Shown: positions 1 through 64,000 of the stretch, piece after piece
How positions within the stretch are numbered: the first letter of the stretch is position 1
Layout: each line of letters begins with the position of its first letter
DNA from: Bacteroidota bacterium
GTDB taxonomy: Bacteria > Bacteroidota > Bacteroidia > Cytophagales > UBA9547
DNA length: 64,000 bases
Assembly: GCA_041191405.1 (NCBI GenBank)
Contig: JBEEOW010000011.1
Location: 13,394 to 77,393, forward strand
Direction of reading: 5' to 3'
Notes under the pieces: model-generated
Seen by the model: only the letters and a program-made list of their open reading frames with translations
Database searches by the model: none
Told to the model about the DNA's origin: nothing
Translations under genes and position numbers: made by a program

Positions 1-912
1 ATCCAATTTTACTTCAATGGAGTTTTCGGCAGGTGTCCACCAGCCATCCATCGAAAAAGGAGGATTGGCAATTACTCTATCAAAAAGAGTTAATTCGTTG
101 TTGTCGTTTTTATGTTGAGGCGTGGTAAGCGTATCGCCTTTGCGTATATCGGCATCCATGAAATTGTGCAAAAGCATGTTCAATTTGCCAATTGCCCAAG
201 TACCAAGGTTTTTCTCTTGTCCGTACAAAGAAACGTTTACATTGTTTCCAACTTTTCCGTTGGGTTGCTCAGCTATGTAACGAGCTGATTCTATGAGCAT
301 ACCACCCGAACCACAGGTAGGGTCGTACACTTTTTGCTTAGGTTCTGGTTTAATCAATTGTACAATCAACTGCACCACACCACGAGGTGTATAGAACTCC
401 CCTCCTTTTTTGCCTGCATCATCGGCAAACATTTTAATCAAATACTCATAGGCATCGCCCAGTAAGTCGTTCGATTCTAAATCTGCATTGCGTAATGAAT
501 GTTGGTTGAAATGTCTTAAAAGGCGTTGTAGCAATTCATCCGAAAGCTTTTCTTTGTCGCCAAATTTAGTGGCGGTCATTACGCCTTCCAGAGAAGTGTT
601 TTCACGCTCTATACCTGCAAAGGCTTTATCAAGTGCAATACCAATGTTTTCGGTTTCTTTCTTGATGGTTTCCCAACGAGATTCAACAGGCATTTGAAAA
701 AATGTTTCATCTTCAGCTTCTTCTCGAGATACTCCATCACGTTCCATGATGGCTTCTACTTCTTCTTCAAATACGTCGTTTGAACGTTTCAAAAACAATA
801 AGCCAAAAATGTAATTTTTAAAATCGGAAGAGTCGATACTACCACGTAATATATTCGCCGAATCCCATAACCAAGATTCGAGTGTTGCTAAGTTTAGTTT
901 GTTTTGCGACAT
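1..912 (-). CDS. hsdM: Type I restriction-modification methyltransferase subunit M (5' part, runs off window)
   Basis: Manual translation from ATG at 912: MSQNKLNLATLESWLWDSANILRGSIDSSDFKNYIFGLLFLKR...GDAYEYLIKMFADDAGKKGGEFYTPRGVV...VYDPTCGSGGML...DRVIANPPFS. Has the HsdM N-terminal domain, the SAM-binding motif and the NPPF catalytic motif. Not in the ORF track because it is truncated. Confidence 0.95.
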   Translation of the reverse strand, partial: MSQNKLNLATLESWLWDSANILRGSIDSSDFKNYIFGLLFLKRSNDVFEEEVEAIMERDGVSREEAEDETFFQMPVESRWETIKKETENIGIALDKAFAGIERENTSLEGVMTATKFGDKEKLSDELLQRLLRHFNQHSLRNADLESNDLLGDAYEYLIKMFADDAGKKGGEFYTPRGVVQLIVQLIKPEPKQKVYDPTCGSGGMLIESARYIAEQPNGKVGNNVNVSLYGQEKNLGTWAIGKLNMLLHNFMDADIRKGDTLTTPQHKNDNNELTLFDRVIANPPFSMDGWWTPAENSIEVKLD

Positions 913-1038
913 TTTTAATTGATAAATGACAATGAATAGTAAAAATACGAAATTTTGTTAGAAAGCTTTAAACATATATTGACTTTGAATCAACCTACAC
1001 GATTATTTTTCAAAAAATAAAGCTTTTTGTTAGTTATA

Positions 1039-1815
1039 TCATTTATGTAATATCTTTTTAGTTTGCCTAACTAAGTTAACAAATAGCTCTTCTTTTTCAT
1101 CATAGTTCATTTTCGTTATAGGTCTATTTGGAGGATTCATTGTTTGAAATACATTTAATTCATTAAATTCTTCAAACAGGCATGGCTTTAAAATAACTAT
1201 TAAAATTACAGCACCTTCTTTCTCTGCTGCACTCAATAAATGAGGCAATTCATTTGATGCAATAAAATCTGAACCTAAAAAGTCTGTACTAACAAGAAGA
1301 ATTGCTACTTTGGTTGTTAAAATAGCCTTTTCAATTTCTTCTTTCCATTTTTGACCTGGTTCAATTTTGGAGTCATCCCAAAAGTCTATTTTACTAAGGA
1401 ATGGTTTAAAATGTCTTTGAACATCCGTTAAGAATTCTTTGTCTAAATGACTATAACTTACGAAAACCTTGTCTCTAATTTTATGTTCATTGCTTTTAAA
1501 TTTTTGATGAGCAATAATTGGTAAAGTGTCAATTTCTTGCTTTATATAGAATAGAAGATTTTCTGCTTTAATTTCTTTTGGACATTTCGGAATTGATTGA
1601 CCATTGTGAGCTTCTAATCTATGTTCTTCAAGGTCTTTTTTTATTTGAAATTCGATTTCATCTAAAAATATTGCTTTGTTCTCTGATGTGTAAAAATCAT
1701 TAAGTCGATGTTTTAACTCATGAAAATCATCAATAGCATTAACTTTATTTGAGCTTTTAATTTTGTTGTCAAAGAATTTAAATGATTCTTTTCTTATAAT
1801 TTCTTCTTCATTCAT
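1039..1815 (-). CDS. TIR-domain protein (C-terminal TIR_2-type domain, unknown N-terminal ~110 aa domain)
   Basis: KVFVSYSHLDKEF, FWDDSKIEPGQKWKEEIEKAI, VAILLVSTDFLGSDFIASNELP are typical bacterial TIR motifs, including the Glu at the catalytic position. Confidence 0.9.
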   Translation of the reverse strand: MNEEEIIRKESFKFFDNKIKSSNKVNAIDDFHELKHRLNDFYTSENKAIFLDEIEFQIKKDLEEHRLEAHNGQSIPKCPKEIKAENLLFYIKQEIDTLPIIAHQKFKSNEHKIRDKVFVSYSHLDKEFLTDVQRHFKPFLSKIDFWDDSKIEPGQKWKEEIEKAILTTKVAILLVSTDFLGSDFIASNELPHLLSAAEKEGAVILIVILKPCLFEEFNELNVFQTMNPPNRPITKMNYDEKEELFVNLVRQTKKILHK

Positions 1816-1849
1816 ATTTATAAATAGTTTATTTTTAATTTTTGGTTAA

Positions 1850-2434
1850 TTATTTTGCATTTTCAATCCATTTAGGAAAATTATTATATCCATTATCATC
1901 TATCCAATCATAAACATTCACCCATTCCGATAGTTTAAAACCTTTTCCCCAATGTTGTCTGTCCATATTAATTAATTTTTTAATGGGTAAATCAGTATAA
2001 ATTTTCCAATTCCTACCATCGTGTTCATAATAAGTCAAAGTAGTACCGTCCTTACTAATTGTGAAACCTAAATAATCAAAAATATTAGGTCCTTTCGAAA
2101 ATACATTTTGATTCTTATCTTTTACACTATTTATGTGAACTCCAAATAATTTATTACCTCTGTCATAACTTTTTAAAATTTCGTATCTAACCCATCGTCT
2201 CTCCCAAGTATTTGTACCAATTAATGCACAAGTAACAGATGTATTTTCTAGATTTGAATTTATTAGTCTTTTTAAAGAAAGTTCTCCATGTCTTTTAGCA
2301 TCCTCCCAAATGGAAGCATCAAAAAAACCAGCATCTTGACCACTTTGTTTTGTAACGCCGTGATTTCTTACAACATTTGCTCTAAATGTTTTTACATCTT
2401 CATAATGAAAACTAAAAAAAACTCTTTTTGCCAT
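1850..2434 (-). CDS. Thoeris ThsB-like TIR protein (DUF1863-type)
   Basis: MAKRVFFSFHYEDVKTFRANVVRNH, SVTCALIGTNTWERRWVRYEILKS, GNKLFGVHI match the ThsB TIR-like pattern. Confidence 0.88.
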   Translation of the reverse strand: MAKRVFFSFHYEDVKTFRANVVRNHGVTKQSGQDAGFFDASIWEDAKRHGELSLKRLINSNLENTSVTCALIGTNTWERRWVRYEILKSYDRGNKLFGVHINSVKDKNQNVFSKGPNIFDYLGFTISKDGTTLTYYEHDGRNWKIYTDLPIKKLINMDRQHWGKGFKLSEWVNVYDWIDDNGYNNFPKWIENAK

Positions 2435-2436
2435 CT

Positions 2437-2838
2437 TTAATTAATTATAAACATTACTATAAGTGTGATAATTAAAAGTGTACCATAAAACATAAGAAGT
2501 GTTTTTGAAAAAGTACAAGGAATCCATGTATTCTTTCCTTTGTTATATGGAGATGCATTTAAATCAAAATCTATATCTTCTTCATTTTTGTTTTTTACAA
2601 TATTATAAAGCTCTCGATATTGCCTTTCTAAGCTTAAATAATAGCCGTCCAAAAACCAAAATAATGGTGTTGATATGTAAGTTATAATTATATATTTTAT
2701 GTTCAGATCTTTAGCTGCAAATGCAAAAAGTGCTGCAACTAAAGAAACAGTCCAACCTTTCAAAAGAAAAGAGTTTACATTCATCCTAGTTATTACTAGT
2801 TGAATAAATTCTAGATGTTTTAATTTTTTTTCCATCAT
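2437..2838 (-). CDS. Small 3-TM membrane protein, TIR-associated (candidate effector)
   Basis: 133 aa. KHLEFIQLVITRM helix, then three hydrophobic segments with an LDGYYLSLERQYRELY motif; tightly coupled to the TIR genes on both sides. Confidence 0.75.
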   Translation of the reverse strand: MMEKKLKHLEFIQLVITRMNVNSFLLKGWTVSLVAALFAFAAKDLNIKYIIITYISTPLFWFLDGYYLSLERQYRELYNIVKNKNEEDIDFDLNASPYNKGKNTWIPCTFSKTLLMFYGTLLIITLIVMFIIN

Positions 2839-2853
2839 TTAAGTTTTGATTCT

Positions 2854-3630
2854 TCACAAAATTATATTCATGTCTTTAATCGACTTAATTTTATATAATA
2901 TATCAAGTGCAGATACAGCATTATTTGAAATATATTTTTTTTGCCATTCTAGTAAAGTGTTCATGTTTATATCAACTAAGTGTGATAAATTGACATCATA
3001 TTTTATTTTAAGACTCTCATTGATTACACCATCCTTTGAGAAATATTTGGTTTCTTGATTATTTCGTCTTCTAGGAATTGACTTTCGAATCATTTGTGAC
3101 ATTGCAATTTCAGAGTAAATCCAAGGTGATTCTGTTTTGCCTATTACTTCTGTTGTTGAAATAGAGTTTGGGGTATTTAGAAAAAATAAACACTCAGTTT
3201 TATCAATCATCATTGATAATGCAGTTGATAACATCATATGTACATGACTTGTAGAATAATTTCTTTGATTATAATTATAATAACCATCAGCTTGAATACA
3301 ATATTTTTGATCAATGAGTTTAAGTAATTCATTTGAATAACCCCAAATACAAGAATCAATAAATGCTTTAATCTTAAAAGTATCATAAAGCCAGCCAGCT
3401 AATGTGATTGCTTGTTTCTCATCTTTATGAGAATGAGAAATAAAAATGTTCGATTCAATTTGTGGAAACCAATTTGATTGCATTAAAGAACCATTTATTG
3501 AGCCATCTGAATATGTAAATTCTTTTAATGTACTTCTAACAGTACTCTTATTTGTTTGATAAAGAGCAAATCCTTTTTCGTAATATTCTTCGTTATCCCA
3601 ATCAAGAACTAAATTAAATCCTCTATACAT
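2854..3630 (-). CDS. TIR-like domain protein
   Basis: NIFISHSHKDE, AFIDSCIWGY, ECLFFLNTPNS, TESPWIYSEI: TIR box 1 and the W-x-x-x-E catalytic helix. Confidence 0.82.
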   Translation of the reverse strand: MYRGFNLVLDWDNEEYYEKGFALYQTNKSTVRSTLKEFTYSDGSINGSLMQSNWFPQIESNIFISHSHKDEKQAITLAGWLYDTFKIKAFIDSCIWGYSNELLKLIDQKYCIQADGYYNYNQRNYSTSHVHMMLSTALSMMIDKTECLFFLNTPNSISTTEVIGKTESPWIYSEIAMSQMIRKSIPRRRNNQETKYFSKDGVINESLKIKYDVNLSHLVDINMNTLLEWQKKYISNNAVSALDILYKIKSIKDMNIIL

Positions 3631-3825
3631 ATATTATACTTTTATTGTCAATACAAATTTGTCTTGTTGTTTTATAATTTCGAATTAGGTCAAATTAGTA
3701 ATAATTTTAGACAGTTTATTTTTGAAATAATTAATCTGAAAACTTGAATTACTTTATTGAACTAACAAATTAATTCATTAGAATGAATTAATAATTAATA
3801 TTTACAATCTTATTGAATTTTATTT

Positions 3826-3869
3826 TAACTACAAAAAGTTTACAAATATTTTTACGTAAAAAACACTAT
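3826..3869. repeat. Copy 1 of a ~45-bp direct repeat (probable promoter module upstream of the TIR operon)
   Basis: taactacaaaaagtttacaaatatttttacgtaaaaaacactat, nearly identical to 5804-5848. Confidence 0.8.
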
Positions 3870-3936
3870 GTGTATTTTTAAAGTTAATCTATCAGTTCGT
3901 TACCTCACCGTTAACATATTTTTGGGATTTCTCTTT

Positions 3937-4770
3937 TCATTGTCTGTCATTTTTTGTTTTTCCATATTGAAATTCTATATTACCTTTAGTATTACCAATA
4001 ATAATTTCATCTATTACTTCTTTCTTCCAAACAATACCAAGTTGAGCATGTATTTCTTCTTTTCCAATTCGTCCAGAATACACTCCGAGAAAACCTCTTA
4101 TTGTTCCAATAATTGAATCATTATTAAAACCTACTTTTTCGTCATAATGTACCCCATGTCTTTGATATATAACAGGTGAGCCAGATAAACCAGGTCTTGT
4201 TGCAGTGTCTATGAAAATTTTAGGTAGTTGATCTTCATTAATAGTAGGTTCTGTAGCGATACTAGCTTTTTTCCAAATTGGTAATCCTAAATATCTGAAA
4301 TCGTCAAATGGATAACCTATTACAAAACAATCATCTCCAATTTCGGGAGGAAAACTTGTGTCAAATTTTACAGTGTTAATTGCAGAGTAGATAAAATTAT
4401 CTGAAATATTAAGTTTAATAGCAACTACATCTACATTTTCTTGATATTGGGGATGAACTAACCATTTTGGTAAAGTCATCTCATCATCTTCGTAAAGTAA
4501 TATTTTTTCAAGTTTACTTTGTCCACCACCATTTTCTAATCTTAGATATGTCAAAAAAATATTAGGTATCCCTGCATTTGTTTCTGTCAAAGGTTTCCCA
4601 GTTAACGGATTTCTTCCTGTTACATTATGCCAATTAGTTATTAAGTAATATTCATTTAAAAACAAATATATAAATCCTGTAGCAGTTGAAAATATTAAGT
4701 CAGTTTCTGTAAACCCAATAGCAAGTTGTTGGGTAGTCAATGATAAGTAATTGGGTTTTATTATATTCAT
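3937..4770 (-). CDS. Trypsin-like serine protease (cytoplasmic, no signal peptide)
   Basis: Catalytic triad motifs ITNWHNV (His), VDVVAI (Asp), PGLSGSPV (Ser). Confidence 0.88.
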   Translation of the reverse strand: MNIIKPNYLSLTTQQLAIGFTETDLIFSTATGFIYLFLNEYYLITNWHNVTGRNPLTGKPLTETNAGIPNIFLTYLRLENGGGQSKLEKILLYEDDEMTLPKWLVHPQYQENVDVVAIKLNISDNFIYSAINTVKFDTSFPPEIGDDCFVIGYPFDDFRYLGLPIWKKASIATEPTINEDQLPKIFIDTATRPGLSGSPVIYQRHGVHYDEKVGFNNDSIIGTIRGFLGVYSGRIGKEEIHAQLGIVWKKEVIDEIIIGNTKGNIEFQYGKTKNDRQ

Positions 4771-4879
4771 TGTATTGGTTTTTAAAAATGGTTTATAACG
4801 AACAGGGCTTTGTGACGGGCTGGTTCAAAAGCACAAATTCCCAAGTTGTTACTAAAGTTTAATTAAAATGCTGCTGCTT

Positions 4880-5602
4880 TTATTTTCCTCTTGCAATTTC
4901 AGCTTCCATTTCAATCCAGCTCCAAAATTGATGTTCTTGATATTCGTCCATTAAATCAATTACCTCTTTCCTCATTTTAAGAGCTTGAGCTAGATTATTG
5001 GAAAAATGTACATTCCATTTATGTAAGTCTGGATGAATTTTTGTCAAATCGCTTGGGTCGCTAAATTCCTTATTATTTGATGTAACAAAAATTAAGTCAG
5101 TTGCTATTTGATTTTCTTTAATAACGTGTTCAACAGCTCCAAAATAAAGTAAAGCATCTGCCATATTATTTTTGCTATTATGAAATGGTGCTTGTTTTGT
5201 CAAAGCACGATTTGCCATATCTAATTTTAGCTTGTCTTCGATTTTGAATAACTCAGAACCTTTTATTAATTTTTCTACTCGGTTGAAAAAAACTTCTGCA
5301 AGTTTTTCTTGGTCAGCCTGAACTTCAGTATACTTTTCAATAATTTTTTTAAGCTCTTGTCTATCTGTTTCGGGAAGAAGTTCAGCCATTTTTAAAGCAC
5401 TTTTTGCATGACTACGAATACTGGCCACAACTTCTTGAAGAACTCGTGGTTTATTTCTTTCCCATTCTTCAAGAATTATATCACACGTCAAAAGTACTGT
5501 AATTCCGATGTTTACTTGCTCTTCGAGTTCAATTAGGACTTCTTCTATTCTTGGTTTTGCAAGGTCTAGCCAAGTGCTAGTATCTAATATTAATTTTGCC
5601 AT
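4880..5602 (-). CDS. PIN-domain protein (DUF4935-like)
   Basis: LILDTSTWLDL, ILEEWERN, MADALLY, IFVTSNNKEF carry the PIN acidic motifs. Confidence 0.85.
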   Translation of the reverse strand: MAKLILDTSTWLDLAKPRIEEVLIELEEQVNIGITVLLTCDIILEEWERNKPRVLQEVVASIRSHAKSALKMAELLPETDRQELKKIIEKYTEVQADQEKLAEVFFNRVEKLIKGSELFKIEDKLKLDMANRALTKQAPFHNSKNNMADALLYFGAVEHVIKENQIATDLIFVTSNNKEFSDPSDLTKIHPDLHKWNVHFSNNLAQALKMRKEVIDLMDEYQEHQFWSWIEMEAEIARGK

Positions 5603-5803
5603 TCTTATGTCGTTCTTAAAGTTGCAGCTAACATTTATACTTACTCATTCAGTCAATCTCCTTTATAGTTTCGGTAGGGTTTTTCTTGAAATAGTTTAAC
5701 TGAAAACTTGTTACAAATTGATTAACAAGTAACGGTTTTTATACTTACATTTTTATTTCAATTACAAAAATGTATTTATTTGTAATTATATTAAAATGTA
5801 GCA

Positions 5804-5848
5804 TAACTACAAAAAGTTTATAAATATTTTTTACGTAAAAAACACTAT
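5804..5848. repeat. Copy 2 of the ~45-bp direct repeat (upstream of the PIN gene)
   Basis: taactacaaaaagtttataaatattttttacgtaaaaaacactat; differs from copy 1 by one substitution and one indel. Confidence 0.8.
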
Positions 5849-5865
5849 ATAGTATAGTGTATATA

Positions 5866-6812
5866 TCAAAACAACCTCATTTCCAATTCACTATACAAAA
5901 ATCTATTTTTAACTTTTTCAATATTAGTATTTGCACCTTTTGTTGAAATCAGCTTAGAAATAGTAAATGCATCCATCAAATTTTCATCAAAAGGTTTAGC
6001 AAAAGAAAGTATTTCGCTTTGGGTAAGTGAGTTATTTAACCACAATGATTCATTTTCAGGTGTTAAAATCACTGGCATACGTTTACCTTCGTTATGAATA
6101 CGAGCCATTAATGGGTTTGCTTCACAAGTAAGTATTGAAAAAGATTGTATTAAATCGCCTGTTTGAGGGTTTTTCCAAGTGTCAAAATGCCTACCATTGC
6201 AAAAGGCTCATTGTCTTTTAAATGGATATAATGTGGGTATTTCTGTTTGTTAAATGTCATCCATTCATAAAATCCATTACTCAAAACCAAACACCTATTT
6301 GATTGAATAGCTGACTTAAATGAAGGCAATTCAAAAGCAGTTTCCGAACGAGCATTCAAGGTTTTTGACCGATACTCATTAATTTTTGTGCTATCCTTCA
6401 CCCAATTAGGTATCAATCCCCACGACATTGAATCAATTATTCCTGGTGTAGTTATTACTGACCACTTAGGAAAATCAAATCCATTTGCATGAAAAATTGG
6501 TTTGTAAACATACTTGTTTTTCAACTCAGCTTTAAAACGATTTTCAAGCTTTTTGGCTTCGGTGTTGAGTGAATCCCCGTTGTAAATGCCTGCATTTCGC
6601 ATACTTTCACCAACAACCCTCACAAAAAATGTAGAGTAAGGATTTTTGATTAATTCTTCATTTAAATCAATTTGTTCCTCTGCAAAGTCCATCGCTGGAC
6701 TTGGGAATCCTGCATTAATTCTCGAACTAACTAAACTAATTTTGATACTAGTTTCGCAAATTGGTTTGTAAAAAGTTAATTCAGTGTTGCTATATAATTT
6801 TTCAATCTTCAT
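5866..6812 (-). pseudogene. In-frame fusion of the UmuD (S24) N-terminal half to an SRAP/YedK protein lacking its N-terminus; frameshifted near 6185
   Basis: AGFPSPAMDF...FFVRVVGESMRNAGIYNGD (UmuD) joins LNTEAKKLENRF...WGLIPNW...NARSET...RCLVLSNGFYEW (SRAP). Adding one T at about 6185 restores GIFDTWKNPQTGDLIQSFSILTCEANPLMARIHNEGKRMPVIL, continuous with ORF 5866-6108. Confidence 0.85.
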
Positions 6813-6999
6813 TGTGTTTGAACTTTCCACAAAGAAGGTTATTATTATTCTCAATTAGCGAGAATGAAAAAAATGTTTATTTAAGTTATTGAATTAGACA
6901 AATATTAGCGTGTTTCATTTTTATCAAAATGAAAAATTAATTATATTTATGTAGTAGTAAATAAATCTAAAGTATTCATAAAATTAAATATCTAAAATT

Positions 7000-7476
7000 A
7001 TGAAAAATAACGAATTAAATCCATCAAAATTTAACGATGAAGAGTATAGAGCATTAAAGACCCAAGAGGAAAAGGATAAATATTTTAATGAAAAATCGAT
7101 GTTAAGTCTATTGGAATATATGGATGAATTTACAGATGAATTTTTTACATCAAAAACTAAAGAACAAAAATTGCAATTGTTAAAAAATCTATATGCATCA
7201 GATATGTTTGGTTTAGATGCTGATGACAGATATTTTGAGGTTGACCATATTTTAACCACCATCCATGTTAGGTTTTCAGAATATAAAAAAGAATGTAAAT
7301 CAGGAAATATTAAAGACGACTATACACCTAAAGATTGGCATAAAAGACATCATGAAATTAAACATTCATTATGGAAAAAAACTGGCGATGATTATAAAAA
7401 CGGTCTTTTTGAATTAAATGAAATTATAAGAATTACTGAGGAAAAAACAGCAGAACTACGAAATAGAAATATTTAG
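7000..7476 (+). CDS. Hypothetical protein
   Basis: 158-aa charged ORF with ATG start, followed by a terminator-like hairpin; no recognisable motif. Confidence 0.6.
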   Translation: MKNNELNPSKFNDEEYRALKTQEEKDKYFNEKSMLSLLEYMDEFTDEFFTSKTKEQKLQLLKNLYASDMFGLDADDRYFEVDHILTTIHVRFSEYKKECKSGNIKDDYTPKDWHKRHHEIKHSLWKKTGDDYKNGLFELNEIIRITEEKTAELRNRNI

Positions 7477-7520
7477 AATTTGTATATTAGAATTTAATTT
7501 ACATTTTATGTTATTGTATA

Positions 7521-7558
7521 AAAAAACTAGCATTATTGTTATAATATGCTAGTTTTTA
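7521..7558. terminator. Bidirectional intrinsic terminator
   Basis: aaaaaactagcatt...atgctagttttt between convergent ORFs. Confidence 0.6.
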
Positions 7559-7600
7559 TATTTGATAACAAGGAAAATGAATTGTATTCATCTAATTTTT

Positions 7601-8383
7601 CTAAAGGATTTTGCTTAATTCTATTATAGATTTTATAGTATTTAAATTTGGTTTTTCATTAAAACCTAATTCTCCAAAATGCAATACGTTTTCAAATAGA
7701 AATTTACTTAAAGACGATTGTTTTAAATCATTAGGTCTAAAGGATTTTCTAATTGTCCATTTTTCATATTTTGCTTTTTCAGAATATTTATATAGCCTAA
7801 TTATCAACTGTTTAGAAGCGAAATCATTATCCCATTTTTTATCTATAGATTCTCTTAGAATATAATTTGAAGAATTATAAATCATATAAAAAATCTCTGA
7901 AGTTGAATAATCATCTAATAGATTTTCAATTATAATTTCATCTTCATAATTTGGTGTAAGCTTAATGTTGAATAGTTTTTGTGAGGTATTTATTATGTTT
8001 TCTAAACATTCGTTTACACAAATTGATTTCCATAAAATTAAAAGTTCTATATCCTTAAATATTTGTAAATCAGGCTTTAATAAGTTTTTATAAATTGTTT
8101 TAAATTCTATTTCTATATTATTAAAATTTATATTCCATTTTGTATTTAGAATTTCTTCGTTTGAAATTTCAAAAGGATTAATTAACCCTTTTTTTTGTAA
8201 AACATGTAAAATTTCAACAGTTTGAAGGTTTCCTGGAGATAATGGAAGTTTTGATTTGGAAATACTAGAAATAGAAAAGTCTTTTAAAGAAATACGGTCA
8301 ATTAACAAAGCACCTAAAAATATTTTTTCAGTTGCACTCAAACTATTTAATAACTTTGAGTTATAAGAAAGAGTGTTTTCCAT
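7601..8383 (-). CDS. Hypothetical protein
   Basis: 260-aa ORF with ATG start; no confident family. Confidence 0.65.
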   Translation of the reverse strand: MENTLSYNSKLLNSLSATEKIFLGALLIDRISLKDFSISSISKSKLPLSPGNLQTVEILHVLQKKGLINPFEISNEEILNTKWNINFNNIEIEFKTIYKNLLKPDLQIFKDIELLILWKSICVNECLENIINTSQKLFNIKLTPNYEDEIIIENLLDDYSTSEIFYMIYNSSNYILRESIDKKWDNDFASKQLIIRLYKYSEKAKYEKWTIRKSFRPNDLKQSSLSKFLFENVLHFGELGFNEKPNLNTIKSIIELSKIL

Positions 8384-8425
8384 AGTAAATTTTTAGTTTA
8401 AATAAGTTTTGTATAAATAAAAATA

Positions 8426-8603
8426 GGGCGGAACCTCTCGCTTTATCGTTTTCAACTCAACTAAGGTATCGCCAAACACCCGCAAAGAATTAAAAAACAG
8501 CAAGAGGAACACGCCCATAGCAGGCGCATCCACTCCGACCATTTCTCTCTTTGCTTTAAAATTTTGGCGATTTTTAGTTAAGAGAAATTATCGAGCAACG
8601 CTC
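8426..8603 (-). ncRNA. Putative structured 5' leader / cis-regulatory RNA
   Basis: GC-richer island in AT-rich DNA. 8459-8476 (aactaaggtatcgccaaa) pairs with 8563-8579 (tttggcgatttttagtt); 8426-8442 pairs with 8499-8516. Confidence 0.5.
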
Positions 8604-8912
8604 TATATTTAATATTTTTCTATCGCAAATTTAATTAAAGAAATTGGAATAAATTATTAAAAATGAAAAAGTAAGATTGTAATTGTAAAAATTTGAAAAG
8701 TTAGTTTTTTTTAATTTTTCATGAAAAATTAAAAAAATCAGAAAAAAGTAAAAAATGAATGATTTTTTGAAAAAAATGTGTCATGAACATTTTTTATGAA
8801 CAAAAAACTTTAAAAAATCGTTTAAATTATTGATAATTAAATATATAAATATAAATATGAACAAAATACACTGAGTACTTGTTAAATAACTCCTACAGTA
8901 ATTCAATATTTA

Positions 8913-9212
8913 AAATTTGTATAATCTATCTTTAAAATCTACTTATTAAGAAAAATCAATTTATTTCTATCTGAATTTACATTCATTTCTATATGAGTTA
9001 CTGAACCAAATTCAATTGAAATTCTAAATGTATTTTTAAGCGGTAAATTTAAAATATGACATAAATTTGTATAATCTATCTTTAAAATCTACTTATTAAG
9101 AAAAATCAATTTATTTCTATCTGAATTTACATTCATTTCTATATGAGTTACTGAACCAAATTCAATTGAAATTCTAAATGCATTTTTAAGCGGTAAATTT
9201 AAAATATGACAT
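8913..9212. repeat. 150-bp tandem duplication containing the 3' end of cobC
   Basis: 8913-9062 equals 9063-9212 except T9031/C9181. Confidence 0.95.
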
Positions 9213-9661
9213 AAAAAACTTCGAATTACTCCTGCATGAGTAATAATCACAACCTTGAGTTTACCTGTATTTTTCAATAATTTTTCTTTAATAAACAATT
9301 GTACCCTTGCATGTAATTCAGTAAAACTCTCACCTTTGGGTGGACTTTGATTTACAAAATCATTCATCCAAATAGTAAGTTCTTGTTCAGGAATATTATT
9401 CCATGCTTTATTTTCCCAATCTCCAAAGTTTAGTTCTTGTAAATAGCTATCAATAATATATTTATTAGGAGAAAAAAATTCTGCTAATTTAATACATCTT
9501 ATTAAAGGACTTGTATAAACTAAATAATCTTCATCTGGAAATTTCGACTTAATTTTATTGAATTGATTTACAAATGGCGACTTAATGTCAAGGTTTGTTT
9601 GGCCGTAACAAATACCTTTCTCTGCAACAGTTTCAGTGTGTCTAACTAAATAAATTTCCAT
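9089..9661 (-). CDS. cobC: Alpha-ribazole phosphatase (histidine phosphatase family)
   Basis: IYLVRHTET, ELNFGDWE, ITHAGVIR motifs; located in the cob operon. Confidence 0.88.
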   Translation of the reverse strand: MEIYLVRHTETVAEKGICYGQTNLDIKSPFVNQFNKIKSKFPDEDYLVYTSPLIRCIKLAEFFSPNKYIIDSYLQELNFGDWENKAWNNIPEQELTIWMNDFVNQSPPKGESFTELHARVQLFIKEKLLKNTGKLKVVIITHAGVIRSFLCHILNLPLKNAFRISIEFGSVTHIEMNVNSDRNKLIFLNK

Positions 9662-10434
9662 ATAACTAAAAAAGATAAAATTGTAATCAATTCTGCAAAC
9701 TGCTCAACTGCACCTAGGCAATCTCCTGTGTAACCACCTAACCATTTATAAAAATAATTAGCTGAATATAAGCGTAATAAAAGTAAAGGTATTAAAGTAA
9801 AAATAAATTGCCATTGAAAGTACGATAAAAGTAAAATCGGAATTAAACCGAAAATAAATGAACCAAATACTTCTTTTATTGAATGTGATTTTGCTATTGG
9901 TTTTGCTTTAGAAGTTTCATCTTCACGAGCATATTGTTCGGTAAATACAATTGAAACAGCAATAAACCTTGCAATTGCATGATAGCTTATAAAAATAAGG
10001 TAAATTATAAATAATGAATGATTATTTAAAGCTGATAATAAAGAACTTAATGTATAGAATTTTAATGAAAATGAAAAAATTAAAGCAATTAAACCATAAG
10101 CTCCTACTCTACTATCTTTCATTATGGTAAGTATTTTTTCTTTTGTCCAACCACCTCCAAAACCATCGAAAACGTCAGCCAATCCATCTTCATGGAAAGC
10201 ACCTGTAGTTAATACTCCTGCTAAAATTGAAAATATAACAGCTAATATTGTATCAAATATAAAGCTTGACAGATAATAAACTATGAATGAAATACTTCCA
10301 ACTATCCAACCGATTAATGGAAAATACCTTGTAGCTTTGTTTATATAATCCGGAGAATGATCAACAAAACTTGGACACGGTATTCGAGTATAGAACATTA
10401 AAGCTGTAAAAAATATTTTAATTTCGTTTTTCAT
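9646..10434 (-). CDS. cobS: Adenosylcobinamide-GDP ribazoletransferase (cobalamin synthase)
   Basis: FYTRIP, TGAFHEDGLADVFDGFGGG, IMKDSRVGAYG, GGYTGDCLGA. Confidence 0.95.
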   Translation of the reverse strand: MKNEIKIFFTALMFYTRIPCPSFVDHSPDYINKATRYFPLIGWIVGSISFIVYYLSSFIFDTILAVIFSILAGVLTTGAFHEDGLADVFDGFGGGWTKEKILTIMKDSRVGAYGLIALIFSFSLKFYTLSSLLSALNNHSLFIIYLIFISYHAIARFIAVSIVFTEQYAREDETSKAKPIAKSHSIKEVFGSFIFGLIPILLLSYFQWQFIFTLIPLLLLRLYSANYFYKWLGGYTGDCLGAVEQFAELITILSFLVIWKFI

Positions 10435-11453
10435 GATTTTTCTTTATTTGATACCGAAGCTGATTCAAAACTTGCCATATTATTCATAAAATCGCAAGCA
10501 CTTTTAACCAATGGGTAAGCCAAAGCACAAGCCGAACCTTCACCTAAACGCATATTTAAATTTAATATAGGTTTTGTATTTAAATACTGAAGTAACAAGG
10601 CATGTCCTCCTTCGTGAGATTGATGACAAAAAATGGCATTATCAATTACTTTAGGATTTAATTTATAAGCTACTAAAAATGAAACTGTTGAAATAAATCC
10701 ATCAACTAAAATCAGTAAATTATTATCGTAACTTTCTTGTATGGCTGCTACAATAGTTGCTATTTCAAAACCTCCAAATGTTTGTAAAACATCTAAAATA
10801 TTATGTTTATCAATGTTTTTATGGAAGTTCAAAGCTTGTGTTAAAATGGATTGTTTTTGTAAATATTGAGCATCATTTAAACCAGAGCCTCTACCAATAC
10901 AGTTTTTTAATGGAATATCAGTTAAACAATGCATTAGCATAGCTGCTGACGAAGTATTACCAATGCCCATTTCACCAAACCCAATAATATTAGTATTATT
11001 AGATGCTAAATGATTTTTTACAACTCCCCTCCCATTTTCAAAACATTGTACTAATTCATTAATTGTCAAAGCCTTTTGATTTAAAAAATTTATTGTTCCG
11101 TAATTTACCTTGCAGGAAATTAATTGTTCAATATTTTCAAAATCTTTATTTACTCCAGTATCAACAATTTTAACTTTAATTTGATGTTGATTTGCAAAAA
11201 CATTTATTGCTGCACCTCCATTTAAAAAATTTAGTACCATTTGCCAAGTAACATCCTGAGGATAAGCACTCACGCCTTCATTGGCAATACCATGGTCGGC
11301 AGCAAATACTACTATTAAAGGCTCAATTAATTGAGGACTTAATGTATTTTGTACTCTACAAATTTGCAAAGCCAATGATTCTAAATCTCCTAAAGCACCT
11401 AGTGGTTTGGTTTTAAAATCAATTTTATGTTGAATTTCGGCTATACTAATCAT
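10431..11453 (-). CDS. cobT: Nicotinate-nucleotide-dimethylbenzimidazole phosphoribosyltransferase
   Basis: KTKPLGALGDLE, FAADHGIANEGVSAYPQDVT, GEMGIGNTS, MRLGEGSA. Confidence 0.95.
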   Translation of the reverse strand: MISIAEIQHKIDFKTKPLGALGDLESLALQICRVQNTLSPQLIEPLIVVFAADHGIANEGVSAYPQDVTWQMVLNFLNGGAAINVFANQHQIKVKIVDTGVNKDFENIEQLISCKVNYGTINFLNQKALTINELVQCFENGRGVVKNHLASNNTNIIGFGEMGIGNTSSAAMLMHCLTDIPLKNCIGRGSGLNDAQYLQKQSILTQALNFHKNIDKHNILDVLQTFGGFEIATIVAAIQESYDNNLLILVDGFISTVSFLVAYKLNPKVIDNAIFCHQSHEGGHALLLQYLNTKPILNLNMRLGEGSACALAYPLVKSACDFMNNMASFESASVSNKEKS

Positions 11454-11459
11454 TATAAA

Positions 11460-12179
11460 TTATTTAGGTAATAAATCACAAAAGTAAAAACCCATATTTT
11501 TTGAATCTGTGGTACAAACATCATTTTCAGATTCTTTGGGTTTGTTGTATTCTCTATATACAATTTCGCCTTTTTCAAAAAGAATTGGAGTTTTAAAAAT
11601 AGGTCCGTCAAACACAAATGAATGATATTCACCATTTTCTCCGCAAACATCTACATTTTCTGGTAAATCATTTACAAATGATTCATCAATGATTCTACCA
11701 CAGAATGATTGATCAAGGAATTGTCCGTTTACACAAACAATTATTGCCTTAAAACCCAGAGAAATAAACTCTTGCATCAATGTTTTAGTTGAAATACCCC
11801 AAAGAGGGAAATGAGCTGTAATTCCTGTTTGGGACAATTTATCTTCTCTGTATTTCCTTAAATCTTCTAAAAAAATATCCCCAAAAAAGGTATCATTTAT
11901 TCCTTCATTTTTAAATGAAAGTACTTGATTGGTAAGAATTTGTTCATATTCCTCCATCGATGGTTGCTCAGGTAATTCGATGGTTTTTAGTGGAATACCA
12001 ATTGAATTCGCTTGTAAACGTAACAATTCACTACGAACTCCATGCATTGAAATTCTATCGAATTGCTTGTTTACACTTGTTAACAAATGAGTTATTTGAA
12101 AATCATCATTTTGTAATACTTTATATAAAGCCAAAGACGAATCTTTGCCACCACTCCAATTCATGTATGCTTTTTTCAT
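11460..12179 (-). CDS. Diphthine-ammonia ligase-like ATP pyrophosphatase (DUF71)
   Basis: PP-loop WSGGKDSSLAL; GDIFLEDLRKYRE; CGENGEYHSFVFDGPIF. Confidence 0.88.
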   Translation of the reverse strand: MKKAYMNWSGGKDSSLALYKVLQNDDFQITHLLTSVNKQFDRISMHGVRSELLRLQANSIGIPLKTIELPEQPSMEEYEQILTNQVLSFKNEGINDTFFGDIFLEDLRKYREDKLSQTGITAHFPLWGISTKTLMQEFISLGFKAIIVCVNGQFLDQSFCGRIIDESFVNDLPENVDVCGENGEYHSFVFDGPIFKTPILFEKGEIVYREYNKPKESENDVCTTDSKNMGFYFCDLLPK

Positions 12180-12181
12180 TA

Positions 12182-12685
12182 TTATTTCAATTCCATAGCC
12201 AAACCCGAAACCATAAAAATAGCTTTATCTGCTTTTTGAGCTATATATTGATTCACCCAACCTTGTAATTCAACAAATTTTCGTCCGATTTCGGCTTCAG
12301 CATGTACCCCCATTCCTATTTCATTTGATATAATTATGTAAGTTGAATTTTGAGTATCTAAACTATCAATTACATTTTTTGCTTCGTTTAATGACTCTGT
12401 TACATTACATTTAGAATCCGTATAAAAATTTGTTAACCAAAGTGTTACGCAATCAATTACTGCTACTTTACTTTTCAAATCAATTAAATGTAAGTTTTTT
12501 TCTTCTTCAATATTTACCCAAGTTGAATCCCTTTCAGATTGATGCCTAACAATTCTTTTCTCAAAATCTGCATCCCAATGGCGTGCTGTTGCAACATAAA
12601 CTGGATTATCACTTAATTTTTTAGCTAATTCTTGAGCATGTCTACTTTTTCCAGACCTTTCACCACCGGTTATATAATATATCAT
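12182..12685 (-). CDS. cobU: Adenosylcobinamide kinase/adenosylcobinamide-phosphate guanylyltransferase
   Basis: ITGGERSGKS, RIVRHQSER, IDCVTLWLTN, SNEIGMGV. Confidence 0.93.
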   Translation of the reverse strand: MIYYITGGERSGKSRHAQELAKKLSDNPVYVATARHWDADFEKRIVRHQSERDSTWVNIEEEKNLHLIDLKSKVAVIDCVTLWLTNFYTDSKCNVTESLNEAKNVIDSLDTQNSTYIIISNEIGMGVHAEAEIGRKFVELQGWVNQYIAQKADKAIFMVSGLAMELK

Positions 12686-13075
12686 CTAGTTTGATTTATT
12701 TAAATTTGATTTGTTATGAATTTTATATGGGCAATGCCTGCAACCATTATTACAACAATACCCTCGTTTTAAATGATACCATTCGGTAAATACCCAAAAT
12801 CCATTTTCGATGTAATAATCAAGTTCAGGAATCAATGAACTTTGCGAAGCTAATTTATTGGCTATGTTATACTTAATACCTTTTTGTTTTATTTGTTTAA
12901 CATATTCTTCCACTTTTATGAGTGATGCTTTATGTAAACATGTTGGGCATAAACAATCATTTGTAGCCGATAACTCAAATATTGGAGGATATTGATTACA
13001 CCAACAACTTGATGATAAAGTGTCACCACAATTAAAATCGACTTCACAATTTGAACATTGTTTGGTTTTAGACAT
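12686..13075 (-). CDS. Cysteine-rich CWC plus DUF5522-type protein
   Basis: CSNC...CWC...CLCPTC at the N-terminus; YHLKRGYCCNNGCRHCPY at the C-terminus. Confidence 0.8.
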   Translation of the reverse strand: MSKTKQCSNCEVDFNCGDTLSSSCWCNQYPPIFELSATNDCLCPTCLHKASLIKVEEYVKQIKQKGIKYNIANKLASQSSLIPELDYYIENGFWVFTEWYHLKRGYCCNNGCRHCPYKIHNKSNLNKSN

Positions 13076-13090
13076 TGAAGTATTCAGTTT

Positions 13091-14038
13091 TTAGTTCTCA
13101 GTGATCAGTTTATCTACAGTTACTTTTGACTGATAACTGATTACAGATGACTGATTACTAATTTTAAACAAATCAGGGTGAAATAAGGCAGCTAATACCT
13201 CAACTCCATCTACCAAAGTTGATGCAGAAGGTTGAGTAAACATATCAAAATCAGCGATATGAACCTGATTATTTTGAACAGCTTGTAATGAATTCCATTC
13301 AGGTTTATTCCTCAATAAATGTAATTCTTGTAATGCTCTTTCAGGGTGAAAACCACAGGGAGCAATTACTAAAACTTCGGGATTGTATTTAACCACTTTT
13401 TCCCAAGGTGTAACAATGCTATCTCCACCAGGGTTCGACAACATATCAACTCCTCCTGCATACGCAATTTGAAATGGAATCCAATGTCCACAATTGTAAA
13501 TTGGCTCAATCCATTCCATTAACATTACACGTTTTAAGGGTGCTTTGTTTGCTCTTAATGTATCTACAATATGGTCTAATCTTGCTTGTAATTTAGCTAG
13601 ATAAATAAATGCAAGTTCTTCTTTACCAACAGCTTTCGCAATAGTAATAGCACATTTAAATACATCTTGCAAATTATCAGGGCTTAGCGATATAACCTGT
13701 GGTTGTTTTGGTAATTTTGCTACAGCAGTTGCTGTACATGCAGTATCTATCTGGCAAACTTCACAAGTATCTTGAGTAAAAATAATATCAGGTGCTATAT
13801 TATGAAGTATTTCTTCATCAACATAATATAAACTTTTACCTTCGGCTTTACTAGCACTGAAAATTGTATCAATCTCTTTGCTTGTTAGGGTTTTACCTTC
13901 CAAAATGCACCTAACAACTTTCTGTTTTTCTGCCAAAGCAATTGCTGGACATTCAAATGTTACTCCATATAACATATCAGCCAAACCCATGTCATATATC
14001 ATTTGGGTGGCAGCAGGAAGAAATGAACAAATTTTCAT
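13091..14038 (-). CDS. Cobalamin-binding (BtuF-like) substrate-binding-fold protein lacking a signal peptide
   Basis: KICSFLPAATQMIYDMG, PDIIFTQ, IAYAGG, WEKVVKYNPEVLVIAPCG, AVQNNQVHI. Confidence 0.8.
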   Translation of the reverse strand: MKICSFLPAATQMIYDMGLADMLYGVTFECPAIALAEKQKVVRCILEGKTLTSKEIDTIFSASKAEGKSLYYVDEEILHNIAPDIIFTQDTCEVCQIDTACTATAVAKLPKQPQVISLSPDNLQDVFKCAITIAKAVGKEELAFIYLAKLQARLDHIVDTLRANKAPLKRVMLMEWIEPIYNCGHWIPFQIAYAGGVDMLSNPGGDSIVTPWEKVVKYNPEVLVIAPCGFHPERALQELHLLRNKPEWNSLQAVQNNQVHIADFDMFTQPSASTLVDGVEVLAALFHPDLFKISNQSSVISYQSKVTVDKLITEN

Positions 14039-14088
14039 TTACAGTGAATTATGTAAGATGTGAAAGGTAAAATGTGTGATGTTTATTG

Positions 14089-14114
14089 TAGAGACGTGAC
14101 ATGTCACGTCTCTA
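14089..14114. repeat. Perfect 26-bp palindrome, GTAG-type REP-like
   Basis: (g)tagagacgtgacatgtcacgtctcta in the intergenic space. Confidence 0.7.
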
Positions 14115-14127
14115 TCATAATAATTCT

Positions 14128-14703
14128 TTATAATGACGTTTGCGACTCTAAAATTGGTAATCTTCTTTTAACCAATTCATAAACTCCAAACATAATTGCA
14201 GAATAAAACAATGTTCCCATTAAAAACTTTAACATATATGGAATTGCCATGGTGTAACACAAAACAAATCCATTTAAATCTCTGGTATATAACCCATTAC
14301 AACCACCCAACCAAACACCAAAGTCAGTTATAATCCAATGTGTTAAAGCCGCTATGCAAGAAGCTAATACAATACTAACTACACTTACATGTTTTACTAC
14401 ATAATTTCCAATTAATACTATGATGGCAAAAGTACCATACACCCAATACCAACCTTCGTAAAGAGGGAAACCATATTTACCTTGATATACAACTCCTTGA
14501 ATCACTAAATCACTTAAAAACAAAGTAATTAAAGGTGTTAAATATGCTTTCCATTTATCAGTAAAATAGGCACCACCGAAAATACACATTGCTCCAAGTG
14601 GTGTAAAATTATCGATGTGAACTACCAAGCGACTAAAACCTGCTATTACAACCATTGCAGCTAAAACTACAAATTGGATGTTTATTTTTTTTATTTTTTG
14701 CAT
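14128..14703 (-). CDS. DUF6580-type putative membrane transporter
   Basis: SRLVVHIDNFTPLGAMCIFGGAYF, ITDFGVWL, CYTMAIPY; several TM helices. Confidence 0.75.
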   Translation of the reverse strand: MQKIKKINIQFVVLAAMVVIAGFSRLVVHIDNFTPLGAMCIFGGAYFTDKWKAYLTPLITLFLSDLVIQGVVYQGKYGFPLYEGWYWVYGTFAIIVLIGNYVVKHVSVVSIVLASCIAALTHWIITDFGVWLGGCNGLYTRDLNGFVLCYTMAIPYMLKFLMGTLFYSAIMFGVYELVKRRLPILESQTSL

Positions 14704-14851
14704 TTTGAAAGAGATTTATGAAGTGAAATGTAATTTTAAAATGTTAATTGTGAAAGGTGAAATGAAAGTTGTAAAATGTAAAAATGAAATGAAATATTTT
14801 TTTTAATATCTTACATTTAACATTTTACTTCTCACATCTCCCCCAAACCAA

Positions 14852-15931
14852 CTACCTAAAAAAGAAACCATTAGGCGCAACTCCAACTTTTAAAGTATCA
14901 ATTACAGAACCTGAAATATTATATCTGATAACTTTTCCTGCACTTGAATAATCTCCTGCATCAGCTCCATAAATTATATCTGAAGTTGGGTCAATTCCTA
15001 AGCCATAGAAACTTTTATTTACAACCGAAACATTATCTAAAGTTGTTGAATTTACACTTTGACTATATACTTTTCCATCATAATTAAAAAATAATTTATC
15101 TTTAGACATGTTGATAGTTAAATCAGATGGCATTGAACTTGTTGAAGTAAAATCTAAAGATAATGTAACAGAGTTTGTTGAAGGATTTATTTTTACTAGT
15201 CTTCCTGATTTTTCAAGTCCTGACCAATCTGACTTATATTTACCTTTACATAAAACCCAAATATTTCCATCTTTATCTTCAACAATACTTGCAGGGTTTG
15301 CACCAACAACCAATGATTTTTCAACAGTTTCTGATGCTGTATTTATAATTGAAACTACTGAATCGCTTACATTACCTCCACTACAAGTTACATAAACATA
15401 ATTACCTTTTTGTAACATTTTTTCAGGACCATTTCCTGTTGATATTGTTTTAGTTACTGCATTTGTACTCAAATCAATTACTTTAACTTCACCAGTTGAA
15501 CCACTTCCCCATTGCGATACATAAGCTTTATTACTAGCTGTTTGTATTATATATCGAGGTTGAGTTAAACCAGATATTGTTTTAACACTTTTAAAATCAA
15601 CAGCATTAACAACTTCTATTTTATTTGCATTATTTACAACAATGTAAGTTTTACCATCAATAATATTCATTGATTGAACAATATTCCCAAGTGGTAATGC
15701 ATTATTATATTTGCCAAATAAATCATTTACTATCTCTTTAGTATTTCTATTGTAAAAACTAATTGTACCTGTACCTGAGCCATAAGGTCCTTCATTTACA
15801 ATATAAACACCTGCATAAGGAACTTGCATTGGAGGGTTTTCAACTGGTTTAGGGTCACATGAGGTGAAAATACTAGCTGCTGAAATGGATGCAATAAATA
15901 ATAATTGCTTTGTAATTGAAATCATTTTCAT
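14852..15931 (-). CDS. Surface lipoprotein beta-propeller (YncE/BtuG-like B12-binding)
   Basis: Lipobox FTSC; IVNEGPYG, YIVVNNANKIEV, PRYI propeller repeats; adjacent to btuB. Confidence 0.8.
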   Translation of the reverse strand: MKMISITKQLLFIASISAASIFTSCDPKPVENPPMQVPYAGVYIVNEGPYGSGTGTISFYNRNTKEIVNDLFGKYNNALPLGNIVQSMNIIDGKTYIVVNNANKIEVVNAVDFKSVKTISGLTQPRYIIQTASNKAYVSQWGSGSTGEVKVIDLSTNAVTKTISTGNGPEKMLQKGNYVYVTCSGGNVSDSVVSIINTASETVEKSLVVGANPASIVEDKDGNIWVLCKGKYKSDWSGLEKSGRLVKINPSTNSVTLSLDFTSTSSMPSDLTINMSKDKLFFNYDGKVYSQSVNSTTLDNVSVVNKSFYGLGIDPTSDIIYGADAGDYSSAGKVIRYNISGSVIDTLKVGVAPNGFFFR

Positions 15932-15933
15932 GG

Positions 15934-17865
15934 TTAAATTTTATTAAGTTTATTAAGATTAACTGAAAAACCGATTTGATAATTCCTCATCGGGGAAGGA
16001 TAATAAGTTATAATTTGATATGATAAATTATTTACATTATTCACTTGAATAAATGCTTTAAACAACTGATTATTAACAACAAAACTTTTACTAAAATCAA
16101 TATTAACTAGACCAAAACCTGGTAAAAAGCTTGCATTATCTGTATTCTCGTATCTAAAACCTACATAATTATAAGCAACACTGAGTCTGAATTTTTTATA
16201 CTCGAGATTCAAATTAGCTATAGATTTAAAAATTGGCGTAAACATTAACTGTTTATTGAGTGTTTCTTTCGAAGGAGATTTTACAGTTGTTGTTTTTATG
16301 TATTGAGCATGAAAATTTGCATTCAACTTAACTTTACCTAAAGTATAATACAATTTCAAATCAGACTCCACCCCTCTCGACCAAACTTCACTAATGTTAT
16401 GAGGTGACCAAACTCCTTTACTATCAGGCACCCACATAATCCAGTTTTCAACATTTGAATTAAAAAATGAAGTTTCAAAATCAATGGCAAACTTATCAAC
16501 ACATTTAATATATGCTATACCAATTTCCTCATTATAGCCTAATTCGGGTTGTAAATTTGGGCTCCCTCCTTGCCCCCAGTATAAATCATTAAAAGTTGGT
16601 AAGCGGTAGCTTTTTGAAAAGTTTGATCTAATTTTTAAATGTTTATAAATCAAAGACTCAAGCCCCCAATTATATGTAAATGGATTAACAAAATCGCTTA
16701 CAAATTCTTTTCGTACTGAAAGTGTAGATTTTAAATTAGATTTTTTATTTTTTATTTGATATGAACCAAAAACAGAAGTTTTATTTCTATTTGGGTTAAA
16801 CGTATAATTTTTAGTGATTGCAATATTATTGGTATTATTTACACCTAAATTAACAAACTGTAAATCACCTATTTTAATTTTTGATTCAATTTCAGAGATA
16901 AATGTTTTTATATTACTTATTGAACTTAATTTAATTGCTGAATCAAAATAATTTAAGTTTTCATCAAAATACCCAACTCTTGCAAAATAATCAACTTTTG
17001 AATTAATATGTTGCCATTCAGAAGTTAAGCGCAAAACGTTGTCTTTTTGATTAGCTGTTCCAATTCCAGAGGTTATACTATTTGGTATATTTCTATCATT
17101 TGTTTGATACCAAATTCTAAAATTAAGAATCTGTTTATCAGTTAATTTCAAATAATTTTCTTGTAAAATACCCTGTTGACTAATTTCTGAATTTTGAAAA
17201 TTTTCAATTGGTATTCCAACTTTAGCTGTATTTATAAAAGGAAAATTGTTTTTAGCATTGTGATTAAAAAGTTTTATGGTTGAAATATATCTTTTTTTAC
17301 TAACACCCAATCCAACATTTATTTGATTATCGCCAAAACTTCCATTTGTATAAGTTACATCAGCCAATAAACCTTTACTAAAATCAGGTTTATTCAATAA
17401 ATGAATTGTACCTCCTATTGCTCCACTACCCCACAAGGCTCCAGCTCCACCAAATTGCAATTTTACATTATTTACAAAGTTACTTGGTAAAATATTTAAA
17501 TCTTGGGTTCCATTCATGGAATTACCAATATTAAATCCATTCCATATAATGGCAGTTTGACCAGCATTCATTCCTCTAAACGAAGGACTTGCTAAGCCTG
17601 AAATGCTATAACTTTTTACAAATACTTGCGATTGATTTGCTAATAATTCGGATATAGAATTTGAAGCATTTTGAGCCAAAGTTACAGAATCTATCTCTCC
17701 AATTTTACTTCCTGTAGTAAAACCAGTTAGGCGATTAGAGGATATTACCACTTCTTTTGTACTGTAAACTGAGTCAGAACCCAATTTTTGGGCAATAACA
17801 TTGCTAACAGCAAAAAAGCATAATACACTAATTACGAATACATTAATTTTGTTGAGCATAAACAT
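15934..17865 (-). CDS. btuB: TonB-dependent receptor (BtuB-like vitamin B12 transporter)
   Basis: Signal peptide; plug motifs SFRGMNAGQTAIIWNG and GSGAIGGTIHL; YRLPTFNDLYW; first gene after the B12 riboswitch. Confidence 0.85.
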   Translation of the reverse strand: MFMLNKINVFVISVLCFFAVSNVIAQKLGSDSVYSTKEVVISSNRLTGFTTGSKIGEIDSVTLAQNASNSISELLANQSQVFVKSYSISGLASPSFRGMNAGQTAIIWNGFNIGNSMNGTQDLNILPSNFVNNVKLQFGGAGALWGSGAIGGTIHLLNKPDFSKGLLADVTYTNGSFGDNQINVGLGVSKKRYISTIKLFNHNAKNNFPFINTAKVGIPIENFQNSEISQQGILQENYLKLTDKQILNFRIWYQTNDRNIPNSITSGIGTANQKDNVLRLTSEWQHINSKVDYFARVGYFDENLNYFDSAIKLSSISNIKTFISEIESKIKIGDLQFVNLGVNNTNNIAITKNYTFNPNRNKTSVFGSYQIKNKKSNLKSTLSVRKEFVSDFVNPFTYNWGLESLIYKHLKIRSNFSKSYRLPTFNDLYWGQGGSPNLQPELGYNEEIGIAYIKCVDKFAIDFETSFFNSNVENWIMWVPDSKGVWSPHNISEVWSRGVESDLKLYYTLGKVKLNANFHAQYIKTTTVKSPSKETLNKQLMFTPIFKSIANLNLEYKKFRLSVAYNYVGFRYENTDNASFLPGFGLVNIDFSKSFVVNNQLFKAFIQVNNVNNLSYQIITYYPSPMRNYQIGFSVNLNKLNKI

Positions 17866-17983
17866 TTCCTAAAGTTTAGGTTAAGTTTAATGCCGACAAG
17901 AATTCTAATAAAACAAAGATACTTAAGATGATAAGAAATCTCCATTCCAAATAACTTTCTTCCCGAAGCATTGAATGATACAT

Positions 17984-18158
17984 TGAGGCAGGTCTCCTGA
18001 CTTACTCGTGTGCAGCCTTCCCGAAATAAATTTCAGTGGCTTGAGGTTTGCACGTTTCAACAAATGTTGAAGAGCTTACAGTTGCGGGAACAGTTCGTGA
18101 ATCTAACACGATTCCCTTTTAATTTCACAAACAAAGAATATGTTCTAGAAAACCAAAA
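17984..18158 (-). promoter_or_regulatory. Cobalamin riboswitch
   Basis: Minus strand reads AAAAGGGAATCGTGTTAGATTCACGAACTGTTCCCGCAACTGTAA...GCCACTG...GGGAAGGC...AAGTCAGGAGACCTGCC (B12 box). Confidence 0.93.
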
Positions 18159-18165
18159 TGTGATA

Positions 18166-18173
18166 CAAAGGTA
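18166..18173 (-). promoter_or_regulatory. Bacteroidota -7 promoter element
   Basis: TACCTTTG (TAnnTTTG consensus) immediately 5' of the riboswitch. Confidence 0.6.
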
Positions 18174-18382
18174 GGTAATAATAATTTATAAAAACAAACA
18201 TATATAATTTAAATATTACAAAACGCTACATTAAGTATTGATTATAAAACTATTATGTCAAATTTAATTATCAAAACGAAAAAACTAATCAATAAAAAAA
18301 ATGACAAAAATCAGTTGTAATTAAAAAAATATATCCCAACTTGCCGATAATTAATGAACGAAAATTCAAAACTACATATAGT

Positions 18383-19237
18383 ATGAAAAAGATATTAATT
18401 CCTACATATTTTTCTGAAAATGCAGAAAATGCAGTTTTATATGGTTTGTTTTTATCTCAAGTTTTAAAAGCAAAACCAGTATATTTTTATGTAACGCATA
18501 AAAATATTTTAACCTCAAAACCTCATGATACATTTTTACATGAAGTTGAAAAAGACATAAAACATCAAACTGAAGTTTTGCATAATTCAATTAAATCTAT
18601 TTATGCTAAAGCAAATATAGAATTAGTTGAAAACCATTGTGAATTTTTGGTTAAATACGGTGCTGACACCATTGATTTAATTGAAGAACAAGCAGATAAC
18701 GGACAATATGAATTTGTTGTAATGGCAACTCATGGTGCTTCAGGATTGAAAAAATTCTTTGCTGGTAGTAATACATCAGGAATAATTCAAAAATCAAAAA
18801 TACCAGTACTTGCAGTTCCTTATGATGCTAAATATAAGTTAATTGATGATATAGCTTTTGCATCTGATTTTGAAAATATTGAACAAGAAGTTGAGTTGAC
18901 TTTGCCAATTGTAAAAAAATTGAATGCAAAACTTACTATTTTTACTGTTCACCCAATGTATCCTTCAAGCTTTAATCCTGAAAGTAAAAAAGTATTAAAT
19001 ATTTCAGAGGAATTAAGAAAGAAATTTGATTACGAAAAAATAAATCATATTGTAATTAATAGAGCTGAAGAAAATGATATTGAGGGTGGTATAAAAGATT
19101 TTGTTGCCAATCACAATCCAGATATTTTAATTATGTTTACCAAAGAACGTACTTGGTTTGAAAACTTATTGGATAGAAGCAACACTTCTGAAGTAGCTTT
19201 GGATATCAAAATACCGTTATTGGCTATGAAAAAATAA
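18383..19237 (+). CDS. Universal stress protein (tandem USP)
   Basis: MKKILIPT, VVMATHGASGLKKFFAGSNT, IPVLAVP; likely start is ATG 18383. Confidence 0.9.
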   Translation: MKKILIPTYFSENAENAVLYGLFLSQVLKAKPVYFYVTHKNILTSKPHDTFLHEVEKDIKHQTEVLHNSIKSIYAKANIELVENHCEFLVKYGADTIDLIEEQADNGQYEFVVMATHGASGLKKFFAGSNTSGIIQKSKIPVLAVPYDAKYKLIDDIAFASDFENIEQEVELTLPIVKKLNAKLTIFTVHPMYPSSFNPESKKVLNISEELRKKFDYEKINHIVINRAEENDIEGGIKDFVANHNPDILIMFTKERTWFENLLDRSNTSEVALDIKIPLLAMKK

Positions 19238-19251
19238 GCCTCGATAATCAG

Positions 19252-19297
19252 AAAATAAAAGCTCCCAATTTCATTTTAAATTGGGAGCTTTTATTTT
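19252..19297. terminator. Bidirectional intrinsic terminator
   Basis: aaaataaaagctcccaattt...aaattgggagcttttatttt between convergent genes. Confidence 0.8.
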
Positions 19298-20034
19298 TAA
19301 ATCAAATTTTTAAGAATAAACTCTAAATCTTCTGGCGTATCTACTCCTACTGAATCCCACTGACTTTCAAGCACTTTTATAGAATACCCATTTTGCAACC
19401 AACGTAATTGCTCTAAACTTTCGGCTTTTTCAAAACTCGACATTTCTAATTTTGTAATTTTTGAAAGAATATCAGTTCTTAAAGCATATATACCTAAATG
19501 TTTAAAATAATCATGATAATTTAACCAAGTAGATTTTTCTTTTCCTCTTACAAATGGAATTGCTTGTCGGCTGAAATACAATGCATTATTTTGATTATCA
19601 AATACAACTTTTACTTTATTTTCATCAAAAACAGCATCAATATCCTCTAACTTTTTACAAAGAGTAGCAATTTCAGTATTACCGTCTAAACAATTTGCCA
19701 ACAAAGAAATTTGCTCAGGTTTAATAAACGGTTCATCTCCTTGAATATTAATGATATAATCAAATTCTTTAGCATAATTTTGATATGCTTCATATACTCT
19801 ATCCGTACCTGATTGGTGACTTTCAGCAGTCATAACCACATTAGCACCAAAAGATTGTACATGATTATAAATCAATTTATTATCAGTAGCAACTACAACT
19901 TCACTAATAAAATCACAAGCTTTTACTTGATTATGAACACGCATAATCATACTAGTTCCTGCAATGTCAACCAGCGGTTTGGCAGGAAAACGAGTGGACG
20001 CATATCGAGCGGGAATTACACCTAAAATTTTCAT
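19297..20034 (-). CDS. kdsB: 3-deoxy-manno-octulosonate cytidylyltransferase
   Basis: IPARYASTRFPAKPL, HQSGTDR, INIQGDEP, ALYFSR, ESLEQLRWL. Confidence 0.96.
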   Translation of the reverse strand: MKILGVIPARYASTRFPAKPLVDIAGTSMIMRVHNQVKACDFISEVVVATDNKLIYNHVQSFGANVVMTAESHQSGTDRVYEAYQNYAKEFDYIINIQGDEPFIKPEQISLLANCLDGNTEIATLCKKLEDIDAVFDENKVKVVFDNQNNALYFSRQAIPFVRGKEKSTWLNYHDYFKHLGIYALRTDILSKITKLEMSSFEKAESLEQLRWLQNGYSIKVLESQWDSVGVDTPEDLEFILKNLI

Positions 20035-20100
20035 TATAAAGTACTATTTGGTTGATTTTTGCTAAATTTGGAAAAACAGTTCAGATAAACAAATTTAGCC

Positions 20101-20892
20101 TTGAATCTAATTGAAAAAAATACAATTTTAATAAATGATAAAATCTGGAAAATCATTGAAAGTGAAACATCTAGTGAATCAAAAATATTTATTGAAGTTA
20201 GAAATATAGAGAAAAAAGAAATGAGTATTTATTCATATCATTTTGAATCTAATACTTATTCCTTGGTTTTTGAAAAATTAGATTGGTGGTTGAGTATTCA
20301 ATATGCAAATAATTCTGTGGTTATTTTTCAATATTTTGATCCAGAAAAAATGCCATATTCAAGTAAAATTTTGGCTTATTCTATTCAAAATCAAAATATT
20401 ATATGGGAAATTGATAATGCATTTTATGTTTCTACTTTCAACAATGATAAAAAATATGTTCTTGTAAATAGAACGCAATTTGAAATTCAAAAAACAATTA
20501 TCATTGATTCTGAAAATGGAAATGAAATTATAGATACAATGCCTTTGGAAAATAAACTTCAAGAAAAAATTATTTTATATAAAGAAGAAGATAAATATTT
20601 TACTGATTTACAGAGTTTTATTTCCCAAACTACAAATCATACTGCAATTAAATTGATTGAATATTGCGAATGGCAATGTTTCATTTTAATTTCTTATTAT
20701 ATTTGCAGAAGTGAAAATTCATTTGAGAATTATTTACTCATTATCAATGAGAAAGGTGGCTTACATTTAAGTGAAACTTTGGGTACTTCATTAAAAGGAG
20801 TTGCAACTGGAACTTTCTCGGTTTACAACAATTATTTGTATTTTGTAAACACTGATAATCAGATTAAAATATTGGCAATAAATGACAAATAA
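20101..20892 (+). CDS. Hypothetical protein (DUF4905-like)
   Basis: 263 aa; LDWWLSI and YKEEDKYFTDLQSFI patterns; coupled to the LysM gene. Confidence 0.6.
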   Translation: MNLIEKNTILINDKIWKIIESETSSESKIFIEVRNIEKKEMSIYSYHFESNTYSLVFEKLDWWLSIQYANNSVVIFQYFDPEKMPYSSKILAYSIQNQNIIWEIDNAFYVSTFNNDKKYVLVNRTQFEIQKTIIIDSENGNEIIDTMPLENKLQEKIILYKEEDKYFTDLQSFISQTTNHTAIKLIEYCEWQCFILISYYICRSENSFENYLLIINEKGGLHLSETLGTSLKGVATGTFSVYNNYLYFVNTDNQIKILAINDK

Positions 20893-22579
20893 TATGAAAA
20901 ACAAGCGATTTAACTATATAGTATTCACGATTTTAATAAGTATTTTTAGTTTTAATATTTCTTTAGCACAAAGTAAAAAAGTGCATATTTTAAAGAAGGG
21001 CGAAAACTTATCGGTTGTTGCAAAAAAGTATAAAGTTTCATTATCGGAATTAAAAAAAGCAAATCCTAATTTAGGTGATAAATTAGATATTGGCGACAAA
21101 ATCAATTTGCCAGCTTCTGCAAAATCTACAGAGAAACCAAAGCCAAAGCCTGCAACTGCTAAAGGGAAAAATAAAAAACCAGAAGCACCTGTTGAAAATG
21201 AGGAAGTTGCAGTTGAAGAATCTCCTGTAAATGATAGTGGTGATTTTATCAAACATAAAATTAAATCAGGCGAAAAATTATCTCTACTTTGTAAAAAATA
21301 CAATGTAACTCCAAAAGAAATTAAAGATGCCAACCCAACTATTGGCAAAGAAATAAAAGTTGGAACTGTAATCAATATCCCTAAAAAAGAACAAGTTACA
21401 ACAGTAGTGTCTGTAGAAGAAGAACCAAAAGCGGAAACAGAATCAACACAAAATACCAATCCAAATCAAACAATTCATGTTGTAAAGTCAAAAGAAACAC
21501 TTTACACAATTGCAAAAAAATATAAAACTACAGTTGCTAAAATTCAGAAATTAAATCCTGAATTAGGTATGTCTGTTAAAATTGGGCAATCAATAATTGT
21601 TGCAGATAAATCTGCAAATTCAAAACCAAATGTTTCTGAACAAGCTAGTAATCAAGAGGAAACAAAAGGAAATGGCATTCATATTGTTAAGTCAAAAGAA
21701 ACATTATCATCAATTGCTAAAAAATATAAAGTAACTTTAGTTGCACTTAAAAAAGCTAATCCCAAAGCAGCAAAAGGCTTAAAACTTGGTCAGGAATTAA
21801 TTATTCCTGGTTTAAATAATTCACAAGAAACAGTTAGCGAAGAAGTTGTAGAAAAACCAACTAAACCACAAGCTGAACCTGTTACTGAAGATATTTCAGT
21901 TGAAAAAGGTTATCATTTAGTAAAACCTCGTCAAACACTTTATTCAATTGCTAAGCAATATAAAGTTTCGGTAACCCAATTAACCAAATGGAATAATTTA
22001 AAAGGAAGCATTGATGTAAATCAAAAACTAATAGTAAGTAAAGCTAAATTTGATGAAATAAATGCTGAAAATGTTTCAAATACTCCAACTGAAACTATTG
22101 CTTCAAGTGAAGTAAAACAAGAAGAAAAAGTATCTCCGATTGTTCCAGCTGAAACATTAAATACAAGAAAATCAGCATATACCGAACCTGATGAACCAAT
22201 AAAACAAGAAACATCAAGAGCAGTTGTTGTTGTAAAAGAACCTGAACCAGTTGTTGATCCTTCAACAATTAAAGTAACTACTAGTACTGCAGTAAATGCA
22301 AGTGGTTATAATAAAATTACTGAATCTGGTTTAGGGGAAATTATGGGTGAAAATGTAGAAACTACTAAGTTTTTGGCATTACACAAAACAGCTCCAATTG
22401 GAACTTTGATTCAAGTAAAAAATCCAATGAATGGCGTTGCAATATTTGTGAGGGTAATTGGTAAATTACCTGATACGCCAGCAAATGATAAAATTGTAAT
22501 TAAAGTTACCAAAAAAGTAAGAGAAAGAATTGGCGCTTTAAATTCAAGGTTCCCAGTTGAAATCTCATACATACCTTAA
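20882..22579 (+). CDS. Secreted LysM-repeat protein (5 LysM) with C-terminal DPBB/RlpA-like domain
   Basis: Signal peptide; five LysM repeats of the H-x-V-K-x-x-E-T-L-x-x-I-A-K-K-Y type; C-terminal ALHKTAPIGTLIQVKNP. Confidence 0.88.
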   Translation: MTNNMKNKRFNYIVFTILISIFSFNISLAQSKKVHILKKGENLSVVAKKYKVSLSELKKANPNLGDKLDIGDKINLPASAKSTEKPKPKPATAKGKNKKPEAPVENEEVAVEESPVNDSGDFIKHKIKSGEKLSLLCKKYNVTPKEIKDANPTIGKEIKVGTVINIPKKEQVTTVVSVEEEPKAETESTQNTNPNQTIHVVKSKETLYTIAKKYKTTVAKIQKLNPELGMSVKIGQSIIVADKSANSKPNVSEQASNQEETKGNGIHIVKSKETLSSIAKKYKVTLVALKKANPKAAKGLKLGQELIIPGLNNSQETVSEEVVEKPTKPQAEPVTEDISVEKGYHLVKPRQTLYSIAKQYKVSVTQLTKWNNLKGSIDVNQKLIVSKAKFDEINAENVSNTPTETIASSEVKQEEKVSPIVPAETLNTRKSAYTEPDEPIKQETSRAVVVVKEPEPVVDPSTIKVTTSTAVNASGYNKITESGLGEIMGENVETTKFLALHKTAPIGTLIQVKNPMNGVAIFVRVIGKLPDTPANDKIVIKVTKKVRERIGALNSRFPVEISYIP

Positions 22580-22656
22580 ATTATATGATTTAAATTACTT
22601 TTTTTAGAAAAATTTAAAAAGTTTGTCTAAATTGGTGATTCAAAAGTAAAGTAAAA

Positions 22657-23373
22657 ATGCTTAAGAAAGTAGAAAACATTGCATGTGAAACTTGTGGTAG
22701 TAGGTCAGAATCTCTATTTAGTGGAATTTCTGAAGTACACCTTTGTCAACTGTCTGAAAATAAATCTTGTATCAAATATAAAAAAGGTCAGGTAATATTT
22801 TATGAAGGTACAAGACCACTTGGTTTATTTTGTGTAAATGAAGGAAAAATAAAAATTTACAAAGACGGCTCTCAAGGTAAAGAACAAATTATCAATTTTG
22901 CTAAAAATGGTAGTTTTTTAGGTTACAGAGCTTTACTAAGTGAAGAGTTATATGCAGCCTCAGCAAGTGTAATCGAAGATGCTACAGTATGTTTTATTCC
23001 TAAAGCTGATTTTTTAAAAGTATTTAGCGAAGATGCTAATTTTGTAAACAAATTGATGAAAGCTGTTTGTCACGAAATTGGAGTTTTGGAGGAAAAAGTA
23101 ATTAATCTTGCACAAAAATCTGTACGTGAACGTTTAGCTACTACCCTACTTATGCTTAGAGAAGCATTTGGTTTAGATGGTGGCGACAAAACAGATCTAA
23201 TTGACCTTGCACTTTCTAGAGAAGATTTAGCAAATATTGTAGGTACTGCAACTGAAACTGTAATTCGCTTACTTGCTGATTTTAAAGAAGAAAAACTGAT
23301 TGCTACAGAAGGTAAAAAAATTAAAATATTAAGTGTAAAAGGTTTAGCAAAAGCTGCTGATTTTTACGGTTGA
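22657..23373 (+). CDS. Crp/Fnr family transcriptional regulator
   Basis: N-terminal CETC; cNMP-binding fold; HTH LSREDLANIVGTATETVIRLL. Confidence 0.93.
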   Translation: MLKKVENIACETCGSRSESLFSGISEVHLCQLSENKSCIKYKKGQVIFYEGTRPLGLFCVNEGKIKIYKDGSQGKEQIINFAKNGSFLGYRALLSEELYAASASVIEDATVCFIPKADFLKVFSEDANFVNKLMKAVCHEIGVLEEKVINLAQKSVRERLATTLLMLREAFGLDGGDKTDLIDLALSREDLANIVGTATETVIRLLADFKEEKLIATEGKKIKILSVKGLAKAADFYG

Positions 23374-23398
23374 TAATCTTGTAAATAAATTAAATATT

Positions 23399-23433
23399 CA
23401 AAATCCTCTTTCAATTATTGTTAGAGGATTTTT
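23399..23433 (+). terminator. Intrinsic terminator
   Basis: aaaatcctct...agaggattttt. Confidence 0.6.
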
Positions 23434-23520
23434 AGTTTTTAAATGAGTATTATTTAAATAAAATACTTAATCACTATTATTTTTTACTTAAATTTAAGAA
23501 TTAAAATATTGTTTTTTACC

Positions 23521-25251
23521 ATGAATCCAACTTCAAAAGTATTTGCTGATTTTTTTAAAGACGAAACAAATTTAAGTTCAAAAGCTGAATTGTTAATGGA
23601 CAAAATGCTTGAAGGGCACATTTGTATTCCTTTAGATATTGAAGAATCAAAAGCTTTGCAAAAAAGCAAATTCGTATATAACAATACAGAAAAACAACCT
23701 TTTATAATTGAAAATTCTAAACTTTATTTACAACGATATTTTGAATATGAGACTTCAATTATTCAGAGAATCAAAGCTTTAATTGATGCTAGTCAATCGG
23801 AAGTTGAAAATACAATGCAAAAGTTATTAGCTGAAAAAACGCTAATTACTCAACTATTTACTAATGATGGACCGGAAATAGACTGGCAATTAATAGCAGC
23901 ATTGAATGCTTGTTTACATAACTTTGCAATCATCACTGGCGGACCAGGAACAGGTAAAACTACCACTGTTTCAAAGCTTTTATGTATTTTATTGAAGTTA
24001 AATCCCTCATTAAGAATTACTTTGGCTGCACCTACCGGTAAGGCTGCTATGCGAATGAAAGAATCTTTGAGTAATTCATTTAAACATTTAAAGATTGATA
24101 CTGTAATTCAACAAAAATTAGAAATAATTCAGCCACAAACTATTCATAGATTATTAGGATACATTAAAGATTCTCCATACTTTAAACATCATGCTGATAA
24201 TCAGTTGCAATATGATTTAATTGTAATTGACGAAGCTTCTATGATTGATATTCCGATGATGTCAAAATTACTAGAAGCGACAAATGAAAATACTAAAATT
24301 CTATTTTTAGGAGATAAAAATCAATTGGCTTCCGTTGAGGCAGGTTCTGTATTTAGCGATTTTTGTTCATTGCAAAGTAAAATGAACACTTTTAATCAAG
24401 CTAAAATTGATTTATTTAACAGTTTTGTTTCATTGCCTTCGCAAAAGTTAAACATCGATTATATTAACAATGAAAACCACTTTTTTGCTGGTTTAACAAC
24501 TGAATTACAAGTTAGTAGAAGATTTAACAGTGAAGAAGGAATTGGTTATTTTAGTAAATCCGTTATTGATGGAAAAACAATTGAAATTGATAATTGGAAA
24601 TCTCAGCCAACTCATATTCAAAAAGGAATTACTTTATTTAATGAATTAGCTGATTTGAATCAAGATATTCTTCAATTTTCAAATTATATAAATGAGCCAG
24701 ATATTAATAATGCATTACAATTAACTTTGAAAATCAGAGTTTTATGTGCAGTAAAAGAAGGTATTCATGGTGTAAAAGCATGTAATCAATACATTGAAAA
24801 AGTACTTACTGATGCAGGATTAATTCAGCCTAAATACGGGTTTTATGAAAATCAATTAATAATGATTACTTCAAATAATTATGGATTATCCTTATTTAAT
24901 GGAGATATTGGCATAGTTAGGAAGGATAAGGAAGGTAATTTGAAAGCCTTTTTTGAAGACGCAAATCAAGAGAATGGTTTAAAAATTATAGCAACAAGTT
25001 ATATAAAAAGCTACGAAACTGCTTTTGCAATGACAATTCATAAAAGTCAAGGCTCTGAATTTGATACCGCAATTGTAATTATGCCTGATAATGAAGCTCC
25101 AATTTTAACTCGAGAATTATTATACACTGGTATTACTAGGGCTAAAACAATGGCTAAAATTTTAGTAAAACAAGATATTTTAGATTTTACTATTAATCAA
25201 CAAGTTCAACGAATTTCAGGTATTCAAGACAGAATAAAACAATGGGTGTAA
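23521..25251 (+). CDS. recD: Exodeoxyribonuclease V alpha subunit
   Basis: ITGGPGTGKTT, AAPTGKAA, TIHRLLG, IDEASMID, GDKNQLASVEAG, AMTIHKSQGSEF. Confidence 0.95.
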   Translation: MNPTSKVFADFFKDETNLSSKAELLMDKMLEGHICIPLDIEESKALQKSKFVYNNTEKQPFIIENSKLYLQRYFEYETSIIQRIKALIDASQSEVENTMQKLLAEKTLITQLFTNDGPEIDWQLIAALNACLHNFAIITGGPGTGKTTTVSKLLCILLKLNPSLRITLAAPTGKAAMRMKESLSNSFKHLKIDTVIQQKLEIIQPQTIHRLLGYIKDSPYFKHHADNQLQYDLIVIDEASMIDIPMMSKLLEATNENTKILFLGDKNQLASVEAGSVFSDFCSLQSKMNTFNQAKIDLFNSFVSLPSQKLNIDYINNENHFFAGLTTELQVSRRFNSEEGIGYFSKSVIDGKTIEIDNWKSQPTHIQKGITLFNELADLNQDILQFSNYINEPDINNALQLTLKIRVLCAVKEGIHGVKACNQYIEKVLTDAGLIQPKYGFYENQLIMITSNNYGLSLFNGDIGIVRKDKEGNLKAFFEDANQENGLKIIATSYIKSYETAFAMTIHKSQGSEFDTAIVIMPDNEAPILTRELLYTGITRAKTMAKILVKQDILDFTINQQVQRISGIQDRIKQWV

Positions 25252-28200
25252 AATTATATTTTTCTAATAAACTTAATTCATTGGTAAATCAACTTTCAGA
25301 TGATTTACATCAATTGCAATATTCGGTTTTCAAACCTGAGTTAATTGTTACGCAAACTGAAGGTATGCAACAATGGGTTTGTATGGAATTGGCAAAACTA
25401 AATTCTGTTTTTGCCAATTTTGAGTTTAAAAAACCTAATGATATTATTTTACATGTTGCACAGTTAGCTAGCGTAACTGAACATTATGCAATGAACACCG
25501 AAAAAATTAAGTGGATTTTGTATTTTTTACTTGTTGAAGATGAGTTTAAAGTGAAGTTTCCACAAGTGAGTCATTATTATCAAAATGCTGATAATGCAGA
25601 TGTGAAAAGAATGCAATTGGCTACAAAAATAGCCGATTTGTTTGACCAAATGGTTATTTATCGCCCTGCATACATCAAAGCTTGGAATGAAAATTCGCTC
25701 CTCAACACCGATGATGAAACAGAGCAATGGCAAGCTAATTTATGGGCTCAAATGCGATTGAAACTTGATAATCCATTAGATAGAACACAATTGAAAGATA
25801 AATTAATTTTTCAATTGAAAAATGATAACAATCTACAAGAGTTATTACAGAAATCTTTACCAACAATTTCGGTATTTGGCTTGTCAATTTTAACGCAATA
25901 CCACATTGAGTTTTTTTATGAAGTTTCAAAGTATGTAAATGTAAATTTTTATTTTCTTAACCCTGCTCCTGAACAATTTTGGTTCGATTATAAATCTGAA
26001 AAAGAAATAATTAGATTTAAATATAAGTATAAAGACTTTAACTCTGAAAGTGTACTTGTTGGCAATGATTTATTAACTAGTTGGGGTAAAATTGGTCAGG
26101 ATTTATATGCTGAATTATTAGCAATTGATGAGTTTTCTAATGCTTTAGAAAGCACAGAAACCATTGAACCTGAAAGGAATACATTATTAAATATTATCAA
26201 AAATGAAATATTTAACAATATTCCTCCTGATGAACGTGAAAATATAGATTCTAAGTTTTTGTACGACAAAAGTATTCAGATAGTTAGTTGCCATACTGAA
26301 GCTAGAGAAATAGAAGTTTTGTACATTTTTTTAGTTAAAACAATTTCAGAAAATCAAGATATTTCGCCGAGTGATATTTTGGTAATGGTGCCAAATATTG
26401 AAAACTATTCTCCATTCATACAATCAATATTTGATAATGCACCTTATAAACTACCTTATGCTTTGGCAGATAGAGATTTACAACAAAGTGATGAATTGAT
26501 TGCAGTTTTATTTTCATTATTAGAATTAACAAGTTTTGAATTTACATCAGAAAAAATACTACAACTTATTGATTATAAAATTATAACTAATAAATACAAT
26601 ATTACAAATCCTGCTCTAATAAGACGAGTTGTAAAAGATGTAAATATTAGATTTGGCTGGGGAAATACTGAAAATGAACTTAATTCAGCAACTGAAACAT
26701 ACTTAGTTTCCTGGCAAAGTGGTATTGAACGCATAGTTATGGGCATTGCCATGAAAGGTGGCGAAATGTACAATTATAATGGCAAAGAAACACTTTGTTA
26801 TGATGCTCTCGAAGGTGGTGATGCCTTAGAATTATTAAATTTCATAGTATTTTTAAAAGCTATTCAAAACTTAATTGTTGAAGGTATTGAAGAAAGAACT
26901 TTGCCTGAGTGGCGAGTATATATTCAACTTATTGCCGAAAAACTACTTGACGATAATACCGAACATGAAGGTTTAACTCAAGTTTTAAATAGATTAGATT
27001 ATATCATTGAATTAGAAGAACTTATTGATTCAAAAATACCGAGAAATGTATTTATGCAATCAATCAGTAGTATTTTTAATTCAAATGCAGCTAATACAGG
27101 ATATCTTAAAGGAAATATTACTTTTTGTTCTACTTTGCCCATGCGTAGTATTCCATTTAAAGTAATTGCAATGCTTGGAATGAATAGTTTGGATTTTCCA
27201 CGTCAGGAAACTCCAATCGGCTTTGATTTAATTGCTAAAAAACCTCAAAAAGGCGATAGAAATAGCAAAGCCAATGATAAATATTTATTCCTAGAGGCTT
27301 TATTATCAACTGATAATGTATTTTATCTGAGTTACAAAGGTAGAAGTACAAAAGATAATTCTCACAAGGAACCTTCAATATTGATTGATGAATTGGTGAA
27401 TTATATTCAGCAAAAGTCTAAAATTGAAAATATAGATAAAATACTAATTACTGAGCATCCATTACATGCATTTAGTGAAAAATATTTCAATGCAGAAAAC
27501 GATAATTTATTTACCTATTTTAATTTTTCAGAGAATAAAAATACAGTACAATTTTCTGAAAATATTCAAGAAAAGCCATTAGAAAAAGAAATAAAACTAG
27601 ATGCATTTATCAATGCAATTGCAAAACCTATAAATCATTACTTTAACCATAAGCTAGGAATTTATTATAATAAAGATTCATTATTAGTTCCTGAAAATGA
27701 AGAATTTGAATTAGACAAGTTAAAGCAATTTAATTTAAAAAATTATTTAGTTTCTAATGAATTAAATGAAGATTTTATTAAATTAGAAAAACATAAAGGT
27801 ACAATTCCTTTGGCAAATGCGGGAAAAGCAACATTAAGTCTAATTGATGAAGAAATTGCTGAATACAAATCAATATTTAAGTCATTAGTTGAAGATACTC
27901 ACAAAATTAATCATAACGGAATTGTACAATTATCTCAATTAGAAATTCATTTTGATATTGATTTATTTTTAACATTAAATGGAGTTGAAAAACAGATCAT
28001 TGTTGGATTTTCAAAAGATTTGGCATCAAATACCATTCGAGCATGGATTAAACATTTAATTTTAATTGCATCAGGAAAAATCGTTGAAACACAATTGATT
28101 AGTAAAAATACAAAAGAAGTAATTACCCTTTATCACACAACTTTTAATAATCAACATGAAGCAGTTAAATTACTTCAACAATTTGAAGAATTTTATTTGA

Positions 28201-28469
28201 AAGCAAGTGCTGAAATTCAAGTATTAGTGCACAAATCGGCTTTTGATGAATGGGAGAAATTGTCAACAAAAGAACCTAACCCTCAAAAACTTGCAGAAAA
28301 TATTGCCAAAAAATTAAAAGGTGTAAACGGCGACATAAACTATAATGAATATCTACAAGTGCTTGATTCGTTAAATGGAATTAAAGATGAATTTGATGAG
28401 CAATTCATCAATTCAATTGATTCAATTTACAATCCAATTAAACAACATTTTTTAAACCAACAAAATTAA
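25242..28469 (+). CDS. recC: Exodeoxyribonuclease V gamma subunit
   Basis: YFSNKL, IADLFDQMVIYRP, LLTSWGKIGQD, CHTEAREIEVL, PMRSIPFKVIAMLGMN. Confidence 0.93.
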   Translation: MGVKLYFSNKLNSLVNQLSDDLHQLQYSVFKPELIVTQTEGMQQWVCMELAKLNSVFANFEFKKPNDIILHVAQLASVTEHYAMNTEKIKWILYFLLVEDEFKVKFPQVSHYYQNADNADVKRMQLATKIADLFDQMVIYRPAYIKAWNENSLLNTDDETEQWQANLWAQMRLKLDNPLDRTQLKDKLIFQLKNDNNLQELLQKSLPTISVFGLSILTQYHIEFFYEVSKYVNVNFYFLNPAPEQFWFDYKSEKEIIRFKYKYKDFNSESVLVGNDLLTSWGKIGQDLYAELLAIDEFSNALESTETIEPERNTLLNIIKNEIFNNIPPDERENIDSKFLYDKSIQIVSCHTEAREIEVLYIFLVKTISENQDISPSDILVMVPNIENYSPFIQSIFDNAPYKLPYALADRDLQQSDELIAVLFSLLELTSFEFTSEKILQLIDYKIITNKYNITNPALIRRVVKDVNIRFGWGNTENELNSATETYLVSWQSGIERIVMGIAMKGGEMYNYNGKETLCYDALEGGDALELLNFIVFLKAIQNLIVEGIEERTLPEWRVYIQLIAEKLLDDNTEHEGLTQVLNRLDYIIELEELIDSKIPRNVFMQSISSIFNSNAANTGYLKGNITFCSTLPMRSIPFKVIAMLGMNSLDFPRQETPIGFDLIAKKPQKGDRNSKANDKYLFLEALLSTDNVFYLSYKGRSTKDNSHKEPSILIDELVNYIQQKSKIENIDKILITEHPLHAFSEKYFNAENDNLFTYFNFSENKNTVQFSENIQEKPLEKEIKLDAFINAIAKPINHYFNHKLGIYYNKDSLLVPENEEFELDKLKQFNLKNYLVSNELNEDFIKLEKHKGTIPLANAGKATLSLIDEEIAEYKSIFKSLVEDTHKINHNGIVQLSQLEIHFDIDLFLTLNGVEKQIIVGFSKDLASNTIRAWIKHLILIASGKIVETQLISKNTKEVITLYHTTFNNQHEAVKLLQQFEEFYLKASAEIQVLVHKSAFDEWEKLSTKEPNPQKLAENIAKKLKGVNGDINYNEYLQVLDSLNGIKDEFDEQFINSIDSIYNPIKQHFLNQQN

Positions 28470-28475
28470 TTTTAT

Positions 28476-31400
28476 ATGCAAAAGTTTGATGTAAATACTG
28501 TTCAATTACAAGGCAATAATTTAATTGAGGCAAGTGCAGGTACTGGTAAAACTTACTCAGTTGGTATATTGGTATTGAGACTTTTAATTGAAAAACCAAT
28601 TTCTGTAAAAGAGATTTTAATGGTAACATTTACCGAAGCTGCTGTTGAAGAATTAAAAAGTAGAATTAGGAAATTTATATACCAAGCCTGGCAATATAGT
28701 AATAATACTTCAATTCAAATTGAGGAAAAAGGTATCAAAGAATTACTAGATAAGCGTACAGATTTAGAGGAAGTTAGCAAAAAATTAAATGAAGCAATTT
28801 TGCTTATTGATGAAATAGCAATTTCAACCATTCACGGATTTTGTACACGAACTCTTAAAGAATTTGCCTTTGAAACAAATCAAAACTTTGATTTGAAGAT
28901 GGTTCCTGACTTATCAGAAGTAAAAAATGAGGCACTGTTTACAGTTTGGAGAAGGGATGTAACTGTTTTACCAACTGAAATTTTAAAAGTAATTTTCAAA
29001 GCTGGTTTTAATCAAACGCAATTATTAGATATAACAAAACAAGTTATTGATAACAAAAAAATCATTGATGATTTAATTGAAAATATTGATGACAATCAAC
29101 TTGTAATTAATACTTTAGATAATCTTTCTAACCTTCAAGTTACAGCTTTAGAAACACTTCAAGAATTTATTAAAGATAATTATAGTTCTATTTCAAATTC
29201 AATTAATAAAGCTAATAAAAACAGTAACTTATATAAAAAGTTTAACAAGTCAATTGACCAAATTTTAGATAATTTTGATGCCTTTCTTGAGGACGTAAAT
29301 AAAAATATTCAGAAAAATATATTTGATAATCAGTTTGTTGAAACTTTTTTACAGTTTCAACATGATACTGCAGAATATGGCATTTTTGTGAATAAATTAG
29401 TTTCAAGCTATTATTTAAAATGTGCGGTTTCAATTTGCGAAGAAATCAAAAACATTAAAAACAGACGCAATATTCAATCTTTTGATGATTTAATTCTAAA
29501 TCTTCATAAGACAGTTACTGTATCTGAAAATAATGAACAATTAATCAAGGGCTTACAAAAAAAATACAAAGCTATTTTTATTGATGAATTTCAGGATACA
29601 GACAAATTGCAATACGAAATATTTTCATCAGCATTTGAAAATTCGTCTGCAATAATGTTTTATATCGGTGATCCAAAACAGTCAATTTATGGATTTAGAA
29701 AAGCCGATTTAGATACTTACAAACTTGCCAGAAGTAAAGCAAATTGTTTTACGATGGATGTAAATTTTAGAAGTAATATTGCATTATTAAATGAATTAAA
29801 TAACTTTTTTTCACTTGAAAATCCATTTTTAGACCCTGAAATTGAATACCAAAATGTGCACTGTGGTAAACCTAAACTTGGTACTTTGGTAAATACTAAC
29901 AATGAACCAATTCAAAGTTTAGAGTTTTTTTCTTATTCAAATAAAGAGAATTTAAACACTCATTTGGTAGAATATATTTTGTTAATGCTTAGTTCGCCAT
30001 ATCAAATTTTTGAAAATGAGGTTTACAGAAATGTGCAACCAAGTGATATTGGTATTTTGGTTAGAAGTAACGATGAAGGTAGAGCATTAAAACTTGATTT
30101 GGGCAAACGTGGTATTCCTGCGGTTGTGGTTGATGATACCAAGATTTTTGATTCAGACGAAATCAATTATGTAATATATATCTTACAGGCAATCAATGAC
30201 ATAAACAATAGTACAATCAATAAAGCATTAGGTACTCCCCTATTTTTAGATCATTTTGAAGATATAATTCGCATTAATCATGAAGTTGAAATTTTAAACT
30301 TTGAAAAAATTAAAGAAGAATTAAATACCAAAGGTGTTTACAGTGCTTTGCACACTTTGCTCGATATTTATAATCTGAGAAACAATCTATTACAAGCAAA
30401 TCATAAAAAAGGGAATAGAATAATTACCAATTTTCTACACATAACTGAGTTATTACATAAGCAACAATCTCGATTTAAGTTAACACTTGAGGAGATGATT
30501 GATTGGTTAAAAAGAGCTCAAAAAGGCGGTATTAGTACTGAAAATAATTTTGAACAAAGACTCGAAAGTGACGAAAATGCTGTAAATATTGTAACTGTTC
30601 ATAAATCTAAAGGCTTGGCTTACAATATTGTATTTGCGCCATTTCTTGACAAAACCTATAAACCACCTAAAAACAATATCTTAAGTTTTAAACAAAATAA
30701 TGAATATGTTTTTAGTTTAGATTTAAAAAATGAGGAATACTTAAATATTCATAAATCTTTATTTGATCAAGAGGCTAAAAGACTTATTTATGTTGCTCTT
30801 ACAAGGGCTGTATATTATTGTGGTGTTTATGGAAAATTGAAAGACAAAAGCGAGTCAACATTATCGTCGTTTATAAACCATTGGGACAGAAATTATGGAA
30901 CAATTTCAGTTGAAGAAAACACTTTAATAACTGAAAATCAATATAAAATCAACATACCAATAGTAAAATATAAACCTCATTTACAGGCTATTAATAAAGA
31001 TTTTAGGAAGAAATGGTCTGTGTTGAGTTATTCAAGTATTGCAACGCACAATACTTTATTCATTGCAAATAACAATGAGTCATTACCAAGTGATGAATTT
31101 GAGCATTTTATTTTTTACAAAATGCCAAAAGGAACCAATTTCGGACAATTTGTACATCATATTTTAGAGAATATTCATTTTGCTGATGCTAAGTTTTGGG
31201 ATAAAAAAATACACTTTGCTGCTCAAAAATATTTGGGATGGACAAATACTTTAACTCCAAACAATGAAATTGAATTAAAACATTATAAATCCTTTCTAAA
31301 CCATATTTGTAATACTGAAATTTATACACCTCATTCAACTTTTAAAATATCTGACATTCAACACAAAATATGTGAAATGCAGTTTTATTTTGATTACAAG

Positions 31401-31820
31401 AAAATCAATTTAAACAACTTAAAAACTGTACTTAAACAAGAATTTGAGTTAGAACAAAAGCATGATATTCATATTGAAGGTTTGATGAATGGATTTATTG
31501 ATTTAGTATTTGAACAAGATGGTAAATTCTATATTCTTGACTGGAAAACGAATTATTTAGGCAATAATTTGAATGCTTATAATCAAGAAAACTTGCTTAA
31601 TGCAATGAATATCAACAACTATCATTTGCAGTATATGATTTATACTGTGGCATTGGTTAGGTATTTACGTCAGAAAATTGAAAATTTTGATTACGATACT
31701 CATTTTGGTGGTGTATTGTATTTATTTGTTCGTGGTGTTAGATTAGACAATACTACAGGTATTTATTTCAACAGACTCACTGAAAATGAATACTGTATCA
31801 TTGAAAAAGTGATTGGGTAA
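28476..31820 (+). CDS. recB: Exodeoxyribonuclease V beta subunit
   Basis: IEASAGTGKTY, IDEFQDTD, IGDPKQSIYGFR, VTVHKSKGL; nuclease motif GFIDLVF...ILDWKTN. Confidence 0.95.
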   Translation: MQKFDVNTVQLQGNNLIEASAGTGKTYSVGILVLRLLIEKPISVKEILMVTFTEAAVEELKSRIRKFIYQAWQYSNNTSIQIEEKGIKELLDKRTDLEEVSKKLNEAILLIDEIAISTIHGFCTRTLKEFAFETNQNFDLKMVPDLSEVKNEALFTVWRRDVTVLPTEILKVIFKAGFNQTQLLDITKQVIDNKKIIDDLIENIDDNQLVINTLDNLSNLQVTALETLQEFIKDNYSSISNSINKANKNSNLYKKFNKSIDQILDNFDAFLEDVNKNIQKNIFDNQFVETFLQFQHDTAEYGIFVNKLVSSYYLKCAVSICEEIKNIKNRRNIQSFDDLILNLHKTVTVSENNEQLIKGLQKKYKAIFIDEFQDTDKLQYEIFSSAFENSSAIMFYIGDPKQSIYGFRKADLDTYKLARSKANCFTMDVNFRSNIALLNELNNFFSLENPFLDPEIEYQNVHCGKPKLGTLVNTNNEPIQSLEFFSYSNKENLNTHLVEYILLMLSSPYQIFENEVYRNVQPSDIGILVRSNDEGRALKLDLGKRGIPAVVVDDTKIFDSDEINYVIYILQAINDINNSTINKALGTPLFLDHFEDIIRINHEVEILNFEKIKEELNTKGVYSALHTLLDIYNLRNNLLQANHKKGNRIITNFLHITELLHKQQSRFKLTLEEMIDWLKRAQKGGISTENNFEQRLESDENAVNIVTVHKSKGLAYNIVFAPFLDKTYKPPKNNILSFKQNNEYVFSLDLKNEEYLNIHKSLFDQEAKRLIYVALTRAVYYCGVYGKLKDKSESTLSSFINHWDRNYGTISVEENTLITENQYKINIPIVKYKPHLQAINKDFRKKWSVLSYSSIATHNTLFIANNNESLPSDEFEHFIFYKMPKGTNFGQFVHHILENIHFADAKFWDKKIHFAAQKYLGWTNTLTPNNEIELKHYKSFLNHICNTEIYTPHSTFKISDIQHKICEMQFYFDYKKINLNNLKTVLKQEFELEQKHDIHIEGLMNGFIDLVFEQDGKFYILDWKTNYLGNNLNAYNQENLLNAMNINNYHLQYMIYTVALVRYLRQKIENFDYDTHFGGVLYLFVRGVRLDNTTGIYFNRLTENEYCIIEKVIG

Positions 31821-31838
31821 AGACTATTTTAGTAATTA

Positions 31839-32450
31839 TTACCTCAACCCTACCGCTACAACAACTCCCGAAAAAATCATAATTACACCTAAAATTTTAT
31901 TTGAAATAGTTAAAATTTTAGGTGTAATTAATTTTCGTAATCTACTAGCTATAAATGATTTTGTAACATCAAAACTTAGTGTACAAATCAATATTCCTGC
32001 AAAAAATGCAATGAAATTAGGCATTTGATTGTCAAATTCTACCAAGGCTACTCCTACTGTTGCCAACCAAAATAGCAAAACCGAAGGTGTAAATGTGTTT
32101 AATGTAAATCCATTTACAAAAGCTTTAAACCTAAATAATGTTTTATTACTTCTATCCTGTTGAATTACTTTTGATTTTTTAATAATGTTAACTAAGCCAA
32201 ACATAACCAAAACCAATCCTCCAATAATTTCAACAATACGCTTATTAAAATATACATCAAACAAACTTTCTATTGCAAAATAACTAAACACAATAAACAG
32301 TAAATCAGAGAGAACAATTCCCAAAGCTGCACAAATGGCAACTTTTACACCTTGTTCAATACTGGTTTGAAGTAAGAAAAAAAATACTGGTCCAACCAAA
32401 AATGCTAATAAAAAACCAGCACTTACTCCTTCAAAAAACGATTCAATCAT
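31839..32450 (-). CDS. LysE family translocator
   Basis: LVGPVFFFLLQTSIEQG, LGIVLSD; about 6 TM segments. Confidence 0.85.
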   Translation of the reverse strand: MIESFFEGVSAGFLLAFLVGPVFFFLLQTSIEQGVKVAICAALGIVLSDLLFIVFSYFAIESLFDVYFNKRIVEIIGGLVLVMFGLVNIIKKSKVIQQDRSNKTLFRFKAFVNGFTLNTFTPSVLLFWLATVGVALVEFDNQMPNFIAFFAGILICTLSFDVTKSFIASRLRKLITPKILTISNKILGVIMIFSGVVVAVGLR

Positions 32451-32456
32451 ATTAAT

Positions 32457-34004
32457 TTAAACATTTACAGTTGAAATAAAATTTGTCCAATCTGCAAGCA
32501 TACCATTTTTCATAACTCTAGGAAACTTATGCGAACCACCCACTTTGCCCTTACTTTTCATCCAATCCATAAATATATGTGAAGGCAAAACTTCTACAAT
32601 TACATCTTTTAAAGCACAAATTCTCTCCACTTTATAATCATCATTAATCAATTTTAAATTTTCATCTAATTGATTTTTAAATAATTGTGTGTCTATTTTA
32701 TCATCAGAACCTAAATACCAATGATGTGCAAACATATTTTCAAATGGCACTCCAGCAACTGTAAATTCCTTAATATCAACATTTAATTGTTCCGAAGTCA
32801 TTTTTATTGCTTTGTTCATATTATCAACCGATAAATGTTCACCACATAAACTTAAAAAATGCTTCGTTCTACCTCTAATTATCAATTCCTGTTTGTCAAC
32901 ATCTGTAAAACGAACTACATCACCAATTAAATATCGCCAAGCTCCTGCACAAGTTGAAAGTAAAATGGCATAATCAACATCAGGTTTTACTTCATTAATC
33001 ATCAATGTTTCGGCTGTTGGTTTAATTTCTCCATCAGCATCAAAATTATCATCATTAAATGGTACAAATTCATAAAAAATGCCTCCATTGAGCACCAATT
33101 TCATAGATTTTGTATTGGGCGAAGTTTGAAAAGCGATAAAACCCTCAGAGGCTAAATAAGTTTCAATATAAACCAATGGCTTGGCAAGTAATTTTTCAAA
33201 GCTCTTTTTATAAGGTTCAAACGCAACGCCACCGTGACAAAAAACATATAAATTTGGCCAAATATCGTGTATAGTTTTAACTTTATAATGTTCAATAATG
33301 CGTTCCATCATAATCTGAATCCACGCAGGAACACCAACAATATAGCCAACATCCCATTTCGAGGCATTTTCAACTATTTCATTTAATTTGCTTTCCCAGT
33401 CTCTATTTTTGGCAATTTTTTTACCGGGTTTATAAAAATGCTGAAACCAAAAAGGAATTTTACTTGTACTAATTCCACTTAAATCGCCTTCGAAATAAGT
33501 ACCATTAAATTGCAAATGCGTACTTCCACCGAGCATTAAAATACGTTTTTCAAAAATATCTTTTGGCAAATCAAATTCAGCCAAACTTAACATTTGCTTT
33601 ACACTCGTTTTTTTAATTGCCTTCAGCATAGCCTTTGTTAAAGGAATATGTTTGGTACTAGCCTCTGAGGTGCCACTACTTAAAGCAAAATATTTCACTT
33701 TTCCTGGCCAAGTAATATCTTCTTCCCCATTTAAGTTTTTATGCCACCATTCTTTAAAAATAGAATTATAGGTATAAATGGGAATTTCAGATTTAAATGC
33801 TTGATATAATGAGCTTTGTGAAGTAATGTTTTTGTTGAATATGATGTCTGAAAAGTTATAATATTGTCCGAATTCTGTAAACTCCGCTTTATTTAGCAAT
33901 TTTATTAACTGTTTTTTTTGAAGTATAAATGGATCTATTGTTTCTGATTTGAAATTTTTGCTTAAATCTAATCCCTTTTTGAGCAAAGTACCTAATATTG
34001 CCAT
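32457..34004 (-). CDS. GH3 auxin-responsive family acyl-adenylate ligase
   Basis: FALSSGTS, ETYLASEGF, AGAWRYLIGD, KFPRV. Confidence 0.9.
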   Translation of the reverse strand: MAILGTLLKKGLDLSKNFKSETIDPFILQKKQLIKLLNKAEFTEFGQYYNFSDIIFNKNITSQSSLYQAFKSEIPIYTYNSIFKEWWHKNLNGEEDITWPGKVKYFALSSGTSEASTKHIPLTKAMLKAIKKTSVKQMLSLAEFDLPKDIFEKRILMLGGSTHLQFNGTYFEGDLSGISTSKIPFWFQHFYKPGKKIAKNRDWESKLNEIVENASKWDVGYIVGVPAWIQIMMERIIEHYKVKTIHDIWPNLYVFCHGGVAFEPYKKSFEKLLAKPLVYIETYLASEGFIAFQTSPNTKSMKLVLNGGIFYEFVPFNDDNFDADGEIKPTAETLMINEVKPDVDYAILLSTCAGAWRYLIGDVVRFTDVDKQELIIRGRTKHFLSLCGEHLSVDNMNKAIKMTSEQLNVDIKEFTVAGVPFENMFAHHWYLGSDDKIDTQLFKNQLDENLKLINDDYKVERICALKDVIVEVLPSHIFMDWMKSKGKVGGSHKFPRVMKNGMLADWTNFISTVNV

Positions 34005-34175
34005 AATTTCATTATTTAATGTAAATCCTCACACTTTTCCTTGTATTTTTGTGGTACTCAAAATAATACATTGATTATTACTAAATCATTAACTAAAATT
34101 AAAATTCATTGATGTTTCAATAAGTTTTAAATAATAATTGTAAATATTTGCACCAAACTCTACTGATGTTATAAG

Positions 34176-34847
34176 ATGGAATACATTAAAAGAAACTTAG
34201 ATATATTACTAAATAAAATTGAAGGTACAGGTTGTCAATTGGTTGCAGTAACAAAAACGCATCCTATTGAAGTGCTTGATTATACTTATAAATTAGGTTT
34301 TAAGCGTTTTGGTGAAAACAAAGTGCAAGAAATGTGCGACAAGCAAGTGCAACTTCCTGCTGATGTTGATTGGCATTTAATTGGACATTTACAAAGTAAT
34401 AAAGTAAAATATGCAGCTCCTTTTACGTCTTTAATTCATGGAGTAGATTCGTTTTCATTGTTGCAAAAAATTAATAAACAAGCACTTAAAAATAACAGAA
34501 CCATTAATTGTTTACTTCAATTACATATTGCTCAGGAAGAAACTAAATTTGGTTTAGACGAATCTGAGCTAAAAACAATTTTAGATAATCCTGCATTTTA
34601 TGAGTTGAAAAATATTAAAATTAAGGGTTTGATGGGTATGGCTAGTAATACGGATAATCAAAATCAAGTACGAGCTGAATTTAGAGGTTTAAAAACTCTT
34701 TGGGACTCAATAAAACAAAACTACCAAAACGAAAGAGTTGATATACAAACACTTTCAATGGGAATGAGTGGCGATTACCAAATTGCTATTGAGGAAGGTA
34801 GTACTTTGATTAGAGTTGGTAGTGCCATATTTGGTAATAGAGGGTAA
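34176..34847 (+). CDS. yggS: YggS family PLP homeostasis protein
   Basis: LVAVTK, FGENKVQE, WHLIGHLQSNK, LSMGMSGDY, RVGSAIFG. Confidence 0.95.
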   Translation: MEYIKRNLDILLNKIEGTGCQLVAVTKTHPIEVLDYTYKLGFKRFGENKVQEMCDKQVQLPADVDWHLIGHLQSNKVKYAAPFTSLIHGVDSFSLLQKINKQALKNNRTINCLLQLHIAQEETKFGLDESELKTILDNPAFYELKNIKIKGLMGMASNTDNQNQVRAEFRGLKTLWDSIKQNYQNERVDIQTLSMGMSGDYQIAIEEGSTLIRVGSAIFGNRG

Positions 34848-34883
34848 AAATATATATAAAATTTTTCAGTAAAAATTAAAATC

Positions 34884-35912
34884 ATGTCACGCTACCACCG
34901 ACAAATAATTTTACCAGAAATTGGTTTAGAAGGTCAAGCTAAATTAAGCAAAGCTAAAGTATTAGTTATTGGTGCTGGCGGACTTGGTTGTCCGGTGTTA
35001 AGTTATTTAACTGGTGCTGGAGTTGGTACTATCGGAATCATTGATAATGATACCATTAGTGAAACAAATTTACATCGACAAGTATTGTATCAAACTGCAC
35101 AAATTGGGAATTTTAAAGCAGAAACCGCTGTATTAAATCTAAAAAAACTCAATCCAGAAATTGAATTTGAAACTTATACAGATTGGTTAACTGTCGAAAA
35201 TGCACTAGATGTTATTACAAAATACGATATAATAGTAGATGCAAGTGATAATTTTGCAACAAGATATTTAGTAAATGATTCTTGTGTAATTTTGAATAAA
35301 CCGTTTGTTTTTGCAGCTATTCAAGGTTTTGAAGCACAAGTTTCGGTTTTTAATTACAAATCCGGACCAACTTACAGATGTTTATTTCCAGAACCGCCAA
35401 CTGATGCTCCTGATTGTAATACTTTGGGTGTTTTGGGAGTTCTGCCAAGTATTGCAGGAAGTTTTCAAGCAAATGAAGTATTAAAAATAATATTAGAAAT
35501 TGGAGAGGTTTTGAGCGGTAAATTATTAATTTATAATACTTTACAAAACTCTTTTTTAACTTTAAACTTTGTAAAAAACGCTAAAAACACTCAAATTACA
35601 AAACTACAATCAAGCTATAATTTCAGTTGCGATGTTCCATCTGAAAATATTAGTTTAGAGGAGTTATTAAAATTAAAAAATCAAAACAAAAACCTGACAA
35701 TCATTGATTTACGAGAAAAAAACGAAGTAAATTTTTTTGATATTGAAGATGCAATCCAAATCCCTTTAAGCTTATTGCCATTTCAATTAAATAAACTCGA
35801 TAAAAACAATTCTCTGGTACTATTTTGTGCAACTGGCACTAGAAGTACTAAAGCAAAAGTATTTTTAAAAGAACAAGGTTTTGAAAATGTTGTGTTGTTG
35901 AAACAAGAATAA
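34884..35912 (+). CDS. moeB: HesA/MoeB/ThiF adenylyltransferase with C-terminal rhodanese domain
   Basis: RYHRQIIL, VIGAGGLG, NLHRQ, DNFATRY; rhodanese loop FCATGTRS. Confidence 0.88.
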   Translation: MSRYHRQIILPEIGLEGQAKLSKAKVLVIGAGGLGCPVLSYLTGAGVGTIGIIDNDTISETNLHRQVLYQTAQIGNFKAETAVLNLKKLNPEIEFETYTDWLTVENALDVITKYDIIVDASDNFATRYLVNDSCVILNKPFVFAAIQGFEAQVSVFNYKSGPTYRCLFPEPPTDAPDCNTLGVLGVLPSIAGSFQANEVLKIILEIGEVLSGKLLIYNTLQNSFLTLNFVKNAKNTQITKLQSSYNFSCDVPSENISLEELLKLKNQNKNLTIIDLREKNEVNFFDIEDAIQIPLSLLPFQLNKLDKNNSLVLFCATGTRSTKAKVFLKEQGFENVVLLKQE

Positions 35913-36007
35913 AGACTTAAGATAAAAGACGAAAGACTTAAGATTTTAGACATTTCATATCTATAATCTTAAGTCTTCCGTCTTAAGTCTTTAATCTAAT
36001 CTAAATC
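35912..36007. repeat. Degenerate 7-bp tandem repeats (AAGACTT family) in two inverted blocks
   Basis: aagactt aagataa aagacga aagactt aagattt tagacat, then the complementary block ttaagtc ttccgtc ttaagtc tttaatc. Confidence 0.7.
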
Positions 36008-37597
36008 TTAACTAAAATACTTCAATTGAATCACTTCTTTTTCAGTTAAATGTCTCCAGTGACCACGAGGTAAATCTTTTTTGGTTAAAGATGCATACAT
36101 CACTCTATCCAAACGAACTACTTCGTATCCAAAATGCTCAAACATACGACGAACAATTCTGTTTTTACCTGAGTGAATTTCAATTCCTAAAATACCAAAT
36201 TTCTCGTCAATGTGTGCTACTTCGTCAGGTTTCACAAAACCATCTTCAAGTGTAACTCCATTTTGTAAAGTCTCAAAATCCTCACGAGACATTGGCTTAT
36301 CTAACTGAACTTCATATATTTTACGAATATTTGTTGATGGATGCGCTAATTTTTGCGATAACTCTCCATCATTCGTTAATAATAAAATTCCAGTAGTATT
36401 TCTATCCAAACGCCCAACAGGGTAAATACGCTCATTACCAACATTGGCAACAAGTTGCATTACAGTTTTGCGTTCTTGTGGATCACGAGTTGTTGTGATA
36501 AAATCTTTAGGTTTGTTCAATAAAACGTAAGTCATTTTTTCACGTTTTAAAGTTCTGTCACCATATTTAATAGTATCAGTTGGTTGCACTTTGTAACCCA
36601 TTTCAGTTACAACTGAACCGTTTACAGTAATTTCCCCAGCTTCAATTAATAAATCGGCATCTCTACGTGAACAAATTCCAGCATTAGCAATAAAACGATT
36701 CAAACGAATACCATCTTCATTTTTAACGCCGATTTTCTCTTTTCTGAATTTGTTTTGTTTTTCTTCTAAAGCTTTAAACTTACCAAAATCGTAACTTGGA
36801 GCTTCTAGTGGATTTTTAACCAAAGGTTTAGCCTCTTTACTTGTTGATAGTGTTGGAGCACCTGTAACGTCTGAATTATCAATACGTCCACGTTTTTCTT
36901 TTGCAGTTTTTACTCTTGCTTTGCGTTCAAAACCATCTGGAGTAATAATCACAACCTCTTTTTTCTCTTTTACTAAACGAGTTTTCAACCAAGGTTTATC
37001 TTTTACAGTACCTTGTGAAGCTTCTCTATTTAAAAATTTCTTAGTAACGGTTGGTTTTGTTGCTGAAAATGGTTTATCAGACGATTTTTTTGCATAAGGA
37101 CGAGCATTTGGTCTGTTGCTGTCAAATGTTCGTTCAGCCCTATCTGCACCTGGAGCTGTGTATGGACCTTTTGAACGTGGTCTGTCCGATGAAGATGTTT
37201 TTTCATACCTATCAGCACTTGGTTTGCCAGTTGCATAAGGTTTATCAGCATATGGTCTACCAGAACCAGAAGATTTAGGTCTGTTACCTTCAAATTTTCT
37301 TTCTCCACCTCTTTCAGAAGCAGGTTTTGAAGAAGAATACGGTCTTTCTGATGATGAAGTAGTTTTTGAATAACCTGCAGAACGAGGTTTTGCATCTCTA
37401 TCAAAACTTCTTTCGCCTCTAGTTTCAGAAGCAGTTTTTGATGAGGAAAAAGATCTACCTGTAGATGATGAAGATCTTGAATCTGGGCGAGCTGATGATG
37501 AGCTTCTTCCCTTGTTAGTTGATGAGCCAGCTCTATTAGTTGACCCTGTCGCAGTTCTGCCATCTCGGCCTTTGCGTGAATTTGTATTGTCTCTCAT
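36008..37597 (-). CDS. rRNA pseudouridine synthase (RluB/RsuA family) with long disordered N-terminus
   Basis: S4 domain RLNRFIANAGICSRRDAD; catalytic motif PVGRLDRNTTG; GKNRIVRRMF. Confidence 0.92.
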   Translation of the reverse strand: MRDNTNSRKGRDGRTATGSTNRAGSSTNKGRSSSSARPDSRSSSSTGRSFSSSKTASETRGERSFDRDAKPRSAGYSKTTSSSERPYSSSKPASERGGERKFEGNRPKSSGSGRPYADKPYATGKPSADRYEKTSSSDRPRSKGPYTAPGADRAERTFDSNRPNARPYAKKSSDKPFSATKPTVTKKFLNREASQGTVKDKPWLKTRLVKEKKEVVIITPDGFERKARVKTAKEKRGRIDNSDVTGAPTLSTSKEAKPLVKNPLEAPSYDFGKFKALEEKQNKFRKEKIGVKNEDGIRLNRFIANAGICSRRDADLLIEAGEITVNGSVVTEMGYKVQPTDTIKYGDRTLKREKMTYVLLNKPKDFITTTRDPQERKTVMQLVANVGNERIYPVGRLDRNTTGILLLTNDGELSQKLAHPSTNIRKIYEVQLDKPMSREDFETLQNGVTLEDGFVKPDEVAHIDEKFGILGIEIHSGKNRIVRRMFEHFGYEVVRLDRVMYASLTKKDLPRGHWRHLTEKEVIQLKYFS

Positions 37598-37769
37598 TTC
37601 AAGTGTACAGTAATCACTACTGTGAAAATATTTCTATTTACAAAGGTATATGATTATCTTGTAAAAAGCTATTTTATTGAGAGATAAGTTATTGAGATAA
37701 TAAAAATGATTCAAATATGGAATTTAATTTTTTTAAAAATAGAGAATCAAATATTTTAATTTAGGTTAG

Positions 37770-38140
37770 AAAAAAAATCAACGAAAAGTCCTTTAAATTG
37801 TTAGACTTAAAGTACTTTTCGTTGAGTCGGGGTAGCAGGATTTAAAGCAACATCCTTCCCGATTTCAATACGTAACGAGATGCATAAAACAAAAAAAGTC
37901 CTTTAAATCGTTAGACTTAAAAGACTTTTAGTTGAGTCGGGGTAGCAGGATTTAAACTACAACCTTCCCGTTCAATTCGGGACGAGATACCATAAAAAAA
38001 GACTTACCATTTATCATGATTAGTCTTCGTTGAGTCGGGGTAGCAGGATAAAACTACGACCTTCCCGTTCAATACGGGACGAGAAACCATAAACAAAAAA
38101 AGTCCTTCAAATCGTTAAACTTAAAGGACTTTTCGTTGAG
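37770..38140 (-). repeat. Three tandem degenerate tRNA-Pro-derived units, each with a terminator-like hairpin
   Basis: gttgagtcggggtagcaggat at 37821, 37931, 38029 and 38135 (the last overlaps the true tRNA end); spacing 110/98/106 bp. Confidence 0.9.
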
Positions 38141-38214
38141 TCGGGGTAGCAGGATTCGAACCTACGACCTCCTGCTCCCAAAGCAGGCGCGATACCGGGC
38201 TACGCTATACCCCG
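38141..38214 (-). tRNA. tRNA-Pro(TGG)
   Basis: CGGGGTATAGCGTAGCCCGGTATCGCGCCTGCTTTGGGAGCAGGAGGTCGTAGGTTCGAATCCTGCTACCCCGA. Confidence 0.96.
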
Positions 38215-38247
38215 AAATGGTATCACAAATTAACAAAAAACAATATG

Positions 38248-38334
38248 CGGAGAGGGAGGGATTCGAACCCTCGGTACCGTTGCCAGTACGTCAGTTTAGC
38301 AAACTGGTGCTTTAGGCCACTCAGCCACCTCTCC
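38248..38334 (-). tRNA. tRNA-Ser(GCT)
   Basis: GGAGAGGTGGCTGAGTGGCCTAAAGCACCAGTTTGCTAAACTG, long variable arm, GGTTCGAATCCCTCCCTCTCCG. Confidence 0.95.
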
Positions 38335-38497
38335 GTATTAAGTGTTTTCCTTAATTGGTTCACAAAAGTAGTTTTTATTTTTGAAATTCCAAACTTATTA
38401 AAGCAAGTTTTTGGTATAATTTTAAATTAATTTTATATCATTCTATATTTCAATTCGATACAAATAGATTTATTTTTTAATTTATTTTAAACTAAAT

Positions 38498-39463
38498 TTG
38501 TATATGTTTTTTAATAAACCAATTGGAAATATAGAATTTTATATGCTACTCTTTTTCGGAGTATTCTACTTACTTTTTATAGGTAAAATGATTTGGGTTG
38601 CTTTTCAGTTAAAATCTTCAATTAAATATTTAATTTTTAAATTTTTACTTAGAACATCCTATTTCCTACTAATTATTATTTCAAGTTTAGGTCCTGGCTT
38701 TGGAGATTCAAAAGAAGAAATTGAAGTAAAACAAAAAAATATTTTACTTTCAATAGATATGTCAAAATCAATGCTATGTAATGACATTGCTCCAAATAGA
38801 ATTTCAAAAGCTAAACTATCTTTAAAAAAACTAAACGAACTTATTGGAAATGAACATATTGCTTTAAGTATTTATAGTCAAAATTCATATTTAGTTTGTC
38901 CATTTACCTTAGATAAGTCTGCAATAAATACTTATATTGAATCACTTTCACCTCATCATATTATTGAAAATTATGGCACAAATCCTGAAAGTGCATTTAA
39001 GTTAGCAATTAATCAATTTAAGTCAAAAGCTAAAAATGAAGCTAACATTTTTATTCTAGTTTCTGATGGTGAAAATTTAAAAAATGTGTCAGAAGATATA
39101 ATTAAACAACTGAAAGATAATAATATAATTGTAGTTTTAGTTGGGATAGGTTCAGAAAAGGGCTCTCCTATTCCTGCTGCTGTTGGACATTATTTACAAG
39201 GAAATGGAAAAATTGCAATTTCATATTTGCATAAAAATGACTTAAAAAATTTAGCATTTATCTTAAATGGGAAATATTATGAAATAAATGAGATATTTAA
39301 TGAAACAGAAACTCTTGCTAATTATATAAATAATTTGGAAGGTATTAGTATTGGAAAAATAGTTGTAGATACAAAATCAAATAAATATTTTTATTTTTTA
39401 ATATTAGCTTTAGTTTTGATTTGTTTTGATGTATTAATACCTGTAAAAAGTATAAGAATTTGA
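38498..39463 (+). CDS. VWA-domain membrane protein (BatB-like)
   Basis: MIDAS motif DMSKSM, DIAPNRI, LVSDGE; TM segments at both ends. Confidence 0.82.
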   Translation: MYMFFNKPIGNIEFYMLLFFGVFYLLFIGKMIWVAFQLKSSIKYLIFKFLLRTSYFLLIIISSLGPGFGDSKEEIEVKQKNILLSIDMSKSMLCNDIAPNRISKAKLSLKKLNELIGNEHIALSIYSQNSYLVCPFTLDKSAINTYIESLSPHHIIENYGTNPESAFKLAINQFKSKAKNEANIFILVSDGENLKNVSEDIIKQLKDNNIIVVLVGIGSEKGSPIPAAVGHYLQGNGKIAISYLHKNDLKNLAFILNGKYYEINEIFNETETLANYINNLEGISIGKIVVDTKSNKYFYFLILALVLICFDVLIPVKSIRI

Positions 39464-40467
39464 AATCTGTAATTGTCATATTAATAATAATGCTTCAAAG
39501 TCTTTTTAATTTAGATGCGATATCTGATGAGAATTTTTTGAAGAAAAATGCTGAAAATTATTACTATTCAAACAATTACTTAAAAACCATTTTCAGCCTA
39601 CAAAAACTAAGTAAGGATAATGATAATATATATTCAATTAACTTAAATCTGGCGCATAGTTATTTTAATTTAAAACAATATACGAATGCTTATAGAATAT
39701 ATAAAAAAAGTTTACAATCATCAGATAAAATTGTACAAAGTATTGCTTTAATGCAAATAGGATTAATCCACGCAATTACAGCTCAAGAAATGCAAACAAA
39801 TTCATTGTTAAAAAAGAATGCAAATAATCACTATTTAAAATCATTAAAATATATAAAACAATCAATTTTGGCTAATCCAGAGAATGATATTGCTAGATTA
39901 AATTATGAAATTTTAGCCAATAATGTTTCTCTTAATAATTTAAAATTAGAATCGTTAATCTATAAACCAAAAGAGAAATCGAACAAAACAAAATCAAAAA
40001 AAGTTGATTCTCAAAAAAGAAAACAGAAAAATGATGAAATAAATGAGCAAAACACTCTAGGTAAAAGTGAAATAAAATCTGAGAAAGAGACTGAGAATAA
40101 AGGATTAAGTGCTCAAAACTCTTCTCAAGGTTCAAAAGAAAACAAGCAAACTAACACACAAGAATCAGCCCAAGGAATGAATGCAAAGTTAACTGATGAT
40201 AGTGGGCATTTACAAGGTGGGATTGACCAAAATAAAGGTTTAGCAAGCGACAAAGGTAAGCATCATGGTAAAATCGATATCGAAAAAAAGACAGATACTG
40301 ATGAAAAACCACAAATGAATAAAAATAAACTTAAATCATTAAGAATAAGTGAAGAAGCTGCTTTGAAAATTTTAGACGAAATGCAACAAAATGAAAAGCA
40401 ATTTTTACAACATTATTACTTAAAACCTGATGTAAAAGGTAAACCCAATTACAAGCAAAAATGGTAA
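39460..40467 (+). CDS. TPR protein (BatC-like)
   Basis: NLAHSYF, ARLNYE, polar low-complexity linker, EEAALKILDEMQQNEKQ...KW. Confidence 0.72.
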   Translation: MKSVIVILIIMLQSLFNLDAISDENFLKKNAENYYYSNNYLKTIFSLQKLSKDNDNIYSINLNLAHSYFNLKQYTNAYRIYKKSLQSSDKIVQSIALMQIGLIHAITAQEMQTNSLLKKNANNHYLKSLKYIKQSILANPENDIARLNYEILANNVSLNNLKLESLIYKPKEKSNKTKSKKVDSQKRKQKNDEINEQNTLGKSEIKSEKETENKGLSAQNSSQGSKENKQTNTQESAQGMNAKLTDDSGHLQGGIDQNKGLASDKGKHHGKIDIEKKTDTDEKPQMNKNKLKSLRISEEAALKILDEMQQNEKQFLQHYYLKPDVKGKPNYKQKW

Positions 40468-40538
40468 AATAGCTTAAAATCCTCGAATTGTTTTACTCCA
40501 TTATTTAAATATAATACAATAAGTTAACAATATCATGA

Positions 40539-41324
40539 TTAGTATTGCCTACCAAATTTGGTTGGTTCATTTAAGTCAATCCAAAATACATGTGTAGGTT
40601 CACCTTCATCTTGTTTTCCATTTGAATTTGTATCTAATTGAGCAAAAACATACATAAAATCTTTTGCTAAATCATATTCAGACTTAATTACAGAATAATT
40701 TTCAGGTATTAATAATTTCACTTTTTCACCTTTGATATTGAATAAAAACAACCTTCTTAAATCTGATTGATTTATAAAACCGTCTTTATTTGTATCCTCA
40801 TTATAAGCCGAAATCATAAAGTAATTTCTACTGATTGGCTTAAAATTCAATGTATCGTTTAAAAGTGTGGGATAATAAAGTGTTTTTATTAATACAGGTT
40901 TTTCAAAAAAATAGTTGGTTTTGTTTTCTTTAATGTCGAAATGCGATACATTAACTAAATTATAACCAGTAACAGCCTCAAATCCTGGCATAATATGGTT
41001 ATTCCAATTATTGCCATTTTTAATTTCATTGTCTTCATATTTAGAATAAAAATTATTTGATCCAATAAAAGATTTTGTATTGTTTTTATTATAATTTACT
41101 TTATAAATAGTTGTTAATCTTACATTTGAGTTACCAGTTAACAATACACTACTTGGGCGAGTATCAAACTTTAAAGAATCTTTATTAAGACCTTCAATTT
41201 TTGAATTATCGCCATTATTGACATTAGTACTTACTTGAAAACCTTTGTCTTTAATTTTAGTATTTCTAGCACAATTTGTAAATAGAACTACAATCGAACA
41301 ATACAATAACAATCTATATTTCAT
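40539..41324 (-). CDS. Hypothetical lipoprotein
   Basis: Lipobox FTNC; EF-hand-like DTNKDGFINQSD and DTNSNGKQD. Confidence 0.7.
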   Translation of the reverse strand: MKYRLLLYCSIVVLFTNCARNTKIKDKGFQVSTNVNNGDNSKIEGLNKDSLKFDTRPSSVLLTGNSNVRLTTIYKVNYNKNNTKSFIGSNNFYSKYEDNEIKNGNNWNNHIMPGFEAVTGYNLVNVSHFDIKENKTNYFFEKPVLIKTLYYPTLLNDTLNFKPISRNYFMISAYNEDTNKDGFINQSDLRRLFLFNIKGEKVKLLIPENYSVIKSEYDLAKDFMYVFAQLDTNSNGKQDEGEPTHVFWIDLNEPTKFGRQY

Positions 41325-41415
41325 TTATTGGGTATAATGAAGGTTTTAAAGATATTTAAAACAAAAAACTACCAAAAAATTAAATTCTTGGTAGTTTAAG
41401 TTAAATGTAAAGCGA

Positions 41416-42399
41416 TTACAAACCAATCTGTTCGGCGATGCCGTAATCGTCTTTTTTGTGAGAATCTATATTGAGCATTTCGCCAATAAAGCCTGCTAAA
41501 AACAATTGAATCCCTCCTAAAGCTGATACTAAAGAGATATAAAACAATGGATTAGATGTTGTTTCTCTATATGGCAAATGATAATGTAAGCAATATTGTT
41601 TGTTCAATAACAAGAAAATTGTAATCAGAAATCCTAGCAAAAATGCCAAACTACCTAATACACCAAAAAAGTGCATTGGGCGTTTTTTGAATTTTGATAC
41701 AAAGGTGATTGAAAGTAAATCTAGGAATCCGAAAACGAAACGTTCTAATCCAAATTTAGTAACTCCGTATTTACGGGCTCTGTGTTGAACTGATTTCTCT
41801 CCTATTTTTGCAAATCCTTGCCATTTTGCAATTACAGGTATATAACGGTGCATTTCACCAAATAAATCTATTCGTTTTACTACTTGGTGTTTATAAGCTT
41901 TTAAACCACAGTTAAAATCATGCAGGTTGTTTATGCCCGACATTTTACGTGTAGCCCAGTTAAATAATTTCGTTGGGATTGTTTTTGAAAGTGGGTCGTA
42001 ACGCTTTTCTTTCCAACCAGACACTAAGTCCAAACCATCTACTTTGATCATTTTGTATAAATCTGGAATTTCATCTGGACTATCCTGTAAATCAGCATCC
42101 ATAGTAATTACCACATCGCCTTTTGTAGCTTTAAAGCCAACATGCAATGCTGCAGATTTACCGTAATTTCTAACAAATTTAATCCCTTTTACATGAGGGT
42201 TTTCAGCTGCAATTTTTTCAACAACTTCCCATGAATTGTCTTTACTACCATCATCAACCAATATAACTTCGTAAGTAAAGTTATTATCAATCATCACCTT
42301 ACGAATCCAATCGCAAAGTTCAGGCAATGATTCCTCTTCGTTATAAAGTGGAATAACAACGCTTATTTGTAATTTATCAGAAGTTTGGGTAGTCGCCAT
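41416..42399 (-). CDS. Glycosyltransferase family 2 (ArnC/DPM1-like)
   Basis: SVVIPLYNEE, VDDGSKD, MDADLQD, DFNCGLKAY; C-terminal TMs; likely start 42399. Confidence 0.92.
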   Translation of the reverse strand: MATTQTSDKLQISVVIPLYNEEESLPELCDWIRKVMIDNNFTYEVILVDDGSKDNSWEVVEKIAAENPHVKGIKFVRNYGKSAALHVGFKATKGDVVITMDADLQDSPDEIPDLYKMIKVDGLDLVSGWKEKRYDPLSKTIPTKLFNWATRKMSGINNLHDFNCGLKAYKHQVVKRIDLFGEMHRYIPVIAKWQGFAKIGEKSVQHRARKYGVTKFGLERFVFGFLDLLSITFVSKFKKRPMHFFGVLGSLAFLLGFLITIFLLLNKQYCLHYHLPYRETTSNPLFYISLVSALGGIQLFLAGFIGEMLNIDSHKKDDYGIAEQIGL

Positions 42400-42904
42400 T
42401 GTTAGGATTTGTTGGTGATTTTCTAAGCATGATACCAATCATAGGTGTTAACATCATTATGTTTAACATCATTGAAAATACTATGCTTGTAAAAAGAAAA
42501 GAAACACTATTTTGATTAATAATTTCAACTGTTTGATTTACTTCATTTGATTTAAATCCATTTTCAATCAATTGATTTTTAAGCAATAATATTGTTGCAG
42601 ATAATTCTTCAGGACGAATTGTATGTAAAACATAATCAATATATGCTGCTCCTGCAATTGAACCCAAAAGCGTAATTATCAATGATATTTTAAGAACTTG
42701 TTTGAAAGTTATAAATCCACCAGAATAACGCTTGTAATCAATTACTGTAAATATAATTGCTCCGATTACAATAACGGTATAAATAGTTGATAAATTGTCT
42801 AATCCGTTTGGTACATTACTAAATTGAACCAAAAACGAAATTGCTAACACTGCCAAAGCAGTTACAAAAGCGTATTTTAAAGTCCAAATTCTAATTTTTA
42901 TCAT
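42377..42904 (-). CDS. DUF4199-like membrane protein
   Basis: 4 TM segments; GGFITFKQVLK. Confidence 0.7.
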   Translation of the reverse strand: MIKIRIWTLKYAFVTALAVLAISFLVQFSNVPNGLDNLSTIYTVIVIGAIIFTVIDYKRYSGGFITFKQVLKISLIITLLGSIAGAAYIDYVLHTIRPEELSATILLLKNQLIENGFKSNEVNQTVEIINQNSVSFLFTSIVFSMMLNIMMLTPMIGIMLRKSPTNPNNGDYPNF

Positions 42905-42925
42905 TTTGTTATTTATAAATATACC

Positions 42926-43486
42926 TTATTTCTTTTTCTTTTCAGTCTCTTCTCTTGTATCCAATGCCACCACATCGGTTCTTCTAAAGAAAACACCTAA
43001 AGCAATTACTGGAACAGTTAAAATAAATCCTTTTTTAATGAATTCATCAATAGCGATGTGAATTGGTTTGGTGTTAGCTAAATTTTTCAATATCAATTCA
43101 TATTCTTTGATATTGGCTCTATCAGCAAATACAGCTGCTTCTTGCGTTGCAATATGTAAATCAAATACTTGTGGAAACCAGCTCGACATTGCAAAATACA
43201 TCAATATTGAATACAATACCACAGATACAACTGAAATAGTCAAAGCAATTCCTGCCCCTTGGAAGAATATAAATTCTTGTTCGGCCAATAAAAAACGATA
43301 ATACCAAACGCCTGCACCTATAAAAAAGGCAATAATTACTATTTCTAATAAATGTACAGAACTAAATGGGTACACTCCGATTCCCATTATAAAAACGAAA
43401 AACAAAAAACTATTTAACGCTGCCAAAGCTCCAAATACTAATGTGGTAGCTAAAAACGGACGTTCACTAAATATTGAATTAAACAT
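42926..43486 (-). CDS. DUF4199-like membrane protein
   Basis: 4 TM segments; FIFFQGAGIAL; paralog-like neighbour. Confidence 0.65.
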   Translation of the reverse strand: MFNSIFSERPFLATTLVFGALAALNSFLFFVFIMGIGVYPFSSVHLLEIVIIAFFIGAGVWYYRFLLAEQEFIFFQGAGIALTISVVSVVLYSILMYFAMSSWFPQVFDLHIATQEAAVFADRANIKEYELILKNLANTKPIHIAIDEFIKKGFILTVPVIALGVFFRRTDVVALDTREETEKKKK

Positions 43487-43497
43487 TTATGGTTATT

Positions 43498-44757
43498 TTA
43501 ATTGATAACTAATTGATTTTTATTGATTACAGCTTTTACTTTTCCTTTGAAAGTTTTACCAATAAAAGGTGTATTCAATGATTTTGATTTAACATCCTTT
43601 TCTGTGAAAGTCCAATTTTCGTCAGTTGAGAATAAAGTTAAGTTTGCCTTCGCTCCTACTTCAATTGTTGGAACTTCTATTTTTAACAATTCTCTTGAAG
43701 TAATTGAAAGTATGTTAACTAGCTTATCAACAGGAATTTTACCCACAGTATTTAAAGCTGCAAAAGCAGTTTGTAAACCTAACATTCCAAATTCAGCTTG
43801 GTCAAATTCAAGCTTTTTTGATTCTTCGTCTTGTGGTGTATGGTCAGTAACAATTAAATCTATAATATCCTCATTTACAGCTTTCCAAAGTGCAGTTTGT
43901 GTTTCTTTACTTCTTAAAGGCGGATTTACTTTTAAGTTTGTATCAAAAGTATTTAAATCCTTATCGGTAAATAATAAATGATGAACTGCAACATCACAAG
44001 TTACGTTAAGTCCTTGTTTTTTAGCAGCTTTAATTAATTCAATTGATTTAGGACTTGAAATACGTGAAAAATGAATTCTACCACCTGCATATTTTAATAA
44101 CTCTATATCTCGAGCTACAATTAATTCTTCAGCAAGTTTTGGTATTCCTTTTAAGCCTAAAAATGTACTTACTTTACCTTCGTTAATTTGTCCGTGTAAA
44201 GTTAAAGTTGTTTCCTCAGCATGTTGAATCAACAATCCATCAACTAATTGCAAGTATTGCAAACTTCTAACCAAAACACCTGGGTGCCAAATAGGTTTGT
44301 TTGCATCTGTAAAAGCCACAGCACCAGCATGATGTAAATCAAGCATCTCTGTCATTTCCTCCCCTTTTGCACCTAAAGTTACAAAAGCCATAGGATGAAC
44401 TGAAACTGGACCAACTGCCGAATTTTTAATATAATGAACTGTTTCTTTGTGTTCTACAGCAGGTTTTGTATTTGGCAACACTGCAACATCAGTGTATCCA
44501 CCAAAGGCAGCCGCTGCACAACCCGAACGAATATCTTCTTTGTGTTCAAAACCTGGGTCTCTAAAACTTGAACGAATATCGCACCAGCCAATACTTAATT
44601 TCAAACCATCAGCGGGAATAACTGTAGCATTTTCCTCTGCATGTAGGTTATTACCTATCGCAGTGATAACACCATTAGTAATTTGAACATCAAGTACTTG
44701 TCCGTTATAATTTGAACGAGAATCAATAATCTCCGCCGATTTAATAAGTATATTCAT
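43498..44757 (-). CDS. pyrC: Dihydroorotase (or PyrC-like subunit)
   Basis: RDPGFEHKE, AAAFGGYT, KVNPPLR, TDHTPQ; the metal-binding H-x-H is replaced by DIRSS. Confidence 0.88.
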   Translation of the reverse strand: MNILIKSAEIIDSRSNYNGQVLDVQITNGVITAIGNNLHAEENATVIPADGLKLSIGWCDIRSSFRDPGFEHKEDIRSGCAAAAFGGYTDVAVLPNTKPAVEHKETVHYIKNSAVGPVSVHPMAFVTLGAKGEEMTEMLDLHHAGAVAFTDANKPIWHPGVLVRSLQYLQLVDGLLIQHAEETTLTLHGQINEGKVSTFLGLKGIPKLAEELIVARDIELLKYAGGRIHFSRISSPKSIELIKAAKKQGLNVTCDVAVHHLLFTDKDLNTFDTNLKVNPPLRSKETQTALWKAVNEDIIDLIVTDHTPQDEESKKLEFDQAEFGMLGLQTAFAALNTVGKIPVDKLVNILSITSRELLKIEVPTIEVGAKANLTLFSTDENWTFTEKDVKSKSLNTPFIGKTFKGKVKAVINKNQLVIN

Positions 44758-46802
44758 TACTGTTTTTTAATTTTTGTTCCCAAAGGAAAATATTTAACCA
44801 ACACAATTTCGGATAGCAAAGCTACTAAAGCTAACAACAGAAACCAACGCCAAAGTGAAATTCCCAATTGCGATGCCTGTAATTCGCTAGCAAGGTCGTT
44901 TTTTTCTGCACCTTCAAATATCTTTATATTTTTTTGTTTTAAAAACATTGTTTTTAATTCTTGTTCCGAATAGCATGATAAATCACTTTCTTTGCCATCA
45001 GTATTGAATGCTAAAATATTCAACAATTGTTTATGTTGCGTTAAGTTGTAATATCCTGATTTTAATGCCAATGCAGGAATTTGCATGGTTAAAATGCCGT
45101 CGTTAAACTGCTGATAAGGCACCATTTCAGTTTCATTTGAAACTAATTTACAAGGCTCATCTAAATTAAATTTATACAAAGGAACTGAAATATTTTTTTC
45201 GGAAAATTTAAACGCAACAGCTGATGGTTGCATAGCTTGGAATGCCAAACGATACATAATTGGCACAAATACAGCGTGTTTAGCTAAATCTGTTGCAGTA
45301 TTTGTTAAACATGCACTTGAGATATAAACATTTCCTTTTCCTATGCTAAATCTCTTTAAAACTGTATTTCCATTTTGTAGAGAAATTAAACTTTCGCCGC
45401 CAACCGGTAAATTAATTACAGGCTGAATATTTGGCATGGCTTCTTTTCCTGTAACTTTCTCAAAAATATGATGATACAAAGGATTTTCAATATTCAACAT
45501 TTGCATTTGTGATGATTTTGCATTGTTTTGAATACTAAGTCCTGATAGATTTAAGGTGTTTGCAAATGATTGTAAACTTGCATCTTGTGGTTTTTCTGAT
45601 GGAAATAAAACTATACTTGCTCCAGCTTTAGCTTTATCAATCAATGTTTTAGCCAATGTTGATGATGCTAAATCAAAATCTTGAATAACCACCAAACCTG
45701 ACTCTTTTAATTGTTTGTAATTAATGTTATTTAAAGTTGAACTTGAATGTATAAAGAAGTTTTTACCTGAATACACTTTATCTACATAACTATTATTCAA
45801 TGCACTAGCAGTAAATACAGGTAAAGGAGTTGCAGCTCTGAGCGTAAAATAAAATTCATTATCAAAAATTATCGGACTATCATTTAATTTAATCACCGCT
45901 TTTTTGAATTTATTATCATTCAATACAAAATCAAATTTGATAATTTGCTTGTCTTTTTCAGTTGCAGAAACGCTAGCAGTACTTACCAAAGCATTTTCTA
46001 TTAAAAAATCAGCTTTAATTTTTGCACCAACTTTTAAACCGTGATAATTAACTCTTACAAACAAAGAATTAGTTATTCCTGGTTGAACAAATGGTTGCTC
46101 AAGCCAAACCGAATCAGCATATACATTTGCTTGGTTTGGTACATTTATAGGAATTAAATTAATTTCTGTATTTGCTGATAAAGAATTTAATGTTTGCTTT
46201 AAGTCACCGAGTGTAGCTTTCTGAAAATCAGATAAAATATATAATTTTTTCTTTCCCATTTCAGCATCTAAAGCATTTTGCTGACGAGCAATAATTTCTT
46301 TTAAACTACGAGTTTGAGCTGAAAGTTTTGATTCAGTTAATCTATCTGAAAATTGTTTTGGAGAAAGTAAATATTGGTCTTTTCCTTCAAAATTATTATC
46401 AAGATATTGCAATTTAGTATTTTGAGATAAAGTATTTACCCAATTACCAACTTGCGACAAAGCCATATTGTGTGCATTTTGCCCAGCAACATTACCTTGC
46501 ATACTTAATGAATTGTCGATATAAATACTCAATGCCCTACTTGGTGCTTCTTTTGTGTTAACATTTGGAATAAAGGGTTGAGCAAATGCAAGTACTAAAG
46601 CCGTAATTGCAATAAATCTTGCAATCAAAACCCACCAATGTTTTAATTTATATCCCTTATGTGAACTTTGTTGAAGGGTCAAAAGTAAGCGCACATTGGT
46701 GAAGTACACACGCTTAGGACGCTGAAAATCAAAAAAATGTATAATTATTGGCACTGCCAAAGCAGTTAATGCCCACAATATAGTTGGATTAATAAAGTTC
46801 AT
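44757..46802 (-). CDS. BatA-domain membrane protein
   Basis: MNFINP...VPIIIHFF...LAFAQPF, YIDNSLSM; C-terminal LWRWFLLLAL. Confidence 0.85.
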   Translation of the reverse strand: MNFINPTILWALTALAVPIIIHFFDFQRPKRVYFTNVRLLLTLQQSSHKGYKLKHWWVLIARFIAITALVLAFAQPFIPNVNTKEAPSRALSIYIDNSLSMQGNVAGQNAHNMALSQVGNWVNTLSQNTKLQYLDNNFEGKDQYLLSPKQFSDRLTESKLSAQTRSLKEIIARQQNALDAEMGKKKLYILSDFQKATLGDLKQTLNSLSANTEINLIPINVPNQANVYADSVWLEQPFVQPGITNSLFVRVNYHGLKVGAKIKADFLIENALVSTASVSATEKDKQIIKFDFVLNDNKFKKAVIKLNDSPIIFDNEFYFTLRAATPLPVFTASALNNSYVDKVYSGKNFFIHSSSTLNNINYKQLKESGLVVIQDFDLASSTLAKTLIDKAKAGASIVLFPSEKPQDASLQSFANTLNLSGLSIQNNAKSSQMQMLNIENPLYHHIFEKVTGKEAMPNIQPVINLPVGGESLISLQNGNTVLKRFSIGKGNVYISSACLTNTATDLAKHAVFVPIMYRLAFQAMQPSAVAFKFSEKNISVPLYKFNLDEPCKLVSNETEMVPYQQFNDGILTMQIPALALKSGYYNLTQHKQLLNILAFNTDGKESDLSCYSEQELKTMFLKQKNIKIFEGAEKNDLASELQASQLGISLWRWFLLLALVALLSEIVLVKYFPLGTKIKKQ

Positions 46803-46866
46803 ACAGCTACGAATTTAGGCTTTTTCATTGATTTTTTACTACATTTGCTATGTCTAATCTTAACAA

Positions 46867-47406
46867 ATGTATAAACTTAATATACTCGACAAAAAGCTCA
46901 TCAAAATCACGATCAGTAGATTGTGCCAGCAGCTTATTGAAAATCACCAAGATTTTAGAGATACAGTCATTCTAGGCATCCAACCAAGAGGTGCATTTTT
47001 GGCTGCAAGAATCCAAAAAGAGCTTAAATTACTCACTGGTTTAACTATTCCTTTGGGTAAATTAGACATTACTTTTCACCGTGACGATTACCGCAGAAGG
47101 GAATTTGCAGCAAGCAGTTACCCAATGGATATTCCGTTTGTGATAGAAAATAAAAATGTAATATTAATTGATGATGTACTTTACACTGGTAGAACTATCA
47201 AAGCTGCATTGGAAGCAATGGCAGCATTTGGCAGACCAACTACTGTGGAGTTATTAGTTCTTATCAACAGAAAATATTCTCGTGAATTACCAATTAGTGC
47301 CAACTATGTAGGTAAAAGCGTAAATAGTTTGGCAAGCGAAAAAGTGATTGTCGAGCTAAAAGAATCAGAAAACAAGGAAGATGGTGTTTGGCTTATTCAA
47401 CAATAA
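46867..47406 (+). CDS. pyrR: PyrR regulator / uracil phosphoribosyltransferase
   Basis: LDITFHRDD, LIDDVLYTGRTIKAAL, RELPI. Confidence 0.95.
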   Translation: MYKLNILDKKLIKITISRLCQQLIENHQDFRDTVILGIQPRGAFLAARIQKELKLLTGLTIPLGKLDITFHRDDYRRREFAASSYPMDIPFVIENKNVILIDDVLYTGRTIKAALEAMAAFGRPTTVELLVLINRKYSRELPISANYVGKSVNSLASEKVIVELKESENKEDGVWLIQQ

Positions 47407-47411
47407 TTAAG

Positions 47412-48344
47412 ATGCAAAAACAACTAAGTGTAAAACATTTATTAGGTATCAAAGACCTTACTAAAGATGATATTAACCTTATCTTAGATACTGCTACTAA
47501 TTTTAAAGAAGTAATAAACCGACCTATCAAAAAAGTACCTTCACTACGTGATGTTACTATAGCCAATGTTTTTTTCGAAAACTCTACTCGTACTCGTCTT
47601 TCATTTGAATTAGCTCAAAAACGTTTATCTGCTGATACCATTAACTTTTCGGCAGCACAGAGTTCAGTTAAAAAAGGCGAAACTTTGCTTGATACAGTGA
47701 ACAATATTTTATCTATGAAAGTAGATATGATTGTGATGCGACACGCCTCAGTTGGTGCTCCTCATTTTTTATCGCAGCATATTAAAGCAAATATTGTAAA
47801 TGCAGGCGACGGAACCCATGAACACCCTACACAAGCTTTGTTAGATAGTTTTTCAATTAGAGAACGTTTAGGCGAAGTGGCTGGAAAAAAAGTGTGTATT
47901 TTCGGAGATATTTTACACTCAAGAGTAGCATTGTCAAACATTATTTGTTTGCAAAAACAAGGAGCTGAAGTGATGGTTTGCGGACCAATAACTTTGATTC
48001 CAAAATACATCAAAGACCTTGGAGTAAAAGTTGAATTTGATGTACGTAAAGCATTGTTATGGTGTGATGTAGCTAACGTTTTGAGAATCCAACTTGAACG
48101 TATGCAATTGAAATATTTCCCTTCATTAAGAGAATATTCGCAATACTTTGGAATTAATAAACAATTACTTGAAAGCTTAAATAAAGAAATTGTAATTATG
48201 CACCCAGGTCCAATAAACCGTGGTGTTGAAATTACAAGTGATGTTGCAGATTCTGGTCAATCAATTATACTTGACCAAGTTGAAAACGGTGTAGCTGTTC
48301 GTATGGCAGCATTGTATTTGCTGGCTGCGGATAAGTCGAAATAG
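47412..48344 (+). CDS. pyrB: Aspartate carbamoyltransferase catalytic subunit
   Basis: FFENSTRTRLSF, NAGDGTHEHPTQALLD, MHPGPINRG. Confidence 0.97.
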   Translation: MQKQLSVKHLLGIKDLTKDDINLILDTATNFKEVINRPIKKVPSLRDVTIANVFFENSTRTRLSFELAQKRLSADTINFSAAQSSVKKGETLLDTVNNILSMKVDMIVMRHASVGAPHFLSQHIKANIVNAGDGTHEHPTQALLDSFSIRERLGEVAGKKVCIFGDILHSRVALSNIICLQKQGAEVMVCGPITLIPKYIKDLGVKVEFDVRKALLWCDVANVLRIQLERMQLKYFPSLREYSQYFGINKQLLESLNKEIVIMHPGPINRGVEITSDVADSGQSIILDQVENGVAVRMAALYLLAADKSK

Positions 48345-48401
48345 GAATTAAGACGGAAGACTTAAGATATAAGATTAAAGACTTAAAATTTTATAAATTT
48401 G

Positions 48402-48429
48402 AAAAGACGCTTATTTGGCGTCTTTTTTT
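48402..48429 (+). terminator. Intrinsic terminator after pyrB
   Basis: aaaagacgc ttatttg gcgtcttttttt. Confidence 0.75.
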
Positions 48430-48502
48430 GTTACAAAATAATTTGTAGTTTTAAAACTAATTAAATTAATTAACTGTTTAAAGTTGAATAAATTTTAAGA
48501 AG

Positions 48503-48721
48503 ATGGCTGTTCAAATTATAAAAGATGGATTTGGTGAAAATACAGTCGTATTTATCCCAATTAATGATTGGAATAAAATTACTCAAAAACATGAAGATTT
48601 GAGAAATTTAGTAAACTTAAGTCCAAGCCCTAAAATAAAACTTTCAGATTTAGCTGGTAAATTATCAAATCAAACTGCATTAAAAATGCAACAATCAATT
48701 ATTGAAAATAGAAACGAATGA
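48503..48721 (+). CDS. Putative antitoxin (VapB-like), possibly 3'-truncated by TGA
   Basis: 72 aa directly upstream of the PIN gene; KLSDLAGKLS...ENRNE*. Confidence 0.6.
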   Translation: MAVQIIKDGFGENTVVFIPINDWNKITQKHEDLRNLVNLSPSPKIKLSDLAGKLSNQTALKMQQSIIENRNE

Positions 48722-48749
48722 GACGATAGACTAAAGTAAATTTAAGTTT

Positions 48750-49134
48750 ATGAAATATTGACTTGATACAAATATTGTTATAAGTTTTTTTAAATTCTTC
48801 AATTCCTGAAAATGGAATGTTATTTTTGAATAATATTGTTGATAATGAACCACTAATTTCGATAATTACCAAAATAGAATTACTTGGATTCAACTTTAAT
48901 TCAATAGAAGAACAAGATTTAATGGAATTTTTTGTTAATTCCTCGAAAATTATAAATTTAGATGAAGATATTGTTAATCAAACTATTAAACTTCGAAAAA
49001 TTAAAAAGATAAAATTACCTGATGCAATTATTGCAAGTACTGCTATAACATATAATTTTACTTTAATTACTCGAAATGTTGCAGATTTTAAAGACATAAA
49101 GAATTTAGAATTAGTTAACCCATTTGATATTTAA
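48750..49134 (+). pseudogene. vapC: VapC-type PIN toxin, disrupted at its 5' end
   Basis: ATG 48750 reads MKY*LDTNIVIS, then a T7 run shifts the frame; the downstream ORF has ISIITKIELLG, KLPDAIIASTA, LITRNVADF. Confidence 0.8.
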
Positions 49135-49142
49135 TTTTTTTT

Positions 49143-49868
49143 ATGCTAAAAACATTACTTTACACATTCATTTTATCATCATTAATTGCTTGTAATTCAA
49201 AGCATACGAGTGAAATAAAACAAGATTCAATAAAGTATTTTGTTAGGGAAATAAAGAAACTAGCTATTGAGCCAAGTGACTCAATGTTAAATATTAGTTT
49301 TTTCAAATTAAATGATTCTGTTAAAACAGTTAAATTGAAATACAAATTTGAAAGACTAAAAGGCAAATATTCTTTTGAAAAAGCTTTGTCTAAATTCTTA
49401 AATGAAAAATCGTATTCTAGTTTAGATACAAGTTTAGTTGGTACATTTAGAATTAAGTATTCGTATCAGATTGAGCATTTAACATTTAGATCTACTTGTG
49501 TTAAATTAATTGATAATATATTAGAAATTAAAGAATTTGATTGTGAAGGAGGTTGGGGATTACCCTATAAGTTTAAATTATTAAAATCAAGAAATAAGAA
49601 AATCTCTAAAATTGAATTTGAAAAATTTAGAGAATTAATTAGAATTTCAGAATTAGAAAATTTAACAAGTCATGATATTGAAAATGAATCAATGACATGT
49701 TGTATGTGTTCTTATATTCAATTAGAAACACTCAGAAGGAAATATAATTACCCCAAAAACGACTATAAATACATTAAAATAACTCGTAACACTAAAAATA
49801 AACAAAACAACTTCATAATTGCTTGTAACTATCTTTTGGATTTAGCTGAGGTTAAAAATAGATATTAG
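49143..49868 (+). CDS. Hypothetical lipoprotein
   Basis: Lipobox LIAC; 241 aa. Confidence 0.65.
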   Translation: MLKTLLYTFILSSLIACNSKHTSEIKQDSIKYFVREIKKLAIEPSDSMLNISFFKLNDSVKTVKLKYKFERLKGKYSFEKALSKFLNEKSYSSLDTSLVGTFRIKYSYQIEHLTFRSTCVKLIDNILEIKEFDCEGGWGLPYKFKLLKSRNKKISKIEFEKFRELIRISELENLTSHDIENESMTCCMCSYIQLETLRRKYNYPKNDYKYIKITRNTKNKQNNFIIACNYLLDLAEVKNRY

Positions 49869-49910
49869 ATAAAATGATACTTATCTAATATCTATTTTTA
49901 GAAATAATAT

Positions 49911-51206
49911 CTACTCAACAACAACTAAATAGTTATTTTTCTTGCCTTTTGAAATTAATAAGTATTTATTATTCAATAAAGTAGCTTCCAATTTTGCATT
50001 TGCATCCTCAACTTTGGTTTTGTTAATACTTACACCACCACCTTGAATCATTTTGCGAGTTTCAGCTTTTGATGGGAAAATCAATGTACCAATTGTTACA
50101 GCTAAAAAGTCGGTTACGTTAGCAGCAGCTTCTAAGTCAGATTTAGTAATTGTAACTTGTGGAACTCCATCAAATACTGATAACAATGTTCTTTCATCTA
50201 ATTGAGAAAGTGTTTCTAAAGTACCTTTACCAAACAGAATATCAGATGCTTTGATTGCTAATTCTAGCTCTTTTTCGCCGTGAACTAATGTTGTTAACTC
50301 AATAGCTAAAGCTTTTTGCAACACTCTAGCACCTAAATTTTCTGCATGTTCTTTTTCAAGTTTTTCAATTACTTCTCTATCCAATAAAGTGAATATACGA
50401 ATCCATTTTTCAGCATCAGCATCAGTAGCATTTATCCAAAATTGATAAAACTCATAAGGAGATGTTTTTTCGGCATCTAACCAAATATTTCCTTTTTCTG
50501 ATTTACCAAATTTGCCTCCATCAGCTTTTGTTATTAAAGGACAAGTAAACGCAAATGCCTCACCACCAGCTTTTCTACGAACTAATTCTGTTCCTGTGGT
50601 AATATTACCCCACTGGTCAGAACCACCCATTTGTAATTTGGCATTCTTGTTTTTGTATAACCAATAGAAATCGTAACCTTGTAATAATTGGTAAGCAAAC
50701 TCGGTGTAACTGATACCTGTTTCACCTTCGATACGTTTTTTAACGCTGTCTTTGCTCAACATATAGTTTACAGAAATATGTTTTCCTGTATCTCTTAAAA
50801 AATCAAGAAAACTAATTCCTTTAAACCAATCGTAATTATTTACAATTTCGGCAGCATTTGGTTTTGATGGATCAAAATCTAAAAATTTAGCCAATTGCGC
50901 CTGTACACCTTTGATATTTTTTTCAAGTGTTTCAACATCCAATAAATTACGTTCTTCACTTTTTCCACTTGGGTCGCCTACCATACCTGTAGCACCACCA
51001 ACTAATGCAATTGGCTTATGACCAGCTTTTTGTAAATGAACTAATAATAAAATGGGTACTAAACTACCAATATGTAAACTTTCGGCAGTTGGGTCGAAAC
51101 CTATATATGCGGTGGTTATTTCTTTAGCTAATTGTTCTTCAGTACCAGGAATAATATTATGAATCATTCCTCTCCAACGCAGTTCTTCTATAAAATTTGT
51201 TACCAT
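49911..51206 (-). CDS. tyrS: Tyrosine-tRNA ligase
   Basis: [32 protein letters not shown]; C-terminal S4 domain. Confidence 0.97.
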
Positions 51207-51300
51207 TGTAATTGTGTCAAAATGCAAAATTTTTCAAAAATACAAAAATAGAATCAATTAGACTTGTAATTTTCTGTACTTTCATCATTATCTTTGTAAA

Positions 51301-52347
51301 ATGGTAACAAAAACTGACATTCGTAGTCTTTCTCTAGCTCAATTAACAGAAGCATTGGCTGCTTTTGGTGAAAAATCATTTCGTTCAAAACAAATTTATG
51401 AGTGGCTTTGGAAAAAGTCGGCACATAGTTTTGATGTAATGACAAACTTATCTGTTGGCCTGAGAGAGAAATTGAATGAAAACTTTGTTATCAACGCTGT
51501 AAAAGTTGACGAAGCCCAAGTGAGTTCTGATAAAACTATAAAATCGAGTTTTAAGCTTTTTGACAATAATTTAGTTGAAGGTGTATTAATTCCGACGGAT
51601 GATAGAATGACAGCCTGTGTTTCGTCGCAAGTGGGATGTTCATTAACTTGTAAGTTTTGTGCTACAGGTTATATGGATAGAAAACGTAATTTAGAACCTG
51701 CCGAAATTTACGATCAAGTAGTTCATATACATCGTCAGGCTGAAAGTAACTATAATATTCCATTGACAAATATTGTGTATATGGGAATGGGCGAACCATT
51801 GCTTAATTATGCCAATGTATTGAAATCAGTTGAAATGATTACTTCGCCAGAGGGATTGAATATGTCGCCAAAACGTATTACAGTTTCAACTGCTGGTGTA
51901 GCCAAAATGATTAAAAAACTTGGAGATGATGAAGTTAAGTTTAATTTAGCTTTGTCGTTACACGCAGCAAACGACGAAAAACGAAATACGATTATGCCAA
52001 TCAATGAAAGTAATTCATTGGTTAACTTGGCAGAAGCATTGAAATATTTTTATAAGAAAACTGGTAATAGAGTTACTTTTGAATACATTGTTTTTTATAA
52101 TTTTAACGATACATTACAAGACGCTGAGGAATTATACAAATTCACAAAACATGTTCCTTGTAAAGTAAATATCATTGAATATAACCCTATTAAAGAAGCT
52201 GATTTTGTAAATACTACTGCAAATAAATTAGATGCATTTGCAAATTATCTTCAAAATAAAGGCGTAACTGTTGTAATTAGAAGAAGTAGAGGAAAAGATA
52301 TTGATGCTGCTTGCGGTCAATTAGCTGGCAAGAAAAAGGTGGAGTAA
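51301..52347 (+). CDS. rlmN: 23S rRNA (A2503-C2) methyltransferase, radical SAM
   Basis: CVSSQVGCSLTCKFCATG, MGMGEPL, DIDAACGQL. Confidence 0.97.
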   Translation: MVTKTDIRSLSLAQLTEALAAFGEKSFRSKQIYEWLWKKSAHSFDVMTNLSVGLREKLNENFVINAVKVDEAQVSSDKTIKSSFKLFDNNLVEGVLIPTDDRMTACVSSQVGCSLTCKFCATGYMDRKRNLEPAEIYDQVVHIHRQAESNYNIPLTNIVYMGMGEPLLNYANVLKSVEMITSPEGLNMSPKRITVSTAGVAKMIKKLGDDEVKFNLALSLHAANDEKRNTIMPINESNSLVNLAEALKYFYKKTGNRVTFEYIVFYNFNDTLQDAEELYKFTKHVPCKVNIIEYNPIKEADFVNTTANKLDAFANYLQNKGVTVVIRRSRGKDIDAACGQLAGKKKVE

Positions 52348-52352
52348 AAAGT

Positions 52353-52793
52353 ATGAAAATAAAGAAATTATTGTTTCTAATTATTCCATTTTTGATATTA
52401 TTATCTTGTGAAAACGAAAAGAATGAACAAGATTATATAGTTTTTGAAAATAATCCTCTAGAAAAGGATATTCCTTTTAAGCCTTCAAACGCTCAAATTG
52501 AAAAATTAAATATAAAATTAATTGATTTTCTTAATAGTCAAGAAAAACCAATTTACATTAATAAATCAGGGAATAAAACTCCTTTGATTGAACAATTGAA
52601 ATACTATAAAAGAAGATATTTTGGACGAATTAATATAGAAGGTGATAAAATTATAAAAGTAGAATTTGTATTTGTTCGATGTGCTTCAATGTGTCAATGG
52701 AAAAATGTAATTATTGATAAAAAATATAAAGATTGTATTTTTTCAGTCCAATATAGAGTTGAAGATGATGAAATTTATGGTTTAAATTTTTAA
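52353..52793 (+). CDS. Hypothetical lipoprotein
   Basis: MKIKKLLFLIIPFLILLSC lipobox. Confidence 0.65.
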   Translation: MKIKKLLFLIIPFLILLSCENEKNEQDYIVFENNPLEKDIPFKPSNAQIEKLNIKLIDFLNSQEKPIYINKSGNKTPLIEQLKYYKRRYFGRINIEGDKIIKVEFVFVRCASMCQWKNVIIDKKYKDCIFSVQYRVEDDEIYGLNF

Positions 52794-52824
52794 ATAAGAT
52801 TATTTCAATTATTCAAAGAATCGA

Positions 52825-52946
52825 CTAGCGAAAAACTTACACTTCAGCTCCGCTCAGTGACCGTTTTCGAGTATCAGTTACTCGAAAAATGTACTTTACG
52901 GTTACTGAGCGGAGTCGAAGCATTAGTAAAGTATATTTTTCGCTAG
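52825..52946. repeat. Long imperfect inverted-repeat (REP-like) element
   Basis: ctagcgaaaaa...tttttcgctag ends; ctccgctcagtgaccg pairs with cggttactgagcggag; inner ttttcgagta/tactcgaaaa. Confidence 0.7.
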
Positions 52947-52963
52947 AAATCTTTTATCTAAAC

Positions 52964-53000
52964 AAAAAAACGATTCCCTTTTTCAAGAGAATCGTTTTTT
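52964..53000 (-). terminator. Intrinsic terminator after lpdA
   Basis: aaaaaaacgattc...gaatcgtttttt. Confidence 0.7.
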
Positions 53001-53020
53001 GCATTAAGAGAATTTTTAAA

Positions 53021-54415
53021 TTATAAGTGAATCACTTCACCATACGCATCAGCAGTTGCTTCCATTACAGCTTCTGATAATGTTGGGTGTGGGTGAACAG
53101 ATTTTAAAATTTCGTAACCTGTTGTTTCTAATTTACGAGCAACTACAATTTCTGCAATCATTTCAGTTACGTTTGCACCAATCATGTGAGCTCCAAGTAA
53201 TTCGCCATATTTTGCATCGTAAATTACTTTAACAAAACCATCTTTGTGTCCAGATGCACTTGCTTTACCTGAAGCTGTAAATGGGTATTTACCCACTTTT
53301 AATTCATAACCAGCTTCTTTTGCTTGTGCCTCAGTTAAACCAACTGATGAAATTTCTGGTTGGCAATAAGTACAACCAGGAATGTTACCATAATTTAATG
53401 GCTCAACATGGTGACCAGCAATTTTCTCAACACAAATAATACCTTCAGCAGAAGCTACGTGTGCTAAAGCAGGTCCTTTTACAATATCTCCAATTGCATA
53501 CACACCTGGTATATTAGTTTTGTAATAATCATCAACTAATACTTTTCCTTTGTCGGTAGCAACACCAACTTCTTCTAAGCCAATATTTTCAATATTAGTA
53601 ACAACACCTGCAGCAGAAAGAACTACATCAGCTTCAAGCGTGATAGTTCCGTTTGCAGTTTTTACATTCACTTTTACACCAACGCCTGATGTATCAACAG
53701 ATTCTACAGAAGAACTTGTCATTACTTCAATACCAGCTTTTTTGAAGTTTTTTTCTAATTGTTTAGAAACATCAATATCTTCAACAGGAACAATTCTATC
53801 TTGGAATTCAATAATAGTTACTTTAGTGCCAATTGAATTATAAAAATATGAGAACTCAACCCCTATTGCACCTGAACCAACTACAATTAATGATTTTGGT
53901 TGAGAATCCAACACCATTGCTTCTCTGTACGAAATTACTTTTTTACCATCAATTGGCAAACCAGGTAATTGACGTGCACGTCCGCCAGTAGCTAAAATAA
54001 TATGTTGCGCATCATAAACAGTTTTAGTACCGTTTGCATCAGTAACTTCTACTTTTTTGCCAGCTAATAATTTACCAGTACCAGCAATTACATCAATTTT
54101 ATTTTTACGCATTAAGAACTGAACACCTTTGCTCATTCCACCTGCAACTTCTCTACTGCGTTTTACAACAGCTGAAAAATCAACATTTGCATCTTTTACA
54201 TCAATGCCATAATCTTTTGCATGTTGAATATAATCAAATACTTGTGCACTTTTCAACAATGCTTTAGTAGGAATACAACCCCAGTTTAAGCAAATACCAC
54301 CCAATTCTGAACGTTCTACTATTGCTACCTTGAAACCCAATTGCGAAGCTCTAATAGCTGCAACATAACCTCCAGGACCGCTACCAATTATGATAATATC
54401 GTAAGCACTTGCCAT
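53021..54415 (-). CDS. lpdA: Dihydrolipoyl dehydrogenase
   Basis: IGSGPGGY, GGICLNWGCIPTK, HPHPTLSE. Confidence 0.97.
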   Translation of the reverse strand: MASAYDIIIIGSGPGGYVAAIRASQLGFKVAIVERSELGGICLNWGCIPTKALLKSAQVFDYIQHAKDYGIDVKDANVDFSAVVKRSREVAGGMSKGVQFLMRKNKIDVIAGTGKLLAGKKVEVTDANGTKTVYDAQHIILATGGRARQLPGLPIDGKKVISYREAMVLDSQPKSLIVVGSGAIGVEFSYFYNSIGTKVTIIEFQDRIVPVEDIDVSKQLEKNFKKAGIEVMTSSSVESVDTSGVGVKVNVKTANGTITLEADVVLSAAGVVTNIENIGLEEVGVATDKGKVLVDDYYKTNIPGVYAIGDIVKGPALAHVASAEGIICVEKIAGHHVEPLNYGNIPGCTYCQPEISSVGLTEAQAKEAGYELKVGKYPFTASGKASASGHKDGFVKVIYDAKYGELLGAHMIGANVTEMIAEIVVARKLETTGYEILKSVHPHPTLSEAVMEATADAYGEVIHL

Positions 54416-54616
54416 ATTTATATTTAGTTTTATAGATTCTATTTGAAAAAGCAAATTTAAACTTTATTCTGAATATTATTCAATTCTAGACTTAAGAATT
54501 TAGTTTTTAGACTTAAGACATAAGATGAAAGACTTAAGACTTAAAAAAATATCCACTATCAATTGTCAACTATCAATTATTCACTGAAAACTGACTTCTG
54601 ATAACCGAAAACTCAA

Positions 54617-56065
54617 TCACGTTCCGCAATAAGTTTGATATCCTGCATCAAAATTTGGTGTAATGTATTGATATTTACCAAATTCTTCTTTGAATGTATA
54701 AGGATTTTTTAAAACATCAAGTAATGAATTAAACAATGAAAAATCATTTTTTTGAGATGCAGATTCCAGAGCTTCTTCAACATATTCATTACGAGGAATA
54801 TAAACTGGATTATGTTGCTTCATAATTGTTAAAGCTTCATTTAAACCACCCTCATTTAATTCAACTCGTTTTAACCATTCAGTATATAAGTACTGAAATT
54901 CATTTGAAGAATAAAGTTCATCTGATTGAAATTGTTCACCTTGTAATGCTAAAAATGTATTGGTATAATCAGCTCTTTGTTGATTCATCCAAGTTAAAAA
55001 TGTTTTGATAAAATCTAAATCATTATCTTGTAATAAACTAAATCCTAGTTTATTACACATCATTTGCATCCATTTACTTCTATATTTTTCGTCGAATGAA
55101 TCTAACACTTTTTCAGCTAAAGCAATTGATTTTTCAGGATTTGCATCAAATAATGGTAGTAAAGTTTCTGCAAATGTGGCTAAATTCCATTTCGCAATAT
55201 TGGGTTGATTACCAAATGCATATCTCGAATTTCTATCAATTGAACTAAAAACTGTTCTTGGATCATAAGCATTCATAAATGCACACGGACCAAAATCTAT
55301 ACTTTCTCCAGCAATACTCATGTTGTCGGTATTCATTACTCCATGAATAAAACCTACACGTATCCAATTGATAATCAAATCTACTTGCTTGGAAATTACC
55401 TCATCTAACAAAGCCAAAGGTGGATTTTCGTTAGACTTTAAATGAGGATAATGTCTGTCAATTACATAATTTGTAAATTGTTGTAATTCATCTAAAGAAG
55501 TTTGTGTTCTCACATATTCAAAAGTACCTACTCTTATGTGACTTGATGCAATTCGTGTTAAAACAGCTCCTTGATGCGTGAACTCTCTATAAACATTTTC
55601 GCCAGTTGCAATTACTGCCAAACTTCTAGTAGTTGGAATATTTAAATAGTGCATTGCTTCACTAATAATATATTCTCTGAGCATAGCACTCAACGTTGCT
55701 CTACCGTCTCCCCTTCGTGAATATGGCGTAATACCTGAGCCTTTTAATTGAATATCAAACCTTTGATTATTGTTGGTTAAATGTTCTCCCAATAAAATTG
55801 CTCTACCATCGCCAAGAATATTAAAATGCCCAAATTGATGTCCTGCATACGCTTGAGCAATAGGCGTTGTATTATCAGGGATTTTATTTCCCGAAAATAT
55901 CTCAGCTATTTCATTTTCATTAACTTTTGAAAAATCTAAATTCAATTCCTCAGCCAAAGTATCATTAAAAATTGCTATTTGTGGAGATTTCACTTTGGTT
56001 GGTAACACTTTAGAAAATAAACTTTCAGGCAGTGTTTGGTATGAATTATCGAAATTAAATTTCAT
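54617..56065 (-). CDS. selO: Protein adenylyltransferase SelO (YdiU)
   Basis: AYAGHQFG, LGDGRA, QLKGSGITPYSRRGDGRA, HGVMNTDN; C-terminal TYCGT. Confidence 0.95.
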   Translation of the reverse strand: MKFNFDNSYQTLPESLFSKVLPTKVKSPQIAIFNDTLAEELNLDFSKVNENEIAEIFSGNKIPDNTTPIAQAYAGHQFGHFNILGDGRAILLGEHLTNNNQRFDIQLKGSGITPYSRRGDGRATLSAMLREYIISEAMHYLNIPTTRSLAVIATGENVYREFTHQGAVLTRIASSHIRVGTFEYVRTQTSLDELQQFTNYVIDRHYPHLKSNENPPLALLDEVISKQVDLIINWIRVGFIHGVMNTDNMSIAGESIDFGPCAFMNAYDPRTVFSSIDRNSRYAFGNQPNIAKWNLATFAETLLPLFDANPEKSIALAEKVLDSFDEKYRSKWMQMMCNKLGFSLLQDNDLDFIKTFLTWMNQQRADYTNTFLALQGEQFQSDELYSSNEFQYLYTEWLKRVELNEGGLNEALTIMKQHNPVYIPRNEYVEEALESASQKNDFSLFNSLLDVLKNPYTFKEEFGKYQYITPNFDAGYQTYCGT

Positions 56066-56327
56066 GATTTTTTATTTTAGGCTTAAGATGAAAAACTTAA
56101 GGTAATAACAAAGTTAAAAATATTTTGGACTTAAGTCTAAAATCTAATATCTTAAGTCTTCTTTCTAAAACAAATTTCAAATTTCATCTACATACACCTC
56201 TTTTTTGCCGACTTAAAGACTTATTAAAATTATAGTTTTTTGAATAAATATTCTTTAATTTGTGATAATTAGTACTGAGAATTTATTTTTGATTTTCAAG
56301 TGCTGTAAACTCAAAACCAATTTCAAA

Positions 56328-58970
56328 ATGAATAATAAATCACTCATTTCTGCGAGTTTTTTGTTTTTAGGAACATTAACTAGCATTCATGCTCAAACAA
56401 AACCTGCTGTAACAGCCAAACCTAAGGCTAAAGTTACGGAATCTGTAAGTGTTGGTCCGTGGACTGCAAACGACTTAAAAATTAGTTGGGAAGTTCTTGA
56501 AAACAACGTGAACAATGAAACCAATTTCAAATCAAGACTGGTTATTAAAAACACTGGTAAAAAGAATGTTAACGGTAATGAGTTTAACCTTTACTTTAAC
56601 TTTGCTCGTAAAATTAAATCTGATTTAGTTGAAGGAAAAGCTTCTATCAAACAAATAAATGGTGACTTTTTTCAGTTAACTCCAAACGCTGATTTAGTTA
56701 TTAAAGCTGGCGAAAGTATTACAGTTGATTTTATTTCGGCTGACTGGGCAATCAATTATTCTGATGCACCTGCAGGTTTATATATTATTAAATTAGACCC
56801 AGCTACAAAAAAAGAATTAGGTTCAGAAATTGTTAAAAACTTTTCAGTAAAACCATTTGTAAATGAAAAACAATACAAACGTTTTTCAGGAGATAAATCA
56901 CCATTATTTACTCCAAAATTAAATTTTGACCAAAATAAACAAGTTGTTAAAACTAAACTTGAAGCAGGTAGAATTATCCCTACTCCGCTTAAAGTGGATG
57001 TGCATACTGGTGCATTAACTTTAACGGCAGCTTATAAAATCAATGCCTTACCAACGCTTTCTAACGAAAAACAATTATTAAAATCGTTTTTAGAAACAAG
57101 TGTTGGCGTAGCAAAAGCTGGTGAAGCTACTACAAGTATCAATTTATCTGTTAGTCCTGAAGTTACTGGTTCAGAAGCATATAAATTAACAATCAATGCA
57201 AAAGGAATTGATATTGTTGGATCAAACCTTGCTGGTGTATTTTATGGTATTCAATCATTAAAAGCATTATTCCCTGCAAAAGCATTTGGTAAAGCACAAG
57301 CAGCAGTAAGTTTGCCTTATATTGATGTAGAAGATGCTCCAAGATACGATTTTAGAGGTTTACACCTTGACGTTGCTCGTAACTTTCAAACTAAAAAATC
57401 TATTTTGAAATTATTAGATGCAATGGCATTTTACAAATTAAATAAATTCCATTTTCACTTAACTGATGATGAAGGTTGGAGATTAGAAATTCCTACCTTA
57501 CCTGAGTTAACATCAGTTGGAGGTTCTCGTTCTCATAGTTCAAATTCAAATGAAATTGTTCCTTCATTTGGTTCAGGACCAAACAAAACTTATTCTGGTT
57601 CAGGATTTTATACCAAGGCAGAATTTATTGAAATATTAAGATATGCAAATGAGCGTCATATTGAAGTAATTCCAGAAATTGATGTACCTGGTCACTCAAG
57701 AGCAGCAATCAAAGCGATGGATGCTCGTTATGAGCGTTTGATGAAAGAAGGCAAAACTGCTGAGGCTACCAAATATTTATTAAGAGATTTATCAGACGAA
57801 TCGAAATATTCATCAGTTCAAATGTGGACTGATAACGTGGTTTGTATTTGTCAAGAATCGGCATTTAATTTTGTAGATGCAGTAGTAAATGATATTGCTT
57901 TAATGTATAAAGAAGCAAATGCACCATTAACTACTTTACATATTGGTGGTGACGAAGTTCCTCATGGTGTATGGGAAGGTTCTGCAGCTTGTAAACAATT
58001 AATGGCAAAAGATACAACTATTAAAAGTGTTGATGTTGCTGCCGCTGTTTTCTTGAAAAGATTGAGTAAATCACTTGAAAAATACCATGTTAAAGTTGCA
58101 GGTTGGGAAGAAATTGCTTTCAAAAAAGTGAAAAGCGAAAACGGTGAAACTAAACATGTACCAACAGCTGAATTTGTAAATGGTAATTATCAAGTTTATG
58201 TTTGGAATAACGTTTGGGGTTGGGGAAGCGAAGATGTTGGATATAAATTAGCTAACTTAGGTTACAAATTAATTTTAGCAAATGCTACGCACCTTTATTT
58301 CGATTTAGCTTACAACAAAGACCCAGAAGAACCAGGATATTACTGGGCAGGATTTTGTGATACTCGTCAGCCATACCAATTTATTCCTGATGCATTGTAT
58401 TACAGCGCTTACGAAGACAGAATGGGCAATCCAATCAATCAAGCAGAAATGTTTAATGGAAAAGATTTACTTCAAAATCCATCAAATATTTATGGTATTC
58501 AAGGACAATTATGGAGTGAAAATATCAAATCTCAAGAATTGTTAGAGTATATGGCATTCCCTAGAGTTATTGCATTGGCAGAAAGAGCTTGGGCTTCATC
58601 ATCAATCACAAACGAATGGAAAGCTATTGGTGACCAAAACTTACGTAAGCAAAAAATGGAAGCTGCTTATGTAAACTTTGCAAATATCCTTGGTCAGCAA
58701 GAAATGCCACGTTTATCATATATGAATGGTGGTTATGATTATAGAGTTTCACAACCAGGTGTTTCAGTTGAAGGAGCAATTGCTAAAATCAATATTGAAT
58801 TCCCTGGTTTAACAATTCGTTATACACTTGATGGTACTGAACCAACTGAAAAAAGCAAAGAAGTTGTAGATGGTAAAATTACACTTGCTGGTGCAAAAAC
58901 GTTGAAATTAAAAGCATTTGATGTTAAAGGTAGAGCTTCAAGATTAGTTACAGTTCCTATTGTAAAATAA
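56328..58970 (+). CDS. Beta-N-acetylhexosaminidase/chitobiase (GH20 with N-terminal carbohydrate-binding domain)
   Basis: Signal peptide; RGLHLDVARNF, HFHLTDDEGWR, PEIDVPGH, HIGGDEVP. Confidence 0.93.
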   Translation: MNNKSLISASFLFLGTLTSIHAQTKPAVTAKPKAKVTESVSVGPWTANDLKISWEVLENNVNNETNFKSRLVIKNTGKKNVNGNEFNLYFNFARKIKSDLVEGKASIKQINGDFFQLTPNADLVIKAGESITVDFISADWAINYSDAPAGLYIIKLDPATKKELGSEIVKNFSVKPFVNEKQYKRFSGDKSPLFTPKLNFDQNKQVVKTKLEAGRIIPTPLKVDVHTGALTLTAAYKINALPTLSNEKQLLKSFLETSVGVAKAGEATTSINLSVSPEVTGSEAYKLTINAKGIDIVGSNLAGVFYGIQSLKALFPAKAFGKAQAAVSLPYIDVEDAPRYDFRGLHLDVARNFQTKKSILKLLDAMAFYKLNKFHFHLTDDEGWRLEIPTLPELTSVGGSRSHSSNSNEIVPSFGSGPNKTYSGSGFYTKAEFIEILRYANERHIEVIPEIDVPGHSRAAIKAMDARYERLMKEGKTAEATKYLLRDLSDESKYSSVQMWTDNVVCICQESAFNFVDAVVNDIALMYKEANAPLTTLHIGGDEVPHGVWEGSAACKQLMAKDTTIKSVDVAAAVFLKRLSKSLEKYHVKVAGWEEIAFKKVKSENGETKHVPTAEFVNGNYQVYVWNNVWGWGSEDVGYKLANLGYKLILANATHLYFDLAYNKDPEEPGYYWAGFCDTRQPYQFIPDALYYSAYEDRMGNPINQAEMFNGKDLLQNPSNIYGIQGQLWSENIKSQELLEYMAFPRVIALAERAWASSSITNEWKAIGDQNLRKQKMEAAYVNFANILGQQEMPRLSYMNGGYDYRVSQPGVSVEGAIAKINIEFPGLTIRYTLDGTEPTEKSKEVVDGKITLAGAKTLKLKAFDVKGRASRLVTVPIVK

Positions 58971-58995
58971 GGTTTTAACTACTTTCTCTTAAAGT

Positions 58996-59034
58996 AAAAA
59001 TCCCTCAAGAATGGTTTTCTTGAGGGATTTTTTT
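58996..59034 (+). terminator. Intrinsic terminator
   Basis: aaaaatccctcaagaa...ttcttgagggattttttt. Confidence 0.8.
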
Positions 59035-59141
59035 GTTGCATTACAAAATAAAACAATTCAAACTTCGCATCTAAAACTTGAAATCGAATTAATTACATTT
59101 CATTATTAATATTTTTAAAAAAACTAATAAATATAGCCCCA

Positions 59142-60195
59142 TTAAAGCAAACCTTCCATATCAAAAACCATTAACTCTCCATTGCCTAACAACTGATACA
59201 ACTTGCCATCTTGAAGAACAGGTTTACTCTCTCTGATAGGAATTGATGCTTTTCGTTCCTTTGCCGTTTGTTTTATATTAAAAACATGTTCTATTTCCAA
59301 CGTTTCTTTATTTAAAAAAATAATATGAATACCCGCCCTATAAGTAAAAATAACATGCTTATCTGTTAAATTTATTTCCGTGTAAGCTAAACTCTCATTT
59401 CCACTTGAAAACATAGACCTCTCAATTGTTTTACTTGTAATTTGATTGCCTGTATCTGCATTAAACCTAGAAAAAATATCTACTGCCCCTACCTCTACAT
59501 GAGAATAGATGATACCATTTTCATACACTTGACGACCATGTCCTTTGTGCTCTTTGTTATATATTAATTCACCTGTGTGAACATTTAAGGCCGTTAATGT
59601 TTTATAGGTAGTGAATATTAACAAATCTTTGTGAAACACAAATGGGATACTTGTATTTATTATATTATTTAATTCAGATGCATATTCTTCAGGTATAACA
59701 GATAACGCATCAAATTTCCAAAGTAATTCACCCGTGCTTAAATTAATAACTCTAATGTCATCTAAAATTTTATTTGTATTAAAAATAGAGATAATAATTT
59801 TTTCATTAAAATACCTTACTCCCCTTGGTAAATCCTCGAAACTGATTTTTTTTTAGAATCTCATTAGTATCTAAATTAACAAAAAAATATACTCTCTGAT
59901 TGATACTTTTAACTACTGCAATATTATTGAATGACGCTCCCTCAAACTCACCACCCTCTATATTTAATCTATGAGCTTCATTATCATGAACAAATACATC
60001 ACCAGAAGTCAACACATAATTAAATATAGTATTAAAAAGGGTTGAACCACTACATTCTTCTCCTTCATTTTCTAAATTTTTAAGAACAATCTTACATTTT
60101 TTGTCATAGCTAATTATAACAAGCTTATCCCCTTCTTGTACTACAAAACTTCTAACATTACTGTACTTTAAATATGTAATTAATGACTGTTTCAT
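59142..60195 (-). pseudogene. Single PQQ-like beta-propeller gene split by a frameshift in an A9 tract
   Basis: Removing one A from the run at 59846-59854 joins ORF 59806-60195 to ORF 59142-59639 through an open stretch (...INLSTGELLWKFD...). Confidence 0.75.
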
Positions 60196-60268
60196 TTTTC
60201 AAATTTTGAATTAGTATATCTACAAAAATATTTTTATCTATTGTTGAGATACCAATATTTGTTTTTTC

Positions 60269-60613
60269 CTACCCTCCTATTTTCTTTGCTTTATAACCGT
60301 CTTTAATTAACATTTCCAAAATTTTATCTCTAAAATCACCTTGGATTAAAATTTCACCATCTTTAGCAGAGCCACCAACGCCACATTTGTTCTTCAAAAG
60401 TTTAGCAAGTGATTCTAAATCAGCAGTTGTACCAACAAATCCTGTAATTAAAGTTACTTGCTTTCCACCACGAGCTTTTTTATCTAATTGTACTCTAATT
60501 TGCTGTTGTTGAGGAGGAAGCGTTTCTTGTTCTTCTTCACCTTCGTATTGGTATTCAAAATTAGAATCTGTTGAATAAACAACTCCTTGACGTTCTTTTT
60601 TATTTTTAGACAT
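60269..60613 (-). CDS. Translation initiation factor SUI1/YciH-like
   Basis: [33 protein letters not shown]. Confidence 0.93.
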
Positions 60614-60709
60614 GGATGTTAGTGGATAATTGAAAGTTGACAATTGATAGTTTAAAGTTAATAATAAATTTAAATTATTTAACTCTGCATTTTCAGATTA
60701 TTTCAATTT

Positions 60710-60822
60710 CCCTAGGGTTGAAACCATAGGCTATAAAATTGTTCGTCCCGCTAGGACGTCTTAGTATAACAATTAGTCCCAGAGGGACGATGATATCATA
60801 GCCATGGGTTTTAACCCAAGGG
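60710..60822. repeat. Inverted-repeat REP/MITE-like element
   Basis: ccctagggttgaaaccataggctat versus the reverse complement of atagccatgggttttaacccaaggg; inner tcgtccc/gggacga. Confidence 0.65.
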
Positions 60823-60858
60823 TTTTAAATCTAATAAAGTGAAGATACATTTCACTTC

Positions 60859-61773
60859 TCACCTACCCATCAACACTTTCAATGCTTTATTAATCACTTT
60901 AATTTCTAAATCAGCTTTGGTTTCGTGAGGTTCACCATCAATATGAATCATGCCTTTTTGCTTTCTCTTTATAGTTAATGAAGGTGTTTTCCAATATTCA
61001 ACATAGCCTGAATTATGAATTTTTTTGGTAAATAAAGTACTTACTAATACAGGTAAATATCTCCATTTCAATGGTTTCATTACACAAATATCCAATAAAC
61101 CATCTTGAATATCAGCAAGAGGAGCTATATGTGCATTGTTTCCAAATTGCGATGAATTAGCAAAACTTATTAAAAATGCATTTCTTTTTTCTATACTTCC
61201 ATCTGGGAAAACCAATTCATAATCTTGTGATTCGTAGCTATTAAACTCTTTTACAGAAGATGTAATATAAGTTTTTAATCCTCGCCCCTTTTGGGTTGCA
61301 AACACAGCCCCAATATGTGCATCAAAGCCAGTTCCTGCTACATTTACAAAGGGAATATCATTTACAGTTCCTACATCAATTTTAGCAATTTTAGCATTAT
61401 TTATAAATGCAATAGCAAGTTTTGAATCCATAGGAACGCCTAAAAATCTCGCTAATCCATTACCAGAACCAAAAGGTAAAATCCCCATTGCAACATCTGT
61501 ATGAATTAATCCTTGCATCACTTCATTCACTGTACCATCTCCACCGGTTGCTATTACAATTGAGAATTTCCAATTTGCATTTTTAGCCAAAGTAGTTGCA
61601 TGTCCAACAGATTGAGTATAAGTAATTTCGTATTCAAATTTGTTCAAATCTAAATTATTTGCAATCAAATCAGGAAGCGATTTTTTACTGCGAGTACCCG
61701 CTTTGGGGTTTATAATAAACAATATTTTTTCTTTCAAAACTATCTCATTTTCATCGCAAAATACATCATCCAA
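60859..61773 (-). CDS. Diacylglycerol/lipid kinase family protein (YegS-like)
   Basis: IINPKAG, GGDGTVNEV, PFGSGNGLAR, HIDGEP; the real start may be about 61737. Confidence 0.92.
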   Translation of the reverse strand: MDDVFCDENEIVLKEKILFIINPKAGTRSKKSLPDLIANNLDLNKFEYEITYTQSVGHATTLAKNANWKFSIVIATGGDGTVNEVMQGLIHTDVAMGILPFGSGNGLARFLGVPMDSKLAIAFINNAKIAKIDVGTVNDIPFVNVAGTGFDAHIGAVFATQKGRGLKTYITSSVKEFNSYESQDYELVFPDGSIEKRNAFLISFANSSQFGNNAHIAPLADIQDGLLDICVMKPLKWRYLPVLVSTLFTKKIHNSGYVEYWKTPSLTIKRKQKGMIHIDGEPHETKADLEIKVINKALKVLMGR

Positions 61774-61868
61774 AATAAATTAATATAAAATTGAAGTTAT
61801 TTTTTCAATATATTTTTTATTTAAGCTAAGATTTATTGATTTTTACAAAAATATACTGAAAAATAGAG

Positions 61869-62606
61869 ATGAGTGAATTTGTTTTTAAAGAAGTTGATGA
61901 GGAAGGCTTAGATGTTTTAAATGTAGTAAGCGAAGCAAAAAGTTTTAACGAGTGGATGTACAAAACAGTAAGTAAGCACTGTTCTGGATCTATTCTTGAA
62001 ATTGGTAGCGGTATTGGAAATATCTCTGAGCAATTTTTAAAAAATGGATTTAATTTAACGGTATCAGATATCAGAGATAACTATTGTGGTTATCTTGAAA
62101 AAAACTTAAAACATTTCCCCAATTTACAAGGAATTGTTAAAATGGATTTAACTGATCCTGAATTTGATACAAAATTTGCTCATTTATTAGGTACTTTTGA
62201 TGCTGTTTTTGCAATGAATGTTGTTGAACATATTCTTGACGATAAACTTGCTCTTGCAAATGCTAAAAAATTATTAAAACAAGGTGGAAAATGTATTATT
62301 TTAGTTCCAGCTTATCAGTTTTTATACAATAAATTTGATAAAGAGTTAGAACATTACAGAAGATATACCCAGAAGTCTTTGAATAAAATATTCTTAGAGA
62401 ATGATTACAAAATTGTTCATAATCAGTATTTTAATTTAGCTGGAATTCCAGGATGGTATGTTTCTGGTAAATTACAAGGAAACAAAACTATACCTGCGGG
62501 ACAAATGAAATTATACGATTTATTGGTTCCTATTTTTAAACTAGCTGATTTATTGACTTTCAATACTATGGGACTTTCAGTAATTACTGTCGGACAAAAA
62601 AAATAA
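61869..62606 (+). CDS. Class I SAM-dependent methyltransferase
   Basis: ILEIGSGIGN, NVVEHI, LVPA...HYRRY. Confidence 0.88.
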   Translation: MSEFVFKEVDEEGLDVLNVVSEAKSFNEWMYKTVSKHCSGSILEIGSGIGNISEQFLKNGFNLTVSDIRDNYCGYLEKNLKHFPNLQGIVKMDLTDPEFDTKFAHLLGTFDAVFAMNVVEHILDDKLALANAKKLLKQGGKCIILVPAYQFLYNKFDKELEHYRRYTQKSLNKIFLENDYKIVHNQYFNLAGIPGWYVSGKLQGNKTIPAGQMKLYDLLVPIFKLADLLTFNTMGLSVITVGQKK

Positions 62607-62610
62607 TTCA

Positions 62611-64000
62611 ATGAATAGCAATTCAAAAATTATTATCCCAATTGTATTCTGTGGTGCATTAGCTATTGGAGTATTTGTTGGTTCATTTTTTTTCGGTTCA
62701 AAAATGTATGGAAATGGCACTCATTCTTCACTTACAAAGTTGAATGAAATTTTGCATTACATTGAAAGAGATTATGTTGAAAAAGTGAATACAGATTCTC
62801 TCATTGACCATAATATTCAAGATATTTTATCTAAACTCGACCCACATTCGGCATATATTTCTAACGAAGATATTGATTTAGCTCATTCTCAACTTGAGGG
62901 TGCTTTTGAAGGTATAGGTGTTGAATTTCAAATCATTGAAGATACAATTACAGTTGTTTCTGCCATTTCTGGTGGACCTTCTGAGGCACTTGGAATCCAG
63001 TCTGGAGATAGAATTGTAAATGTTGATGGTAAAAATGTTGCAGGTGTTAAAATAACCACCGAACAAGTTTTTAAACATTTAAGAGGTAAAAAAGGAACAA
63101 TTGTAAAAGTAAAAATTAAAAGAAATGGCGAAGCTAATTTATTGACTTACAATATTTCTCGAGATAAAATATCTACTCATTCAGTTGAAATTGCCTATAT
63201 GGCTCAACCAACTGTTGGTTATATTAAAGTTACTCGATTTGCAGAAAATACCCATTCTGAATTTCACCAAGCATTGGTTGATTTAAAGAAAAAAGGAATG
63301 CAAAAACTGGTTTTAGATTTAAGAGAAAACCCTGGAGGATATCTTGACCAAGCGGTAAAAATTGTAGATGATTTATTGATGGATAATAAGTTAGTAGTTT
63401 ATACAGACGGAAAAGGAACTCAATATGACTCAAAATATTTAACTGAAACCAAAGGCGAATTTGAAACTCAACCAATTATTGTTTTAATCAATGAAGGTTC
63501 AGCATCTGCTTCAGAAATTGTTTCAGGAGCTTTACAAGACCATGACAGAGCATTGATTATGGGACGTCGTTCTTTTGGTAAAGGCTTAGTGCAAAGACCA
63601 ATAGAATTAAATGATGGTTCTGAAATTAGATTAACCATTTCAAAATATTTTACTCCAAGTGGTAGATGTATTCAAAAACCATTTTCAGATGATTATGATT
63701 TAGAAATTGTGAAACGTTATGAAAATGGCGAATATTATCACAAAGATTCTACAAAACAAGACACAAAGCAAAAATTCAAAACCGAAAAAGGTAGAACAGT
63801 TTATGGCGGTGGTGGCATCATGCCAGATGTATTTGTACCAAGAGATACAACTGATTACACACCTCTTTTAGGCGAATTATATAGCAAAAATTTACTAAGA
63901 GAATTTGCTTTAAAATATACTACTGCAAATAAAGCATTGTTGAAAAATCAGTCCTTTGAAAAGTTTAATGCAACTTTCAAATTTACACCTCAACTTCAAG
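62611..64000 (+). CDS. S41 family C-terminal processing protease (runs off window)
   Basis: Manual translation from ATG 62611: LDPHSAYI, PDZ GIGVEF...GDRIV, LDLRENPGG, SASASEIVSGALQDHDRA, GKGLVQ. Confidence 0.93.
   Translation, partial: MNSNSKIIIPIVFCGALAIGVFVGSFFFGSKMYGNGTHSSLTKLNEILHYIERDYVEKVNTDSLIDHNIQDILSKLDPHSAYISNEDIDLAHSQLEGAFEGIGVEFQIIEDTITVVSAISGGPSEALGIQSGDRIVNVDGKNVAGVKITTEQVFKHLRGKKGTIVKVKIKRNGEANLLTYNISRDKISTHSVEIAYMAQPTVGYIKVTRFAENTHSEFHQALVDLKKKGMQKLVLDLRENPGGYLDQAVKIVDDLLMDNKLVVYTDGKGTQYDSKYLTETKGEFETQPIIVLINEGSASASEIVSGALQDHDRALIMGRRSFGKGLVQRPIELNDGSEIRLTISKYFTPSGRCIQKPFSDDYDLEIVKRYENGEYYHKDSTKQDTKQKFKTEKGRTVYGGGGIMPDVFVPRDTTDYTPLLGELYSKNLLREFALKYTTANKALLKNQSFEKFNATFKFTPQLQ

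Follow-up and report, generated by a model that had tools for sequence, protein, structure and literature searches.

The question raised by this locus is whether three TIR proteins and a small membrane protein, encoded side by side with no ThsA effector, constitute a new TIR-signalling anti-phage system, as proposed in an earlier note made from the DNA letters. The window that we analysed is the whole stretch of DNA presented here, 64,000 nucleotides in length. The list of open reading frames agrees with that note in placing four co-oriented genes, separated by intergenic gaps of 15, 2 and 34 bp, upstream of hsdM. All four lie on the minus strand and encode, in this order, a ThsB-type TIR-like protein of 258 aa (gene 1, 2854..3630), a membrane protein of 133 aa whose three helices are hydrophobic (gene 2, 2437..2838; hereafter the TM protein), a canonical ThsB TIR protein of 194 aa (gene 3, 1850..2434) and a second protein of 258 aa, X-TIR (gene 4, 1039..1815). 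A further 126 bp separate gene 4 from the downstream hsdM (912-1), which is cut by the window edge and in the genome encodes 520 aa. Between gene 1 and the next gene upstream lies the cluster's largest gap, of 306 bp; we presume this AT-rich region (3631..3936, minus strand) to be the promoter region of the operon. An exact TAnnTTTG motif is absent from it, and a scan for sigma-70-type sites was uninformative (28 sites compared with 22.2 expected). A terminator scan, likewise uninformative, found no terminator-like site, including between genes 3 and 4.

A mobile defence island surrounds the operon; it holds integrases, YhcG nucleases, a Type I R-M system, a PIN gene and a trypsin-like PDC-S45 gene. 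Of these neighbours, hsdM and the genes for the protease and the PIN protein were considered as parts of the system and rejected, as they recurred in none of 31 other loci that carry the TM gene.

We then studied the properties of the individual proteins. All three TIR proteins match PADLOC ThsB models and keep a catalytic-type glutamate, located in the motifs quoted in the earlier note, which are indeed present: SPWIYSE in gene 1 (Glu174), WVRYE in gene 3 (Glu85) and FIASNE in gene 4 (Glu189). Genome-wide, the TIR_2 and ThsB_TIR matches of the operon are the only ones. Gene 3 matches Pfam ThsB_TIR (1.4e-20), PADLOC ThsB PDLC00431 (4.1e-56) and PDC-M50B (8.6e-56 over residues 1-193), and aligns over its full length with PDB entries 6LHY and 9B7D, the ThsB of B. 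cereus MSX-D12 (E 5e-68); no relevant literature was found for 9B7D. A manual count of the alignment gave about 57% identity (108 of 190 aligned positions), and the RRWVRYEI motif is identical between gene 3 and 6LHY. This motif includes Glu85, which we take to be the catalytic residue of BcThsB. Because of this identity to the B. cereus MSX-D12 protein, the gene 3 ThsB is, judging from its sequence, likely a 3'cADPR synthase, and 3'cADPR the likely signal.

Gene 1 matches the PADLOC ThsB model PDLC00430 over its full length (3.6e-81) but no Pfam, NCBIfam or PDB sequence. Its family numbers 2406 proteins, and across 61 aligned members S168, P169, W170 and E174 are invariant, the candidate catalytic residue being Glu174 in the motif S168-P169-W170...E174. 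The AF2 model (pLDDT 75.5) displays an alternating strand/helix pattern; a structure search of this model against the PDB returned nothing at E<=0.001, so that a TIR fold was not confirmed, and in the insignificant range (E 0.5-0.8) it listed SARM1 (7knq), BcThsB (8btn), TRAM (9dlg) and SIGIRR (7fcj). We regard gene 1 as a candidate both for sensing phage and for making the signal.

The TM protein encoded by gene 2 matches PADLOC PDC-M50A (7.9e-56, residues 1-131), with no Pfam match at E<=0.1 and no NCBIfam match. Its AF2 model (pLDDT 96.7) consists of long helices spanning residues 3-44, 48-82 and 112-132. The hydropathy profile contains strong segments at residues 24-42 and 114-132 and a weaker one in the middle, with a peak of 1.31; when averaged over the family, the three segments peak at 1.70, 1.75 (middle) and 2.34. 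The description of gene 2 as a protein with three transmembrane helices was therefore reasonable: the three AF2 helices bear it out, although the middle hydropathy segment is weak in gene 2 itself. The TM family comprises 4088 representative clusters at E<=1e-3 and conserves K5, K7, H8, R18 (invariant), K27, D64, E71, R72 and R75, with conserved basic residues flanking the membrane helices. A deep search of representatives yielded three fusions of the TM module, two of them with N-terminal parts corresponding to SLOG and 8xMP, and in the representative P0149 a SLOG domain is fused to the TM module; a search for longer fused forms returned one 254-aa protein that carries no Pfam annotation. Comparison of the TM model with PDB structures gave nothing at E<=0.001, and a four-copy complex prediction, run without controls, scored 0.25 against a mark of 0.42, which counts neither for nor against oligomerisation. 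The nearest annotated Atlas cluster is 8xMP/'RipA' at 0.85, a lead only; no relevant literature was found on 8xMP, DUF3278 or RipA octameric. We predict gene 2 to be a signal-gated membrane effector.

The earlier note had called for a survey of gene neighbourhoods, which revealed a TIR-TM linkage conserved in the phylum, on plasmids and among close relatives. Within the phylum the TM family is patchy, being present in 12 of 401 genomes, and a TIR-type gene adjoins the TM gene at nine of the 11 other loci (seven firm); this count includes L005, although its TIR_2 match of 24.8 bits is below the cut-off, and L006, for the sole reason that its N-terminus resembles that of L005. Expressed per genome, the TM family has a neighbouring TIR gene in 10 of 401 (eight firm). 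At L002 and L012 no TIR gene lies within 1.5 kb of the TM gene. The family is also found in 130 plasmid records; in 11 of the 12 plasmids inspected, at most one gene separated the TM gene from an annotated TIR gene, plasmid H5 being the one whose TM gene had no TIR neighbour. Plasmid hosts of TIR-TM pairs include Desulforapulum, Vibrio, Priestia, Klebsiella, E. coli, Terribacillus, Ligilactobacillus, Rhodococcus, Deinococcus and the archaeon Halorussus. The effector family is very large, and conjugative plasmids of enterobacteria commonly carry it.

The TIR partners of the TM family are varied: they comprise the PDLC00430 type of gene 1 (L003, L007, L011 and L056), the ThsB/PDC-M50B type, the PDLC00422/423/436 types and a COR-TIR (L010). 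A search with the single TM protein as query gave 20 close-relative loci in named genomes, which are near kin and not independent of one another. TIR genes lie on both sides of the TM gene in 13 of these 20 loci, two of which (L059 and L067) have the same four-gene layout, with a fourth TIR of 361-363 aa after ThsB. In 18 of the 20, the gene immediately after the TM gene is a ThsB homologue (truncated in two, L062 and L075). In Bacteroidota this system usually takes the form TIR-TM-TIR. A single TM family thus has many unrelated TIR families as partners, several at once, which fits an arrangement of many sensors and one effector.

Next, we compared the operon with catalogued systems. The claim that it has no ThsA held for the families searched: SIR2_2, Macro and SLOG LD_cluster2 have no match in the genome (70 contigs, with marker genes indicating 100% completeness), and the PADLOC ThsA models were unmatched by the 10 local proteins. 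The Macro control was positive in 8 of 14 genomes; LD_cluster2 gave no match in the control genomes either, and its negative is a weak one. The claim of novelty did not hold. A full match to an already catalogued system had been named in the earlier note as what would refute it, and the TM-ThsB core proved to be such a match, to the two-gene PADLOC candidate PDC-M50A/B (PADLOC-DB v2.0.0). Both models match over their full length, the two genes lie 2 bp apart, and the TM-then-ThsB order is the one seen in 18 of the 20 close relatives. The operon differs from PDC-M50 in adding a PDLC00430-type TIR gene upstream and X-TIR downstream. We found no publication that names PDC-M50.

The layout has also been published. 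In the accessible part of a preprint of December 2025 (Yirmiya et al., bioRxiv 10.64898/2025.12.03.692087), type V Thoeris is an experimentally validated system of a TIR protein and a small three-TM effector, ThsF. The effector is labelled Pfam PF10028 (DUF2270) and is described as a ring-shaped homo-oligomer, a heptamer, with basic pockets between protomers. Type V is said there to be 'especially enriched in Bacteroidota', some islands are noted to hold many ThsB genes, and of the TIRs in one cluster 302 belong to type I, 160 to type IV, and 122 are linked to DUF2270. The same text attributes 3'cADPR to the TIRs of type I, of type V and likewise of type IX, whose effector is ThsJ. In type V, supplying 3'cADPR proves toxic and defence is blocked by the Tad1 sponge, yet of the two type V systems examined, one was not triggered by 3'cADPR. 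An island of Psychrilyobacter atlanticus is described, in the part of the source available, with four ThsF and two ThsJ genes. Yirmiya et al. is the only preprint we found that links DUF2270 to TIR or names ThsF or type V Thoeris. Our operon resembles type V in placing TIR genes beside a small three-helix membrane effector, in having a ThsB (gene 3) of the type I TIR cluster, in the enrichment of such loci in Bacteroidota and in the occurrence of multi-ThsB islands. It differs in that its TM protein is below the PF10028 cut-off, in grouping three distinct TIR genes about a single effector and in its origin, since the validated type V examples are from Bacillus and ours is from Bacteroidota. 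The operon is a real anti-phage operon of a kind already catalogued and described, and so is not a new system.

Resemblance to other Thoeris types is partial. The type I system of B. cereus MSX-D12 pairs a SIR2-SLOG ThsA with a ThsB close, in 6LHY, to that of gene 3; here, in contrast, the effector is a membrane protein with no recognisable sensor domain, and neither SIR2_2 nor LD_cluster2 was found. Type VII (ThsB with the SLATT effector ThsH) and type II (TM-Macro ThsC/ThsA) share with our operon, as far as the available descriptions go, a TIR-made signal that acts on a membrane-disrupting effector, and SLATT modules of type VII are further alike in that the TM module can be SLOG-fused. Unlike type VII, no Pfam SLATT was found in the window protein, PADLOC RTasSLATT reached only 0.066, and Pfam SLATT is absent among the 25 families listed, out of 61 matched by 114 TM family members; unlike type II, the genome has no Macro domain. 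Type III, in the descriptions at hand, likewise combines a number of distinct TIR genes within an operon, although it has a SLOG effector, of which we found none (with a weak control), and the NCBIfam ThcB4 match is 13.1 bits against a cut-off of 220. That a Thoeris effector is accompanied by a single ThsB gene or by several diverse ones has been treated as normal since 2018-2020, according to the portions of the literature consulted, and the accessible part of a survey of TIR systems in E. coli (PMC11350192) describes a validated two-gene system of a TIR and a TM protein.

From these results, we consider it quite probable that this is a Thoeris operon in which TIR signalling acts on a small three-helix membrane effector, of the PDC-M50 kind and most probably a type V ThsB and ThsF. 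Each TIR protein would sense a distinct phage cue and, upon sensing, convert NAD+ to a cyclic ADP-ribose signal by means of its conserved Glu. For the gene 3 ThsB the signal would most likely be 3'cADPR, an identity that is insecure because TIRs of the type I cluster also serve type IV Thoeris, which uses N7-cADPR according to the accessible text (Yirmiya et al., bioRxiv 10.64898/2025.12.03.692087). The signal may then bind an oligomer of the 133-aa membrane protein on its basic cytoplasmic face; the oligomer would breach or depolarise the membrane, and the infected cell would die or stop before the phage cycle completes. The earlier interpretation had offered two effectors for the TIR signals. 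Several TIRs signalling to the TM protein is the best-supported reading, given a TM-TIR linkage that crosses lineages and often involves two TIRs. The first TIR as effector is unsupported: the gene 1 family, present in 4 of 401 phylum genomes, occurs only beside the TM gene (4 of 4), and it keeps an invariant catalytic-type Glu.

We regard it as probable that gene 2 is of the ThsF type and the operon a type V Thoeris; this membership is unproven because the TM protein is under the Pfam DUF2270 cut-off. A PF10028 profile search of the whole genome gave no match, and no family member tested individually reaches the cut-off, the best of 10 plasmid-borne members, all under it, scoring 9.8 bits against 25. 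An hhalign comparison of the family with two bona fide DUF2270 proteins returned a probability of 5.9%, a weak test given its two-sequence template. Weak matches among 114 family members lean towards DUF3278 (40) more than DUF2270 (25, best E 1.4e-5), and the closest annotated Atlas cluster is the 8xMP/'RipA' lead. These observations would suit a separate effector class distinct from ThsF, either the type IX ThsJ or a TM effector predicted in the 2025 survey, and the operon would then be a variant with a predicted rather than directly validated effector; since type IX TIRs also make 3'cADPR, the TM family could be ThsJ or another such predicted effector. We nevertheless find a separate class somewhat unlikely when the genuine DUF2270 proteins are considered. 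PF10028 above cut-off occurs in 2 of 401 Bacteroidota genomes and adjoins a TIR gene in neither, bona fide DUF2270 genes on plasmids are TIR-linked at none of three loci, and 94 of 98 bona fide records are on large non-mobilizable replicons. Having no TIR linkage, bona fide DUF2270 cannot explain an effector labelled 'DUF2270' that is both linked to TIR genes and enriched in Bacteroidota; the TM family can. Moreover, by our own scaling from E 0.76 = 9.8 bits, the best PF10028 scorer of the family (E 1.4e-5) would reach about 25 bits, which is the family cut-off, so some members could carry the PF10028 annotation.

The position of X-TIR divides the readings of the operon further. Gene 4 matches Pfam TIR_2 at residues 117-212 (2.5e-12), a region that includes Glu189, and PADLOC ThsB PDLC00420 (1.6e-15); it also resembles the single-gene candidate PDC-S66 (7.1e-7). 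Its N-terminal ~110 aa found no relatives in a search of 391 genomes, a PDB sequence search of the protein gave no match, and its TIR module is promiscuous, occurring in ORFs of widely varying size in 61 of 391 genomes with one match adjoining a TM gene. X-TIR is missing from L056, the operon's nearest relative (TM 91%, ThsB 88% and TIR1 76% identical), and standalone TIR proteins exist, left out of the Thoeris survey as its accessible part indicates (Yirmiya et al., bioRxiv 10.64898/2025.12.03.692087). There may consequently be two units, with genes 1-3 as a Thoeris system and X-TIR as an independent TIR defence or an NAD+-depleting TIR before hsdM, a possibility that we hold open at about one chance in three. 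It has to accommodate the co-orientation of X-TIR 34 bp past ThsB with no terminator-like site found, the different C-terminal-TIR gene, also PDC-S66-like, that occupies the same fourth position in L059 and L067, the PDC-S66-like TIR gene directly upstream of the TIR-TM pair in L003, and the L010 TIR, which falls under PDLC00420 as gene 4 does and is paired directly with the TM gene. Gene 4 may be a third sensor feeding the same effector or an independent single-gene TIR defence, its link to the system being weak. A reversal of roles, with the TIRs, including the first, as NAD+-depleting effectors and the TM protein as sensor, anchor or accessory, is very improbable. A TIR may be an NAD+-depleting effector in unverified configurations, and TIR effectors with NADase activity occur in bacterial CBASS, Pycsar and pAgo systems, as the accessible text of the preprint notes (Yirmiya et al., bioRxiv 10.64898/2025.12.03.692087), but gene 3 has ~57% identity to a signalling ThsB, the TM module is found fused to a SLOG sensor domain in the usual arrangement of sensor and effector module, a single TM family takes many unrelated TIR partners, several at once, and validated type V, in the portion of the source available, runs from signal to TM effector, as judged from the toxicity of 3'cADPR and the block by Tad1. 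Signalling from the TIR proteins to the TM protein remains our preferred reading.

As a system, the operon adds little, since a TIR with a small membrane effector is already catalogued (PDC-M50) and validated as a Thoeris type. Its implications for annotation are broader: Pfam DUF2270 misses the TM family and genuine DUF2270 is not TIR-linked, so annotation pipelines that rely on PF10028 would miss these systems. Finally, PDC-M50A may be a distinct and widespread membrane effector gated by TIR signals, apart from ThsF/DUF2270, on which three unrelated TIR families converge here; we judge this rather unlikely, at about one chance in four. The family ranges over bacteria, archaea and conjugative plasmids and has no dedicated nucleotide-binding domain; under this reading, recognition of the signal would therefore fall to the 133-aa three-helix protein itself. 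If PDC-M50A is such a distinct effector, the operon would be a minimal immune hub that connects many sensors to one pore. The operon is a clean natural example of three TIR families around one 133-aa effector.

Four co-oriented genes on the minus strand make up the operon: gene 1, a TIR-like ORF of 258 aa (3630-2854), gene 2, the TM protein of 133 aa (2838-2437), gene 3, a ThsB of 194 aa (2434-1850), and gene 4, the X-TIR of 258 aa (1815-1039). From gene 1 to gene 4 they are separated by gaps of 15, 2 and 34 bp, while 306 bp lie between gene 1 and the nearest upstream gene and 126 bp between gene 4 and hsdM, a gene of 520 aa in the genome that begins at 912 and runs off the edge of the window. 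The Glu residues of the three TIR motifs quoted in the earlier note correspond to positions 174 (gene 1), 85 (gene 3) and 189 (gene 4), and both the ORFs and the motif positions bear out the layout, gaps and motifs that it had described.

Judged by sequence, genes 1-4 are real genes and not chance ORFs, since each has strong profile matches. Gene 3 matched Pfam ThsB_TIR (1.4e-20), the PADLOC ThsB model PDLC00431 (4.1e-56) and PDC-M50B (8.6e-56), the profile of a canonical ThsB. Gene 1 gave a full-length match to the PADLOC ThsB model PDLC00430 (3.6e-81) and its Glu174 is invariant among 61 relatives; its sequence gave no match in Pfam, NCBIfam or PDB, and a structure search with its model did not confirm a TIR fold. 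Gene 4 carries a Pfam TIR_2 domain at residues 117-212 (2.5e-12), preceded by an N-terminal region with no profile match. Gene 2 matched PADLOC PDC-M50A (7.9e-56) and nothing in Pfam or NCBIfam. Because genes 2 and 3 match PDC-M50A and PDC-M50B, the TM and ThsB core is already catalogued as the candidate system PDC-M50, a name for which our literature search found no publication. At 2857-2864 on the minus strand there is an exact match to TAnnTTTG, the Bacteroidota −7 promoter consensus, within the 3'-terminal part of gene 1 and ~20 bp ahead of the start codon of the TM gene; as a consensus match only, it is a possible internal promoter serving the conserved core of TM and ThsB genes.

Searches of the genome for SIR2_2, Macro and SLOG LD_cluster2 gave no match, in line with the claim that ThsA is missing, with the limit that the control genomes gave no LD_cluster2 match either. 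The only TIR_2 and ThsB_TIR matches in the genome were those of the operon itself.

We then looked at the company that the TM gene keeps. The family is patchy in Bacteroidota (12 of 401 genomes in an even phylum sample), and a TIR-type gene directly adjoins the TM gene in 9 of the 11 other phylum loci, seven of them firm, with L005 counted on a weak TIR_2 match (24.8 bits, below the cut-off) and L006 only by its resemblance to L005. The partners are gene-1-like TIRs at L003, L007 and L011, ThsB-like TIRs at L004, L008 and L009 and a Roc-COR-TIR at L010, and both L003 and L004 have two TIR genes. At L002 and L012 no TIR gene was found within 1.5 kb of the TM gene. The family of gene 1 occurs in 4 of the 401 genomes, with a TM gene beside it every time. 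At L002 (G017:C96:847041-850433) the TM homologue, 56% identical to that of the window, sits beside a protein of >459 aa that carries a GH25 lysozyme domain, a setting without a TIR gene for which the Thoeris reading does not account.

The linkage extends to plasmids. The TM family was found in 130 plasmid records, 82 of them conjugative. Among 12 records inspected, 11 have an annotated TIR gene adjacent to the TM gene or one gene off, in hosts that are Desulforapulum, Vibrio, Priestia, Klebsiella, E. coli, Terribacillus, Ligilactobacillus, Rhodococcus, Deinococcus and the archaeon Halorussus; the single exception is the Priestia plasmid H5, with no annotated TIR gene near it. Two Priestia megaterium plasmids, L031 (NZ_CP048891.1) and L020 (NZ_CP069403.1), share a DUF2326 gene and two hypothetical genes as neighbours, and one has a TIR gene with the TM gene while the other has the TM gene alone, which may reflect loss of the sensor with the effector kept, or an annotation gap. 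On the Rhodococcus plasmid L034 (NZ_CP016822.1) the TIR and TM genes are separated by a HIT-domain gene, whose product could assist the system by hydrolysing nucleotides.

A scan of named genomes with the single TM protein as query returned 20 loci, whose counts are not independent because they are close kin. Eleven have the order TIR-TM-ThsB, with a gene-1-type upstream TIR at L056 and a small PDLC00423/436-type ThsB upstream at L057, L060-L066, L068 and L069; L059 and L067 add a C-terminal-TIR protein of 361-363 aa to this order. PADLOC identified six of the upstream TIRs, and the remainder are 63-97% identical to those by blastp. L070 has TIR-TM only, L058, L071, L072 and L073 have TM-ThsB only, and L074 and L075 are degenerate. 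A TM gene between two TIR genes is thus the common form (13 of the 20 close-kin loci), and the four-gene layout of the window is seen twice more, with different TIR families. In the closest relative, L056, genes 1-3 are present (76%, 91% and 88% identical for gene 1, TM and ThsB) and gene 4 is absent. This locus (contig CALRVY020000064.1) belongs to a MAG labelled Pseudanabaena, a cyanobacterium, while almost all other close relatives are Bacteroidota, suggesting either horizontal transfer or mis-binning of the contig.

The absence of gene 4 from L056 bears on the question of whether it is a third sensor or an independent gene outside the system. Its TIR module matches variously sized ORFs in 61 of 391 genomes, only one of which (G325, the COR-TIR of L010) adjoins a TM gene; its first ~110 residues have no match in the 391 genomes, and it weakly matches the PADLOC single-gene candidate PDC-S66. 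We regard independence as possible but rather doubtful. Co-orientation, the 34-bp gap, a terminator scan that found no terminator-like site separating it, and the fact that L059 and L067 have an analogous gene in fourth place make gene 4 a probable third sensor.

The TM protein was modelled with AF2 from an alignment of 114 diverse relatives (pLDDT 96.7), with long helices at 3-44, 48-82 and 112-132; a search with this model found no resembling solved structure. At the family level (829 matches in 90% clusters; 4088 representative clusters at E<=0.001) there are three membrane-like hydropathy segments, the middle one weaker in the window's protein. The conserved positions, K5, K7, H8, R18 (invariant), K27, W29, D64, E71, R72, R75 and Y78, are mostly charged or aromatic and lie at helix ends, and may form a basic face on the cytoplasmic side that would suit a nucleotide ligand. 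Natural fusions join the TM module to a SLOG LD_cluster2 domain (P0149, 378 aa) and to an 8xMP membrane module (P0123, 351 aa), and P0146 (362 aa) has an N-terminal part of ~225 aa without assignment. A SLOG sensor joined to the TM module is what an effector module would be expected to show.

Yirmiya et al. (bioRxiv 10.64898/2025.12.03.692087) distinguish 29 Thoeris types that are putative and 11 that are validated. Type V, which pairs ThsB with ThsF, an effector labelled DUF2270 (Pfam PF10028), is described there as "especially enriched in Bacteroidota". In that account, the type V effector is modelled by AlphaFold3 as a homo-heptameric ring with basic pockets, and 3'cADPR sets off the B. thuringiensis system, which the Tad1 sponge blocks. 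Several results speak against the TM protein being ThsF: it has no Pfam match, a PF10028 search of the genome did not pick it up, ten plasmid homologues score far under the PF10028 cut-off, hhalign of the family against two genuine DUF2270 proteins gave 5.9%, and the weak leanings of its relatives favour DUF3278 (40 of 114) over DUF2270 (25 of 114). On the other side, genuine DUF2270 genes show TIR linkage at none of two Bacteroidota loci and none of three plasmid loci, and 94 of their 98 records are on large non-mobilizable replicons. PF10028 exceeds its cut-off in 2 of 401 Bacteroidota genomes, against 10 of 401 with a TM-family gene and an adjacent TIR gene. Of the two, only the PDC-M50A-type TM family can account for an effector that has three TM helices, is linked to TIR genes and is enriched in Bacteroidota. 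Moreover, the best TM relative reached E 1.4e-5 against PF10028, ~25 bits by our own scaling from the plasmid-homologue scores, which is the PF10028 cut-off, so some members could bear the DUF2270 label in databases. On balance, we think it fairly probable that the operon belongs to type V.

As for the signal, gene 3 matched PDB entries 6LHY and 9B7D over its full length (E 5e-68), with 108 of 190 aligned positions identical to the PDB ThsB by our own count and an identical RRWVRYEI motif; we take Glu85 to be catalytic in BcThsB. According to PMC7272460, 6LHY represents the ThsB from B. cereus MSX-D12. In the text of Yirmiya et al., 3'cADPR is made by type I TIRs and also by those of types V and IX (effector ThsJ), and one TIR cluster contains TIRs of type I (302) and type IV (160) as well as 122 DUF2270-associated ones. 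The homology to BcThsB and the product of type I and V TIRs make 3'cADPR the most likely product of gene 3, but not a certain one, since that cluster also includes the type IV TIRs, which yield N7-cADPR.

The operon is situated in a mobile defence island. Downstream follow hsdM, hsdS, two DUF1016/YhcG genes, hsdR and a YgjP-like peptidase, and beyond it a metallophosphatase and then, where the contig begins, two integrase-family genes with a third large one. In this Type I R-M locus (L079, G000:C11:48-13393, outside the window) the two DUF1016/YhcG PDDEXK nuclease genes lie between hsdS and hsdR and the YgjP-like metallopeptidase after hsdR; the pair of Phage_integrase genes at the start of the contig, together with a 702-aa gene without assignment, suggests that the whole ~20-kb stretch is a mobile island. 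A trypsin-like peptidase of 277 aa (3937-4770, minus; Pfam Trypsin_2 2.2e-6, PADLOC single-gene candidate PDC-S45 8.8e-13), co-oriented with the operon and 306 bp upstream, is probably a separate defence gene. Next to it, a PIN_12 domain protein of 240 aa (4880-5602, minus; 3.5e-18), with no PADLOC match, is possibly a toxin or nuclease cargo of the island. PDC-S45, PIN_12 and hsdM did not recur beside the 31 other TM loci and were therefore rejected as system parts and treated as separate island cargo. At 5866-6854 (minus), an ORF of 234 aa that joins a partial Peptidase_S24 match (42-96) to a partial SRAP match (138-225; profile positions 53-136 of 214), with an 80-aa ORF after it, has the look of an SOS-response gene pair that has fused or decayed.

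Several ThsB genes per effector are regarded as normal in the Thoeris literature, and Yirmiya et al. show islands that combine several effectors with as many as seven ThsB genes. The mechanism proposed in the earlier note, by which several TIR sensors would signal to the small TM protein as effector, is the best-supported reading of our results. The description of the operon as a candidate new system is not supported, the TM and ThsB core matching the catalogued candidate PDC-M50; the operon is a multi-sensor member of a kind of Thoeris that has been described before.
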